DNA from: the human T2T-CHM13v2.0 reference genome, Homo sapiens
NCBI RefSeq assembly: GCF_009914755.1
Contig: NC_060944.1
DNA length: 64,000 bases
Reading direction: 5' to 3' (one strand)
Shown: in pieces, positions 1 through 64,000 of the stretch
How positions within the stretch are numbered: the first letter of the stretch is position 1
How the letters are laid out: each line of letters starts with the position of its first letter
The notes under the pieces: generated by a model
Told to the model about the DNA's origin: nothing
The model's input: only the letters and a program-made list of their open reading frames with translations
Databases searched by the model: none
Position numbers and translations under genes: made by a program

Positions 1-2639
1 AATCAAGGACATCGGAAGTGAGCCTGGGGGAGCAAAGTTTACTCTATCTTTTAAATAATAATTTTCTTTATTTCTTTTAATAATACATTCTTTAGAAATC
101 ATAAGGCTAGGTATTAAAACTTGTGATACCAGTGTGCTCAAATTATGTCTACCATTGGAGATTCTCACTTTTATTTTTTGAATTTATATTTTAGAAAAAA
201 TTACCTGTCCCTGTTTAAATGTATATTCATCCCAATATAAAATACATAAATAAAATGATATAGACTCAATACTTTAAAAAAAACTTAAATTCTAACATTC
301 TGTAGTTCTTCCACATCTCATTTGTAAAACAAGTAACTGATTTTTAAATTAATGCCCTATAAATAGGTTAAATTTATTTTTAAATTTGCCCTCCAGAGAA
401 AAGGGTTGTAGCATTTTATTTTTAACACACAAAATCAATCTAGATATTGAAAAAACCTTGTCATTGGCAGATATTCTAACAGATGATCTAACCACTGATT
501 TTTGCCTATGATTTATGGCAATTTTTTATTTGAATCTGTAGGATGTAAATACTTTTTACGCTGAACAAGTCACCAAACAGTACAAGACTTTAAGCTAAAA
601 GTAGCTAGGAAATACATAGGGAATCTTAAGGTGTTTGAAACAAAGATTTTACGACGCTTATCGTCTGCTGAAAGAAAAAAAATCGTTTCTTCATTTCTGA
701 TAATGTCAGAATAGATAGGCCATTGTTGCACACATAACTGAGTCTGACTGTAAGAATGAATTATCCCAAGTGAAATCCTCTAAATGCTTACTTAACGCTA
801 TAGGATGAAAAATTGCAAGCAAGAAAAGTTGAAAAGCAAGCCTTGGGGGAAGGAAGAGAGTATCAACATCACAATGAAATCTGCATTTGGCATTTTAAGT
901 AGGATCCTGTAGCAGGATGTAGAGGAGCCTGCTGTGTTTAAAAATGATCTTTTGCCCTTGTGTGTATATGTTTCAGCATTGAAATAATCAGTCCTCTTTC
1001 AAATATAATTTGATAGCATAATTAAAGTACCCCACTAGCACAACTTTTGAAGCTAAACTTTTCCTTTTTCTTGTGCACTTAGAAATTTTTTCACTTGTAT
1101 TTGATAGCCCAGACCAATTGACTTAGAATTCCCTGCTTGATATTGTAAAGAATTTACTTCTATTTATGTCTTCTAACACATAAAATGTTCTAAACTTTCA
1201 CCTCTAGTTATGGTAGCATGTAGGCAATGAAGCCTAACAGGACATCTGACTAAACTAGATGTGACATGTTAGTATCACAATACATCAAATTTGATATAAT
1301 GCCCTTTTTTCACTTTACATTATAAAATATGATTTTGCTTTTTCGTACTTTTTGCTTTTCTTTTTAGATTCAGTAATATATAAAAATATCAAGTCTTAAA
1401 ATTTAGTGAACCCAAGACCTAACGCCTTGAAGTAATTAACAAATAAGACACCATGTCTTTGCCTGTGCATATGCATTTAAACATATTTATTAATACAGTC
1501 ATGTTGGAGGGCGTGATTTACACAGCATCTTTTAGATATTCAGAGGTTACTTTGGAGCAGCCTATACTTTTGACCTTTAGCAATGTTCTTGCAAACCAGT
1601 CATTCAATTCTACTGGAATGAGATTAAAACAATCCAAGTATGGCTGGTATTCATATGCTTCTCCTTGTTTCCCTCTCCCCTCCCACCACTCCAAGGCTCT
1701 GGTAAAGACATTTTTGTTTTTGTTCTCCAGTCTCCTTATATAGGTCTAATCTATTACTCTTTATTCAACAATGTGTGTATATTGTAGTGACTAATTTCTT
1801 ATTAATTCCTCTACCGAGACTCTTCTGCAAAATTCTTGAGAAAATGAATTCATTAATTCTTCTTAAATTCTGGTTGCCGTTTATGGTTGGCCCTTAGATT
1901 TTGGGATTCAAGTCTACCATTCACAGCCTAGAGAGACAAACATGATAGCAGTTGTTTTCTTTTGGATAAAGGAGTTAAGATTTCTTCCATATAAACAGTT
2001 GGGGAAAAAGCAGACATATTTATTAGGCCCTATTTAAGAGTTTATTCACTCTGTTTAAAAAAATCATTAAAAACTTCAAAAGAAAAAGCAAAGACAGTGT
2101 GGAAGTAACTTTCAATGCTGAACATTGAACATTGAAACTTGAACATTAAAGCTTGAACATTGGCTTACAAACACACCAACAGAACAATTATTATATGTAT
2201 GTAACTTTGACTGTATGAATTTACATGCCAACTTGTAGATTTCTTTGTAGAAAAGAAAACATGAAAGATTAACGTATGGTTTTATAGACCGTTAACAAGA
2301 GCTGTATTTTATCTACCAGTCTTATTTTAACATTTCTCCCCACATCATCTTTGTATGCCAGTTCCACAAAATGTATTTTAAACCAGTTTTACCTTCTTTT
2401 TGGTTCCCTCATTAATGAGTTGTATATAATCTTAAAATATGTTTATCCTAGGTTTGTGTGAGAATTATCTTTTTAGTATTAAACTTCTAACTTTTGGTTA
2501 TGCCCCAGATAACAGAGGAAAAGAAATGATTATACTTGAAGCATTTTTTTATTCCAATTAATCTCCGTAGTAAATCTATTAAATTTAGCTCAAGTTACAT
2601 TTGTGGAATGACTACTTATACAGGTAATGTGATAGCACC

Positions 2640-3394
2640 TGAAAGGGGAAAGGTTTCCTTGTCCCTCTTGCAGGGCATGTGACAGGGGAAGTGGCTTGCT
2701 TCTTCAGTGCCCTGCTGCTCAAACCTCTCGAGGAGGATACAGATGGGCAGGCTGCAGGGCTCCGACCCCACAGCAGTGTCCAGGGGTGAATGTTTACAGC
2801 TCCTGAAGCCCCAGTGGGTGAGTGTTTATAGGGTGCTCTTTTAGTTTTGCCATCTATAGGGTTGTGTTAACCAACTCAATTACACGCCCTACCTTGCTGC
2901 AAGGACAGAGGGCTTTCTGTACCCCAGGTTCTTGCCTTGATGTACTGGAAGAATTGGCTCACACCTGGGCTTGGAGAATGAGTGCAAGGTTTTATTTAGT
3001 GGCAGTGTCTCTCAGCAGATGGGGGAGCCAGAAGGGAGATGGTTTTTCCCTGATGTGGGGCCGTGGAGCTTCTCCAACTGCTCTGGCCAAATTCTGCATC
3101 ATTCTACTGGCCGATGGCCTGCTGGCCTGCCGGTATCTTCCACCTGCGTGCTCCTGTTGACATCCTCTGGATGTCTATCCGCTTGTGTGTCTGCCTGCTA
3201 GGGTCTCAGAGATTTTTATACATACAGGATGGGGGCATAGCATTCAAGGGTGGTCTTAGGAAATGCAACATTTGGGCAGAAGGCAGGTGAAGCCCTAGCC
3301 AGGGACCATGCCCTCCTTTACCCAGCACTTCCCTTCCCCACTTCCGTATCATTTAAAGGGATCATGCCCTTCCCTTCCCAGCACTCCCATATCA
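2640..3394 (-). mobile_element. ERV1 solo LTR of the LTR27/LTR28/MER52/LTR1 group
   Basis: Minus strand starts TGATATGGGAGTGCTGGGAAGGGAAGGGCATGATCCCTTTAAATGATACGGAAG, typical of this group. TG...CA ends, a TATA-like tatatataaaa, GC-richer than the flanks, near-TSD cacc/cagc. Confidence 0.75.
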
Positions 3395-6300
3395 CAGCTA
3401 CTCATAAAAAGTGTCTACCATCTGGTCGCTTCACTCCAAGAGATCCACGTAAGAAAATTTAAAAGAAGATATACAAGATAATAAGTGATAAACATTTATA
3501 GATAGTTATAATAAAATGGATCATAAGAAAGGTGAAAGGCTGTAGAAACTGATTAAATAAAAATAACGTTATCTACAAATTCAGAGAATATACCATTCAT
3601 ACTAAAAATTAAGTGCATATTCAACTTATGTTAAAAATGACACTGTAACCACTCTTCTACTCTCGATGAAGTCAACTTTTCTGTCAAATTTAAAGGATGA
3701 TACTGTACAGCATTTCTCACTAACCATATTTTTTCAGCCTTTTTCTTTCTACTCTAACAGCCCTTTAATGTTCTCAAAATTCTTGGCTGATGCCTCTTAC
3801 TTAATGCACCAAGCATTCAACAGTCAGCTACTTGGAATGTGACGGGTATGGTGGATATGGATGTTTCTTCAGCCATTAAGGACATCAATTGTAACTGAAC
3901 AGTAACCACAGACAAAAAGGCTTATGAGATAATAACTAGTTCTCCACAATTTAACACTCTCAGTGAAAACCACCCATGACTTAATAATGTAACATTCTTT
4001 ATTTTGGTAGAAATATGAAAAAAATCAGATTCATAATACATTTGTCTTGAATTTTTTTTACTCATAAAGAAGAATTTTATCAGGAACGCTCATGACTTCT
4101 ACTGCCTCAGCTTTCTCTTAGGCATGATTTTAGATGAAAAATGTTTCTTAAACGAGGTTTTATATTGATCTCCCATTATACTCAAGTAGTCCCTAACATA
4201 AAAAACTCACAAGTACATAGTAAGTTTGAAGATAACAGATTTGTAAGTTTGATTTTCAATAGAAAGTACTTTATCCTAATTTACTTAGAAGAGAATAGCA
4301 TATTTAGAAATGAAAAATAGTTTTCACTTTTTAATGCAACTAGTTAAAAATAGTTAACTGATTCTCATAAGGGGAAGGTATTTTGTAGTACTTAAGACAA
4401 AAATGATATACTTGTAAATATTACAGATACATTTTAAAGTTGACAGAGTATTCTCAGCCATTTTAAGTTATAATCTGTCAAAGACAAAATTATGCCACTA
4501 CAGAGGATCCAAGATTATAGGTCTGATCTGTCAGTCATGAAGGTTTATAACAAATAGTATAGATTGAAGCAGATCAAGCATGAAGTCCAAGAAAATCGTC
4601 TAATGCTCTGTTGTATTGGCAAATTCCAAAGGTGTGGAGACTATAAAATTAGAAAGTGGCAAGTGAATAGTTTGAGAGACTGTGGGCTCATCAATGGAGA
4701 CATGACATAAACAACAGAATTACTTTACAAAAGGAAAATGGACATTTTCCAGAGACTATCATCCCACCTCTAATTGCTTTAACTAGTACACAAATGACTT
4801 CCTAAGATGACAAGTATCAATCTTTCATCAACCTTTCTCTGCAGTGATGCATAAAACAGATGATGTTAAGATATCCAATGGAAGTGTCAGGGTCAATAAC
4901 ATAGGACATAATAATATAAAATCACTGCAGTACTTATTCCACTGTTAGAAAAAAAGATAACAAAAAATAACATACCAGATTACTGGCGTTGAGGTTGAGC
5001 ATGACTTTGCAGGAATGACCAGGGCCTAAAATATGCCTCTCATTTATTTCAATGAGTATTTATGAAGCCAAAACTCTCTTCATATATTAGACAAGGTGTT
5101 GGAGAAAAAAGAAAGAAAAAGAGACGTGTGGTCCCTCCCTGCTGTCACAAAGTTTACTCAAGTAACGTGTACTCAAGCAAGGAAGCAGCATAGCATATTG
5201 CAATAGTGTTTCAAAAGGAAAATACAAGTTAACTGCAGCAGCACATTTAGGAGAAAACAATTTTCCAGGAAGGATTTTTGGAGACATAGTCATTACAGGA
5301 GTAATTACTCATCATACTTAATACATACATACATTTATAATAGGTTGTACTTTTGCATACTACAATTCAAATGTGCCAATTTATTTAGCCTATAAGAGTT
5401 TATTTTCTTTAGTCTATATGACTTTATCTTGCCCCATTACTCCTATTATTTAAAAAAAGAGAAGAAAAATACATACATACATATGCATATACACATCTAT
5501 ATGTATATGATAACTCAGTCTCTACTGATTTAAAAATAGTTAATACTAATCAATTCAAATATTCTCTCAAAGTCAACCAAAATTAATAGCCTCTGCTCAG
5601 AAATCATACATAAATCTAAAGTCTTCACACTTATGCTGTACCTTCATGAATTTTTGTTTATGTAAATCAATATTTTATGCCAAAAATAGAATGCTTCTTA
5701 GAAAATAATTGAAAGAAGGAAATTCATTGTATAACAGAAGAGTAGCAGTTGATTGAGACAAAGAGATTGTTATATGCATGAGTTAAAATGCTTAATTGTG
5801 TTGGATCCTATATCAGAACTAATTTACTCTCTTTTTAGGTTAGCATTGAGGTGAATCCCTTGATGATAAAGCCATGTCATCACCTGTTTTACTCTAAACA
5901 AAGACATTTATAAAAATGGTAAACCTGATTATATTTCATAGTATTCAGAAAGATTCTTGTGTAAGATTATTAATTTTTACAATGCTCCTATTGTCAGCTG
6001 AGGTAAAATTAATTAGAACAACCGTATCCTAGGAAAATAGAGTCAATGAGCAAAGATTATCACATATTTAAAGGAAATAAGAGCAGATGAAAGCTGTTCC
6101 TGAGGAATGAAGTAAAGAGAGTTTGAGACGGTGGAAGATGGAACAGGAAGAAAAAAATAAGATAAAATGGTGACATCTCTTAAAATTGTTTTGGAAGGGT
6201 CATTTACACACTATGGATGAATAGCAACTTATTCCTAGAAAATGCTTGTTGCCTAGGTTGTGCAAATTCTCAGTTATGGATAGATTTAGTTATTGATCAA

Positions 6301-7669
6301 TCATACTGCTTTCGAGAATTTTAATCTGTTTAGATTTCTTAAAAAGTTCCCATGTATATAAACAAAGTCCATTTACTTGATGGCATTATATTAGCCTTAG
6401 GATATTTGGAGGACTTGCATACTTGGAGACAAGGGCATTCCAGATGTCAGATGTTTTCAGGACAACCCTCTCACCCAGTGAGACAGATTGTATGTTTTTT
6501 CCACTGTGACTTGCTCCGATTTATATTTCCTTCAGCCCAGAAAGGATTATTGTAATATATCAAGTTCATCAGCATTTTTTAAATTCTTACATTAATCTAT
6601 TTAAGTTGAGGTTCTATTTTACCTCAAAGATATCTATTACCTGTATTTATCTATCCAATCGAGTTCTTGCCACATATATATACTTTTTTAATTCTGCAAT
6701 TCCTCTGAAGTTTTTAAGAGATCTTTGCTTGCTGGTTAGAATAATCCTCAAGTTTTTCTAATCATAGCACTTTTATTTTCTCATTCTTCTGATTAAAATT
6801 CTATCCTCTTCATTTGCAAAGGTGAATATATTTGGAACTGTCATCTCCAATGAATGAAAAGCAATTAGAAACCCTAGAAAAGATATTTGAAATAATTATT
6901 ACAAACCATTTTATAATTTGTTAATTTTTCCAGATTTCTATAAAAAGCAAATGCAAATAGGAAAGAAACAAGAACTGGGCTTTCATATATTTTCCAATCT
7001 GAGCTGACTTCAAGACATGAAGATTAACTAGTGGTAAACAAGAGAAAATAAATTTAAAATGAGGACAAATGTAGAAGTTATCAAAGATTACAATTTTTTA
7101 AAATCTCAAAGCTTTTGTTGAAAGAGGTTCCCATCAAAGGAATTTGTATCAAAAAGAAAATGAATAAAGCTGAAATGTAATTAGAATCAATGAGAAAATA
7201 TCAGAGCTGGAAGGACATTAATAAATCCTTAGTAAAAATAGCATTATACAGATGAAAAAAAGTCAGGGGTCAAGAAACTTAATTGATTTGTCTAAGGTCA
7301 TGTTATTTGTCAATTTATTTCCAAGACCAGTGTTTCTCCAAATAGAGATTAATGAAAAGAAGAAAGAAAAAAGAAGAAAAAGCAGTTCTCCACATTTTTT
7401 TTTTTTTTCTGCCTGGAGGTCGTGATTCATTTGGTGTGGAATGGAGCATTCACATTTCCTGTTTCCTTGGCTAACAGCAGAAAACTATTAAATGGAAGAA
7501 AATAAGATGTGAACTGAAGTGGCAGAAAAAAGTAAATGAAAAAAAAACAGAACAGGAGACTTTGTTTTTGGCAGTTTTTTAATTATACATATATCTCCCT
7601 CAGCAGCCACATGAGGAGGGCCGGCTGGGTCTTTCTCCATTCTTTGGGCGAGTATATTTCAAAATATGT

Positions 7670-7795
7670 TTAAGAGACTATCACATCCAAATCACCAGAG
7701 GGGAGATCGTAGCTAGTCCCAGGCTTTTTTCCACGTAACTTAGTAAAAATCTCTGTGAATAGTTCCCCAAATTCTGCATTTTTAACAAGCTCCCC
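7670..7795. mobile_element. MER5A-like hAT-Charlie fragment
   Basis: Contains cacatccaaatcacc...ttctgcatttttaacaagctcccc, characteristic of MER5. Confidence 0.5.
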
Positions 7796-8128
7796 GCTTA
7801 TGGAGCTGTCTCCTTGAGTGCAGGAAGGACAGGCTGTTTTACTTTATAACTGGGACAGCAAGTACAGATCCTGGTTCGTAGGAGGTGCCTAGAAAATACA
7901 TGATAGGTAATTAGTTAAATTGAATTAATAACTATAATAAGTAGTAAAACTTAATAAATGCTAGTATTTTTTTAATTGTATATATCTACTACTAGATACA
8001 AACTTTGAGTGGTGGTGTTCATTTACCAAAGTTTTGGTTTTTACACTTTTCCAAAAAATGTCAATTGCTATTCTGTACTCTATACAATCAGAAGGAAGTC
8101 AGTTTGAGCACATAAAAATGACATAATA

Positions 8129-8558
<430 letters not shown>

Positions 8559-11500
8559 TTATGATAAGACTAAACATGTAATGTAGCTGTAGGTTGAAAT
8601 AAACTTGAAACACTCTAGTGTCTGCATACCTTTTGCTTTCCCCAAGAACTATTTCTGCAAAATATTCACTAGCCTGCAGAGATAACCCACATAGACTATG
8701 TTATTAATATGCAATCTTCCTTCCTGAAACAGTTTACATATGCAGTATATAGCATCTAGACCTTGTAATTGAATTTTCAAAGTTTGCTGTGGTTTGGGAG
8801 CTGCATATGGGTCAGTAATCATTATCCAGACACCATCATTTATAGTACACATACAATTAATCAACTCATTAATTATGGAAAGAGTCTCAGGGAAGGCTAG
8901 TACACCTATTTCTTAAACAAATATGTTACCCTTGAGCTGTAAAAGTAGCATTTCCATCAGCCATTGCCTTAGATTATTGTTAGATATTTGTTCTGGGATC
9001 TTTTAAAACAAGGCCCATAAGAAGAGTCAATATAAAAATCTTTCAGACATAAGGCCTGTCGTATATGTTCACTGAATTTAATCACTTTCTGGTTAACTCA
9101 CTGTTCAAGTCAGCTTTGGATCTTTATCTTCTGAAGCTAATGTCAATAACACCTTATTTTTAATTTAACTAAATCCAGCCAAACGTAGGAGAAACAAATC
9201 ATGCTTCTTTTCATTACTAGTTTTAGTAGATTTTTTGCCAGGGCAAAATTGGTAATTAGGGACAGTAAAGTATTCTTCAAATATTTTTTTCTTGTTATAC
9301 ATTTGTAAGCCCAGGAGGTTGTTAAATGGAGACACTTTATGGATGCAGAAAGGAAAAAAAAATCAGTAAATATATCTTTTCACATTCTTGGCTCATTAGC
9401 TAACCAGATGAATTTCCTTTCCTCTTCGTCAATCCCACTCTTTTGCTATTTTTTCCCTACTCCGAGCAATTTATCTTCATGTTGCACTGACTCACATTAT
9501 GACCTACAAAACTCCTTGTAAAAAGACACACAACAGAAAAAGAGGCTAATTGTGTAAGATAAATGCCAACCTAAAATAATGATAAAATATAATTTGATTT
9601 CAGCTTAAGGAAGAGAGAGGAAGGGCTAGTTATTTAATAGAGTTTTTGTTAAATATACGGTGAGCTTAAGGAAGAGGAACAGCTGTTTGCCATCTTCATT
9701 GAAGTCAGATGTAGCTTAGACTTAATATGAGAGACATGAAGAAGAGATTTTTGTCTATAGATTTCTAATGGGAATTTTAGTCAGAGGACCATGCAACCAT
9801 AGAATTTTATTTCTTGTAAGATGTAGAGACATACGAGATAATTTATGACCCATTCAACTTAAAGGTAGGAGGAAAGATCAGTTGGTATTTTAAGGGTTCC
9901 TCTTTTCCGATACCACATTGTCCTGACTTCTTTGAGCCTCAGTTTTCCATCTCTGAGCTCCTTTGATTTGAAGTTATAAAATACCACAGAGTTCAAGGCT
10001 TACACTTTTAGCTCTTTGGGACAATGTCTAGGAGAGCATGAGGAATGACCAAGAGTAAGCTGAGATCCTGAAGTTTTAGAGTAGTCTCTTTTGTCTCAAA
10101 ATTTAACCCTTTCAAGTGCTTTTAGTGGAGGATTGTGCATGAAAGAGACACCTGCTTCTTATTACCTAGACCTTGTCTCTATCTATTAGATACATTTCTA
10201 TCTCACCGAGTTACACTCCCAAATACTAAATTTGCCCCAGTTCTCCCTGTGCCATTGTTTCATGGCCAGTTGTGAAATTTTGTTCTCCATACTGCTAAGA
10301 AAATAAATGTACAGTGTGATAAGTGGTGTTATGTAAAATGTGGGAGTGGTAGACTGAAGAAAGCCTCTGGGCAAGGAAAACATAAAAAAGTCAACAAAAT
10401 GCTTCAAGATTGTTTGTTTTAAATTGTTATAAAGAGGAAACAGAACATAAAAATATGGTATGTGAAAGTAAAGAATTTCATGGAGGTTTCCAACTACACT
10501 TTAGTTATGGATATCTTTTTTTTTTTTAGAAAGAAAGCTTTTGAGCTACTTTAACATGGACCTTAGATAAGAACTGAAGTTCAATTGGCAAAACAGTAGG
10601 AAATTTGAAGCTTCTACTATACCTCAGGGAATGTGGAAATAGTTTCAGGGACCATGCATTTCTGCTCACATAACCAGTTTTAAAACCATAGCCCTCAATG
10701 TTACAGTCAAGATTTGATGTAGCAAAAGGGCATAATTATATTTACATTGATACCTTTAATATATAGCAATATATTATTTCTTCAAACAACATAAATGTAG
10801 ACCATTAGTATTCCCTTTATGTCTTTTGCCTTAAACCAGCTATCATCAAAACACAATGTAATGCCAGTAAGGCCATGAGAAAAGAAGGGAAGTGGTATTC
10901 TGGCTGCCTAATTCGGAGCAGGAGGGAGGGAACTACCACCTATCACTCCATGTATATGCAGGGCTGATTAAACCATGCAAGAATTTCTAAAATGAATAAG
11001 TAGCTAACAACATCCTGTTTCTTCTACTTAAATTAATGAAAAAAAGTTTTGAGATTTATTTTAGGGTTTATTACCCTTTTCTTCTTAAAATATCCATTTC
11101 TACCATCTCTGGAGATATACTGTCTTACTTATCCCTTAAGTCTCTGCTTTTATTAGTCAATGTTCATAATTGGAAATATCTTTCCACCTCCATCCCTCCT
11201 TCAAGATTAAACATTCTATGAAGAACAGGGCTCATGATTGGTAAATATTCATATATCTATGTTAACTTATATGGGACAACGTATTAGTTGTTAAAATATG
11301 AATGTATCATAAAAGACTTCCTGATATTGGAGGCTTCACCCATGAGTCCAGACAAAGACACACCTATTATACAACTTACAGTTTCACAACTAATGGCCCA
11401 TGTCTAAAAATGTAAACTTGAAGTATATCTTTAATAATTTTGTTTTTGAATAATTAGTTATATTTTCAGGTGTTTTTGGAGTCTGTTTTGTTTTCATCTT

Positions 11501-11829
11501 TTTTATTCCATCAAAAAGCTCACAGATTTTAGGAATTTGGATGTGTGCTATACCAGTCTAGATAATAAATGCTGATTACAATGAAAATACTAGGTCAAGT
11601 GAAAACTGGAATCAAGTTTAAAATTATTTTTATATCTCTTCATACTTAGCCAGCAAAATACCCATGCTAGATGAGATTATTGTTCAAAATTATTGCTGTC
11701 TTCATCAAAGCAGCTCATATATTCCTTGCTAATATCATGTAACACCCACTGCTTCTCTGTGGGAGGAAAATACTTCACACCACTACTGTCAGGGTTGAGG
11801 ATGTGACTTTGTTGGTGCCTTTGTCAGCT

Positions 11830-12513
<684 letters not shown>

Positions 12514-15500
12514 CCTGGGCTAATGGAACGTGATTTAAAGTTTTTGCAAATTCTGAGTAAAAGATGAAAGATCCATTTAATGGTTGCTACAGTTCTCTTC
12601 CCTCTGCCATGAGGCCACCAGGTACTCAAACAACGCTACCTCTTTACCCTGGGCTCTGGATTAAACAGGACATTGAACAGAGCGGTAGTCTACTTGTTAG
12701 TACCATGTAAGAAGAAAATCAAGTAAATCTTTTTGTTTTCACCATTATGATTTTGAGACTTTCATGACTCTTGATACCACAACTTAGCCCAGCAAGAGCT
12801 AAGTAATAAAGTAATCATTACTTATAAATAGAAAGCTTTTATTAAATTATGTGGCTTTGGTTTTGGAGTCAGGCCTCAGGCAGCAAGGGATTTATTATTA
12901 AAGGTTGAATAAAATGCAGTAACAAACCATTTGGTAAAACTATTAGCTGCAAGTACCTAAAAGGCAATTGATTAAGCAAACAGGCTCCTGGTGATGTTAC
13001 TAGCATATCACTCTCTCCCCCAACCACTAGTTAGCTACATTTACTAGAGCTACAAAAAGTGCTTGCTACAAGAAAAAGATGAGCTCAGAAAAACACTGGC
13101 CAGTTTAGAAGAATTAAAAGAAAGAAAGACAGAAATTATCGGACTTGCAGGATTAAGAGTAAGTATTTTTCATATCCAACTTGTAAAAGATAAATTAAGA
13201 AATGTTTTGAGTGACAAGTCCCATTAGGACTCAGTCTTTGATTTAGACAAAATCCAGAGAATAGCTTTCATATCCTCGTTGAAACCAACTAATTAAGCAA
13301 CATGCCATAATTCCTTTCAGTTGGACAAAAGGGCTCCATGAAAAGAGACTAAGGATGGACTTTTACATGAAAGTCTGAAAATTTAATAAAACTCTATCTT
13401 AATTTAGAGATAGGCTTGCATATGCAAAATATCATGGATGTAACTACAGGTATGCTAAGATGACTATAAGACAAACAATTTTAAAAATTCCATTGCAGTT
13501 TTAGAGAATGGTTCTGCCAACAGGGCCACAGTACTAGATTCAAATGGACTATGGCAATTTAAGATTTAAAATGACTTTGGAACATCTAATATTCTACAGA
13601 CAGAATAAAGGTTAGAAAATGTATTCCAATCTCCCTTGCTCCCCCAGAAGGAGGACATATTTTCTAGAGTCCTCTTCAGATTTTTTAATAGAAGATAAAG
13701 GAAAAGGAATAATTTCTCAAATGTTATAGTCAAGAGTTTTGGAGAATAAGAGATAGGGGAACTACTGCTGGGGAGCATAGTTAGGGACTTTGATGAAACA
13801 TTAAGACTTCTTCAGGTAAGATTTCAGAATGGCCTGGTCTTCTCTGAGCATTCTAGTCTACCTTTTGAGAATGAAAGCTTGTGAGTATGTGTGTATAATT
13901 GTATGTGTGTATGTATATGTGAATGCATGAGAGAAAGAGAGACTCAGAATAGTTATTATAAAACACTCATATTTTTTCAAAATTTCACAATATATATATA
14001 CTATTACAGTTTTTGCATTATTTGAATTTTACCTGTGTCAGTGTAGACTTTGTTAAAATTATTCTTGAATTTTTATCTTATCTCACTCTCTTTCAATTCA
14101 TCTCTCTCTCTTTCTCTCTGTCATATAACACACACACACACACACACAGATGGCTTTTTGTAATAAAGAAGGAAACACAACTTTGAGCTAAGCAGCTAAA
14201 TTAATAGGTTGGCTGAGTTGACAATGACCTTCATAGAGAAATCTAAAGGAGAGGGAAGGTAGCATTCTCTGTCGAAAGAGTGAAACCTTTGTCAGTTATT
14301 TTATGGTATGTCATTTTTTTCCTTCTTTTTTTTTTTTTGAATGTTTGATATCTATTTGACCGTCAGTTGTACCAACTGATATTCACATGGCCTTGTAAAA
14401 AAATAAGATTTTTATTATAACTTTAAATCTGTTAGGTCCTGAGTTCAAGACTCTTCAGGAACGGAATGGAGGATAGTATGTGAGTGTAGAGTCTAATATT
14501 CTCAAAGAAAAACGGAAGACGAGACAGAATGGGGCATGTTGGTAGACATCTTCAAGCTCATATTTTTGTGTTTGGAGGTATTTATAAATGGAAGTTTCTA
14601 AATCCTCTTGTTCTTGAAATTGTGTATATTTGGAACCTACTTTTCAGTTTCTCATCCTCAAAAATTACTTTAAATTTAAGAGGACACATTTATAATTACC
14701 TTATAAATCAAAATCTAAAATTTTCTTTTTATATGTTAAATATTTATTTGTTGTTTACTTATTTATGTTGACACCATAGTGATGTTTAATTTATTATGCT
14801 TCTGAAGTAGCTTCTTAGTACATGATGGGATATATTTAATACTGCAGAACATTTCTGTACTAGACATCACACTGCCTAAGTTCTGCTTATGGGCAATATC
14901 AAACAGTCTACTCCTCTACAATGAGGAGACTAATGGGAATTCAAAGAGTAAAAAAGACATTACATCCCAGTTCCTTCTTACACTAAGCTCATCTGAGAAT
15001 CATTCTTCAGCTACCTATTGAGCAAGTTGTTTATTGTTAGGGGCCTCTGTGGAAGAGGAAAGGAGTCACTGTAATTGAAGGTGTTTATCTGGGAAGGTTC
15101 TGGGAATTTGAGAAAGACGAGATCCAAGCACTGAGCCAGTGGGAATGGAATTCAGTGATTGGAAGGCAGCATAATGGGAAATAAGATATAATGAAGGAGA
15201 CAAAGCCAACAGAAGTAGGAACATGGAACAAGCTTTAAACAATTGCTAGGAGAAAGCAAACTAGGCCATTGTATCAATGTGCCTATGCAATATTATTGTA
15301 GCTTGCAAAATTACAAAAAGTAAGAACCTCCTTCAGAGAGCTAGCACAGGGACATTAAGTTTTAAGTAGCAGAATCAAATTCAATAAGACAAAAATAGAA
15401 ACTGCATTTTATCTTACAATTAATTTCAAAATTAAATCAGGCATCTATGCTATCGGGTTGACTATATATCACATACTTAAACTCAAATTAATAAATATTT

Positions 15501-15864
15501 TTTGATAGCTTGCTATATACATGTAATAAATTATAGTAAATAAATGAGAGTAAGACTCAGATTTTCAGAAAATTACACTTCAACTTACGGGGACATAAAT
15601 CAATGTTTGGATAACTGAAAAAACAAGGTATGCCAAGTTCCATATTAGGCATACAAAGAGATAATTAAAGGGATGCAGTGGAGGAAAACAACTTATCTAG
15701 TAGGAACACAAAAGTTTTTTTAAAATATGATATTTGCTTGGAAATAAAAAAAGAAAAACCTATATAGTAAAAAGAAAAATGGTGGATATACATTCTATGC
15801 AGGAAAAAATACGTAAAAAAGTTCAAGAATTAAAATAGTGAATATATTCTAATTTGTCAAAATA

Positions 15865-16043
15865 ATTATACATATATGCATATATAATTATATATTTTCC
15901 GTATATATACATATACACACTATATATACAGTATATAGATACACTATATATACAGTTTATATAGATACACTATTTATACAGTATAGATACACTATGTATA
16001 CAGATATATATACACTATATATATGCACACTATATATATACAC

Positions 16044-16090
<47 letters not shown>

Positions 16091-16148
16091 CTCATGTAGT
16101 TGGGACTCCTCCAACTCATATAGTTGGGACTATATATGTATAAATATA

Positions 16149-16160
<12 letters not shown>
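15865..16160. repeat. TA/CA-rich minisatellite plus opposed (CA)n and (TG)n tracts
   Basis: Repeated 'tacactatatatacag' units, (CA)n at ~16055-16080 and (TG)n at ~16149-16176. Confidence 0.9.
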
Positions 16161-16179
<19 letters not shown>

Positions 16180-16629
16180 AATGGCAAAGGACTGATAAAA
16201 TGATTGAGATTTATAGCATTTTTCCCCTCATTACCCAATTCTAAACTAATAATAAAGTCTACTCTCATAAACCCATAAAATAATTTGGGAAAATAAAAAT
16301 TCACTCTTCTCATTGCAGTGATTACATATTTATTCTTTTATTTCTTTAACCATGAAAAAAACATTTTGTACTTTTCACGTAACAGAAAATGTATATAAAC
16401 TACTGGCATAAACAAAGTAAAGTTCCCATTTTTACAAAGTTCATATTCTAATGAGAAAATAGAGTAACTGATGAAGAGAATACACCTACTTGACAAATGA
16501 TAAAGTCTTTCCAAGGAAATAACATTTAAATGGAAAACTTAATGTAATGAATCAAGTACAGGAAGAGCCAACAAAAGAATTTTTCAGAATTTGGGAAGAA
16601 ATACAGAGTTGTTAGTGTGAGAAAATACG

Positions 16630-17145
16630 CTATGGCAAGTCACAAGAAACAATAACTATGATATTCCAACTCTTCACATCAAGTGGTGGAGTCAGTTTCC
16701 CCTCTACTTGAACATGGACTGACTTTGTGACTTTCGTTAGCAAAAAGAATATGGTGGAAGTGACCTATGTGCCAGTTATAAGATGAGGCCTTGACATTGC
16801 AACTCTTGTAGTTGGGACTCCTGCTATTTCCATCAGAACAAGTCCAAGCTAGCCTGTTGGAAGATAAAACATTATACAGAACTTAGTTTATTTATCTCAT
16901 TTGTCCAAGCCATGGACCCAAAACTTATATGAGAAAGCCCAGCCAAGAAGAGCCAAAGTGAAATGCATCTGATCTGTTAGATGACCACGGTTGCATGATC
17001 AAGTCCAGCCAAGATCAATCTAGCTTGATCAAGATCAAAAGAACTGCAGACCCAACATATAGAATCTTGTAGCAACAAGGAATTATTATTTTAAGTGACT
17101 AAATTTTAAGGAGGGTTGTTAATCAGCAATAGATAATTGATACAA
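16630..17145 (+). mobile_element. MLT1F/G/H-type MaLR LTR
   Basis: catcaagtggtggagtc...cttgaa, tgtgacttt, gtggaagtgac and the 3' end ttttaagtgactaaatttt...cagcaatagataattgataca. Confidence 0.7.
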
Positions 17146-17759
17146 TCTTAAGCAATAATAGATTTTTTACTTTACATTATAAGAAATTTCAAATTGGCTC
17201 ACCCTGCATACCAGTATCACCAAGGACCCAGATGTTCTGTCAGCTTCAGCATATTTTTGCTTGTTTTTTCATTTGTTTTTATTTTTTCTCTTTACACTGA
17301 CAGTGTTTCTTACAAGATGACTGATACATTTCAAAGCACCATTTCTTGTTATAACGGCACTCAAGGTAGGAAGAAAAGATACTTCGATTTCTCATTTCTC
17401 TTTTTTTCTTCAGGAAAACAAAATCTTACCCAGAAGTCGCTCAGCACACTTCTGGCTAAAATTGAATCATTTACCCACTGAAACCCATCATATATAAAAT
17501 AAATTGATATGAAATTGACCAAGTTTTAATGTTATGATTTACTCCATAGGCATGCTGTCACTCAAACAAATTAATCACCTAAACATTAAAGAAGATGGTA
17601 AAATTGATAGAAAAACAAAACACTAACACATTAAAAATATTTAAATGCTAATTACTCTGAAGTCTGCATACAAGTTAAGATGCACGTTGGAGAAGAGGGC
17701 AGGATCCATTCATACAAAGAACCGTAATAAAGATATTGGAAATATCTTTCTTATTTAAA

Positions 17760-18300
17760 TATATTTAAATAAGTGAGGAAAAATTATAGCAGCAATTAAG
17801 GAGAGTGATGAATGGATTATAAGTGAGAAAAAGAAGAGGAGAATCAGAGAAAAAAAGGAAACTAATTAGGAGACTACGTTCCTAAGTCCAAGTGAGAGAA
17901 TATGACTAGTGTGACATAGATTAAGAAAGCTATAAATAGCTAAAAGTGTATGGATTTGTAATGAGTTTTAGAAGCAGGCTTGCTAATGAAGCACTTTCTG
18001 TCAGGGAAACATACCACTCAGGATTTATTCCACTGTTTGTGTCACTGGAGTTCTTGATTTTGCCATTTCCTAAAACTGACTGTTACTGGGGCAAGGTTTG
18101 AGAGAGGGAAGGAGTGTACTGAGAACGTTAAATGTAAAACACCCATTAGACATTTAAGTGGAGCTGTTCAGAAAGCAACTTGATACATGAACCTATATCA
18201 ACTGAGGATTTAGTACTGGAAATACTGATTGAGGGTTCAGTATATTGACAGTATTTGAAGTAATGGGTAAGAATCAAGTTACATAGGAGAAAGTAGACAA
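17760..18300 (-). mobile_element. L2 fragment
   Basis: attaggagactac...gtccaagtgaga, tgccatttcctaaa and attgacagtatttgaag are decayed L2 motifs. Confidence 0.5.
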
Positions 18301-18478
18301 AGATTGCATCTACTAGCATTACTTCTCCAAACTCATCTCTCATTCCCTAAAATTGTACAGTTGTACAATATACAGCCTCAAATTTCATATGTTAAATAGA
18401 ATCCTAAAGTAAAACACGTGTTCAAAGGTTAACATGCTGCCCACTTTCAAATTTTATTGATTTACTGCTATTTTATAA

Positions 18479-18793
<315 letters not shown>

Positions 18794-19374
18794 CCTAAAA
18801 CTTTTAAATAACTGCTGTGATTTGCTTCTTGGGAGCATTTAGCTCAGTAAGTACCAGATCAACCCACCAACTTGTGATATTGTTTAATACATGTGAATAT
18901 CACCATTCCGGGGAAATCTTACAGTATCAGGCTTTGCAAGGGAATAATTAGATGTGTCTTAGGAGCTTTTATTTTACTTTATTTCATATATATGGTGACT
19001 TAAAGCAGGGTAACAATATGCTGTGATAGCACACTGGTATCAAAATTTTAAAAAACAATCTATGTTTGCAGAACTAAGACCAGTTCAATTTTGCAAGCAT
19101 CTGGGGTAAGTCCACTCTATTTCTATGAAACCCAAATTTCATAGAAATGTTCACAGAAATTGGGTTCCTATGAAACCCAAATTTAAACTTTGTTTACTTA
19201 CAACTCTGTGAATACATAATTCCTCCCATCTTCATTGCTCTCAGATTTATAACTGCTTCATGTAATTTTCCTTAGATTAATTTATGTAGAATTATTTAAA
19301 AACTAAAAACACAATTTATAATGAAAGTGCGTATTAGTTGAAGTTATATTCATTATTTTTGATACAAAGTCACT

Positions 19375-19560
19375 TAAAAATTAATAGCACACATATGATC
19401 CCACAATTCCACTTCCAAATATATATTTAAAAAAATTAAAAGCATGGACTCAAATGGAAATTTTTACACCAATGTTCATAGCAGTATTATTCAAAACAGC
19501 CAAAAGGTGGAAGCTATCCAAATGTCCGTCAACAGATAAATGGATAAAATAAATAGTTTG
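19375..19560 (+). mobile_element. L1MB-type 3' ORF2 fragment
   Basis: catatgatcccacaattccacttc...aatgttcatagcagtattattc...aaatgtccgtcaacagataaatggataa. Confidence 0.75.
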
Positions 19561-20009
19561 CACATTTCTGATTTACTTTTCTTAGATTATAATAACTTAA
19601 TTTTAAATATCTGCAGAGCAAAAAGGCACAGAGATTGAAAAATACATTTTGGAAATATTGCCTTTAAAGGAATTTCTACTATTCAAATTAAATATAATGC
19701 CAAAATAATATTTGTTAAAGCTTAACCAGGGACTAATTTACAACATAAGCTTAGCTTGGAAAACAAACAAAAACAGACCTTGTTCTAAAATGAAAACCGA
19801 CTATTTGACTTAAAATTTGGAATTTTGAGCAAATAACTTTGTTTTAGAATTACATTTAGCTATTATTTACCATTGGGCAAATTCATGACTATTCATGAAG
19901 TAAATTAGTTTCCCTGCACCATTCACAGGGCCTGCAACACAGTAAGGATTCAATAATTGTTTCTTGTTTAAATGAAAAAAAAAATAATGAGTTTATAATA
20001 TCTAGTTAC

Positions 20010-20470
20010 TTTTTATTTTTAAATTAACAAACTTAGTTTTTTGAACTGCTGCAGGCTTATAGAAGAATTGAGTGCAAAGTTCAGAAAATTCCCATATATC
20101 TACCCCACTAACATATGGTATATTTGTTCAAATTGATGAGAAAATATTGAAATATTAACTAAAATCCTTGGTATATATTTGGTTTCCCCTTTCTGGTTGT
20201 ATATTTTGTGGGTTTTGAAAAATGTATAATGGCATGTATTTACTATATTTATCTATATACATGCCATTATACATTTGCACAGAATAGTTTGACTGCCAAT
20301 CAGTGGTTACCAAGGACATAGGAGGGGAGGAAGAGGGATCAATAGGTGGAATACAGGGATTCACGGTATTCACTATCTTCTAGTTTGGCCTTTTCCAGAA
20401 TATCATGGAGTTGGAATCACAGAGTATGTAACCTTTGTCAGATTGGCTTCTTAACTTAGCAAGATGCATT
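20010..20470 (-). mobile_element. L1MC/L1MD 3' UTR fragment containing a micro-inversion
   Basis: Minus-strand L1MC motifs (agaagaattgagtgcaaagttcaga, ccttttccagaatatcat, gattggcttc). One plus-oriented block at 20298-20361. Confidence 0.7.
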
Positions 20471-20479
20471 TTTTGGACA

Positions 20480-22300
20480 AATCAGGTTGTCATAACAAAA
20501 ATGGCATAAACTGGATAGCTTAAACCATAGAAATGTGTTTCACACAGTTCTGGAGGCTGAGAAGTTTAAGATCAAAGGCTGACAAGGTAAAATGGCCCCT
20601 TCTCTTTGCTTCTCAGTAGCCGTTATCTTGCTGGTGTGCTCAAATGACCTCTTACTTGTGCATGCATGGGAAAAGAGAGCTTCTGTGATATCTCTTCTAA
20701 TAAGGACACCAATTCTTTTGAATTAGGGCTCTACACTTATGACCTATTTAACTTTAATTGCCTCCTAAGGACTTTATTTCCAAATGCAGTCAAATTGAGT
20801 ATTAGAGATTCAATCTATGAATTGTGGAGACAAACCAGTATATGATATTTAACTCTTGGTCTCCCAAAATTCATATTCTTTTCACATGCAAAGCATATTC
20901 ACCTTTTCCAACAGTCTTCCACATCCTAATTCATTCTAGCATCAGCTCTAAAGTGTAAAGTCTCATCTAAATATCATCTAAATCAGGTATGAGTGGGACC
21001 TTAGGTATGATTCATCATGAAACAACATTTCTCTAAAGCTGCTGACCTGTGAAACTAGAAAAGTTATGTGGTTCCAAAATACCACCTAACTTTCATAGTA
21101 TGATGGGACAGGCATAGGATAAACATTCTCATTCCAAAAAGGAGAAATATGAAAGGAGTAGCAGCTCCCAAGCAAGTCCAAAAACAGGCAAAGCAAATTT
21201 CATTAGATCTTAAGGTTCAATAATAATTCCCTCTGGCTCAATGACTCATCTTCTGGACTGATTGGGGTGGTGACTCTGCCCCCAAGGCCCTAAATGGGGT
21301 TGTTGCCAGGCTCAGGTCTTCCTCCCAAGGCCCTGCTGGCAGAGGCCATCTGGCCAGTTGAAACTAAGCCGGTGACCCTGATAATTCTGAATTGCCTACA
21401 GTGTTATTTTTCCCTTGTCTTGAAAAACAGTGTATGTTTGCAGCCAAATAACTCTGTTGTCCTGTCCTGTAGAATCCGAGAAGACCCTCAGGCTTCCTTC
21501 ACTTTATCTTATCTCCATCCCCGTCAGTTCAAACTGGCAGTGTTTCTGCCTGTATTATTCCATAATCTCTTTATCAAGTGACAGTCTGGCTATACCTTTG
21601 GTATTCTCTTAGAACATGCTCTTCTCATTTTTTTGCAACACACTCAGGTTGAGAATTCTCTACATCTTTCTACATTTGATTGTTTTTCCCTTAACAATAC
21701 CTTCCTCAATTAATCTCTCTTCTAACATTTAACTATAAGCAGTTAGGAGTATTCAGGCCACACCATCACATTTTGCTTTGAAATCTCCTCAACTACCTAT
21801 CTAATTTCATTGTTCACAATTTTGATTTTTTGCAAAACACTAGAACACATTTTAGTCAAGTTCTTTGCCACTTTATAACAAGGATTACCTTTTCTCCAAT
21901 TTTCAATAATCTGTTCCTATTTTTGTCTGAGACATCACCAGAATAACCTTTAATATCATGTTTATACCAAAATTATATTCATGATTGTATATGCTTTCAT
22001 TAAGAAGTTGGAGGCTTTCTCTCTATCTCCTTTTCTTTCTGAGCCCTCATCAGAGTCACCATTCATAGCCAATGTCCATCAACAGTCCCTCCTTGGCAAT
22101 GTGGATTTTTTTCTAGCATGCACCTCAAAACTCTTACTGCCCTCTCTTATTACCCAGTGCCAAAACTGCTTCCACATTTTAAGTGCCTCTTACAGCAGCA
22201 TTCCCTTCTCTGTACCAAGATCCATTTTGTTGAACTCAGTCATGTTGGGAGTTAGGACGTCAACATATGAATTGGGGAATGTGGGCATGATTCAGTCCAT
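20480..22300 (-). mobile_element. MLT1A-type LTR, MaLR internal region and partial second LTR
   Basis: LTR motifs at 20480-20845 and 22235-22300 enclose MaLR-int text (aagtctcatct, ggtatgattcatc, acaggcataggataaacattctcattccaaaa). Confidence 0.75.
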
Positions 22301-23742
22301 AGTACATTTCAAATGCCAGATTAATAGAAAGCATGAGGAAGTTGTAATTTGTTATTCCAGAGTCTGCACAAACAGCTGTCACCATGCTTGGAGGCCATTT
22401 GTTAGATTGGTAGCGTATGGGCCGCCATTGTTCCTTGCGGCAGGCAGAGTGAGTTGATGGTGGTGTGCTCTCCTTTGGATCTCCAATTGGTTGTCATAGC
22501 CATCCTTCACAACCACTCCCAAATTAGTAAAGATGAACCTGGAGGAGCATTTGCTATCCCTGGTGTACAGAAGCAGAAAAGAACGAATGTACCAGCAGTT
22601 TTATCAGTAGTCACCATAGAGTATCACCCTAAAATGAGATACGAGAATGTTGAAAATGACACTCCTCTGACATATGGAACGATGATATAGTTATAGAGCT
22701 GCCATAGTGACCTATACTTGAGAAAAGCCTGACTTCCAAACTCTATATTTAGTAATTCCTTAAGAAGACAGGCTCAGGTATTTTTTCAAGTGAAGCAGAA
22801 TCCCACATCTACTCCAGGGAATCCAACATCCTAACCAGAGCTGGAATGATGTCAAAATATAACTTTCTCCTTTCATGAGCAAAACTCTTTATGTGTATTT
22901 TAATTAATATTATATTTTCTGCAAATTCTTACTTCATGGCACAAGAAAGTCAAATCAGATAAACTGAACATAATTTTACAGCTGTGGCAGAATTGTTTTG
23001 CCATTTCTGTGAGATGTATTCCTTCTAAGCATAGTATATAGACGTATAATTCTGATTATATTATTACTTTGTATCTTTCCCTAGCAAAAATTAATTAATT
23101 TCTAATAGATTGGGGTATGGCTTTCACCTAGTATAAGAAATTCAAATAATAACCAAACAGGGAATAGTTTCCAAATGAGTATATGAAAATTTAATAATAT
23201 GTGAATTTAAATATTCTTTTATATATATAGATTAAGTATTGTTTCAATAATTTATCAGTCATTTAAGTAGATGCTACTGTAAAGCAGGCCATTTCAAATC
23301 GTATAATATTTAAAATCCATAATAAGCATACCAAGCACATGTTATATTAATTTTATAGACAGTAAAACTAATAATCAGGCATATTATGTCTTTACAAAAG
23401 GTTTTACAGACTTCAAAAATAATTATACCAGGATCTGAATCTAGAACTTTTTGGTTATTGGTGTGTCTGTATTTCTTTTCTTATGCCTCTAAAAATGTAT
23501 AGTGTCAGGTAAAAATTAATAATACAAAAATAGTTATTTTTGGTATTTAGCAAAATTTTTATAAATTACTTCCTTGAGAAAGGGAATAAAGAGTAATTGT
23601 AACACAATTTTACAAAATCTCTAATTGCCACATAGCAGTTACTTACATTTTATGATGCTGAATAAGCAAAAATTTATTTTTTGAGATCCACAAGATTGTC
23701 TTCCTATAATTTCTAATCATGTGGACTTAGGTGAAAATCTCT

Positions 23743-24302
23743 GTGGTATAAGGCTCCAGTGTGGCTCCTGTAATCCCTACCTTCTCGCGATAACACCTTT
23801 GTGCTCTTAAGTGTGGGCAGGAACTGAGTTACCTCTAACAGTAGCAAATGGCAAATATGAGACCATGTGATTATGTGAACATGATTACATTACATGAGAT
23901 TGTAACTGGTCTTGCTGGGAGACTCTCTGTCATTGGCTTTGAAGAAATAAATTGTCGTGTTGTGCTGTTACATGGAGAGGATCACAGCTTACAGAGCTGA
24001 GTGTGGCCATCAGCTAACAGCTAGCAGGAAGCTGAGGCCCTCAGGGTAATAGCCTTCCAGGTACTTGATGAATACTGTAAGGAACCATATGGATGTGGAA
24101 GAGGATTCTTCCCCAGCTGAGATTCAGGTAAGACCATAGTCTTGGCTGCTACCTTGATTGCAGCCTTGTAAGACTCTGAAGCAGAAGAGTCAGCTAAATC
24201 CCATTCCAAATTCCTAACCAACACAAACCATAAAATAATTCACTTGCTTTGTTTAATCTGCACATTTCATAGTAATAATGCTGTGTGTCAGTAGAGACAC
24301 AA
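23743..24302 (+). mobile_element. MLT1E-type LTR
   Basis: tggctttgaagaa, cagctaacagctagcaggaagctgaggccctcag, accttgattgcagccttgtaagac. Confidence 0.75.
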
Positions 24303-25719
24303 TATTATTTCTTACATTTATACCTTATCATGCTTTATCACTGGCTATTTATACTATCACTTCCAGAAATTTTAATAAGAAATAATTTACATATACACAT
24401 ACACAATCATATATATGTCTTCACATGCCCAAACACACAGCGTATGTGCATATACAGTTGTTTGACTCAGAGAGAGGTGTATCTGACACTTAAAATATTT
24501 ATTTCTAAAATATGCATTTCAAAATATATGGCTGGGCTAATTTTGTCTTTAAGTATCTGCCCTTGGAAAATGAACTGAATTTTCATAAGTAATGAGAAAC
24601 CTGGGTGAAGCTCTCCTAGAAGATTGGCCAAAAAGTGTAAGGCCTGAGGCATTGCCAATTACTAGCTTCCAGAAAATACCAGATGTAGAGGTCACCATTT
24701 TTATTACAAACTATGAAAATAAAACATGTTTTAAAATTTTTTTTGTGCGATGAAAGGCCAAAAGCTGAAGTATGTGTTTGCCATGGAAATAGTGTTTTGT
24801 TTACAGGACTTGTCTTTTCTAGAACTCATCCATTAAATGGTAGGAGAGAACCACTTCAATCTTGACATTGTATTGCATTCGGAGCTTTCATTACTAGAAT
24901 AATATTTGTTCATTTTTCAATAAGAAGCATAAAATGTTCCATTGCTCATTTTGTCCGTTTGTTTAATGACATTGGTAGGCTTGTTACTTAAATTAAATCC
25001 ATCTAAAGAAAATGAATATGTACTGGTTAATCCAACTGAACCCATGTAAATACACTACTGTGGCTCTAAACATTGGCAAATATAACAAACCCTCACTACC
25101 ATACAGGATGGAATGTTACAGATAATGTTCTGCTTCACAACCAATGACGATGGTGCCAGAATGTTCATGTTCTTGTTTTTCCTACTTTCTGATAATTTGT
25201 ACTAATTAAGATAGGACTGGCATTGCAGATGTAGCAACCAAACATTTTATTTCTTCCTTTCACAAAATCACTCTAGTCCGGGTGAGTTTTGGGGGATTTG
25301 GCTGCTACACAGGAATTCATTGAGTTTGCTTTTGTCTTCCGGTTCCACAGTCTCAACACAAAGTCTCCTCATTGCCCTGGCAGAGGAACAGAATACTGGA
25401 GGGTTTTCTACTGACCCAAAGGGACACACATGATTTCTACTCACAGCTGTTTGGCTACAGCTTGTTTCTTGGTCCTGGTTAATTGGAGGAGGGCTAGGAG
25501 AATAGGAAAGTGCAGGTTGCATTTGTCAAGTGTTGTTAATCCTCTCACATCTATCATCCAGGTAAAATTTTTCACTGATCTGTACCCACAAACCAGGGGG
25601 AGTTTTTTTTTAACCACCGACAAGCCTGTTCCTTTGGTCTGTTGCACTTTTGAATCTTTTGGTTCTCTTTTCTTTTTTTTTTTGTATTCCCTGACATGAA
25701 ATAAAATTATACATTTTAT

Positions 25720-25968
25720 CCTTGCGATAGTTTGCTGAGAATGATGGCTTCCAGCTTCATCCATGTCCCTACAAAGGACATGAACTCATCGTTTTTTATG
25801 GCTGCATGGTATGGGGGGAGGGGTAGGGATAGCATTAGGAGATATACCTAATGCTGAATGATGAGTTAATGGGTGCAGCACACCAACATGACACATGTAT
25901 ACATTTGTAACAAACCTGCACGTTGTGCACATGTACCCTAAAACTTAAAGTATAATAATACAATTAAA
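25720..25968 (+). mobile_element. Short 5'-inverted (twin-primed) L1PA3/4-type insertion
   Basis: Antisense ORF2-end piece at 25720-25812 joined to sense 3' UTR and A-tail. 17-bp TSD AAAATTATACATTTTAT at 25703-25719 and 25969-25985. Confidence 0.93.
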
Positions 25969-26204
25969 AAAATTATACATTTTATAACTTTGTCAAATTC
26001 TACATGCTATTTCCTTGCTTGAGCTTAGATTTCTCTTTTTTGACCTAACAAGCCCGTACCATTTTAAAATTCAGTGTTTCAGTGCTACTTAAAAATAGAA
26101 ATGCTCCTTTTATCCGCCAGTCCCTTGCTGTCATAATACTATATGTTAAGTGAAGATTTATTATATAATTTATCAGATTGAATATTTCTCATGTACATTC
26201 CATA

Positions 26205-26206
<2 letters not shown>

Positions 26207-26242
<36 letters not shown>
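26207..26242. repeat. (TG)n microsatellite
   Basis: About 18 uninterrupted TG units. Confidence 0.95.
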
Positions 26243-26244
<2 letters not shown>

Positions 26245-29200
26245 TGTCTGCCTCATTCTTTAACCTTGCCCTACTATAAAGAATAAGGAATGTGAGTACC
26301 CATGTTACAACTACCTGTGCTTCAAAAAGAATGTAGGTTACAGTATTTACACAGTTAATTGTTGAAATAGCTAAAGAGGTTAGCATCATGCTTATGCATA
26401 TTTAAGTGCTCAATACATAGTACCTTTCATGACCATACAAAATAATATTTGGAATATATGATTACTTACAGTGTACAGACTTGGTATATTACTTCTGTAA
26501 CTTTTTACTTATTCATAGGGACTGTTAAATCATATAATTCATTTGATTAGATAGCATTCACAACATTAGAAAATTAAACATAACCACTACAATATTCTAC
26601 ACTTTTGATTACTTGTTTTTGATTCTTTGTCTCCTAGGCAAGAGAAATAGTATCAACAGAGGAATGGAATTATAACTAGAAATTTTATTTTGGTGAATAA
26701 GCTGAGGACTTCCTAGAGAAGCTGTATGATGTGAAATAGTTGCAAATAATGACAAAGTAACTCGTAGATAAGTTACTTTAAGGCTTTATTTGTTAAGTTA
26801 CTGCATAGAGTTGCAAAAGCATCGACAACATATTTCCTCAAAATGTAGAGTTTACAAGTTTTCTGAGCTCCCTGAAGTTTGCAATCTATTCCAGTCTCAG
26901 TGTCCTCTAATTTTACATCAATCTTCTAATGATCTAGATTGCCCATTGCATGCAGCTATCTTTTCATGTTTGATTTGGTTAAAGGAAAATCAGCTTTACA
27001 TTGTGAAAATGCATATTGTTAGCGAATTGTGAAATTGTGAGGAATTGGGCTGTAATTACTGAATATTGGCTCTCCATGAACATGTTGCTAAAACGTGGGA
27101 AGATGTGCCAGAGAAATTGTCTCTCTCCTCAGTAGTCCATCGTTACAGCAACAATTGTGGAAATCAGATGAGATGTGGAACCATTTTTGATTGCCTTAAA
27201 TGGCGCATTTGTATATGCCAGCAAGAATCTATGCTTCTATGTAAATTGAAAAAGGGAAATGAAACAGTCTGTGGATGTGGACTCTCTCAGGTTGAACGTA
27301 GGTGGATCAGCTTGTACTCAACATCTGTTCAGGCTGGAAATGCAGAGGAAGTTTAATATGTTTACTCAATCATACTGGTTTCCTGGGTGCCAAGGCAGAA
27401 AATCTAAAACATATGACTTCTGTTCACACTATGTGGGAGCTATTTAGAACAAAGGTGATGATCCTGGAAGAAAATGTGGAGACGCTATCTCGGGTACCAG
27501 CACAGTTGGACTTCTTTGCTGCCAGCAATCAACAGCCCTTAAACATCAACATTTCAAGGTTTTGTCGACCAGTGTACCAAGTAACCTCTAAAAACATTTG
27601 AGAAGAAATAGAAAATAACACTAGATTATTTCTTAACATATCAAAAGATTATCAACATATGGCCTTGGATGCTTTTCATTCCCCATCCTTATATGTCCAT
27701 ACAAAATTATAATACATTTAATGTAGCATTCCAATCCAGATAGTAGTTTGTGGAGTTAAATTTCAAACTCCCTTTTTGAAAATTTCCTTGCATTCATAAA
27801 CACGTTAGCTATCCAGGACAGCGTGTTGCTCTAGGAACAAAAGTGGGGACTTACAAAGAAGGCAAATTATAAGAAATATATTTCTGTCAAAATTTTATGA
27901 AACAAGGAAAATCATAAAATAAAAATTAATATTAGAAGAAAGTCTTATCAAATTCTATATAATGATTTTTCATCAATATACTTGGCCTCTAATTAGTTAA
28001 AAGGAAGATCATGCAAAGCCCAGAGTTTTTATCTTGTGGTTACTATTCAATTTAAATTCTCATATTCCCCAAAATGTCCTTGTTTTAGTTGGTAAGACAG
28101 CAAGACAGTAGCTACAATTCAGTGGAATTAAGTACTTTGCCATATTCCATGAAATACACAAGGAGAGGTCAGAAGAAACACAATTATTTTTGTCTGGCAG
28201 AATACAAAAAGGTGTCACAGAGTTGGCATTTGAATTGGATTTTGGAAGATGAATGGAAATGCACTAGCTGGAGATGAAAAGAACATAATGGACTGAGGAA
28301 AGTTCCTTTCCAAAAATCAAGAAAGCTGTAAAAGGCACGGGGATTTTAATAATTATCTTCAGTTGGAATTACATGTATGTTGAGTGCAGGGACAAAATTG
28401 AAAAAATAGTTATGCCTGAAAAGTTATATGGGAAATTATTATCAAAGGCTATTGATGTCAAGCTAAGAAGATTACATTTTACCTAAAACACCTAGGATCT
28501 TTAAAGTGGATGTAAGACTAGTTCCTCTTCCCCATTCTTATGTTTTCCATATTGTCCTCCTCCTTGTGAAAAATTCCACCACCGTTGTCAACACTTCACT
28601 TTATATACCATACTAATATAATACTTTCACCCATGAGCAGAATGGATGAGAACATTCTCAGAAATAAATTAAAATTACTACATATATTGTGTTTGAAATG
28701 GAAAACCATGAATAGATACCTTTATAGTAATAAATTAAATCTTAACAGGTGACTTGCAGAGAACATGGTAGGTGGTACAAAAGTAGCAAAGTGGGGTGGG
28801 GAAGTTTGTAATTTCTAAGCAATTCTCTAAATATATTTATTTAGTAATCATCTAGTTCTGGTAGAGTGACTTAACTGAGCGATGCATTTCAGAAACATGG
28901 CTTACAGAAATCAGATATTTAGGATAGTTATAAATAAAATACAACACAAAGATAAGGCATCATTATATATACACACAGGAGCTTCATAATTACAATTATA
29001 TTTGTAAAAGTATAATGTTTAATTATTTAATTGACTAATAAAATTACAATAAACAAAAATGACTGACTTTAAAGATATGACTTGTATAATCAGGCTTGTA
29101 GTTACCTACTTAATATTACATAAATTTATTTAACAAGTAAATAGACAAAAGTTACAATATGAATTTTAATATATATATTATATATGTCTATCCACTTTGA

Positions 29201-29436
29201 AAGTATGTGAATATGTTTAACTTAAATAAATAAGAGGATAAAGAAAAATCGGTCTATCAGATAAAAAAATTAATGATAGAAAAATAAGAAATCCATAAAT
29301 GATATTAAAGCTTCCCTTCTCTGTTGTTGCATGTTATGAATGGTTCTCATATTTACTGAAGAACTAAGGTAAAGTACTGGTTTTGTAAGGGTGGGACATA
29401 CTGACCATAAAGCTTAAGATTAAAATCAAGTGTCAT

Positions 29437-29483
29437 CCTGCACAAGGATGACACACAAATCTGTGAAGTGTTGCATATTTCTT
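29437..29483 (+). pseudogene. U6 snRNA 3'-half remnant
   Basis: cctgcacaaggatgacacacaaatctgtgaagtgttgcatatttctt aligns with U6 CCTGCGCAAGGATGACACGCAAATTCGTGAAGCGTTCCATATTTTT. Confidence 0.85.
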
Positions 29484-30098
29484 GCAGTCCCCAAAAGGAC
29501 ATTTGACTAATTAGCTCCAAGGAAATGGTGTGAGTCAAAGCAAAATGGGTGACACCCAGTATTGCACTTGTGATTTTCATACACAAAATATTTATGTAAG
29601 GTGATCTATGAAAAGAGGTGTGGTAACACATAGGATCTTGTGTGCAATATGTTGTTAGTAGGCCTCTCAGAAATGAGAACATACCAACTTGCATCTTGTT
29701 TGTGGAACTTACAAAAAATAAAGGTAGAGTTTTGTCTTCCACAGCAGCTGGAAATGAACATCGTGACTTAAGCATCATTCTAACAAAGATTTGTTGATTC
29801 AGGTTTAAGGAGGTAGATAAAGAGTAGTAGTAGTCCACGCCAGATGCTGAGATCTGTTAGTTTTGTGCCCTTGGTGTGATTGATGAGGTCAGTAATAGAG
29901 GATGATCAGGTTATGCAATGTAATGAATTAATATATTTATAAATAAATTTCATTACAAATTATAAAATAGCTTAGATGTCTTGAATTACAAGCCACAAAG
30001 AATAGAACATCTAATAACCAAAAGTAGGAATTAATAACAGAAAACTGCAACATTTCAACATTACAACCTATGAAGAAACACTTTTAAGAAAAAATAAA

Positions 30099-30227
30099 TT
30101 TATTTTTTGTAGAGACAGGGTCTCCCTGTGTTGCCCAGGCTGGTCTTGAACTTCTGGGCTCAAGCGATCACCCTGTCTCAGCATCCTAAAGTGCTTGCAT
30201 CACAGGCATGAGCCACTGCACCAGGCC
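30099..30227 (-). mobile_element. FLAM/AluJ left monomer
   Basis: tttgtagagacagggtctccctgtgttgcccaggctgg...gagccactgcaccaggcc, single arm only. Confidence 0.85.
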
Positions 30228-30740
30228 AACACGTTGGGTTTTATTGGGAATTTTAAAATAGTTTCAGCAATAAGATTCAAGAATAAATTATTTCATTGCT
30301 TCACCATTTCTTTGAGCATTTTAAAAATGTTATCTTGTTAAATCTTTGTAATAACCTAGTGAAATAAGTCTCTAAAATCCTCATTTTTAGAAGACATTGA
30401 ACCTAAGAGAAGCAACTTGTTCAAGAAAAAATACCTGTTGGTAACTGCGCTAGGACTTTTTATGAGTTAGGGACATTTTCCATTAAGCCAAGCTAACTCT
30501 AGTTAATTTACTGAGTGATACTGCCCTCAATTCATGAGTATTTCATCTTACTTTATTTATTATTTAATTAGAAGCTTAATAAGTTCATAGAGCTTACAAA
30601 CTTAAAGTCTATGAAATAAGTAATGTTCTGATGTTAGCTCTGATATTGTCTGAAATACTCTAAGAACTTAATAAATTTGGTAAATGTTTTCTATATCCGT
30701 GTTAAAATAGTAATTTTATTTATTACATTTTTATACATAG

Positions 30741-30805
30741 CATTCATCAACAACTTTTGAAACATATACGAAAATTATCTAAAAATCCTCAAAATACCAA
30801 TTCAG
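30741..30805 (+). pseudogene. ANKRD30-like 65-nt exon (IHQQLLKHIRKLSKNPQNTNS)
   Basis: tttttatacatAG|cattcat...ttcag|GTAAG. The peptide resembles the post-ankyrin exon of ANKRD30A/B and is phase-compatible with the exon at 33138. Confidence 0.85.
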
Positions 30806-31369
30806 GTAAGACTTCAGATAGCAAACTACTCTTGATCGTGCTACCATAAGATTATGGAAGCGCTGATCACAAAAAAGCAATTCAAAAAGCAATGTGTAAA
30901 TAGCATGTGTTTCCATATATACGTATGTGGGTGTGTGTATATATATGTATATATAGCTTTAATTTTTTTAGTTTATTATTCAGAATTAGTTAAGAATTTA
31001 GTTGTAGGTAGTTTATAATCTCAAAAAAATTATCTGAAAAAATATTTAATTATGGTCCCTAAAATCCTATATAATACCTTTGTGTATATAAGTAACACAA
31101 TTTTTAAGTTTGTATATTGTATGATTCCTCAAGTGTCATAACAACTGAGACTTGTTATAAAATGTATAAACCTTGGTGTGATTGATGAGCTCAGTAATGT
31201 GGGATGATGAGGTTATCCAATTTAATGAATTAATATATTTATAAATAGATTTGATTACAAATTAAAATTAGTTTACATGCCCTGAATTACAAGCCACAAA
31301 GAATTGAACATCTAATAACAAAAAGTAGGAATTAATAACAGAAAACTGTAACATTTGAATATTATAACC

Positions 31370-31481
31370 TGCGGGGGTCTATCCTGCAGACCCCGGCTGC
31401 ATGACGGATGAGACACATACCCAGACAGCGATATTCAGTGAAAGAGCAGCAAGGGTTCCGAGCCGATTACAGACACCAAGG
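31370..31481 (-). mobile_element. Truncated LTR22-like (HML-5/ERVK) LTR end
   Basis: tgcgggggtctatcctgcagaccccggctgcatgacggatga...gatattcagtgaaagagc. Confidence 0.6.
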
Positions 31482-31725
31482 TTCTTACAATAAAGTGAGC
31501 TGGAGGAAAGAACCTGTTATAAGGAGGAAAAAATATACTCACTATTTATTAAGTGGAAGTCAATTATTATACATAGAGGTCTTCATTCTTATTGCCTTCA
31601 TGTTGAGTAGTCTGATAAGGAGAAGGCAGAGGAGAGATTTGTCTTGCTATCTTGCAGTGGCAAAGGAAAAGAAAAATCTATTAGTGGGCTCCTAGAGTGA
31701 AAACCCTTATTCAAGGATCAACTGT
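31482..31725. mobile_element. Tigger2-family (Tigger2a/MER28/MER8) fragment
   Basis: ttcttacaataaagtgagct...ttaagtggaagt...ttcatgttgagtag...ttcaaggatcaactg, ending in the TIR. Confidence 0.7.
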
Positions 31726-32711
31726 GTCACATAGTGACTTGTGTCACTAAAAAAGTAACTATCTTTAGAATTTGGAATTTAATAATACTTTTCTGGCACC
31801 ATAAACAAATGTCAGCAAGAATTACAAAACTTAGCCAGGGTGCATCAGTACCAATAGGAGAATATCTTTCAAAGATACCTACTGAGTGCAGAAGTCAGAA
31901 AAGCAATTCTTTGTTGAGAAGCGCAGGTTATGTTACATAGTCTTGTACCAACAAGGTCTCACTATTATCAACTTCATTCCGTCTAAGTTGAAACCAAATA
32001 AGATATGTTTACTCCATTAGAGCAAGGTATGTTGTTCTATCTACTGGATAATTAGTGTGTTAATAGTAATTTTGTTACAGCAAGATACTCTGTTTCTAAT
32101 AGCCAAAATATTATCATTATAAATATTCAGATAGCTTAACTCTAAACTCAAAAAAATTATAAAAATATTACAAAAACTTTTCACAACAATGAAAATGCTA
32201 CTGATACCTAAATGTGACACATTGTACAATATGAACTGTATGAGCACATCTTTATTATATATTTAACAAAGGACCTCTATAAGTTAGGTTTGGCAAGTTG
32301 CAGGAGACAAAGATGGAATACACAGTTTGGGTCTTTAAGGTGCTCATAATACAGAAGAGCTGTGCCTATTGAATTTCTGCATTTTTCCAACAGAATTTCC
32401 TTAAAAAGTTTGTTATTCATTTATCCACTTGTCCACTTAACAAATAACTGTCAGGTATCTTTAAGGTACTAAGCATCTTCCTTGTTATTATCATTGTCAT
32501 TTTTATTTGCTTCTTTATTAAGATACTAAACATTTTTCTTGTTATTATTATCTTTTTTATTATTTATTATTTATTTAGTGTTTACTCTGTGCCAGAACCC
32601 CTTTTGGAGCTTATAATTATTACTTATTATGTCATGTTGTTACCATATTCAGCATGTGTCAGAAATTTTATATCCAAGGTGAAGAATTAAAGCTTTAAAA
32701 TGTTTGGTAGT

Positions 32712-33024
32712 GTCCAGGCACAGTGGCTCACTCCTGTAATCCTAGCAGTTTGGGAGGCCAAGGCAGATGGATTGCTTGAGCTCAGGAGTTTGAGACTAGC
32801 CTGACTAACATGGTGAAACTCGTCTCTACTAAATACGAAAAATCAGCCGGTTGATGTGGCCCGTGCCTGTAATCACAGCTACTTGGGAGGCTGAGGTAGG
32901 AGAGTTGCTTGAGGTAGGAGAATCGCTTGAATTGCATTGAGCTGAGATCGCGCCACTGCACTCTAGCCTGGGTAACAAAGCAAGACTCCATCAAAAAAAG
33001 AAAAAGAGAAAAGAGAAAAGAAAA
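32712..33024 (+). mobile_element. AluS element with internal tandem duplication/deletion in the right arm
   Basis: tgaggtaggagagttgct tgaggtaggagaatcgct. Degenerate TSD aaaatgtttggtagt / aaaagtttggtaat. Confidence 0.9.
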
Positions 33025-33137
33025 GTTTGGTAATATTTAAGGAAAGCATACAGAATAAGTAGAAGTTTGCCAGGTGAAGAATCAGGAGGATGATATTTAA
33101 GCAGAAAGAAAATTTAACCAGATTGTGTGTTTGGCAG

Positions 33138-33319
33138 AAGGAACATCTACAGGAACACCTGACGAGGCTGCACCCTTGGCAGGAAGAACACCTGACACGG
33201 CTGAAAGCTTGGTGGAAAAAACACCTGATGAGGCTGCACCCTTAGTGGAGGGAACATCTGACAAAATTCAATGTCTGGGGAAAGCAACATCTGGAAAGTT
33301 TGAACAGTCAGCAGAAGAA
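33138..33319 (+). pseudogene. ANKRD30A/B-like repeat exon, truncated at its 3' end (GTSTGTPDEAAPLAGRTPDTAESLVEKTPDEAAPLVEGTSDKIQCLGKATSGKFEQSAEE)
   Basis: ttggcAG acceptor and 11-aa TPDEAAPL/TPDTAESL repeats diagnostic of ANKRD30. Homology stops abruptly after SAEE. Confidence 0.9.
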
Positions 33320-33490
33320 TATGTTAGGCCATGTGTCTCTATAACAGCTATTGAACTCTGCATTGTACAGTGAAAGCAGTCATAGATAATGTGTGAGCAA
33401 ATAGGCATGATTGCACTCCAATAAAACTTTGTATAAAAAACCATTTGGTAAGCTGAATTTGGCCTGTGATATATAGTTTCCTGGCCCTTC
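33320..33490. mobile_element. Truncated MER58A-like hAT fragment
   Basis: ggccatgtgtctct...aactctgcattgt...tccaataaaacttt...atttggcctgtg...tagtttcctggccct. Confidence 0.75.
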
Positions 33491-34536
33491 ACACAGAAGA
33501 TATATGGAGTGTAATTACATAAAAAGTTTTAAAGACAAAGTAAGCTTTTGTAGTAGTTCATGCTGTAGTCTTTTTTTTTTTTGTCACCAATCTGTGGCCT
33601 AGTATCAATCTATTATGAAAATCTGACCCATCCAGGGTAAAATGAATCAAGTTCAGAAGCTCAATTTACAGATTTAAACCTGTAGGTCTTTCTTTGCCAT
33701 TATTTTATTTTGATTTGTTTAACTGAATTTTTTTTAACTTAAAAAATAACAATAGTATTTGGTAGGGTTTCTTTTTCATGGTGAAAGCCATCAGTTAAGG
33801 GGCCATGTCTAAGTAGGAAATATAAATATAACATAATAATAATAATAAAATAATAATAAAAATGGCCTTCAGTTTCATATATTATTGGATATATTTTCCT
33901 CCAGAATTGGCATTTCAGCTGAAGATAATGTGTGCTTCAAACTTGGAAATAAATAATGCATTTAATTATTTGATTAAAGATTGCACAGTGAATTTAATGA
34001 AGACATTATAGTCTTGTAATGTAATATAAACTCAATCTTCTACTCACAAACAACTTTAAGACAGAATTTAGGAGGAATGTCCTTTGGAAAATTATCTTTC
34101 CTTCCCCCACAGATGAATCAAATAACCAAACGTACTGTTTGGAACATTTCATTTTATCTGGAATTAACCCTCTGTTGGCATGTCTTCTTCATCACTGAAA
34201 ATGTAAGAAAGCACAGCCTCATCATGAAAATGCTGGGTATCCACGTCTCACACAACTTAAAAATCATAATGAGTTGCAGGTTTTATTGTCAAGAATTACC
34301 CTGTGCTTCAAAAATGTGCTTGCTCCTTATGAAGCAATATAAACCTTGTTTTTAATCTTGCAAACTGTATATTCTATTGGATATGTCTATTAAAGATAGA
34401 GTTATGAGTGAACAATAAATGTCTTTCCTGAGAAAGGTGTATTTTCTGTTGCACTTAGACCTGAAGGTGGTGTAGAAGATACTTGGCCAAAACTGGGGCA
34501 AAGAGGGGTTCCTGTGAAGAAGCAACAGTGAGAGTC

Positions 34537-35870
34537 TGGTTATCTACATATAAAAGAATAAAACTGGACCCTTAGACTGTACACAAAAACAACTCAAGGT
34601 GGATTAAAGGCCTACGTGTAAGACCTGAAACTATAAAACTCCCAGAAGAAAACACAGAGAAAACAACTCCTTGATATGGGCCTTGACAATGGTTTTTTGG
34701 CTATTGGCTATCACACCAAAAGCTCAGGCAACAAAAGCAAACAAGTGAGACTGCATCAAACTAAAAAGCTTCTGCACAGCAAACACTCAACAAAATGAAA
34801 AGGCAGCCTGCAGAATGGGAGAGAATATTTACAAACCATATATCAGATAGGGGTTGATATGTGAAATGAAAATCTCACACAACTCAGTCAAAAAACAATC
34901 CGACTGATAAATGGCCAAAGTATCTGAATAGACATTATTTAAAAAAGACATACGAAGGGCAACAAGTATATGAAAAGGTGTTCAACATCATTAATCAGAA
35001 AAATGTTAATCAAAACAACTATATCACTTCGCAACTGTTAGGATGGTTATTATATAAAAAAGAGATAAGTGTGATGAGGGTGTGGAAAAAGGAAACTCAT
35101 GTTCACTGTTGGTGGGAAAGTAAACTGATACAGCCATTTTGGGAAATGGTATGAAGGTTCCTCAAAAATTTAAAATGGAGCTACTGTATGACTCCACAAT
35201 CCTCCTGCTGGGTATATACCCAAAGGAACTGAAATCAGTATATGAAAGCTATATCTGTATTCCCATGTTTATTGCGGTATAAATAACCAATAGCCAAGCT
35301 ATGAAAACAATTGGATAAAGAAATTATGATATATAGTTATAACATATTATATATCATATTATAATCTTATATACTCTGTAATAATATAAATATTATGAAT
35401 ATAGTATTCAATCTTAGAAAAATTAAAATTGCCATTTTTGATGATATGGATGAACCTGGATGGCATTATGCTAAGTGAAATAAACCAGACATGGAAAGAA
35501 AAATACTTCATGATCTCACTTATATGTGCTATCTAAAAACAAGCCAAGTATATAGAAACAGTAGAATGGTGGCCATCAGGGATAAGGATTAAGAGGAAAT
35601 GAAAAAAAGCAGATCAAAGGGTACAAACTGGCAGTCATGTAGGATGAGTAAGTTGTACCTAACGTATAGTATGATACCAATAGTTAATAATAATGTATTC
35701 TATACTGAAAATTTTCTAAAAGCATATTTTCAGGTGCTCTTGCCAATCACATAAAAATATAACTATGAAAGGTGATGGATATGTTAATTGGCTTGATTAT
35801 AGTAATAATTTCATGGCATATATGTATGCCTTAAATATGTACAATAAATAAGTAAATAAACTAAAATGTA
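34537..35870 (+). mobile_element. L1MA (about MA8-MA10) 3' portion
   Basis: Decayed ORF2 end (aagacctgaaactataaaactcc, catcaaactaaaaagcttctgcacagc), L1MA 3' UTR and an A-rich tail. Confidence 0.85.
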
Positions 35871-37589
35871 GGTTATCAAAACTTAACAATTTAAACATTA
35901 AAACTTTCAAAACTTGAAAAAATCCAATGGGAGAGATTTACAATTCCTTCAACACTATCAGAGCAGCAATGATGGAAGATATGTAGAGGAAGGAGACAAC
36001 CTGATAAATGTAGACTCATCAGCAAAGCCTGAGGGGACAGTAATTATATCCATAGTGTTGACAGCCAAACCATCAAAAACTTTGGTGTAAATATATTATT
36101 TTTGCAACATATGAAACACAAACAGAACAGCAAATCTTGATTCAGGCATCTATCGTCCTAATTAACTGCCTCTCTGATCATGTGTGCTCTCTGATCATGT
36201 GTGCATGTGTCACCTTGATCGAAACCATTTTCAAAAATAACGCAACAAAAATAAACTATTGTAAATTTTAAAAATGAATTATCACGTGAAGTTTATATTT
36301 GAAGTTATTTTTCAAGATTATACTTATCCTGTGGCCTTTAAATTTTTTAAAAATTTTTCACTCTCTAGTTGAATATTTGCTGTATGCCAGGAAAACTTCT
36401 GGACACTGAAGATACTTACAGTCAACATTACTTCAAGGCAGTTATGGCATCCTAATTACTGTTTTTAGTAATATAATATCTGCTTCCAAATACTCTTAGA
36501 AATGGGCAACTTGATAAGGTGATTCCTGAAAGTCTCTGCCATCTTGATTGTGTTAACTGTGTTTATTTAAAGAGGCTAAAAATGAGGGTGGTTTTTAATG
36601 CATGGTAACTATTCATTAAAAATGAAATTATATATGAAAAATGAAATTATATATGAAATTATAATGAAAAATTCAAGATTACTCCATGCCTTCTAACAGT
36701 ATTATTTCTACTTGGGTACTGTTGACATCAGAACAAATTATTGGGATAAATAAATGTGTAAGGGCCATACATACCTACTAAATCTGAGTGCCATGAATTT
36801 GTAATTTTATGTTATTTTAATTATTGTAGTTATTACAGTATGTGTTTATAACCCTTTTTGTGTTAATATACAGTAATCCTAGAGACACCTAGAATTATTT
36901 TAAAAGGTGAGTCAGTTGTCTTCAGTTATAGAAAATTGACTTATACACTTTTAGTAGCGAAGTCAAAATATCTGAACTAAGTTCACTTCTGCACAAAGGA
37001 AAACTCTGCGAGTAACTGAAATTTTCTCAAGATTGGCATATAGACAATCCTAAAAAATGTCCTGGGATATGAACTATCTCAAATTGGCAGCATATACTGG
37101 CATGTGCCTCATCCTGCTGACAGTCATTTCAGTTTGATACACTTACAAAAAAGAGAAAAAAGATAGCTTAATAATTCCAAGTTTAAATAGTTATATTGGT
37201 ATACTCCTTAAAAGAAAAATCAGCACATTATCTTGGAGTAAAATTTTACTTACGATTTCTTCACTTTTCTCCCATCAACTCAACAGGCAGAAAATAAAAC
37301 ATATTAATAAATACACATGCACACACACACACATTGTGGAAATCAAAGACCTGAGTCTATGTGTAGCAGTGTGTTGATAAACTATCTGTAGAGACTGGAG
37401 GTCAAATTAATTGTATATATGAAAATTATATAACTCTAGAGACTCAAGAAGACAGATAAAAGTTACTACATAAGAAAATAGAGATTTCTCTATTTTTCCA
37501 CAACAGAAATTAAAGAGTGGAATAGTGATTTTAAATACAGCTTCTGTTATCATTTGAGGGAATAGAAAAGTGAGGGCAACAGAGATCGG

Positions 37590-37850
37590 AATATAGGCAC
37601 TAATACTTGAATGCCTGTTATGTGTAGCTATTGTGCTTTGACAATTTTACATAATTGTCTTATTTAACCAACACAAAACTTTATGAAATTGATGTTTCTA
37701 AGACTATTTTTCTGTATGAGAAAACCCAGGTTCTGACTTGATGTCACTCATGCCATATTGGGTGGCTGAGGCAGGATTCAAATGTAAACACGGCAGCACC
37801 ACAGTCTATATTTTATTAATCATACAACCACTATATCCACCTAATTATAA
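37590..37850 (-). mobile_element. MIR fragment
   Basis: tacttgaatgcctgttatgtg...tgagaaaacccaggttc...ggcaggattcaaat. Confidence 0.55.
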
Positions 37851-39205
37851 AGTCTGTATGAAAGCCCAGAAAAATAGGCCAGCATTAAATTGAAAAAAGC
37901 ATTAAAGAGAAAACTGTTGATCTAAAAACATTTAGTTTTACAACTTTTAATTTACCAAAATTGTGGTTGCTACTGTGACTGTTGTATAGGGAAACCATGC
38001 ACAAATTAATTCATGACACATTCATGTTCTTTTTGCATACGTCTCTTTTAAAAAAAAAGTTATTTAGGTAAAGTGCTAAAGAGAAGTTATTTCACCTTGC
38101 TGACATTGTGTCTTACAGTTTTACCCAACCAATTTTAGTCATTACTTCTTTATCTTAACAGGATTACTTAATTGCCTAGTCATGGAATGAATGATTTGGC
38201 TACTTCTATAGATGCATTAATAAAGCCTTATTTGTATAATAGTCAAGTTAAGATGAACATGCTTGTGACCTCTCGCAGAAATAATGAAGATTCTGCAATT
38301 TAAAGAGCAATAAAATGTAAAGATGTAATTACCAACTCTTCATTATCTTACGGAATTTCAAGATAAAATCACTTTATTTCAATGTCAAAAGACAGAGCAT
38401 TAAAGTCTTTTTCAAATACCATTTAATTGGATAGATTAAGATACTTTAATATATTAATTTCTTTCCTTGTTACTGTATATTTCACGATAAGAATGCAGGG
38501 ATATATATTAGACTTCTGGGAAATTGAAACTGGTGTAACTTACCAGTTAATTCTAAAATCTATTAATCATGTGCTTTGCTTATCTTTCTTCCTTGGTAAA
38601 ATATGAATGTTCAAAGATATTTTCATGTTGTCTAAAGCATCCGCATTTCATATACAAATATATGAAATATATAAAATATTAACAGAATTATACCAAATAT
38701 ATACAAAATAAAAATATACAAAATATTAATTTAGCAGAAAAAAAAACTGTTGCATGAAGATAAGGTACAGGATGGTACTTTATCTTATGGTTTTTTGTGA
38801 ACCATAGTCAGAAAAATCGGGATCAAAAATAATAAAACAAAATATACCCATTGCCTTAAGGAAATAGGTAAATGAGATAATTATATTTTTAAAGGAACTA
38901 TATAAAAGCTTTATGCAAAAATCACAACCATATTTCTTGTTCCTGCACATCCCAATCAATTCATTAGATTGTTTTACACATTCTGCAAAAATATTCTAAT
39001 GCAGGCAGAGAATTTGAAATGTAAAACATTATCATACTGTCTCCTATATTTAGAGCTCAGCTATGTCTCTTATATGTTAAAATGCTACTTCTGTTTGACA
39101 CACACTCTTACACCTACTGAGGAAAAAAATTGCTTCATATTAACAAAGTGAATTATCTCTTTTGAGTAACATGAGTAACCTGGTCAATAGTTACTTACCG
39201 TGTGT

Positions 39206-39630
39206 TAGTTATGGGCTGAACTGTGCTCCTCTCTCCCAAAATTCATATGGTGAAATTCTAAAGCCTAGTATTTCTGAAAGTAACCATATTGGGATGTTTT
39301 AAATAAGAATTCATTTAAAATGAGGCCCTCGGGGTGGGTCCTAATCCAAAAAAATGGTGTCCATATAAAATAAAATTTAGAAAGGGGTAAAAATCAGCTA
39401 CATGTATGCACAGAAGTACAACTGTGTGAAGATAGAGCTGTGAGAAGGCAACCATCTATAAGCCAAGAAGAGAGGCCTAGAACAGATCCTTCCATCATGG
39501 TCCTCAGAGGAGCACTTTGACCTTGGATTTACAGCCTCTAGAACTGTGGGAAAATAAATATCGGTTGTTTAAGCCACCCAGTCTGTGTGTGTGTGCATGT
39601 GTTTAAGTGCCACCTTAGAAAACTAATATA
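39206..39630 (+). mobile_element. MLT1A/B LTR
   Basis: gttatgggctgaactgtg...cccaaaattcatat...agccaagaagagaggcc...cagcctctagaactgtgggaaaataaat...aaactaatata. Confidence 0.85.
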
Positions 39631-39756
39631 ATTGACAAAAGACATAATGGACTTTTTAAAGCCAGCACCCAACTACGTTAGCATCATTTTCAGATGTTTG
39701 TTTTAGTTTGTTTATTTTATTTTATCAAGTATTATAATGATAATTTAAAAAAAAAA

Positions 39757-40103
<347 letters not shown>

Positions 40104-41759
40104 ACAATTTCAAAACTTAAGACTAAAGAAACTCAGAAAACTGTCAATTACATTTTGCTCTGATTTTTCTCTTGTATATAGTATAATGAAATGTTACATC
40201 AACTTGCCATTTTTAAAAGTAAAAATCAGATGGATTTAGCTGGGCACAATACCAGTTGTATTGAGAATTTCTAATGTCACTCAGATGAAAGACTTGAAGG
40301 AAAGGAGATAGATTTAGAAGGAAAAGGAGACAGACTTAGCAGGAGTGATGGTTAATGAGATCAGTCATTCAAATAATCTACCTACTAGTAAAGTTAGACA
40401 AACAAACAAACGGCAACAACAACAACAAAACCCTACCCATCATCTTTAGAGAAAAATCATAGTCTCCCACTTGAAATAACACATTCGTCTGGAAGCTTAA
40501 ATAAAAGAACACATATTTTCACACAGCACAAAAGAATTATTTTTATATTTGGAACACGATTGCTACAGAATTATGAAAAGAAAAAAATACAGACTGTAGA
40601 GAACAAAATAAGACAAGCTTCCATCAAGAAGGAAACATAAAATATACTAACTTGAAATAACAGATATACACAATATATGGAGTTCAAGTTTTTAGTGTTG
40701 ACTCCAGCCGAGATATATCGGAGGCAAAGAAAGATTTGCAAAGGATTCATGAATTATCCAAAGTTAAACATGTTATATCTAACCAAGCCAGACCTAGAAC
40801 ACATTATTGGTCATATTCTTTCCATTGACTATGTCTAATTCCTCTTAAAGTTTTTTCCCTTTACATATAAATCCTACACACATTACCACTTTGGTAAGAT
40901 AAACAGAACAAAACACTTATTTTTTCTTTCAGCACTTTGGATGTGCTATCCCATTGTGTTCTGACTACCATTGTTTCTGATGAAAAGTCAGGTGTTAATC
41001 ATAAAGTCATTTCCTTGTATGGATGAGTTATTTTTCTTTTGCTTTCAAGATTAACTCCCTTCACATTTTGTTTAATCCAGAATTATTAGAAACTCTAAAT
41101 TTGAGACTCAAAGTCACTCATCAGATCACCACAAAATTTCAAAACATACATACTTAGAATGTATATTCTTGTATATATCAATATATAAGAATATCAATAT
41201 ACTACTTTAATGTCTTCTTTTATTAATACAAAATCATTGGAATATTTGGGAAGGGAATATAAGTCAGAGCAAGAGCATCCTAGATTAGTGATTGCTACAT
41301 ATTAATCATTCAATCATTGTTTTTGTGTCAATGAAAGAATAAATTACTTCCAGTATTTTTGCTGACATATTTCTTTCCCTAGTTTCAAGATTCACAGAGA
41401 AATATACCTTAAATAATATACTTTGATTCTCTTGAAAACAATTTTCTATCTTTCTCCCCAATCTTTCTCAATATTTTTAATACAATATTTTTTGTTTCTA
41501 TATCCATCAAAAAGTTTCAGTGTGATGAGATAGCATAAAAATCTATTTAGAGGATCAGTTTGGAAGTCAAGATGTGCAAAATGTTTCTTATCTGCTCTGT
41601 TCTCTTTTCATTATCTTCTCCCTGACCCAACCCCAAACATTGTAAAGAATGCTAAACCCTTTATAAAGAATTTTACCAGAATCGATATTAAAATTGAGTG
41701 TGCTATTTATTACTTAGAAGTAATTATCAAACTTTAACCTGTAATCTCATTTATTTACA

Positions 41760-41990
41760 GTGGAGCATAGTAGTTAGAAGAAACGTGACTCAATTAGAGG
41801 TCAATTACTCCTTAGCAATGTATCAGAGTTGGGCAAGTTACTCAACCTCTGCTAATAACAATCTCTTAATCTGTAAAAATAAATATATCCATGAAGTATT
41901 CCTAAGGTTAAATGAAATAACTTATATTAAAGTAAATCACTTGGTGTAATTTTGAATATACAATATGTTCTAGCTTGAATTACTACTACT
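41760..41990 (+). mobile_element. MIR fragment
   Basis: ttgggcaagttactcaacctct...tcttaatctgtaaaaat...aggttaaatgaaataa. Confidence 0.6.
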
Positions 41991-42234
41991 AATGAAAAAC
42001 TGAAGCTCAGATCAACAAAAAAATAGTGCCATTCTCCAACTTTTTCTAGGTAGTTTGCTAGAAATAAGAGAGCAAAATAGATTAGGGCCCAGTTTCTGGA
42101 TTTAAGGATCAGAAATCATCTGCTGTGTTTATTATGAACCTTTTGTATCCCTTCAGTTCTTCCTGTAAATTTTTACAAAGAACTTACTGAATAAACAGTT
42201 AAAACACCTCAAATTAACAAAATCTTCTCTACTA

Positions 42235-45088
<2,854 letters not shown>

Positions 45089-45513
45089 AAAACAAGAAAA
45101 TAATAATAATTTTGTCAATGATAGTTAACTATATGTTAGTCACTAACACTATGGCAGTTACCTTCAAATTCATATTTCTAATATTTCCAATATCTTCATA
45201 TTTATATATCTAATTCATATTTGAACCCAGCTCTAATTTAGGAAGTTCTCTTTTTTCTTTTAGAAATTAAGGCATAAAGTGTCACGTGACTTGCACAAGA
45301 TTGCACCACTAGTAAACTTAAAAATATAGTTTACTTGCCTACTGTCTCAATGTTTTAGTGATTTATTGATCATGCACAATTATTTTTGAAAACAGAAATT
45401 CATTTAGCATACCACATTTCAAGATCCATTGGTAGAAGCCACTTTATTAGCTTAATCAACAAAAATGTCTAGAAAATTTGAGCTTTTATTAACTGATAAC
45501 ATATTAGAAGTTA

Positions 45514-45514
45514 C

Positions 45515-45567
<53 letters not shown>
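45514..45567. repeat. (TA)n microsatellite with CA interruptions
   Basis: Read directly from the sequence. Confidence 0.95.
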
Positions 45568-45568
45568 A

Positions 45569-46151
45569 TGAAACAACCCCTATAATCTTTATAAAATTAT
45601 TTGGGAGAGGAGGGAGCAGATGAAACAAAAATAAGCTTCCAGCACATCCAGCCTTAAACGTTAAGTTAACTTGCTGTCTGTCCTGCTTCCTCATAATTGT
45701 TCACTAGGTATGGCCCCACAATCATTTATATCCTGTCACAAGATTATAGTTAAACTTAACTACTCATAGATAACAACTTGAGCATTGTAAAATGTTAAGT
45801 TTTCTCTTTGAGGTATTCTTTCAGATCCTACATACCAGTGAAACTACTGACATCAGCTGCTCCGAAGGGCTCCAGGAGAAGCCGACTCACTAAAGGGCAA
45901 AGTTTCTACATCCTGGTGATTTAATCCCCCTTAACCAAACCAGTCAGTGACCCCAATTTTCCAGCCCCTGGTCCTCTACAATCCCTTCACCCCAGCCAAG
46001 TACTCTCTGGAAAGACAGATTCGAGGGTGCTCGCATCTCCTCACTCAGCTGCCCTGCAATCATTAAACTCTTTCTCTACTGCAAACTCTGTTTATCAATT
46101 TATCAGACTGTGACTGCACAACAGGCATACAAACATGTGAGTCCTGTATCA
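45569..46151 (+). mobile_element. ERV1 solo LTR (LTR29-like, MER4 group)
   Basis: Starts TGAAACAACCCCTATAATCTTTATAAAATTA, contains aagcttccagcacat and attaaactctttctctactgcaa, ends in TCA. Confidence 0.7.
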
Positions 46152-47751
46152 TTTATAAATATTTAACTTTTATGTATATTTAACTGCTATACCATAATTG
46201 ACTAGTTTGTATGTTAATATTAGTAGGTAATAATAATATTTATATTTCCTCCATAGGTAGCTTCTGGGGGCATTTCTGCCTGGTAAATTTTATTCTTTAA
46301 TGACAAATACTAAAGTAAGTAACTTTAAAATATTATTGAGAATTTTTTTTCTATTGATGGGACACTGAATTTGTAGGTGGAAATAAAAACCTAGCTTTTT
46401 ACTAAACTTAATTTTTTATTTAAACACAACTCAAAATGTAAATATAAAATTAAGAATTTCCAAAATTAAACTTAGTTTTAGGAACTCACATAAGCAAGTG
46501 TAATACTGAAGAGCAAAGAAACTGTGCTCTATAAAAAAAAATTACAAGTAATTCTTGAAATCTAAGGGCTAATTTGTGAAGTAAATTTGGAAGCTACTTT
46601 ATGCTGTAGCTCCATCCTAGAGACCGAGAGAACTGCACTAGGAAAACCTGTTCAACCTTTTTTTAACCAGAAATTCTTTCTTTCTCCAGAAATCCTTTTC
46701 AGGTAATGCCTAATGATATCTCATTGAACATGTATTAGAAATTGTAGTTTAATTTTTAATTAAATAATTCAGTGAAAATATATTAATTGTAAAGATAAAT
46801 TTTAACACATATGGGAATACTAGACTTACGGTGGTCATCAACCCAAAATGCTACAAAATTACATAGAATGGTTAGTTTGGCAAAAAATAAATATCACCAC
46901 TAGCACCAAAAACCTAGGTTTCAAAAAGAAATAAAAGAAGCATTCCAAAATGTTAAAAATTTTTCATTTATCTACTTTCTAAATGTTCTTTGAAACACTT
47001 CTTATGTCATCATAATTTTGAAGTTTAAAAGTAAAGAAATAGTTATTCTAGTTAATATACTACCTTAAAGTTACTCTGGCTCACAAACAGAACAAAGCAA
47101 AGCATGACTTGACAGCAGTCGAATTACGGGAAATTGAAGCTAAACGAAATTGGATACCTCACCTCATCTAAACTCCTTACTTTATAAGAAGGAAAAGCAT
47201 CACAAAATGTTGAGGCCATTTAACTTAAAGTCATCAGGTGAGTTAGAGATAATTTGAGACCACTGCTTTTTTTCTCTTTGTTACTATTCTCTTATGAAGT
47301 TTTGCCTGAAAACAGGTCTACTAAAAATATAAGAATTTGTAATGAAGATGAACATATATCATTGCCTTTCTGCTTAGGATTGTTCAATATTTTCCCATTG
47401 ATAATATATAAAATCCTACCTACTTTGACCTCCTCTCCCACCATTTCTTTGCTCTCTATCTCCTAGAACTTCATTCTTGACTCCAAAGCTGCACCCTCCT
47501 GCATCAGTTTCTTTTGTTTGAAATCTTCAGCTCTTCATAAATTTCATCCAGCAAACTCCTATTTATCCTTTAACTCCCTATTATTTTTTCTTACAGTGCC
47601 ACATTTTCCTTCATTAGCACATATCCAATTTAAAGTTACATAGTTTGAGTTTTTGCTTGACTTTCTGTTTCTGCACTAAAGCATAAGCTCCACAAAAGCA
47701 AGTATCATGTCTGATTTAACAGGGTATATTCTATTCTTTTTTTTCCACAAG

Positions 47752-49600
47752 GCGGTGCCCGGTTCGGTCCCAGACGCGGCCACCAACCGACGTAAAGCCG
47801 GTGAGCCGCTCGGGGAGGAGAGAGGATCGGCGGGCGGCGGGCGGGGAAGGGGGCGCAGACAGGCAAGGGCCGGGGACCGCGAGGGCAAGGGCACCTGGGA
47901 GCCCGCAGAGGGGCGGCTGAGGGAGAAACCTCAGGCATGGCCGGGCCACCAGGAAAACACGGCCGCGGGATCCCACCGCCACAGACACGAGGGCGGTCCC
48001 GCGGCGCCCCGCCTGGGACGCCGGAAGGCCCTCGGCACCCACCAAGACCTGCCTCACGAGCCCCTGGTCCCGCCACCGGGGCCCCGAAGCGACCACAGCC
48101 ACAAACTCAACGCCAGGGCCACATCGCTCGTGATTCTCGTCCATCCTCCGACCCGGTCCCGCTCCGGGAGACCGGCGCGCCCCCACCGTGGGACGCTTTC
48201 CCAGGGCCAGGCGGCCCGACCACGTGCCACGCAAACGCCGTCGTCCGCACCGGTCGCGACTCGGCAAGGGAGCGGGCGGAGAGCTGACTCGCGGCGGAGG
48301 GGGGTCACTCGCCGGACGGAACGCTGCGCGCAGCCATCGCTCGCTGTCAGCCGCGTCCCAACCCGCTAGGACGCTGGGCCCTGCCGGCGGGATCCTCCCC
48401 TTACTCGGAAAGGGGAGGCGCCGGCCACAGTAGGCGACGAGCCGCGCTCGGCCACCACCGCGGTGGCCGGCGGAACCCTCGCTCTCCCCCCGTCACCCCG
48501 TCGAGGGGGAAGCTGAGGAGGGTTCCTCTGCAAGCGAGTCGCTACTGCAGCGCTACCATAACGGAGAGAGAGACAGAGGCGGCAGGCCGGGGGATCCCGT
48601 ACCCCAAGGCACACCTCTTGGATCGCTAGAGAAGGCTTTCTCACCGAGGATGGGTCACACTCCCCACCCGCCAGCCGCCCCTCGTGGGGCCCGAGGGGCC
48701 CGCAGAGGCGCTCAGGGAGGCCTGGGGAAGGGAGGGGGCCTGTGGTACCAGGAAAAACCTGCGTGCGGCAACCTTGAGCGTTCGCGGTCAGGGCGGGGAC
48801 CGGCAGGTGCGAGCGTGAGCGCAACTCCACAAGCCCCCGCCTCCCACCCCCCCCCCCACCCCGTCCACCCGCCTCTTTTCTTCAGAGGCAAAGCACCTCC
48901 GAGTAAACCCACACACGACCGGTCGGAGGCAGAACGGTAGCCCCTCGGCGGCCGGCCGGCGCACGCGTCACCAGCCCAAGCCCACCGCGATCGCTCACAG
49001 GGCCCGTGCGCACCCGCCAGAGGGGAGCACCGGACGTGCGCTCGCCGGACCAGGCGGGCGCCCTTCCCCGCGTGGGAGGGGCGCGTCTCGTCTCACTCAA
49101 CCGCCTCGGACCCCACACCGACGAGCTCCCTCAGGACCCACGCGCGGACACCGAGGCGCCGACCGGAGGAGGGGGCGCTGGGGGTGGGAACGACACACCA
49201 CCGCTCGGCCTCGGGAACCTGAGGGACAACCCGGAGCGCTCCAGGAGCACCGCAAAGGCCCAGGGGGAGCCAACGCTCGCGCAAACTCCCCGGGAGGGCA
49301 GCACGACGGGCCGGCGGGACAGCACCCCCACCGCTGCGGAGGGGGGCCGCCCGCAAGTCGACAACCACAGGAGGCGAGAGCGAGGGGTGCCTGCCGCGTC
49401 AGAGGACCCCCCGACCCACCCCGCGAGGCAGAAGGCGGGGGCGGGACAGCGAGGTCAGGCCGGGTTCCGCACCCCATGCCTTCCCAACGCACCACCCGCA
49501 GGCGAGGAAGAGGAGAGACAAGGGGCCCCCGCGGGCGGGACGAGAAGAAGGGTCCCATTCGCCACGAATGTCCGCCCCTCGCCCGTCGCGGCTCGGACAC
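47752..49600. promoter_or_regulatory. CpG island, probable Pol II promoter of the miR-663a host transcript
   Basis: Very high GC and CpG density with GC boxes (GGGCGG) in otherwise CpG-depleted DNA. Confidence 0.75.
47936..48028 (-). ncRNA. MIR663A: miR-663a precursor hairpin (mature 47993-48014)
   Basis: Minus strand reads CCTTCCGGCGTCCCAGGCGGGGCGCCGCGGGACCGCCCTCGTGTCTGTGGCGGTGGGATCCCGCGGCCGTGTTTTCCTGGTGGCCCGGCCATG (93 nt), matching recalled hsa-mir-663a including the CCTTCC and CATG ends that differ from rDNA and mir-663b. Confidence 0.9.
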
Positions 49601-50701
49601 GGCCAGGGAGAGCATGACATCACCATATTCTATTCTTACAAGAGTGCTGCCACGTAAGTGTCAATGAATGTTTGTGAAATAAATGAGGGACTAAAGGAGT
49701 GATCGAACAAATAAAAATAAGTTATCTGTGTGTATTGTATGTGTGAATAAGATTTTGAGTTTGGCCAAGGCAGTTAATCACATATTAACAACTCTTTAGA
49801 TACATAAGGTTTATAGCAATGAGGTACAAAATTGGTTCAACACCAAATTCTAAGATGAAACAAGGTTTATGTTCAGAAATATAGTGTTACTTTTTCTAAT
49901 ATCATTTGCCCTCCAACTATCAGCATGACACATGCAAACCATTGATACGTGTTTTTTTTTTTTGTATTGAAGATTCCACATGAAGAAAAATTATTATATT
50001 TCCAATAGGAAGTCCTCTTCTAAATGACAACAAATCTGAGGGTGAACACATTTGTTAAAAAGAGAGAGATTAAAAAGTTAAGATGCTGTTTGTACAGTAT
50101 ATAACTGAACAAAGTTGTATCTAGCAATTTGACAAGAAAGGTAAAACAGAATATTAACCTCAGCACACAAGTTTAGCTAATGATCTGGAACGGGGAGTTG
50201 TGAGTAGAGAGGAGGACAAAGATGAAAGACAACCATTTATCCCAAGTTTCTTTCCAAAGATGAAAAATAAAAAACCCTCTTAGTAATGTTTTTTAAATTC
50301 TAACTACTTTCAAGAACACATCAATAAGATATAGAGAGATAACAATCAAGTTGGACATTAACTTAAAAGTCAGATGACTTTTTAAGCATAAGTAACTTAG
50401 AACTGTAAAGTAAAAAACACTAAATGTCAATGACTTTAAAGTGGATACTGAAGTAAAAAAAAAACCTTCTATTAAAAACTAGACTATATGCAGTAACTTA
50501 TGTAGAAAGCTTAGCATAAATATTTATACAAAATTGCCCTACCATATTTTATTAAAATATTACATTATAAATTAAGAGAAAATAATTTTAAAAATGAGTT
50601 ATATTTTAGGCAATTTTTCTCAAAATGAGTTTCATAAATTGATATGGTTATTAGCATAGTAATTTCAATAATAGGAACAAAGAAACCAAATGAAAACCTA
50701 A

Positions 50702-50747
50702 TGTGTGTGTGTGTGTGTGTGTGTTTTGTGTGTGTGTGTGTGTGTGT
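50702..50747. repeat. Interrupted (TG)n microsatellite
   Basis: Read directly from the sequence. Confidence 0.95.
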
Positions 50748-51842
50748 ATACAATTACCTGGAATTCCAACTTCAATATGTTTAAAAATACTTCAGTGAAA
50801 AACATTAGATTTCTTTTAAGGTAGTTTGTAAGATATTTATTAGGTTTATTTGTAGGCCTTGCACACTAAGTTAAGCAACACTATCATAAAATAAATTATT
50901 TAATAATGAAACAGAAACTCAAAGCTTCATATTATAATTAAATAAACTCTAAAGTATCTAATAACTTCAACTGTATGCCCTTAAATAACATCAGGACTAC
51001 AATGTCTATCAACTTGCCCACAGAAAAAGCAACAATGAAAGAAAGAAAGAGATATCTATTTTGTCATAAAAGATCAACACACTTTGTCCAACTGTTGGTC
51101 CAACTGCTATAAAGTGGGCCAATGCTAATGGCAAATAAAGGAGCTGCCATTCAACATGCATTCTAGTAGTGAATATTAACTGACTACTACGTGAAGGCAG
51201 TGTTCATTGAACAAATAAAAGAACCCTTGCCTGCATGACGCTTATATTTTGGTCGCTTTACATTTTACTGGAGGAAACGTGAAGAATAGAATACCAGCAA
51301 TATTAGCAACAACATTATCCCACTAGAAGGGCTCCAGTGATTGATATTTCCAGACTCATCTCAGTGACCCTATATGATCTTTATATTCCAAGGAACATGG
51401 CAATGGATTTTAACATTTCCAAATTAAAAGGTAATGGTAAAGTAATGATAATCAACATAAAAAATGACTCCCTGGAAACGAAAGCAACTCATTTCAAATG
51501 GCTTTGGAATGCCATTAGGACAGCACCTTTTTATTTGTAATGCATAAGTCTCACAATCCAGAGAGCAGGTCTTGTGAATTTTGATGAGAGGTAAGGCATT
51601 ACAGAAAGACACAAAAGTCACGCTCCAGATCCCAGCAATATAGCTAGTAGGACGGACACAGAGTACATAGTTGTACTACTGATCACAGTGACTTAGAGAT
51701 TGGAACCTATAGTTCTGTGAGATTAGGCATCATTTCAAGATAAAATTTACATTTTTAATAAATGCAAACTTTGGCTCAGCTAAACAAGGTACCTTGGGCT
51801 ATATTCTTTCCTGTAGATAGATAAATTTGACGTAATTCACCC

Positions 51843-54800
51843 TTGTGCAGTCTAAACATACCATGTGCCAACAGTGATGTAAGTCACTGAATATGTGAGA
51901 TAAAGTATGATGAATTCTATTGACAAATACAGGCAATGGCTTCCATTTAATTGAGAAGAAACCACATACCTAGCACAAGTCATTTTCTGTGCATTAACTT
52001 TTCATAATACAACTATATGAAGTTATAGCCTATTTTATATATAAGCATTTCCAAAGGTTAAGAAAGGGCACAGTGAGAGTGAGAAGCACAGTCTGGGTCG
52101 GTAGGACAATCTAGTTGTCTATCTGTGCTTTAAACTCCTATAAACATATCTCCCATACCACAGCATCTAACTCAGAGTCACATTCGAATTGCCAGCAAAT
52201 GGAAGCCTCATAAACCCAAAAGGTGAACGGCAGTGAAGTGTATAGAGCACACTTTGAGTGCACAGAGTATCTTTGCAGACAGTATCTTTTAAGACTTTCA
52301 CAATCACATCATGAGATTATTCCCATACCAAAAAGTAGGAAATGAAAGCCTGGAAACAAGTTATATCGACATTAAACTGCTCTCAAACCCAAGTGTACAA
52401 ATGATTTTTCTTGCAAAGAAATTTATATCCTACACAAAGTTCTATTTCAAAATGAATTCTGGAATTCAATTAAACACTCATCTTGAAAACAAGAGTTTAA
52501 GTGGAAATTCCTCACTGGTATTCAAGCAAATAAATAATGATATTAAACCTACATCTAATCTCTTATCATACATATTGAAAGTTTGCTATATAGCTACCAC
52601 TAAGTTATACATTTCCAGTGACACAAACCATGAAATGAATTTCTTTCTATTGGTACTAGCAAAAAACAAACAAACTACATAGACGGCAAAAAGGTCAATC
52701 TACTAATTTATCTTCTAATAACTTTCCACCCAGGCGCATTCATCCCTCTTATTAGACGGTTGTTCTATGCTTCTTTAATTTTTTGACATTCTAATTGCCT
52801 CACCTGAACCAAAAAAAGAATGTGGATCTAGGATCAATACCTTTTGAAAAGTCATTTATTTCATTATATTAATTTTTCATATATCTGCATTATTGCATAG
52901 AATACCCGATTGGTCTTATGCTAAGTTTTTCATGTAACATTACCTCTGCAAGATGTTAATAAGTATCCTTCCAAAAATGTTTGAAAAATCTTGGGTAAAA
53001 CATATTAAGTAAGTTCCTGTTTTATAGTTTTCCAAGAGTTTTACTATCCTTGGCCAATGATGAAATTCAAAGCAGAGATATAGTACACAACTTTTGTAAA
53101 ATTTACCTATTTTTCTTGTAAGACTGTGGCTTTGTTTCATTTTGTTTTGTTTTGAACTTCTTTTCTGTGATGTGACATAAGACTGTGTTTTGAGTTAGGG
53201 GTGGGGACATACATTAACAGAGGTTTAGGAACTGCTTTGTTAAAGCAAGTTTGAGGGGGAAATGGGGAGACTAATACAAGATTTTCATTGAAGCAGTGGG
53301 AGTTGAAGGGGTAGGTGGTTTTTGGAGAAAGAAGAGACCCATTCACCGCACAGGCTTCTTTATATTTCTGCTCTGTGTGATACATAGTGAAGATAGAGAC
53401 ATTCACTTCTTCTATTTCCCACCCCTGGCCGGGGGTAACACAAAGGGACCTGATGAAGACACAGCCTTATACCTGTATCAAGTGTCCTTGAGAGTGGTAG
53501 GACTGGAGAGGCCTGAGAAATAAAAACATACATGCATTAAAAGGAACAAATAAAGAGAAGAAGAAAACTCAGACATGGTAAATTAACTTTGTACCTTTCC
53601 TTACAACCTAGCATATCAGAGGGTACATGATTTCCTTTTGACCTGCTTCCTTTATGCTGACTGCATGAACAGGGAAGGGGGTTGGGGTACACGTGGGTGA
53701 TAATTGTATTTATTATATACCTGGTATTAATACATCTATAGAGACAATTGGAATGACCATACTGGGGAAACAGCAAGGGAAGAACTGAAAAAGCTAAAAT
53801 AAATACTTGGTTCTATAAAAAATACTACAAAAAGATTTCTCATGTCTGACAAATTACATTTTAGTCTAATAGCAATAAGTAGACCGAAGCTAAGGTGATT
53901 TGATAAATATCATAAGGTATTTTATTGGGAAATTGATATCTATATGTATTGCTTGTAAAGCTCAGTAATCTGTTCTTGAATTGAGAAATTACGGAGACAA
54001 CATCAAAAGCTGTCATTTTTGTTTCTATGTTGTTGTTGTTATTGTTTGTGAGGTGAGAGCTTCTAAACTTTATGACTGTTTGAAAGGGACCTATATAGGC
54101 CTTGCCTGAATATTAAGTCATGTGAAATGATAAACAGCTTTCTGATTTATTGGGTTAAAGAAAAAATTGAGAAATTGAGCATCATTAAAATTAAAGACTT
54201 TTGTTATTCAAACTGTGCTTAGAATGAAAAGAAAAGCCACAGGTTGGGAGAAAATCTTTTCAAAACACATACCAGATAAATTAGTGGTATTTAAAGTATA
54301 CAAAGAACTCGAAAATAAGAAAGAAAACAACTCATTTAAAAAATAGGCCAAAGGTCTAAATACAGCTGTCAAATACAGATATTGAAAAGTTACTAGTCAT
54401 ATATCATTAGGGAACTGCAAGTCACGACAACAGTGAGATATTATTACATGACTATTAAAATGGCCAATATCCAAAAGTCTGATAATATGAAATGCTGGCA
54501 AATGTGAGGAGAAACAGGAACTTTTATTCATTGCTGGTGAGAATGCAGAATGGTACAGCTACTTTGGGAGTCAGTTTGGCAGTTTCTTACAAAACTTAAA
54601 CATACTATTACCACACAACCCAGCAATTACATTCCCTGGTATTTACTTAAAGGATTTGAAAACTTACATGCACACAAAAACCTTCTTCCCATGAATGTTA
54701 TAGGAGACTTATTCATGACCACTAAAATCGAAATGTCCTTCAGGAAGTGAATGGAAAAATAAACTGTGGTATATCCAGGCAATGGAATATTATTCTATCA

Positions 54801-55273
54801 AGCCACAGAAGACACACAGGAACCTTTAAATGCATATTGCCGAGTGAAAGAAGCCAGTCTGAAAGTCTACATACCGTGTGATTCAACTACATGACCTTCT
54901 GGAGAAAGCAAAACTATGGAGACAGTAAAGAGATCAGTGGCTATGAGGGATTTGGAGGAGATTTGCGCAGTCTAAACATACCATGTGCCAACAATGATGT
55001 AAAGCACTGAATATGTGAGACAAAGTATGATGAATTCTATTGACAAATACAGGCAATGGCTTCCATTTAATTGAGAAGAAACCATATACCTAGCACAAGT
55101 CTTTTTCTGTGCATTAACTTTTCATAATACAACTATATGAAGTTATAGCCTATTTTATATATAAATAAAAGCATTTCCAAAGATTAAGAAAGGGCACAGT
55201 GAGAGTGAGAAGCACAGTCTGGGTAGGTAGGACAATCTAGTTGTCTATCTGTGCTTTAAACTCCTATAAACAT
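51843..55273 (+). repeat. ~305-bp dispersed direct duplication (51843-52147 copied to 54963-55273)
   Basis: Near-identical text from ttg(t/c)gcagtctaaacatacc to ctcctataaacat, with about 9 substitutions and one 6-bp indel. Confidence 0.97.
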
Positions 55274-55645
55274 CACCTCAATCTACTAATTTATCTTCTA
55301 GATAAAATAGTAGAGGAAGTGATGAATGGATGGAGCAAGGAAGAATTTTAGGAAAGTGAATCCATTATTCTGTGTGACACTGTAGTGAGGATTATTTGTC
55401 ATTACACATTTGACAAAACCTACAGAATTCATAAGGAGTAAACTCTAATATAAACTACAGACTTTGGTCAGTAATAATGTACCAATATTGACTCATCAAC
55501 TATAACAAATGTACCACACTATTGCAAGATGTTAAAAGTGAGGGAAATTGGGGTAGAGGCTGAGGAAGACATGTGAATGCTTATTCACTTCTTTTTGCAA
55601 ACCTAAAATTGCTTTTAAAAAGTCAATTAATAAAAATTAAAACAA
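54165..55645 (+). mobile_element. L1MC-type 3' portion, interrupted at 54962-55314
   Basis: gctggtgagaatgcagaatggtacagctactttgg, gcaaaactatggagacagtaaagagatcagtgg, taacaaatgtaccacact. Confidence 0.85.
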
Positions 55646-56599
55646 GGCAGGGTTTTCATGCAATGGAAAAAAACACACAATTTTAGTAAGTGACTGATAA
55701 TTATGCTTATGCCACTTTGCTAGATTACATTTCATTAATAAATATAGTTTCATTCTTTATGTTATAAAGCAGAATAAAATCAGATATCTAGAGAAATTGA
55801 TTAGAGTAAAAGCATTTTCACCTCTCAAGTCAGAATGAGCTCTTTAGAATCAGCCCATTTTATAGCTAAATCAATCATTGTTTGATTTTAAAAAAAATTG
55901 AGAAAAACATTAACTTCACTTTTTCCACGAAACTCAATGTCATGACAGCATTGTGAGTCACCTCAATGTAGGATTAAAAGCTATTTCTGGACCCAATAGA
56001 CTTACTGTGCTACATTCTGAAAATGTAAGACATTAAAGTCCAGTCTTTGTTTGATCTGCTGTCCTTTGCAGTTACCAAAAGGTCAATTTATCCTGCTTCT
56101 TTTTTCTCTTTTTCATATATCTTGCACTTCAGCTTAATATTAGTATTAAGCTAAATTTCTTATTTTATTTTGAGTGATGAAGGAAAACAGAGATTGTTTC
56201 AATACAGTTAATGAGAATAAGCAGCAAAAGGTACTTATAAAGTACACAAGAGAGCTATCAGATAAAAATTTGTTCAAAAAAAGATTTGGAAATTTTTATC
56301 GCATGAATGTTCAAATGGAAAGGAAAACTTTATGGATTTTTTTTCCACCACACATGAGTAGCAGCACTAAAGTAGTGAATAATGCCGCTTCAATTAGTAG
56401 TTTTCGTATATTTCTGATATCAGAAATGTATTGTTAGTAACTAGTTTTAAAAGCAGAGCATTTTCGTGCATGGTATTCCACTGAATTCCAAAGCCCAAAC
56501 TTAACTTAGGCTAATTTCTCTCTGCTGGCAGCACCAATAATTTCTCATAAATAACATTTCATATATATATGTCATTCTGATGATGTAAAGGAGTTCACA

Positions 56600-56812
56600 T
56601 ATTATGGACCTACGAGCCAAATTCAATCAATGGCTTGTTTCATATGGCTGAGAGCTAAAAATTGTTTTGGCATTTTTGAAGTGTTTAAAGAAGGAGAAGG
56701 AAGGGGAGAAGAAGAATGAGTAGATGAAGGAGAGACAGAGATTACATATGGCCAGCAAAGCCTATAATATTTACTGTCTAGTTCTTCACATAAAGAAGTT
56801 TTCCAATCTCGA
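56600..56812. mobile_element. MER58B/C-like hAT element
   Basis: gagccaaatt...atatggccagcaaagcctataatatttactgtct...aagttttccaa. Confidence 0.65.
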
Positions 56813-56850
56813 ACGAAACACACACATTTTTGTTATGTCAAAAAAGGACT

Positions 56851-57512
56851 GCAATAAGTCTTAACATCATTGATAGGTTCTTGAAAACTGGTAATAGGTA
56901 TATATATTTATGGTCACATGTGATGTTTTGATACACGAATACAGGAGGGATAAATTGGGGATGGTTAATTGGTGCAAAAATACAGTAAGCGAAACCCATT
57001 TTACCGTAGATTGACATAAAAAAGAGTTAAGCTTCTATGGCTTTTGGTAACAAAAACATCAACAAACTTGTAAATAAAGATCAAAACACTTCTAATATTA
57101 AATGCTGAAATAAATTTGAGCTATTCATACATTTAATATTAATAAAAACTAGTAAAATCATTATTTACCTACTTATTTCAGTTTAGGGTTGCAGTTGACC
57201 ACAGCCTATCCTGTCAGCTCAGGATGCAATGTGGGAACCAGCCCTGGACAGGACGCCATCGCATTGCCGGTGCACTCACACATACCCACAGTTACTCAGA
57301 CTGGGACCACACAGACATGTCAATCGACCTCACATGCACAGCCTTGGGAAGTGAGAGGAAACTGGAGCATCCAGAGAATATCCATGCAGACATGGGGAGA
57401 ATACATAAGCTCTACACAGACAGTGAACCCCAACTGGAATCTATTTGTTTTTTCTCATCAACATTATAATGAAATGACATTGAATGAAACGTCGTTATTC
57501 GAAGACCTGTTG
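56851..57512 (-). mobile_element. MER6/MER6A (Tigger-type) DNA transposon
   Basis: ggaaccagccctggacaggacgccat, catgcagacatggggagaa and the terminal aatgaaacgtcgttattcgaagacctgttg. Confidence 0.8.
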
Positions 57513-60479
57513 TACTCAGTTCTAAACATTTCAGAATTAAGAGATCTACACACATCCTCCTCTATATAATGGAGTGGGTCTCTTAAAATTTCCTGGCAAC
57601 ATACTCTTAGCCTGCCTAGAAAACACTTTAGAATAGAACTGCATTATAATACATTTTCATATTCTATTTATATCTTCATATTTCTCCCTCTACTTATTAA
57701 GGTATAATCTTGTATATGTAGTCCTTCAGTTCCTTAACAAGGTGAACATATGATCTCATGATGTGTGTTTTAATTTCTTAACTTTGTTGAGATTTGGGAA
57801 TGTGAGGAGGATGGAAAGGAAAGAAAGGAACTCAGCAGCTACAAAATAAATCTGACCTTTAATTTTTTTTATTGAATTTGTTTCTTGTTTTATTTTTCCT
57901 TCCTTTGCACAAATGAGAGCTTCTAGTTTTACAAAGGGTACCACCAATTTTAGGATAAAAATTTGTATTTGTGGGATAACACAAGTTCGAGACACAATGA
58001 TTTAGAGATTGCATATCAATTTTATCAAATAAATGTGATGAAAGTAAGTGATATGCACAGTCACACACACACACACGCACACACGCATATGTAGTGATAA
58101 AACCATTGACACAGATTCCCAGATGGCACTTAATGTACTTTCAGTCTTAAATTCTTTCTCAACGACAAGCCATTTGTTTGCAAATGATTTAGCATTCAAA
58201 AATGATTCAACATGAGAAAAAAATGCATTGCACATAAAGTTCAGATTACAAAAGAATTAAAGTCATACTAATATAACTATAATTTATAATGAATTCAAAT
58301 AGCTTTCAGAAGGGTCATCTGTGGAATGTAAAGAGCAATCTGAATTTATTTTTCTGTAACTGGTCACAGCAATGTTTTCTAGACTAGTGAGTGTGTGCTC
58401 ATACAGCACCATGTGTGTTCAACAACACACAAAGTTGGATGACAAAATCACTTTAGTGAGAAGGCAGCTATTTCCAGGGGCACCAATACTAATGTTAGTT
58501 TTGAGTTTTTGGTTTGCTTTTGTTTGTTTACAAGGCAATGTAATGTTTAAGGAAAAAAGAAAATCTTACCAGTCCATGTTGAGTGAACATTTCAATCAAT
58601 GTAAAGTCAAAAGTCAGCTGCCACCATGCCATGCAAACCTTACAGTACATGACATATTAAATCAGTAACCTCAAAAGGGACTTCTTAGAAGCTATGAGTA
58701 AAAGGCATACACAAAATGCCTCTGAGATAAATTCACAAATGAAATGGAAAATGATATCTGTGTATATCCAAGAATAATAGTAATTATTCAAAAACAAGAA
58801 AACTTCTAAATTGAAAGAATCCCTAAAGTAAAAGTAGACCAAAGAAAAAGAAATAAAGGTGAGAAGTGAGATGAGGCAGAAATAGTGGGCGACACGGAGA
58901 CGTACTGAGAAAAAAAGTAGCTAAAGATAGTGTGTTATTATTTCAGCAAAATTAAGTATATCAATACTGAGAAATATGACTTGAAATAGATTCAGTACCT
59001 CAAGCAGAAACGTAAACAAATAACATCTGGCTTTTTCTTTTGATAACCAGTATTTTAAATACAAACATCTAAAAATATTATCTTTGTGTAAGAGTTACAC
59101 ATTTATCATTCCAATCCTCAGGGTGCATTGTTTCAAACTAAACAGTAATCATTTCAATAACAAAAATGTGCTGTAAATACTGTATGGAAATAAATTTCCT
59201 AACAGATGTTAACCAGACATCAGTCTTCACTGGTAAGGATTAGATTTGAAGGTGTTTGCAGATAATTAAAACTTGTTTTTATAACATAACTTAGCAGCTA
59301 AGTAGTATAATGAAAATGGGATATTCAAATTATAAGATATAAAATATTAAAGATAGAAGAACATGCTTATTTTTTCAATATAAATATTGTTACAGCTCAG
59401 AGAAACAGTATGAAATCTCAGGGCTCATGAAAGGCCACATTCTAGAGATAGTGATTGACAGGTATGGCAATTCCCCTACAGCGTGGTGCCTGTTGTCATG
59501 GAGTAGCATGTCTCTTACAGGGTACTACCAGAAGGCTCAAATAGGAAGAGCCAATAGTCCATGTGAGAAACCACGGAAGGCTAAAGATAGAAGGAAATAT
59601 TTGGGCCACGTTGAAGAACAAGTTCACCAGGTGAATTGGCATGTGGCTAGGGTACAACTTCCCATACATACATAAATAATGAAGCAGTAAAAAAATTAAG
59701 TTATCAGAGAAGTATTTTATTATTATTAGAGTCATGATTAGCATTCTCCTCATCAGGAGAGTTTTATGTTTTTTTCTATCCCTACTCTATACTTTTTAAA
59801 CACAGTCTCCAATTTTGAAAATAAAAGTTTCTTATTTTTAATTCAAATCTCAATTAAAATAAAACAAAAACCAAAAATGTAGAAGTTCTTTATTTTGACC
59901 ATCTATATATCATACACAACAAAAAGACTGATAAAATTCCACCAAACACAACAGCTAGATCCTTATTCCCGTTAATGCTTAAGCCCATTCCAATAAGGAT
60001 TTTGTACCAAATCTGCCCTTGCCAAGGCTACCTAGGGCCTTCATTTTATTATTTGCAATGGACCATTTTAACTTCACATCCACGTTGGCTTCCTTACATC
60101 CTAGATGCACATACAGCCAGATTTTTTCCCATCAGATGTGATTTGATCTTCCAACTTCGGAATGCCCTGATGACTTCCTCTTTATCTAAAGATCACTTTA
60201 AAAAGCCTGAAGTATTTGGCTCTTCCCTAAATCTTTGGCCAGACGTAATGTCATCCTCCCATTGGCTTTCTTTGTCCAAACTACATTAGCCTTATCTCAG
60301 ATCTTCAAACAAGTTATATTTCCTGCCTAAGATGTTTGTATGGGTGAGTGAAAGGTCTGATGAAGATAGTTCCTTTTTGCCCCCAAAGGTTTTATTGATC
60401 ATGCTGACAATGAATTTATTGTTATTTTAATCTTTTACTGTTATACTCAGGCTTAAATTCTCTACCCTATACACTTCAG

Positions 60480-61800
60480 TTGACATAATTTTAATTTCCA
60501 CTATGATGCTTCTCTCTTTTCTATCAACACTCTCTCCCCGCAGGGTTTCATCTAGATCAGGAGTCAGCAACATTTTTGACAAAGAGCCAGACAGTAAATA
60601 TTGGAGGCTTTGTGTTGCCAAGAGGCAAATTTATGGAAATTTCCCTGCTGAAAAATTTCCCTATATTTTACATTTTAGACTTATAAATGATACACCTACT
60701 TATAACTCATGAGCCATACAAACACAGGCAGCAGACCAGATCTGGCTCATGGACTATAATAGTTTGCCAACCCCTAGCCTAGATTCATGATTTTAGGCAT
60801 GATCTATAGGCTATGATTATCTAACTCACATCTCTAGCCAAGTCAACTTGTCAGTGCCTACTTGATGTCTCCACTTGGATTCTAACTAGCGTCTTAATTT
60901 AAGATTTAAAAAATGTAAAATCAATCACACATATGCACCTACCTACACCTCTGTCACTTGCAAACTGCCTCATGTCATCAAGACGTTGCCATATCACTAA
61001 AAGTGACCATAATCCGCCATGTCCCTAAATCCAAATACCTTGTTATAATTCTTGCTCAGTAAATTCAATCATCTTCAAATCAACTTCCAATCTCAACTGA
61101 TTTTCTCCAACTTTATTGCTACAATCATAATCCCAACCACCAGCATCCTTCAACTGGACAGGTGCTAAATGAACCCCCTTCCTTCACTACTGTACCCTTC
61201 CACAATAGTACAGCCTCCTAAGAGCTAACCTCATCATATCACATATCCATCATACATTTTTCAATGTAGTTAATTTATATTTACACTTTGATATAAGATC
61301 TAAATTTGGTCCCTGAGGGCACTCATGTAATATCTCTCCATGCTCTTCCTTCATGGACATTCCAGCGAAACCGGCCTTCTTTTCTTTGTAAGAAACTATC
61401 AAGCTGTCTTTTTAAATTACAGAATCTTTATATCTGCCCTTCTTTCTGCTCAGAGCACCCCAGATCTTCAAAGTACCTTCCTATTTGTCTTCACTCAACT
61501 CTCAAATGAAATATTAGCTCCTGAGAGAGAAAAATTCTCTGAAATACTTATAGCCAGATCAGTGCCTTCCTACTTGCCAGTTTTACTCAACCATGTTATC
61601 ACATGTAATCTTAAGACTTCATAGTAATGTACCTTATAGCCCTTCACACCATTGCTTTGTTTAGGTATTTGTATGTCTTCGTCCTCTTTCCCTCCTCACT
61701 ACAGTATAGCCAATTGTGTCTTTGCCATCTTCACTGCTATATCCCCTAGTGCCTGGTAGGCTTTCTATAAATATCCATTTATTGACTTATTGACTACATG
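60480..61800 (+). mobile_element. L2 fragment interrupted by a MER58-like element (60558-60775)
   Basis: tgcctacttgatgtctccacttggat and cttcactgctatatcccctagtgcctgg (L2); gagtcagcaac...aaagagccagacagtaaatatt...tagtttgccaacccct (MER58). Confidence 0.65.
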
Positions 61801-64000
61801 TATATGCTAATCCTTTTTACTAATTTTTGTTATACTATGTATTTCTCTTCTCCCTCTCTTTGCTTCCCTCTCTTCTCATGTCCTTGATGCTTCCTACTCA
61901 ATATTAACATGTACATCACTTTGTGTCTTCAGCATTTCTCTTTTCATTATATTACGATAGGTTAATTTTCCTAAGAAAACACTATTTTGACAAAAGCAAA
62001 GCATTAAAGTAAAGCAGCATAGGATCAATTTTTTCCTGGTAGAAGGAAACACCATCTTTCCAAGAAGACAATTCCGCCAGGAAACAAAACAAACGAAAAC
62101 ATTTCTGGTAAGTCCTAGTTCCCAAGACTTGAAGCCAGTATATTTTCCCACTTTCAAGTACCCTTGACTGTAGAGATAAAAGGTATCCACTTAGAGATAT
62201 TAACTCATTACCACTGCCTAAATTTGGGTTCCAGAAACACAACTTAATATGACATCAATGGATGTGATAATCATTTGAAAGTGGCTTTATCAAAATCATC
62301 CAACAGAACAAGTTACTTTCTAATTAGCATCTTCAGTTAAATACCTAAATCTGATGAATAATGTTATGCATTATGCTAAATTGCATTGGCTCACTATTCT
62401 AGAATGCTTTCAAATTAATTAATAATGATATATTCAGTAATGAGAAATATAAAAAGATAAAAACCTATTTCAATCAGTTTAAATTAGAATTTAACATTTC
62501 TTCAATACACTATTTTGTAGTCAATTGCAAGAGTAATAAAGCAAAATTATTGAGTCTTTAATAGTGACCATTCAAAATTCATAATGAATTATTAGAAAGA
62601 AAACTAAGGTCCCTACCAACTTTCCACCTCACTCCAAACCATAGCCAAGGTCATTACAACAGCAAGTAAGACTCCACACAATTCCCACTTCTTCGCCTCT
62701 ATTCTATTACTTCTGGAATCTTCTACTACTCCAAATTGTGTGTTTTGCTCCAGACTCAGCAGTTCTCACTACCTTGTTCTTCCAATTGCCATCTTCTCGG
62801 TGTGGCCTTTCTTGACTATCTAGTTAGAAATTACCCTATCAAAATTATCTGATCCCCATCCAGGATTACTTTTCACCATCTAACTTACGATACTTCACAT
62901 ATTTATGTGGCTCATTGTCTGTTATCTGTCTCCCTAAGTTAGAATGCAAGCTTCGTGATGGCAGAGATTTGGTCAATTTCCTTCACTCAATAATTCCTGA
63001 CCCAAAGTAAAAACGTCATAAGTATTTTTTGAATATACAAATATGTAGTCCGAATTATCAAGGAGCTTATAAATAAATAAAGACACAAACCAGCATTATA
63101 GTGCAGTTTGAGAAATATCAATAGTGTGGTATAGGAGGAGGTATGTAAACTATGAGAAGCAACAGTTACATAAGAAGCAATTCAGAAAGACACACAGTGT
63201 GGGTGATATCTGAGTTAAAGGACAGAAAGTAAGAAGATAACCAGATGGAGAAAAGAGAGGAAGATTTTACAAACAAGCATCAGAAATTACCATAAGAAAA
63301 GCAAGTACAAAATAATCATAAGAAAAACAATTGCATCCCAATTATTATGACAAACATAATTAACTATGAAAACCCAAAAACAGTTCATGCTTTGATAATG
63401 CTAAAGTTGATAAGTAGATTAAGATGTGATAGAACAATCTGTAAATCTTGGTGCTTCCTAACTTTTGAGAAAACATTTTTAGGCAAAATATGATGATTTA
63501 AGGAAGAAAAGTTGCTGATGGATGAGGCATGTCCCTTAAAGACAAACACTATGAACACTGTGTACAGCCTTTATAATGGAAAGGTGCCAGGTTTTTTTTT
63601 AAGTCCTTGGAATCTCAGGTGGCAACTTTGAAATTCATGTGTAATTCATGAGTTTTTTAAAAGAAATGTAATAAGTAACACAAGTGATTCTAGAGCTTGT
63701 CTTTAGGCTGAGGGAGATATTGGCATTATAAGTTGAAGTGTTAGAAAGGAACAATAAGAATTAAGAATAAGCAGTAATTTCTGCCAAGATCTGTGGCACC
63801 CAGTCTCACACATAAGGCTTTTTGGAATCTCTTGGTTTCCAAGGTTCAGGCTCTCATACTTTAGTTTGTACATAAAGGACTTAAGTTATTCTTAAAGCAC
63901 AGTTTTAGCACTTCACACCAGGAGATGGTTATGAGACCGATCACAAGATAAAGTGAAATAGGATGTGTGCCTGCTTGTAGAAGGAACCTCTTTCCTTCTG

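What the first reader, a model, noticed from the sequence alone, without database searches (positions are those of the whole stretch)
47726..49637. A Pol I pre-rRNA spacer fragment inserted as an L1-processed retrocopy (TSD, untemplated A-tail, EN site)
Seen: the 13-mer ATATTCTATTCTT flanks both ends (47726-47738, 49625-49637). On the RNA-sense (minus) strand the ETS match ends ...GGGCACCGCCTTGTGG and runs into A6-8. The nick context TCTT/AC resembles the L1 endonuclease motif TTTT/AA, and the empty site restores an L2 tail. Known: rDNA continues GC-rich at that point, so the As are untemplated; Pol I transcripts lack poly(A) except as oligoadenylated decay intermediates (TENT4/PAPD5-exosome type). 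Inference: this island is not a DNA-level rDNA duplication but an RNA-decay intermediate captured by L1 ORF2p.
Basis: partly seen in the sequence, partly recalled or inferred. Interest (0 to 1): 0.85.

Follow-up and report, generated by a model that had tools for sequence, protein, structure and literature searches.

The report
rRNA spacer retrocopy hosting MIR663A
A 1.9-kb piece of the ribosomal RNA precursor's 5' spacer was copied from RNA back into chromosome 20 by the L1 retrotransposon machinery, and that copy now carries the MIR663A microRNA hairpin and the first exon of its host gene.

Summary
An exact 13-bp repeat (47726-47738, 49625-49637) brackets a 1,880-bp GC-rich block (47745-49624). 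On the minus strand this block is 5'ETS +440..+2324 of the genome's own rDNA units (88% identity), followed by six A's that rDNA lacks.

New here is a chr3 paralogue of the surrounding ≥23-kb segment. It carries the empty site: one copy of the 13-mer (12 of 13 bases), no T/A run, no insert. The 13-mer is therefore a true target-site duplication and the A-run came with the insert. The whole 5'ETS has no A-run of 5 or more, and there is no poly(A) hexamer near the end.

L1-type target-primed reverse transcription of a pre-rRNA fragment is well supported. That the template was an oligoadenylated decay or abortive intermediate is plausible but inferred.

Also new:
- The 5' end lies inside the published site 01 (A') cleavage window.
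- Polarised substitutions put the insertion at roughly 8-25 Myr, close to the chr3/chr20 duplication.
- The copy has stayed a CpG island and supplies the MIR663A hairpin and MIR663AHG exon 1.

The homology of miR-663a to the 5'ETS is in print. My searches did not find the retrocopy origin. Primate orthologues could not be checked.

The parts
47726..47738 (.). Left copy of the 13-bp target-site duplication ATATTCTATTCTT. Its 3' end (TCTT) is the inferred first-strand nick and primer end on the + strand.
   Evidence: Exact repeat. A single copy, ATATTCTATTCCT, sits at the chr3 empty site.
47739..47744 (-). T6 on the + strand, which is A6 at the 3' end of the inserted RNA sense strand. It is templated neither by rDNA nor by the target site.
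   Evidence: Sequence. Unmatched in rDNA. Absent from the chr3 empty site. No A-run of 5 or more anywhere in the 5'ETS.
47745..49624 (-). Retrocopy body, equal to pre-rRNA 5'ETS +440..+2324. It spans the A0 region uncut and lacks the promoter, the first 439 nt and everything downstream of +2324.
   Evidence: 88% identity to rDNA units. Coordinates come from the transcription start read and the 18S start, with mapping.
49625..49637 (.). Right copy of the 13-bp target-site duplication, followed by ACAAGAG (ATAAGAG in the chr3 paralogue).
47939..48028 (-). mir-663 hairpin (RefSeq MIR663A 47936-48028), equal to 5'ETS +2039..+2128. 87 consecutive bases are identical to rDNA.
   Evidence: Rfam RF00957 scores 103.7 bits here and 102.5 bits in rDNA. 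Perfect run 48025-47939.
48873..48983 (-). MIR663AHG exon 1 and transcription start (hub annotation), equal to 5'ETS +1093..+1206. It is on the same strand as the spacer sense.
   Evidence: Hub gene table. Coordinate mapping.
48124..48214 (-). A 91-nt stretch identical to rDNA (5'ETS +1848..+1938, 13 CpGs). Its significance is unknown.
   Evidence: Only 2 of 5000 shuffles give a run this long.

Best explanation
This is a processed retrocopy of a fragment of the RNA polymerase I precursor rRNA, made by L1-type target-primed reverse transcription.

Shown: a 1,880-nt stretch of 5'ETS (+440..+2324), in RNA sense on the minus strand. It ends in a short A-run that neither rDNA nor the target site encodes. 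It sits between 13-bp duplications of a target that is seen unoccupied in a chr3 paralogue.

Inferred mechanism: the L1 endonuclease nicked the + strand at ATTCTT/AC. The exposed ...TT-3'OH annealed to A's at the 3' end of a spacer RNA. ORF2p copied the RNA up to, or nearly up to, its 5' end. A second nick 13 bp away produced the duplication.

Inferred template: a pre-rRNA already cut at site 01 (A'), not cut at A0, ending prematurely at +2324, and carrying a short post-transcriptional A tail. This is the kind of RNA that nucleolar surveillance (PAPD5/TRAMP with the exosome) handles.

Afterwards: the copy stayed largely CpG-rich. Today it provides the CpG-island start and exon 1 of MIR663AHG, and the MIR663A hairpin.
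For: Target-site duplication and empty site:
- The 13-mer is exact at both ends.
- Each flank finds only itself and one chr3 locus (2 of 2 candidates in each search), at 95% and 93% identity. The two chr3 matches abut with an 11-nt overlap.
- chr3 reads ...GGGT ATATTCTATTCCT ATAAGAG..., with no T-run and no insert.
- The paralogy runs over at least window 36351-59839.

Donor:
- 39 of 39 scored rDNA hits align to query 1-1880 of 1886 at 88%.
- rDNA continues GGCGCC... after the junction.
- The junction plus A-run occurs in no rDNA array. There are 15 hits at up to 1 mismatch, all elsewhere, and the one other exact hit has a non-ETS context.
- The 5'ETS has no A-run of 5 or more, and there is no AATAAA-type hexamer in the last 81 nt.

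Insert content: it lies wholly inside the transcribed spacer, with no promoter or IGS.

5' end: +439/440 lies inside the site 01 window proposed by nanopore mapping (C423^U424, G429^U430, G443^A444). Those dinucleotides match this rDNA unit at zero offset (Table 1 passage of PMC13201660).

L1 activity at the time: a 5'-truncated L1 with a 13-bp duplication entered the same duplicated segment, and is also absent from chr3.

Literature for the template:
- PAPD5 polyadenylates abortive Pol I transcripts, and the A'-to-28S truncated 37S* depends on PAPD5 and the exosome (passages in PMC3964915 and PMC4361047).
- Polyadenylated 5'ETS and ITS1 species exist in human cells (PMC12678568).
- Polyadenylated rRNA fragments exist, including 3 ESTs ending in spacer (PMC1474067).
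Against: - The A-run is only 6-8 nt. L1 ORF2p is thought to need a poly(A) tract (recalled, not checked here), and the neighbouring L1 insertion kept a longer, degenerate A-rich tail.
- The nick site matches the TTTT/AA consensus at only 4 of 6 positions.
- +2324 is not a known processing site, and folding around it gave nothing distinctive.
- The 5' end near site 01 is a post-hoc coincidence test: 21 of 2,324 positions, about 1%.
- The empty site is a paralogue, not an orthologue.
- No primate genomes could be examined.
- Nothing in the sequence identifies the enzyme that added the A's.
Confidence: 0.8

Rival explanations
1. An L1 retrocopy made by template switching. ORF2p began reverse transcription on the poly(A) tail of another RNA (L1, Alu or mRNA), copied only a few A's, then jumped to the 3' end of a non-adenylated 5'ETS fragment. 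On this reading the A-run does not record adenylation of the Pol I transcript.
For: L1 forms chimeric insertions with nuclear and nucleolar RNAs, including 28S rRNA (n = 18), U3 and 5S, attributed to template switching or ligation (passages of bioRxiv 10.1101/2025.02.02.635956). The A-run is very short. Every retrocopy hallmark fits this reading equally well.
Against: The described chimeras keep a recognisable L1 partner at the 3' side. Here nothing but A's lies between the spacer and the duplication. Adenylated 5'ETS RNAs are documented, so a jump is not needed.
Confidence: 0.12
2. A DNA-level insertion. A piece of rDNA was captured at a staggered chromosome break in the pericentromere, with filler bases, as for other dispersed rDNA pseudogenes.
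For: Degraded rDNA pieces are scattered in the human genome (PMC5381670, abstract and passages). A second piece on chr20 (C20:29955365-29961222, running from ETS +840 into ITS2) has no A-run and no duplication of 10 nt or more.
Against: A 13-bp duplication of a target seen empty in the paralogue. A homopolymer A-run exactly at the RNA-sense 3' end, absent from both donor and target. A pyrimidine/purine nick context. An insert confined to transcribed sequence.
Confidence: 0.04
3. A retrocopy of a Pol II transcript of rDNA with canonical cleavage and polyadenylation, rather than of a Pol I precursor.
For: Pol II signal and small sense transcripts within the 5'ETS are reported (passages of bioRxiv 10.1101/2025.11.10.687711).
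Against: No AATAAA, ATTAAA, AGTAAA or TATAAA in the last 81 nt of either the copy or rDNA. The 5' end coincides with the site 01 window of Pol I precursor processing. The fragment spans 1.9 kb of sense spacer.
Confidence: 0.04

Closest known systems
Human 28S rRNA retropseudogenes and orphons (Wang, Pirtle & Pirtle 1997; Munro et al. 1986; known to me only as cited in bioRxiv 10.1101/2025.02.02.635956)
   Same: A Pol I product copied into the genome by the L1 machinery, without an L1 partner.
   Different: Those copies derive from mature 28S rRNA. This one consists only of spacer that is normally destroyed in the nucleolus, so the template must have been a precursor or a decay or abortive intermediate.
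[quoted passage not shown]
   Same: L1 reverse transcriptase acting on nuclear or nucleolar RNAs. 7-15-bp duplications and endonuclease motifs are present.
   Different: No L1 (or other) sequence is fused to the spacer here. The 28S segments in those chimeras are 50-482 nt, whereas this copy is 1,880 nt.
snoRNA retroposons (Weber 2006, PMC1687206; search listing and abstract start only)
   Same: Nucleolar non-mRNA sequences mobilised as retrocopies.
   Different: snoRNAs are stable functional RNAs. Here the template is a discarded spacer fragment.
Dispersed DNA-level rDNA pseudogenes (Robicheau et al. 2017, PMC5381670)
   Same: rDNA-derived sequence outside the arrays, in a pericentromeric region.
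   Different: That paper's text has 0 occurrences of retrotranspos-, 'target site', 'poly', 'chr20' or 'chromosome 20'. This copy has retrocopy hallmarks that the second chr20 fragment lacks.
rmiR-663 / miR-663a paralogy (Yoshikawa & Fujii 2016, PMC4969525; Van Nostrand et al. 2020, PMC7137325; bioRxiv 10.1101/2025.11.10.687711)
   Same: These papers already state that the miR-663a sequence lies in the 5'ETS (2049-2071 in their reference). They also state that chr20 miR-663a is one of several genomic paralogues.
   Different: The passages read give no extent, boundaries, mechanism or age for the chr20 copy.
PAPD5/TRAMP-adenylated abortive or aberrant Pol I transcripts (Shcherbik et al. 2010 as cited in PMC3964915 and PMC4361047; 37S* in PMC3964915)
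   Same: A precursor cut at A' and truncated at its 3' end, with non-templated A's and no poly(A) signal.
   Different: Those are transient RNAs seen in cells, whereas this would be a genomic fossil of one. Enzyme dependence cannot be read from DNA. The Shcherbik paper itself was not held.

Membership tests
L1-mediated processed retrocopy (target-primed reverse transcription) | Target-site duplication of about 7-20 bp flanking the insert exactly | tested here: met
   13 bp, identical at 13 of 13 positions, placed exactly at both homology boundaries.
L1-mediated processed retrocopy (target-primed reverse transcription) | Unoccupied target with a single copy of the duplicated sequence | tested here: met
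   The chr3 paralogue has one 13-mer (12 of 13 identical), no insert and no T/A run. This is a paralogue, not an orthologue.
L1-mediated processed retrocopy (target-primed reverse transcription) | 3' A-tail not encoded in the donor | tested here: met
   A6 (up to A8). rDNA continues GGCGCC. The 5'ETS has no A-run of 5 or more. No array copy carries the junction plus A's. The tail is unusually short.
L1-mediated processed retrocopy (target-primed reverse transcription) | First-strand nick at an L1 endonuclease-type site (TTTT/AA and variants) | tested here: inconclusive
   TCTT/AC matches 4 of 6 positions, with four pyrimidines followed by a purine. This is compatible but not diagnostic.
L1-mediated processed retrocopy (target-primed reverse transcription) | Insert limited to transcribed sequence of the donor, in one RNA sense | tested here: met
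   +440..+2324 of a 3,655-nt 5'ETS. The promoter and pRNA region, and the IGS, are absent.
Oligoadenylated nucleolar surveillance substrate (PAPD5/TRAMP-exosome) | Non-templated A's at a 3' end that is not a canonical poly(A) site | tested here: met
   No poly(A) hexamer in the last 81 nt, and the A's are absent from the donor.
Oligoadenylated nucleolar surveillance substrate (PAPD5/TRAMP-exosome) | Addition of the A's by PAPD5/TENT4, and a 3' end matching an observed abortive or decay end | not testable with these tools
   This needs 3'-end sequencing of cellular RNA. The literature shows only that such species exist.
mir-663 (Rfam RF00957) | Score above the family gathering threshold | tested here: met
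   103.7 bits against a threshold of 75 at 47939-48028(-). The rDNA copy scores 102.5 bits.
DNA-level dispersed rDNA pseudogene | rDNA block without retrocopy hallmarks, often spanning several rDNA parts or the IGS | tested here: not met
   The hallmarks are present here. The contrast case at C20:29.96 Mb spans ETS, 18S, ITS1, 5.8S and ITS2 and has neither an A-run nor a duplication of 10 nt or more.

The most novel reading that the evidence does not exclude
The locus is a genomic fossil of a nucleolar surveillance substrate. The substrate would be a pre-rRNA cut at site 01, not yet cut at A0, ended prematurely at +2324 and given a short A tail. L1 ORF2p captured it roughly 8-25 Myr ago. This Pol I spacer copy was then re-used as a Pol II CpG-island promoter, first exon and microRNA hairpin (MIR663AHG and MIR663A). 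If so, L1 can sample adenylated nucleolar decay intermediates, and a much-studied human microRNA gene was born from a discarded rRNA spacer by retroposition.
Probability: 0.4. Interest if true: 0.65.

Novelty: new member of a known kind. Interest (0 to 1): 0.5.

Why it matters
- **Origin of a studied gene.** It gives a defined origin, boundaries and rough age to the MIR663A/MIR663AHG locus, which is widely studied in cancer. The hairpin, the promoter CpG island and exon 1 are all second-hand rRNA spacer.

- **Mapping artefacts.** The copy has 87- and 91-nt stretches identical to about 220 highly transcribed rDNA units, so it is a sink for mis-mapped 5'ETS reads wherever rDNA is missing from the reference.
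  - This may bear on reports of 'superabundant' Pol II at miR-663A, which its authors have already reassigned to rDNA.
  - It may bear on the nucleolar 45S-proximity signal of MIR663AHG (PMC10730139).
  - It may bear on the A-to-G 'variants' with more than 1,000 reads in MIR663AHG (PMC8632122). There are 32 positions where this copy has A and rDNA has G.

- **L1 biology.** It extends the known L1 template range from mature rRNA to a spacer-only precursor fragment. That implies L1 had access to nucleolar RNA carrying short A tails.

- **rDNA evolution.** The copy is a dated outgroup for human 5'ETS evolution. The polarised counts suggest the array lineage changed about 2.5 times faster than the copy, and towards G+C.

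Tried and rejected

- **Fold around +2324.** I folded the rDNA RNA there to look for a structure that could stall Pol I or the exosome. The end falls between two predicted helices in a uniformly GC-rich fold, which is not informative.

- **Other dispersed 5'ETS copies.**
  - The DNA search scored only 40 of 251 candidates.
  - The Rfam search scored 58.
  - A 28-mer pattern gave 239 matches (8 forward, 231 reverse), but only 100 were listed, all of them in the C13-C15 arrays.
  - The non-array copies, including MIR663B, could therefore not be listed or checked for duplications.

- **The one other exact genomic hit to the junction plus A's (C1:38097044).** Checked and rejected as chance. Its context is not ETS, and its only rDNA matches are to repeats in the spacer upstream of the promoter, which I took to be Alu-like without checking.

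- **The second chr20 fragment as donor.** Rejected. It starts at +840, so it lacks +440..+839 of the copy, and it is 82-83% identical to both rDNA and the copy.

- **Selection on the chr20 hairpin.** The perfect 87-nt run is non-random (0 of 5000 shuffles). However, with only about 1.5% change on the chr20 branch, the run mostly reflects conservation in the rDNA lineage, so I do not claim selection on the copy.

- **Papers and claims not checked.** Shcherbik et al. 2010 could not be read. The L2-tail claim was not tested because no repeat library was available.
Full report
**1. What is in the sequence.**

Reading 47500-49900 shows ...CAGGGT ATATTCTATTCTT TTTTTT CCACAAGGCGGTGCCCGG... at the left edge. 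At the right edge it shows ...CATGACATCACC ATATTCTATTCTT ACAAGAGTG....

The 13-mer is exact at 47726-47738 and 49625-49637. At up to one mismatch the window holds 4 hits against 0.38 expected, and 0 of 100 shuffles reach 4 (also family D14).

Between the two copies G+C is 0.63-0.77, against 0.21-0.42 outside.

**2. What the insert is.**

I searched the window's own genome with the insert in RNA sense. Of 251 candidates, 40 were scored: the window itself and 39 rDNA-array hits on C13 and C14. All 39 are 88% identical over query 1-1880 of 1886, so the last six bases (AAAAAA) are unmatched. A blastn run gives 88.4% over 1,923 columns.

In one rDNA unit (L013/L014) Rfam places:
- the pRNA/promoter region at 5056-5145;
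- 18S from 8848;
- 5.8S and 28S downstream;
- a mir-663 hit at 7231-7320.

The transcription start, recognised by me from memory as the G of ...ttattGCTGACACGC..., is at L013:5193. That gives a 3,655-nt 5'ETS.

The copy therefore equals 5'ETS +440..+2324. The T before it could also come from the RNA, giving +439. ATAT against ATGT is a 3-of-4 near-microhomology at the 5' junction.

rDNA continues GGCGCCGCCGCC after +2324. The whole 5'ETS is 5.6% A and has no A-run of 5 or more. There is no run of 4 or more between +2200 and +2450, and no AATAAA-type hexamer in the last 81 nt of either the copy or rDNA.

A 17-base pattern covering the junction plus four A's has 15 hits in the genome at up to 1 mismatch (control pattern: 3). 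None lies in an rDNA array. The only other exact hit (C1) is in unrelated sequence.

**3. The empty site.**

Searching the genome with each flank alone gave two places each (2 of 2 candidates scored): the window and one chr3 locus.
- Left flank: 95% identity over 1-837 of 839, at C3:76011574-76012406.
- Right flank: 93% identity over 1-836 of 836, at C3:76010744-76011584.

The two chr3 matches overlap by 11 bases. The sequence there is ...TTTAACAGGGT ATATTCTATTCCT ATAAGAGTGCTGCC.... It has one copy of the 13-mer (12 of 13 identical), no T-run and no insert.

The paralogy is collinear over at least window 36351-59839, which is the limit of the 20 kb I fetched, at 91-95% blast identity. Only two chr20-only blocks stand out: 42263-45090 and the spacer copy.

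The first block is a 5'-truncated L1 with an A-rich tail and a 13-bp duplication, AAAAAAGAAAAGA. L1 was therefore inserting into this very segment after the duplication.

The empty site removes the two main doubts about the observation. The 13-mer is a real target duplication, and the T6/A6 did not pre-exist in the target.

**4. Mechanism.**

The anatomy is that of target-primed reverse transcription. The cDNA strand is the + strand, running ...ATTCTT-3' then T6 then antisense spacer.

The first nick was therefore at TCTT/AC, which matches 4 of the 6 positions of TTTT/AA. The second nick was 13 bp upstream.

These steps are inferred from the anatomy and from established knowledge of L1. They were not observed.

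**5. What the template was.**

The 5' end (+439/440) lies inside the site 01 (A') window. Older reports place it at about C414-C416 and G420-U422. Nanopore mapping proposes C423^U424, G429^U430 and G443^A444 (Table 1 passage of PMC13201660). Those three dinucleotides occur at exactly those positions in this unit.

The copy starts 10 nt after the U430 end and includes 4 nt upstream of the A444 end. Under uniform 5' truncation, landing in that 21-nt window has a chance of about 1% (21 of 2,324). This is a post-hoc figure.

The A0 region (about +1609 to +1672 in the same table) is spanned uncut.

The 3' end at +2324 is not a known processing site. Folding gave nothing distinctive there.

Published RNAs of this general kind exist:
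- 37S* runs from A' to within 28S and needs PAPD5 and the exosome for turnover (PMC3964915 passages).
- PAPD5 polyadenylates abortive Pol I transcripts in mouse cells (PMC4361047 passage; the primary paper was not held).
- Polyadenylated 5'ETS and ITS1 species are seen in human cells (PMC12678568).
- Polyadenylated rRNA fragments exist, including three ESTs ending in spacer (PMC1474067).

I therefore favour an adenylated, 01-cut, prematurely ended precursor as the template. The sequence cannot exclude a jump from another RNA's poly(A) tail, or a longer tail that shrank. The neighbouring L1 kept a longer, degenerate A-rich tail. That hints, from a single comparison, that the spacer tail was short from the start.

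**6. Age and later history.**

Insert against rDNA:
- 1,848 aligned columns, 172 mismatches (90.7% identity) and 69 gap columns.
- p-distance at non-CpG sites: 6.4%.
- p-distance at CpG sites: 14.6%.
- CpG observed/expected: 0.88 in the copy and 1.01 in rDNA.

Flanks, chr20 against chr3, in four blocks:
- p-distance at non-CpG sites: 3.2-3.7%.
- p-distance at CpG sites: 35-47%.

The copy has therefore kept its CpGs far better than its surroundings, as expected of a germline-unmethylated CpG island.

I used the older, independent rDNA fragment at C20:29.96 Mb as an outgroup over +840..+2324. This gave 1,413 ungapped columns, of which 964 are non-CpG. At non-CpG sites:
- 14 changes are unique to the copy (1.45%; Poisson 95% interval 0.8-2.4%).
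- 35 are unique to rDNA (3.6%).
- 55 are unique to the outgroup.

The directions of change support this polarisation:
- The copy changed G/C to A/T 32 times and A/T to G/C 4 times.
- The rDNA lineage changed G/C to A/T 16 times and A/T to G/C 34 times.

The copy's branch (about 1.5%) is close to half the flank distance (about 1.7%). The insertion therefore followed the chr3/chr20 duplication closely.

With a recalled neutral rate of about 1e-9 per site per year, this gives about 15 Myr, and roughly 8-25 Myr from the interval. That would place the event in the ape lineage. The estimate is rough and needs orthologues.

Two stretches are identical to rDNA: 91 nt (48214-48124, +1848..+1938) and 87 nt (48025-47939, the mir-663 hairpin). 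A longest run this long appears in 2 of 5000 shuffles, and a second-longest run this long in 0 of 5000. Given the short chr20 branch, this mainly shows constraint in the rDNA lineage.

By the hub annotation, MIR663AHG starts at 48983 and its exon 1 (48873-48983) lies in the copy, at +1093..+1206. MIR663A lies at +2039..+2128.

**7. Comparison with what is known.**

In print:
- miR-663a lies in the 5'ETS (PMC4969525 Table 1, at 2049-2071; bioRxiv 10.1101/2025.11.10.687711).
- chr20 miR-663a is one of several genomic paralogues of 'rmiR-663' (PMC7137325).
- 28S retropseudogenes and 28S/L1 chimeras exist (bioRxiv 10.1101/2025.02.02.635956).
- Dispersed rDNA pseudogenes exist (PMC5381670). Its text has 0 occurrences of retrotranspos-, 'target site', 'poly', 'chr20' or 'chromosome 20'.

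I did not find in print the retrocopy nature, boundaries, empty site or age of the MIR663A locus, or any retrocopy made only of Pol I spacer. One search was too broad to be useful. RetroSeeker (PMC11727581) mentions only mitochondrial rRNA. Supplements were not opened and could hold such a locus in a table.

**8. A contrast case.**

A second mir-663 hit on chr20 (C20:29959979-29960068) belongs to a 5.9-kb rDNA piece. It runs from ETS +840 into ITS2 (about +7,700), with an internal gap, at 80-93% identity. It has no A-run at its end and no flanking repeat of 10 nt or more. It is a separate event without retrocopy hallmarks, and it cannot be the donor because it lacks +440..+839.

**9. Verdict.**

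Its finer point, an oligoadenylated decay intermediate, is plausible but unproven.

The mechanism is a known one acting on an unusual template. It matters mainly for the origin and the read-mapping of MIR663A/MIR663AHG, and as evidence that L1 can reach nucleolar RNA.

Noticed in passing
window 36351-59839 (and beyond) vs G000:C3:76001501-76021500: A segmental duplication of at least 23 kb between this chr20 pericentromeric segment and chr3. It is collinear and in the opposite orientation, with 91-95% blast identity. The non-CpG distance is 3.2-3.7% and the CpG-site distance 35-47%. Its full extent was not mapped.
   Followed up: partly
window 42263-45090: A chr20-only, 5'-truncated L1 on the + strand. 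It has a degenerate A-rich tail and a 13-bp duplication of AAAAAAGAAAAGA, a sequence that is single-copy in the chr3 paralogue. It shows that L1 was active in this segment after the duplication.
   Followed up: partly
G000:C20:29955365-29961222 (loci L028, L037, L038): A second rDNA-derived block on chr20, on the far side of the centromere. It runs from 5'ETS +840 through 18S, ITS1 and 5.8S into ITS2 at 80-93% identity, with an internal gap (+2571..+3200). It abuts an Alu-like sequence and has no A-run or flanking repeat of 10 nt or more. It carries a mir-663 hairpin scoring 102.5 bits.
   Followed up: partly
window 47745-49624: The copy keeps a CpG observed/expected ratio of 0.88 (218 CpGs against 278 in rDNA). 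CpG sites in the flanks differ at 35-47% between paralogues. The insert has therefore behaved as a protected CpG island since insertion.
   Followed up: partly
rDNA unit L013, 5'ETS +840..+2324: Polarised with the older chr20 fragment, the rDNA array lineage changed about 2.5 times as much as the retrocopy at non-CpG sites (35 against 14 of 964). It changed mostly from A/T to G/C (34 against 16), which is consistent with GC-biased turnover in the arrays.
   Followed up: partly
whole genome G000: A 28-mer from the hairpin has 239 matches at up to 3 mismatches (8 forward, 231 reverse). Only 100 were listed, all in the arrays on C13-C15. Several non-array 5'ETS copies must therefore exist, presumably including MIR663B, but they could not be listed. 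The hits at C14:9673921 and C22:5581124 (102.4 bits) were not examined.
   Followed up: no
window 48840-48865: The copy has a run of about 21 extra G/C bases (a C-run on the + strand) relative to rDNA at about ETS +1225. This is the largest indel in the alignment and is probably slippage. It lies just downstream of the annotated MIR663AHG exon 1, whose donor reads GAG|GC in this assembly where rDNA has GAG|GT.
   Followed up: no
window 47745-49624 vs published data sets: Reports of nucleolar 45S-proximity signal for MIR663AHG (PMC10730139) and of A-to-G RNA 'variants' with more than 1,000 reads in MIR663AHG (PMC8632122) could be 5'ETS reads mapped to this copy. There are 32 positions where the copy has A and rDNA has G.
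   Followed up: no

What the first reader, a model, noticed from the sequence alone, without database searches (positions are those of the whole stretch)
49590..49637. 5' end of the retrocopy coincides with the A'/01 pre-rRNA processing site
Seen: the insert begins (minus) GGTGATGTCATGCTCTCCC. Known (recalled): the human 5'-ETS reads GATCGATGTGG TGACGTCGTGCTCTCCC, where GATCGATGTGG is the conserved nucleolin/U3-associated motif just downstream of the A' cleavage at about +414-422. The copy therefore starts at the last GG of that motif, roughly 10 nt from A'. Inference: the template was A'-cleaved pre-rRNA reverse-transcribed almost to its 5' end rather than randomly truncated. The 3' end (~+2300) would then be a fossil of an aborted or exosome-trimmed, oligoadenylated terminus spanning an uncleaved A0 site.
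Basis: partly seen in the sequence, partly recalled or inferred. Interest (0 to 1): 0.75.

Follow-up and report, generated by a model that had tools for sequence, protein, structure and literature searches.

The report
Pre-rRNA retrocopies begin at A′ site
The MIR663A locus on chromosome 20 is an old reverse-transcribed copy of part of the ribosomal RNA precursor's leader, and both it and a second copy on chromosome 8 start right at the leader's first processing cut, so they look like preserved copies of a short-lived RNA intermediate.

Summary
Window 49624-47745 (minus strand, 1,880 nt) copies the human 47S 5'ETS from +440 to +2324. An 11-13 nt target-site duplication flanks it. It ends in an A8 run that neither the rDNA nor the target encodes. 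A chr3 paralog preserves the empty site. It is therefore an L1-type (target-primed) retrocopy.

The conserved motif GATCGATGTGG lies at +431..+441, so the copy starts at that motif's last GG. A 2026 nanopore map (PMC13201660) places the 01/A' ends at C423^U424, G429^U430 and G443^A444, and +440 falls inside that cluster.

An array-excluding probe found a second insertion on chr8. It has its own 12-nt duplication, different flanks and a different 3' end (about +971), and it begins at about +432. Under uniform 5' truncation the joint chance is about 7e-4.

The reading that the template was A'-cleaved, A0-uncleaved pre-rRNA copied almost to its 5' end is well supported. The 3' end at +2324 matches no mapped RNA end. 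Whether the A8 records oligoadenylation or a template switch is open. A full genome survey was not possible. This is a new member of a known kind, of moderate interest.

The parts
49625..49637 (-). 5' copy of the target-site duplication, AAGAATAGAATAT (certain core GAATAGAATAT = 49635-49625)
   Evidence: Direct reading. The same 11-mer follows the A-run at the other edge. A single copy sits at the chr3 empty site C3:76011574-76011584.
47745..49624 (-). Retrocopy of 47S pre-rRNA 5'ETS, nt +440..+2324 (1,880 nt)
   Evidence: 88% identity to the rDNA arrays. Global alignment gives 1,676 matches, 172 mismatches and 69 gap columns. GC is 0.70-0.77 against 0.21-0.42 in the flanks.
49606..49624 (-). 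First 19 nt of the insert, GGTGATGTCATGCTCTCCC = rDNA +440..+458; starts at the last GG of the ECM motif
   Evidence: 01/A' ends mapped at 423^424, 429^430 and 443^444 (PMC13201660 Table 1).
48385..48446 (-). Equivalent of the A0 region (rDNA +1609..+1672), present and uninterrupted
   Evidence: Coordinate transfer through the alignment. A0 positions from PMC13201660 Table 1.
47939..48028 (-). mir-663 hairpin (MIR663A) = rDNA +2039..+2128
   Evidence: Rfam RF00957 scores 103.7 bits here and 102.5 bits in true rDNA at L013:3632-3721. The two differ at 1 of 90 positions.
48873..48983 (-). Exon 1 of MIR663AHG, lying wholly inside the retrocopy; the hairpin is then in intron 1
   Evidence: Hub annotation table (not computed here) set against the insert boundaries. 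The insert keeps CpG o/e 0.88.
47737..47744 (-). A8 run between the last templated base and the 3' duplication (6-8 A are non-templated, depending on whether the duplication is 11 or 13 nt)
   Evidence: The rDNA continues GGCGCC after +2324. The chr3 empty site has no A-run. The only A-run of 4 or more in the whole 5'ETS is A4 at +1414.
47726..47736 (-). 3' copy of the target-site duplication, GAATAGAATAT

Best explanation
SHOWN. The block at window 49624-47745 (minus strand) is a target-primed (L1-type) retrocopy of human pre-rRNA 5'ETS +440..+2324. It inserted into a chr20 pericentromeric duplicate of a chr3p segment.

INFERRED, main claim. The template was Pol I pre-rRNA already cut at the first processing site (01/A'), not yet cut at A0, with a 3' end inside the 5'ETS. 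The reverse transcriptase ran essentially to the RNA's 5' end. The last 10 nt or so were lost to 5' nibbling of the RNA or to microhomology-guided joining (1 nt, T).

Support from a second event. A separate insertion on chr8 (5'ETS about +432..+971) has its own duplication and 7 extra nucleotides at its 5' junction, and it ends within 2 nt of the U430 end. The shared start therefore reflects a discrete RNA 5' end, not chance truncation.

INFERRED, weaker. The A8 is the remnant of a short non-canonical oligo(A) tail put on an abortive or exosome-trimmed transcript by the TRAMP-type polymerase PAPD5/TENT4B, and that tail let L1 ORF2p use the RNA in trans.

Later history. The GC-rich, still CpG-rich insert became the first exon and promoter region of MIR663AHG. 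Its pre-existing 5'ETS hairpin is annotated as MIR663A.
For: Retrocopy anatomy:
- 11-13 nt duplication, untemplated A8 and exact colinearity with the transcript only.
- Empty site on chr3, with flanks 93.7% and 95.5% identical.
- No AATAAA/ATTAAA in either sequence, and no A-run in the rDNA that could template the tail.

5' end:
- ECM at +431..441 and copy start at +440.
- Nanopore-mapped 01 ends at 423^424, 429^430 and 443^444, with numbering verified base for base.
- The nuclear 5'-end peaks listed in the 5'ETS are only 423, 429, 443, 456 and 484, then none until 3578.
- A'-cut species dominate: '5ETS-01' averages 8,295 against '5ETS' 717 reads per million, and 30S 1,392 against 34S 32.

Second copy (chr8):
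- Found with a 35-nt probe that excludes the arrays; 2 of 2 hits were chr20 and chr8.
- Own 12-nt duplication CTGGTATGTTTA.
- 6 of 8 matches to rDNA +432..439 upstream of GGTGA, against 2 of 8 to the chr20 flank (P = 0.004; 9 of 2,420 flank 8-mers do as well).
- Different 3' end.
- Three-way counts over 492 columns: 328 same, 28 shared by both copies against rDNA, 14 private to chr20, 118 private to chr8, 4 all different. This fits two samplings of the rDNA lineage at different times.
- Joint chance under uniform truncation 7e-4.

Literature (passages only):
- A' is the one cleavage proposed to be co-transcriptional, and an A'-processed, 3'-truncated aberrant species ('37S*') is stabilised by PAPD5/exosome depletion (PMC3964915).
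- Abortive Pol I transcripts ending in the 5'ETS are polyadenylated by Papd5 (PMC3061060).
Against: - The chr20 start is not at a mapped end. It is 10-16 nt short of the two cuts and 4 nt upstream of the 444 end.
- The family-wise chance for chr20 alone is 0.064.
- The chr8 boundary is read from an alignment of about 70% identity and from 6 of 8 bases. It has no empty-site control.
- chr8 was ascertained with a probe that starts at +440, so only copies reaching that far 5' could be found.
- The end map comes from present-day HEK293 cells, while the insertions are old.
- No enriched nuclear 3' end is listed at 2324 or 971. The nearest are 2244 and 2693, and 843 and 995.
- In chr8 the A-run is separated from the ETS part by about 38 nt of T-rich sequence, so at least that event was not simple priming on an ETS oligo(A) tail.
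- PAPD5 depletion did not stabilise normal A'-A0 fragments (PMC3964915), so the template would have to be an aberrant species.
- Only 2 retrocopies were found, and the survey was far from exhaustive.
Confidence: 0.72

Rival explanations
1. Chance 5' truncation. The reverse transcriptase stopped at an arbitrary point, as it does in most L1 insertions, and the nearness to A' is coincidence.
For: 5' truncation with short microhomology is common in L1-mediated insertions (Kojima 2010, PMC2912911, abstract and sections 6 and 14). The chr20 junction has a 1-nt microhomology. With TSS and A0 also counted as landmarks, the chance for chr20 alone is 0.064.
Against: A second insertion with separate flanks, duplication and 3' end starts within 8 nt of the first. 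The conditional chance is 0.039 and the joint chance 7e-4. The chr8 5' junction carries 7 extra nucleotides, a feature Kojima 2010 links to full-length insertions (section heading only).
Confidence: 0.07
2. Roadblock rather than RNA end. The template was uncleaved 47S or 5'ETS RNA, and the reverse transcriptase was halted at the conserved motif by bound proteins (UTP-A/WDR75-UTP4-UTP18, nucleolin) or by structure.
For: The ECM is a tight protein-binding site in the human SSU processome (PMC11813130, passages; PMC4361047). The chr20 copy stops at the 3' edge of the motif.
Against: The chr8 copy reads through 10 of the 11 motif bases, to about +432. A'-cut species outnumber uncut ones by about 12 to 1 in nuclear RNA.
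Confidence: 0.08
3. Rival for the 3' end only. The pre-rRNA fragment had no A-tail. ORF2p began on the poly(A) tail of an L1, Alu or mRNA and switched template onto the 3' end of an ETS fragment, leaving only A8.
For: Kojima 2010 ascribes the 3 of 25 ncRNA retrocopies that had poly(A) tails to such switching (section 6). The chr8 copy has about 38 nt of unrelated T-rich sequence between its ETS part and its A7, as a bipartite chimera would. No 3'-end peak at 2324 appears in the nuclear data.
Against: No trace of L1, Alu or other sequence lies between +2324 and the A8 on chr20. Polyadenylated abortive 5'ETS transcripts are documented.
Confidence: 0.35
4. DNA-level origin. The block is a fragment of rDNA moved by segmental duplication or repair capture, like other dispersed rDNA pieces.
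For: Such fragments exist. One on chr14 (C14:9672760-9678688) covers +835..+2615 and +3145..+7701, without an A-tail and abutting an Alu. Degraded rDNA units outside the arrays are described in PMC5381670 (abstract and passages).
Against: The chr20 insert has a perfect duplication, an untemplated A-run, a precise empty site and no promoter or IGS sequence. Its flanks occur only on chr20 and chr3 (2 of 2 candidates in each).
Confidence: 0.02
5. The chr8 and chr20 copies are not independent. Both descend from one transcribed 'master' retrocopy, so the shared start carries no extra weight.
For: The two copies share 28 differences from modern rDNA, including 6 transversions.
Against: chr8 extends 8 nt further 5' than chr20, and those bases match rDNA rather than the chr20 flank. 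chr20 extends 1,353 nt further 3' than chr8. Neither carries the other's flank. The shared differences are what changes in the rDNA lineage after both insertions would produce.
Confidence: 0.05

Closest known systems
L1-mediated processed retrocopies (processed pseudogenes) of cellular RNAs
   Same: Target-site duplication of 11-13 nt, 3' A-run, colinearity with an RNA, a precise empty site, and a weakly L1-endonuclease-like target (bottom strand TCTT/AC; the TTTT/AA consensus is recalled).
   Different: The template is an RNA polymerase I spacer transcript, not an mRNA. The 5' end is set by an endonucleolytic processing site rather than a cap site. The tail is very short, with no polyadenylation signal.
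ncRNA retrocopies: 5S rRNA, U6 and other snRNA, 7SK, 7SL, tRNA; 'tailless retropseudogenes' and template-switch chimeras (Kojima 2010; Schmitz 2004 and the Buzdin-type chimeras are recalled or cited through Kojima)
   Same: Non-mRNA templates mobilised in trans by L1. The chr8 copy resembles a bipartite chimera.
   Different: In Kojima's human- and chimp-specific set the rRNA cases were all 5S (7 of 7; supplement file 1). The chr20 copy has a tail, so it is not 'tailless'.
Aberrant A'-processed, 3'-truncated pre-rRNAs under TRAMP/exosome surveillance (human 37S*; mouse abortive 5'ETS transcripts)
   Same: Same proposed architecture for the template: a 5' end at A', a 3' end at a non-canonical place, and PAPD5-dependent adenylation.
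   Different: 37S* ends inside 28S, not in the 5'ETS. Those species are known as RNAs; here the evidence is a DNA copy, and adenylation of this particular end is inferred.
Dispersed DNA-level rDNA fragments and pseudogenes (Robicheau et al. 2017, PMC5381670)
   Same: rDNA-derived sequence outside the arrays, often pericentromeric.
   Different: Those include IGS or long multi-part stretches and are not described as retrocopies. That paper's text has 0 occurrences of 'retrotranspos', 'miR-663' or 'chromosome 20'.
rDNA-resident miRNA-like hairpins (miR-663a in the 5'ETS: Yoshikawa & Fujii 2016, PMC4969525; bioRxiv 10.1101/2025.11.10.687711)
   Same: The same hairpin. Those papers note that the miR-663a sequence lies in the 5'ETS.
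   Different: In the passages I saw, they do not treat the chr20 gene as a target-primed retrocopy or map its ends.

Membership tests
L1-type (target-primed) processed retrocopy | Direct target-site duplication at both edges of the insert | tested here: met
   GAATAGAATAT at 49635-49625 and 47736-47726. chr8 copy: CTGGTATGTTTA on both sides.
L1-type (target-primed) processed retrocopy | 3' A-run not encoded by the source gene or the target | tested here: met
   A8 at 47744-47737. The rDNA continues GGCGCC. The chr3 empty site has no A-run.
L1-type (target-primed) processed retrocopy | Empty (pre-integration) site with one copy of the duplicated sequence | tested here: met
   C3:76011574-76011584, flanks 93.7% and 95.5% identical. 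None was found for chr8.
L1-type (target-primed) processed retrocopy | Target resembling the L1 endonuclease site (TTTT/AA; consensus recalled) | tested here: inconclusive
   chr20 bottom strand reads ATTCTT/ACAAG if the duplication is 13 nt, a loose fit. chr8 fits poorly.
L1-type (target-primed) processed retrocopy | Colinear with a transcript only, with no promoter or spacer DNA of the source | tested here: met
   Homology is confined to +440..+2324 of the transcribed region.
Tailless retropseudogene (Schmitz type) | No A-rich tail; 3'-truncated | tested here: not met
   An A8 is present on chr20.
Template-switch chimeric retrocopy (U6/L1 type) | A 3' part derived from L1, Alu or an mRNA between the ncRNA part and the poly(A) | tested here: inconclusive
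   chr20: nothing but A8, which neither shows nor excludes a switch within a poly(A) tail. chr8: about 38 nt of unassigned T-rich sequence before A7.
Copy of A'-cleaved pre-rRNA (5' end = site 01) | 5' end within the mapped 01 end cluster (424-444 on 45SN1) | tested here: met
   chr20 at +440 (or +439) and chr8 at about +432, against 423^424, 429^430 and 443^444.
Copy of A'-cleaved pre-rRNA (5' end = site 01) | Recurrence in independent insertions | tested here: met
   2 of 2 duplication-flanked, A-run-bearing ETS retrocopies found. The survey had low sensitivity: 5 probes at 3 spacer positions, at most 3 mismatches each.
TRAMP/PAPD5-oligoadenylated Pol I transcript as template | A native adenylated RNA 3' end at or near +2324 | not testable with these tools
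   The published nuclear end peaks (in-vitro-tailed libraries) list none at 2324. Native tails were not assayed there.
mir-663 family (Rfam RF00957) | Score above the gathering threshold of 75 bits | tested here: met
   103.7 bits at window 47939-48028. The true rDNA scores 102.5 bits.

The most novel reading that the evidence does not exclude
Nucleolar surveillance intermediates reach the germline genome. A'-cleaved, A0-uncleaved Pol I transcripts carrying short TRAMP-type oligo(A) tails were captured by L1 ORF2p at least twice in primate history. Retrocopy ends can then be read as fossils of pre-rRNA processing and decay sites, showing that site 01 was already used at the same nucleotides in the ancestor. 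One such fossil supplied a ready-made CpG island, a promoter and a hairpin, and became the MIR663A/MIR663AHG gene.
Probability: 0.35. Interest if true: 0.6.

Novelty: new member of a known kind. Interest (0 to 1): 0.5.

Why it matters
- **Gene origin.** It gives an exact origin for a much-studied microRNA gene. MIR663A and the first exon of its host lncRNA are a reverse-transcribed piece of the rRNA precursor's leader.
- **Ambiguous reads.** The hairpin differs from more than 200 rDNA copies at 1 of 90 bases (227 forward and 1 reverse genomic matches to the nearby ECM probe). Reads assigned to this gene are therefore ambiguous, as others have noted.
- **Reach of L1.** Pol I spacer RNA, which normally lives for minutes inside the nucleolus, can be a substrate for L1 in trans.
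- **A record of RNA ends.** The ends of such copies record the RNA's real ends. Two copies starting at the first processing site are independent, DNA-level evidence for where that site lay in ancestral primates.
- **A testable prediction.** Other spacer retrocopies should pile up at 01, A0 and exonuclease pause sites.

Tried and rejected
- **Whole-insert and 341-nt DNA searches of the assembly.** These were saturated by the arrays: 40 of 251 and 40 of 240 candidates scored, all rDNA apart from the query's own chr20 locus. Non-array copies stayed hidden.
- **ECM-region pattern search.** It gave 227 forward and 1 reverse hit (control 0), but only the first 100 were listed, all in the arrays. The single reverse hit was not located.
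- **Array-excluding probes.** The probe at +1177 found chr20 only. The probe at +2000 found chr20 and a chr14 fragment that turned out to be a tailless rDNA piece spanning +835..+7701, uninformative for A'. The chr8-derived probe found only chr8 and chr20.
- **MIR663B.** I did not locate this locus.
- **Empty site for chr8.** None found. The other 39 scored places were an old interspersed repeat far from the junction.
- **Papers not held.** Kass 1987 and Shcherbik 2010.
- **Supplements of PMC13201660.** Files 1 and 4 could not be read, so the detailed site figure (Fig. S7) was not seen and may bear on minor 5'ETS ends. Supplement 3 (pseudouridine table) was irrelevant.
- **Papers read but not used.** PMC10068337, PMC13542088 and PMC12355656 (passages or part 1) gave nothing used here.
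- **Searches for prior description.** 'miR-663' + 'external transcribed spacer' returned 6 papers. MIR663A/rDNA/chromosome 20/pseudogene returned 36 papers, 12 listed. retrocopy/pre-rRNA/LINE-1/target site duplication returned 39 papers, and the 10 listed all had 0 occurrences of 'pre-rRNA'. None described this locus as a retrocopy. That is not proof that it is absent from print.
- **Rejected readings.** A DNA-level duplication is rejected for chr20 (empty site, duplication, tail). A canonical Pol II polyadenylated transcript is rejected (no AATAAA/ATTAAA).
- **Sub-threshold Rfam hits.** MESTIT1_1 and EBv-sisRNA-1 in the flanks are taken as chance.
Full report
**What is in the window**

Read on the minus strand, an AT-rich flank ends in AAGAATAGAATAT (49637-49625). 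It is followed at 49624 by GGTGATGTCATGCTCTCCC and 1,880 nt of GC-rich sequence (GC 0.70-0.77, against 0.21-0.42 outside). Then come eight A (47744-47737), then GAATAGAATAT again (47736-47726), then the flank resumes.

A search of the window's own assembly with this block returned the block itself and rDNA units on chr13 and chr14 at 88% identity across the insert. The arrays filled all 40 scored places out of 251 candidates.

**Reference and numbering**

I fetched one chr13 rDNA unit (L013).

- Rfam places the 18S 5' end at L013:5249. It also finds the mir-663 model inside the true 5'ETS at L013:3632-3721.
- I set +1 at L013:1594, the G of the start motif, which I recalled rather than computed.
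- This choice is validated independently. With it, L013 has C at 423, U at 424, G at 429, U at 430, G at 443 and A at 444, exactly the bases and numbers that Table 1 of PMC13201660 gives for site 01 on the 45SN1 reference.
- 18S then starts at +3656, against 3655 in that paper, a 1-nt difference further downstream.

**Endpoints of the copy**

- The rDNA reads ...CTCTTCGTGATCGATGT|GGTGACGTCGTGCTCTCCC. The insert starts at the G of +440.
- The T before it (+439) could come from either the RNA or the target, a 1-nt microhomology.
- At the other end the rDNA reads ...CACCGCCTCGTGG|GGCGCC. The last templated base is +2324 and the A8 is not templated.
- Global alignment gives 1,676 matches, 172 mismatches and 69 gap columns. 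Of the mismatches, 46 are CpG-to-TpG/CpA changes in the insert.
- Neither sequence has AATAAA or ATTAAA. The only A-run of 4 or more in the whole 5'ETS is A4 at +1414.

**It is a target-primed retrocopy**

Searching with each flank alone gave exactly two places each: chr20 itself and one locus on chr3, at 94-95% identity. The two chr3 matches overlap by 11 nt. Printed side by side, chr3 reads ...ctcttatagGAATAGAATATaccctgtt..., one copy of the duplicated 11-mer with no insert and no A-run.

This is a preserved empty site. With the duplication and the untemplated A-run it establishes an RNA-mediated, L1-type insertion and rules out a DNA-level transfer of rDNA. If the duplication is 13 nt, the bottom-strand nick site is ATTCTT/ACAAG, a loose fit to the L1 endonuclease preference (consensus recalled).

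**Where A' is**

- GATCGATGTGG is the 11-nt conserved nucleolin/U3-associated motif that marks the A'/01 site (PMC2919729, one passage; PMC4361047, passages). In the human SSU processome it is held by WDR75, UTP4 and UTP18 (PMC11813130, passages). In L013 it is +431..+441.
- The original mapping paper (Kass 1987) is not held.
- The 2026 nanopore study lists the reported positions as about C414-C416 and G420-U422. It remaps site 01 on 45SN1 to C423^U424, G429^U430 and G443^A444 (section 8, Table 1).
- Its source data list nuclear 5'-end peaks in the 5'ETS at 423, 429, 443, 456 and 484, and then none until 3578 (supplement 6, parts 1-2).

The chr20 copy therefore starts 10 nt inside the U430 end, 16 nt inside the U424 end, and 4 nt outside the A444 end.

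Under uniform 5' truncation over 1..2274, the chance of landing within 10 nt of a mapped 01 end is 0.018. It is 0.064 if windows at the start site and A0 are also counted.

**A second, independent copy**

The arrays swamp ordinary searches. I therefore used the first 35 nt of the chr20 insert as a pattern with at most 3 mismatches. Canonical rDNA differs from it at 4 positions and drops out. Two places matched: chr20 and C8:94894421-94894455.

Reading that locus on the minus strand gives, in order:

1. CTGGTATGTTTA
2. GCACACA
3. ATTGCTGT
4. GGTGATGTCATGCTCTCCC..., with about 70% identity to rDNA, up to about +971
5. TG, T10, then AATTTAGTTTTATTATTTTTAATTTT
6. A7, T
7. CTGGTATGTTTA again

So chr8 has its own 12-nt duplication, unrelated flanks and a different 3' end.

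The 8 nt before GGTGA match rDNA +432..+439 (ATCGATGT) at 6 of 8 positions, and one of the two mismatches is a CpG transition. They match the chr20 flank at only 2 of 8. Chance for 6 of 8 or better is 0.004 by the binomial, and 9 of 2,420 8-mers in the chr8 flanks do as well.

The chr8 copy thus begins at about +432, 2 nt from the U430 end, preceded by 7 extra nucleotides. It cannot derive from the chr20 locus because it reaches further 5'. The chr20 copy cannot derive from it because chr20 reaches 1,353 nt further 3'.

The probe could only find copies that reach +440. The fair null is therefore a 5' end uniform over 1..440, and the chance of 424-440 is 0.039. Joint with chr20 this is about 7e-4. 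A probe taken from the chr8 version found the same two loci only. No empty-site paralog exists for chr8.

**Relationship of the two copies**

| Pattern over 492 ungapped columns (+440..+971) | Sites |
|---|---|
| All three the same | 328 |
| chr20 = chr8, differing from modern rDNA | 28 (22 transitions, 6 transversions) |
| Private to chr20 | 14 |
| Private to chr8 | 118 |
| All three differ | 4 |

The simplest reading is that the 28 shared states are ancestral rDNA states that the rDNA lineage has since replaced, that chr8 is much the older insertion, and that chr20 is younger.

The 2.8% private change on chr20 is similar to the per-lineage share of the 4.5-6.3% divergence between the chr20 and chr3 flanks. 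That suggests insertion not long after that duplication. Dating in years would need outgroup genomes, which these tools do not hold.

**How it most likely happened**

- **Shown:** two target-primed insertions of 5'ETS RNA whose 5' ends fall in the 01 cluster. The chr20 copy spans A0 intact (window 48446-48385).
- **From the literature (passages only):** A' is the one cleavage proposed to be co-transcriptional in human cells. An A'-processed, 3'-truncated aberrant species accumulates when PAPD5 or exosome factors are depleted (PMC3964915). Abortive Pol I transcripts ending in the 5'ETS are polyadenylated through Papd5 (PMC3061060, citing Shcherbik 2010). In nuclear RNA, A'-cut forms outnumber uncut forms by roughly 12 to 1 (8,295 against 717 reads per million).
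- **Inferred:** the templates were A'-cut, 3'-incomplete pre-rRNA fragments. The reverse transcriptase reached, or nearly reached, their 5' ends.
- **Open:** how the 3' end was primed. The A8 on chr20 may be the remnant of a short TRAMP-type tail. Or the enzyme may have started on another RNA's poly(A) tail and switched, which is how Kojima 2010 explains the 3 of 25 ncRNA retrocopies with tails (section 6). The T-rich spacer in the chr8 copy shows that something more complex than simple tail priming happened there.
- **Against a landmark 3' end:** neither +2324 nor +971 coincides with a listed nuclear 3'-end peak. The nearest are 2244 and 2693, and 843 and 995. Those libraries were tailed in vitro, so they say nothing about native tails.

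**Present-day role**

The hairpin at window 47939-48028 scores 103.7 bits against Rfam mir-663. It differs from the rDNA hairpin at 1 of 90 positions. By the hub's annotation, exon 1 of MIR663AHG (48873-48983) lies wholly inside the insert. The insert keeps a CpG observed/expected ratio of 0.88.

Others have noted that the miR-663a sequence sits in the 5'ETS (PMC4969525, passages and a Table 1 excerpt; bioRxiv 10.1101/2025.11.10.687711, passages). In what I read, neither describes the chr20 gene as a retrocopy or maps its ends. Three targeted searches found no such description either.

**Limits**

- Only 5 probes at 3 spacer positions were run: +440 in three versions (the canonical ECM probe, the chr20 version and the chr8 version), +1177 and +2000. 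Each needed at most 3 mismatches in 27-35 nt, so decayed copies will have been missed.
- Copies truncated 3' of +440 could not be found by the A'-proximal probes.
- The chr14 fragment found with the +2000 probe spans +835..+7701, has no tail and abuts an Alu. It is a different kind of object and does not test the idea.
- MIR663B was not located.

**Verdict**

The main interpretation is well supported and is now backed by a second insertion. The oligoadenylation reading of the 3' end remains one of two live options. The mechanism is ordinary L1 action in trans. The template and the processing-site-defined 5' end make this a new member of a known kind.

Noticed in passing
window 46600-50700; paralog C3:76010501-76012705 (L016, L018): The flanks of the insert are a segmental duplicate of a chr3p segment (93.7% and 95.5% identity). 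Each flank occurs only at these two places in the assembly (2 of 2 candidates in each search).
   Followed up: partly
L036 (C8:94892921-94895955), about L036 1035-990 on the minus strand: In the chr8 copy the ETS part is followed by about 38 nt of T-rich low-complexity sequence (TG, T10, AATTTAGTTTTATTATTTTTAATTTT) before the A7. Its origin is unknown: the 3' end of another RNA, or later simple-repeat growth.
   Followed up: no
C14:9672760-9678688 (L039-L041): An old rDNA-derived fragment outside the chr14 array covers +835..+2615 and +3145..+7701 (5'ETS, 18S, ITS1, 5.8S and most of ITS2) at 78-81% identity. It has an internal deletion of about 530 nt, an Alu at its 5' edge and no A-tail.
   Followed up: partly
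assembly-wide: The 27-nt ECM-region pattern has 227 forward hits and 1 reverse-strand hit with at most 3 mismatches. The single inverted copy was not listed and was not located.
   Followed up: no
window about 48215-48126 (rDNA +1848..+1937) and 48039-47920 (rDNA +2028..+2147): Divergence from rDNA is very uneven along the insert: 0-2 differences per 90 columns in these two patches (the second holds the hairpin), against a mean of 11.4 and up to 32 elsewhere. This probably reflects conserved elements of the 5'ETS itself, but gene conversion or constraint on the copy was not tested. The window coordinates of the first patch are interpolated.
   Followed up: partly
window 48859-48839 and 48702-48694: The chr20 copy carries 21 nt (a G-rich run) and 9 nt that are absent from the chr13 rDNA unit. 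These may be expansions in the copy or deletions in the rDNA lineage.
   Followed up: no
L013:1457-1546: Rfam's pRNA (NoRC-associated RNA) model matches just upstream of the rDNA start site (83.7 bits). This is as expected and serves as a sanity check on the reference unit.
   Followed up: no
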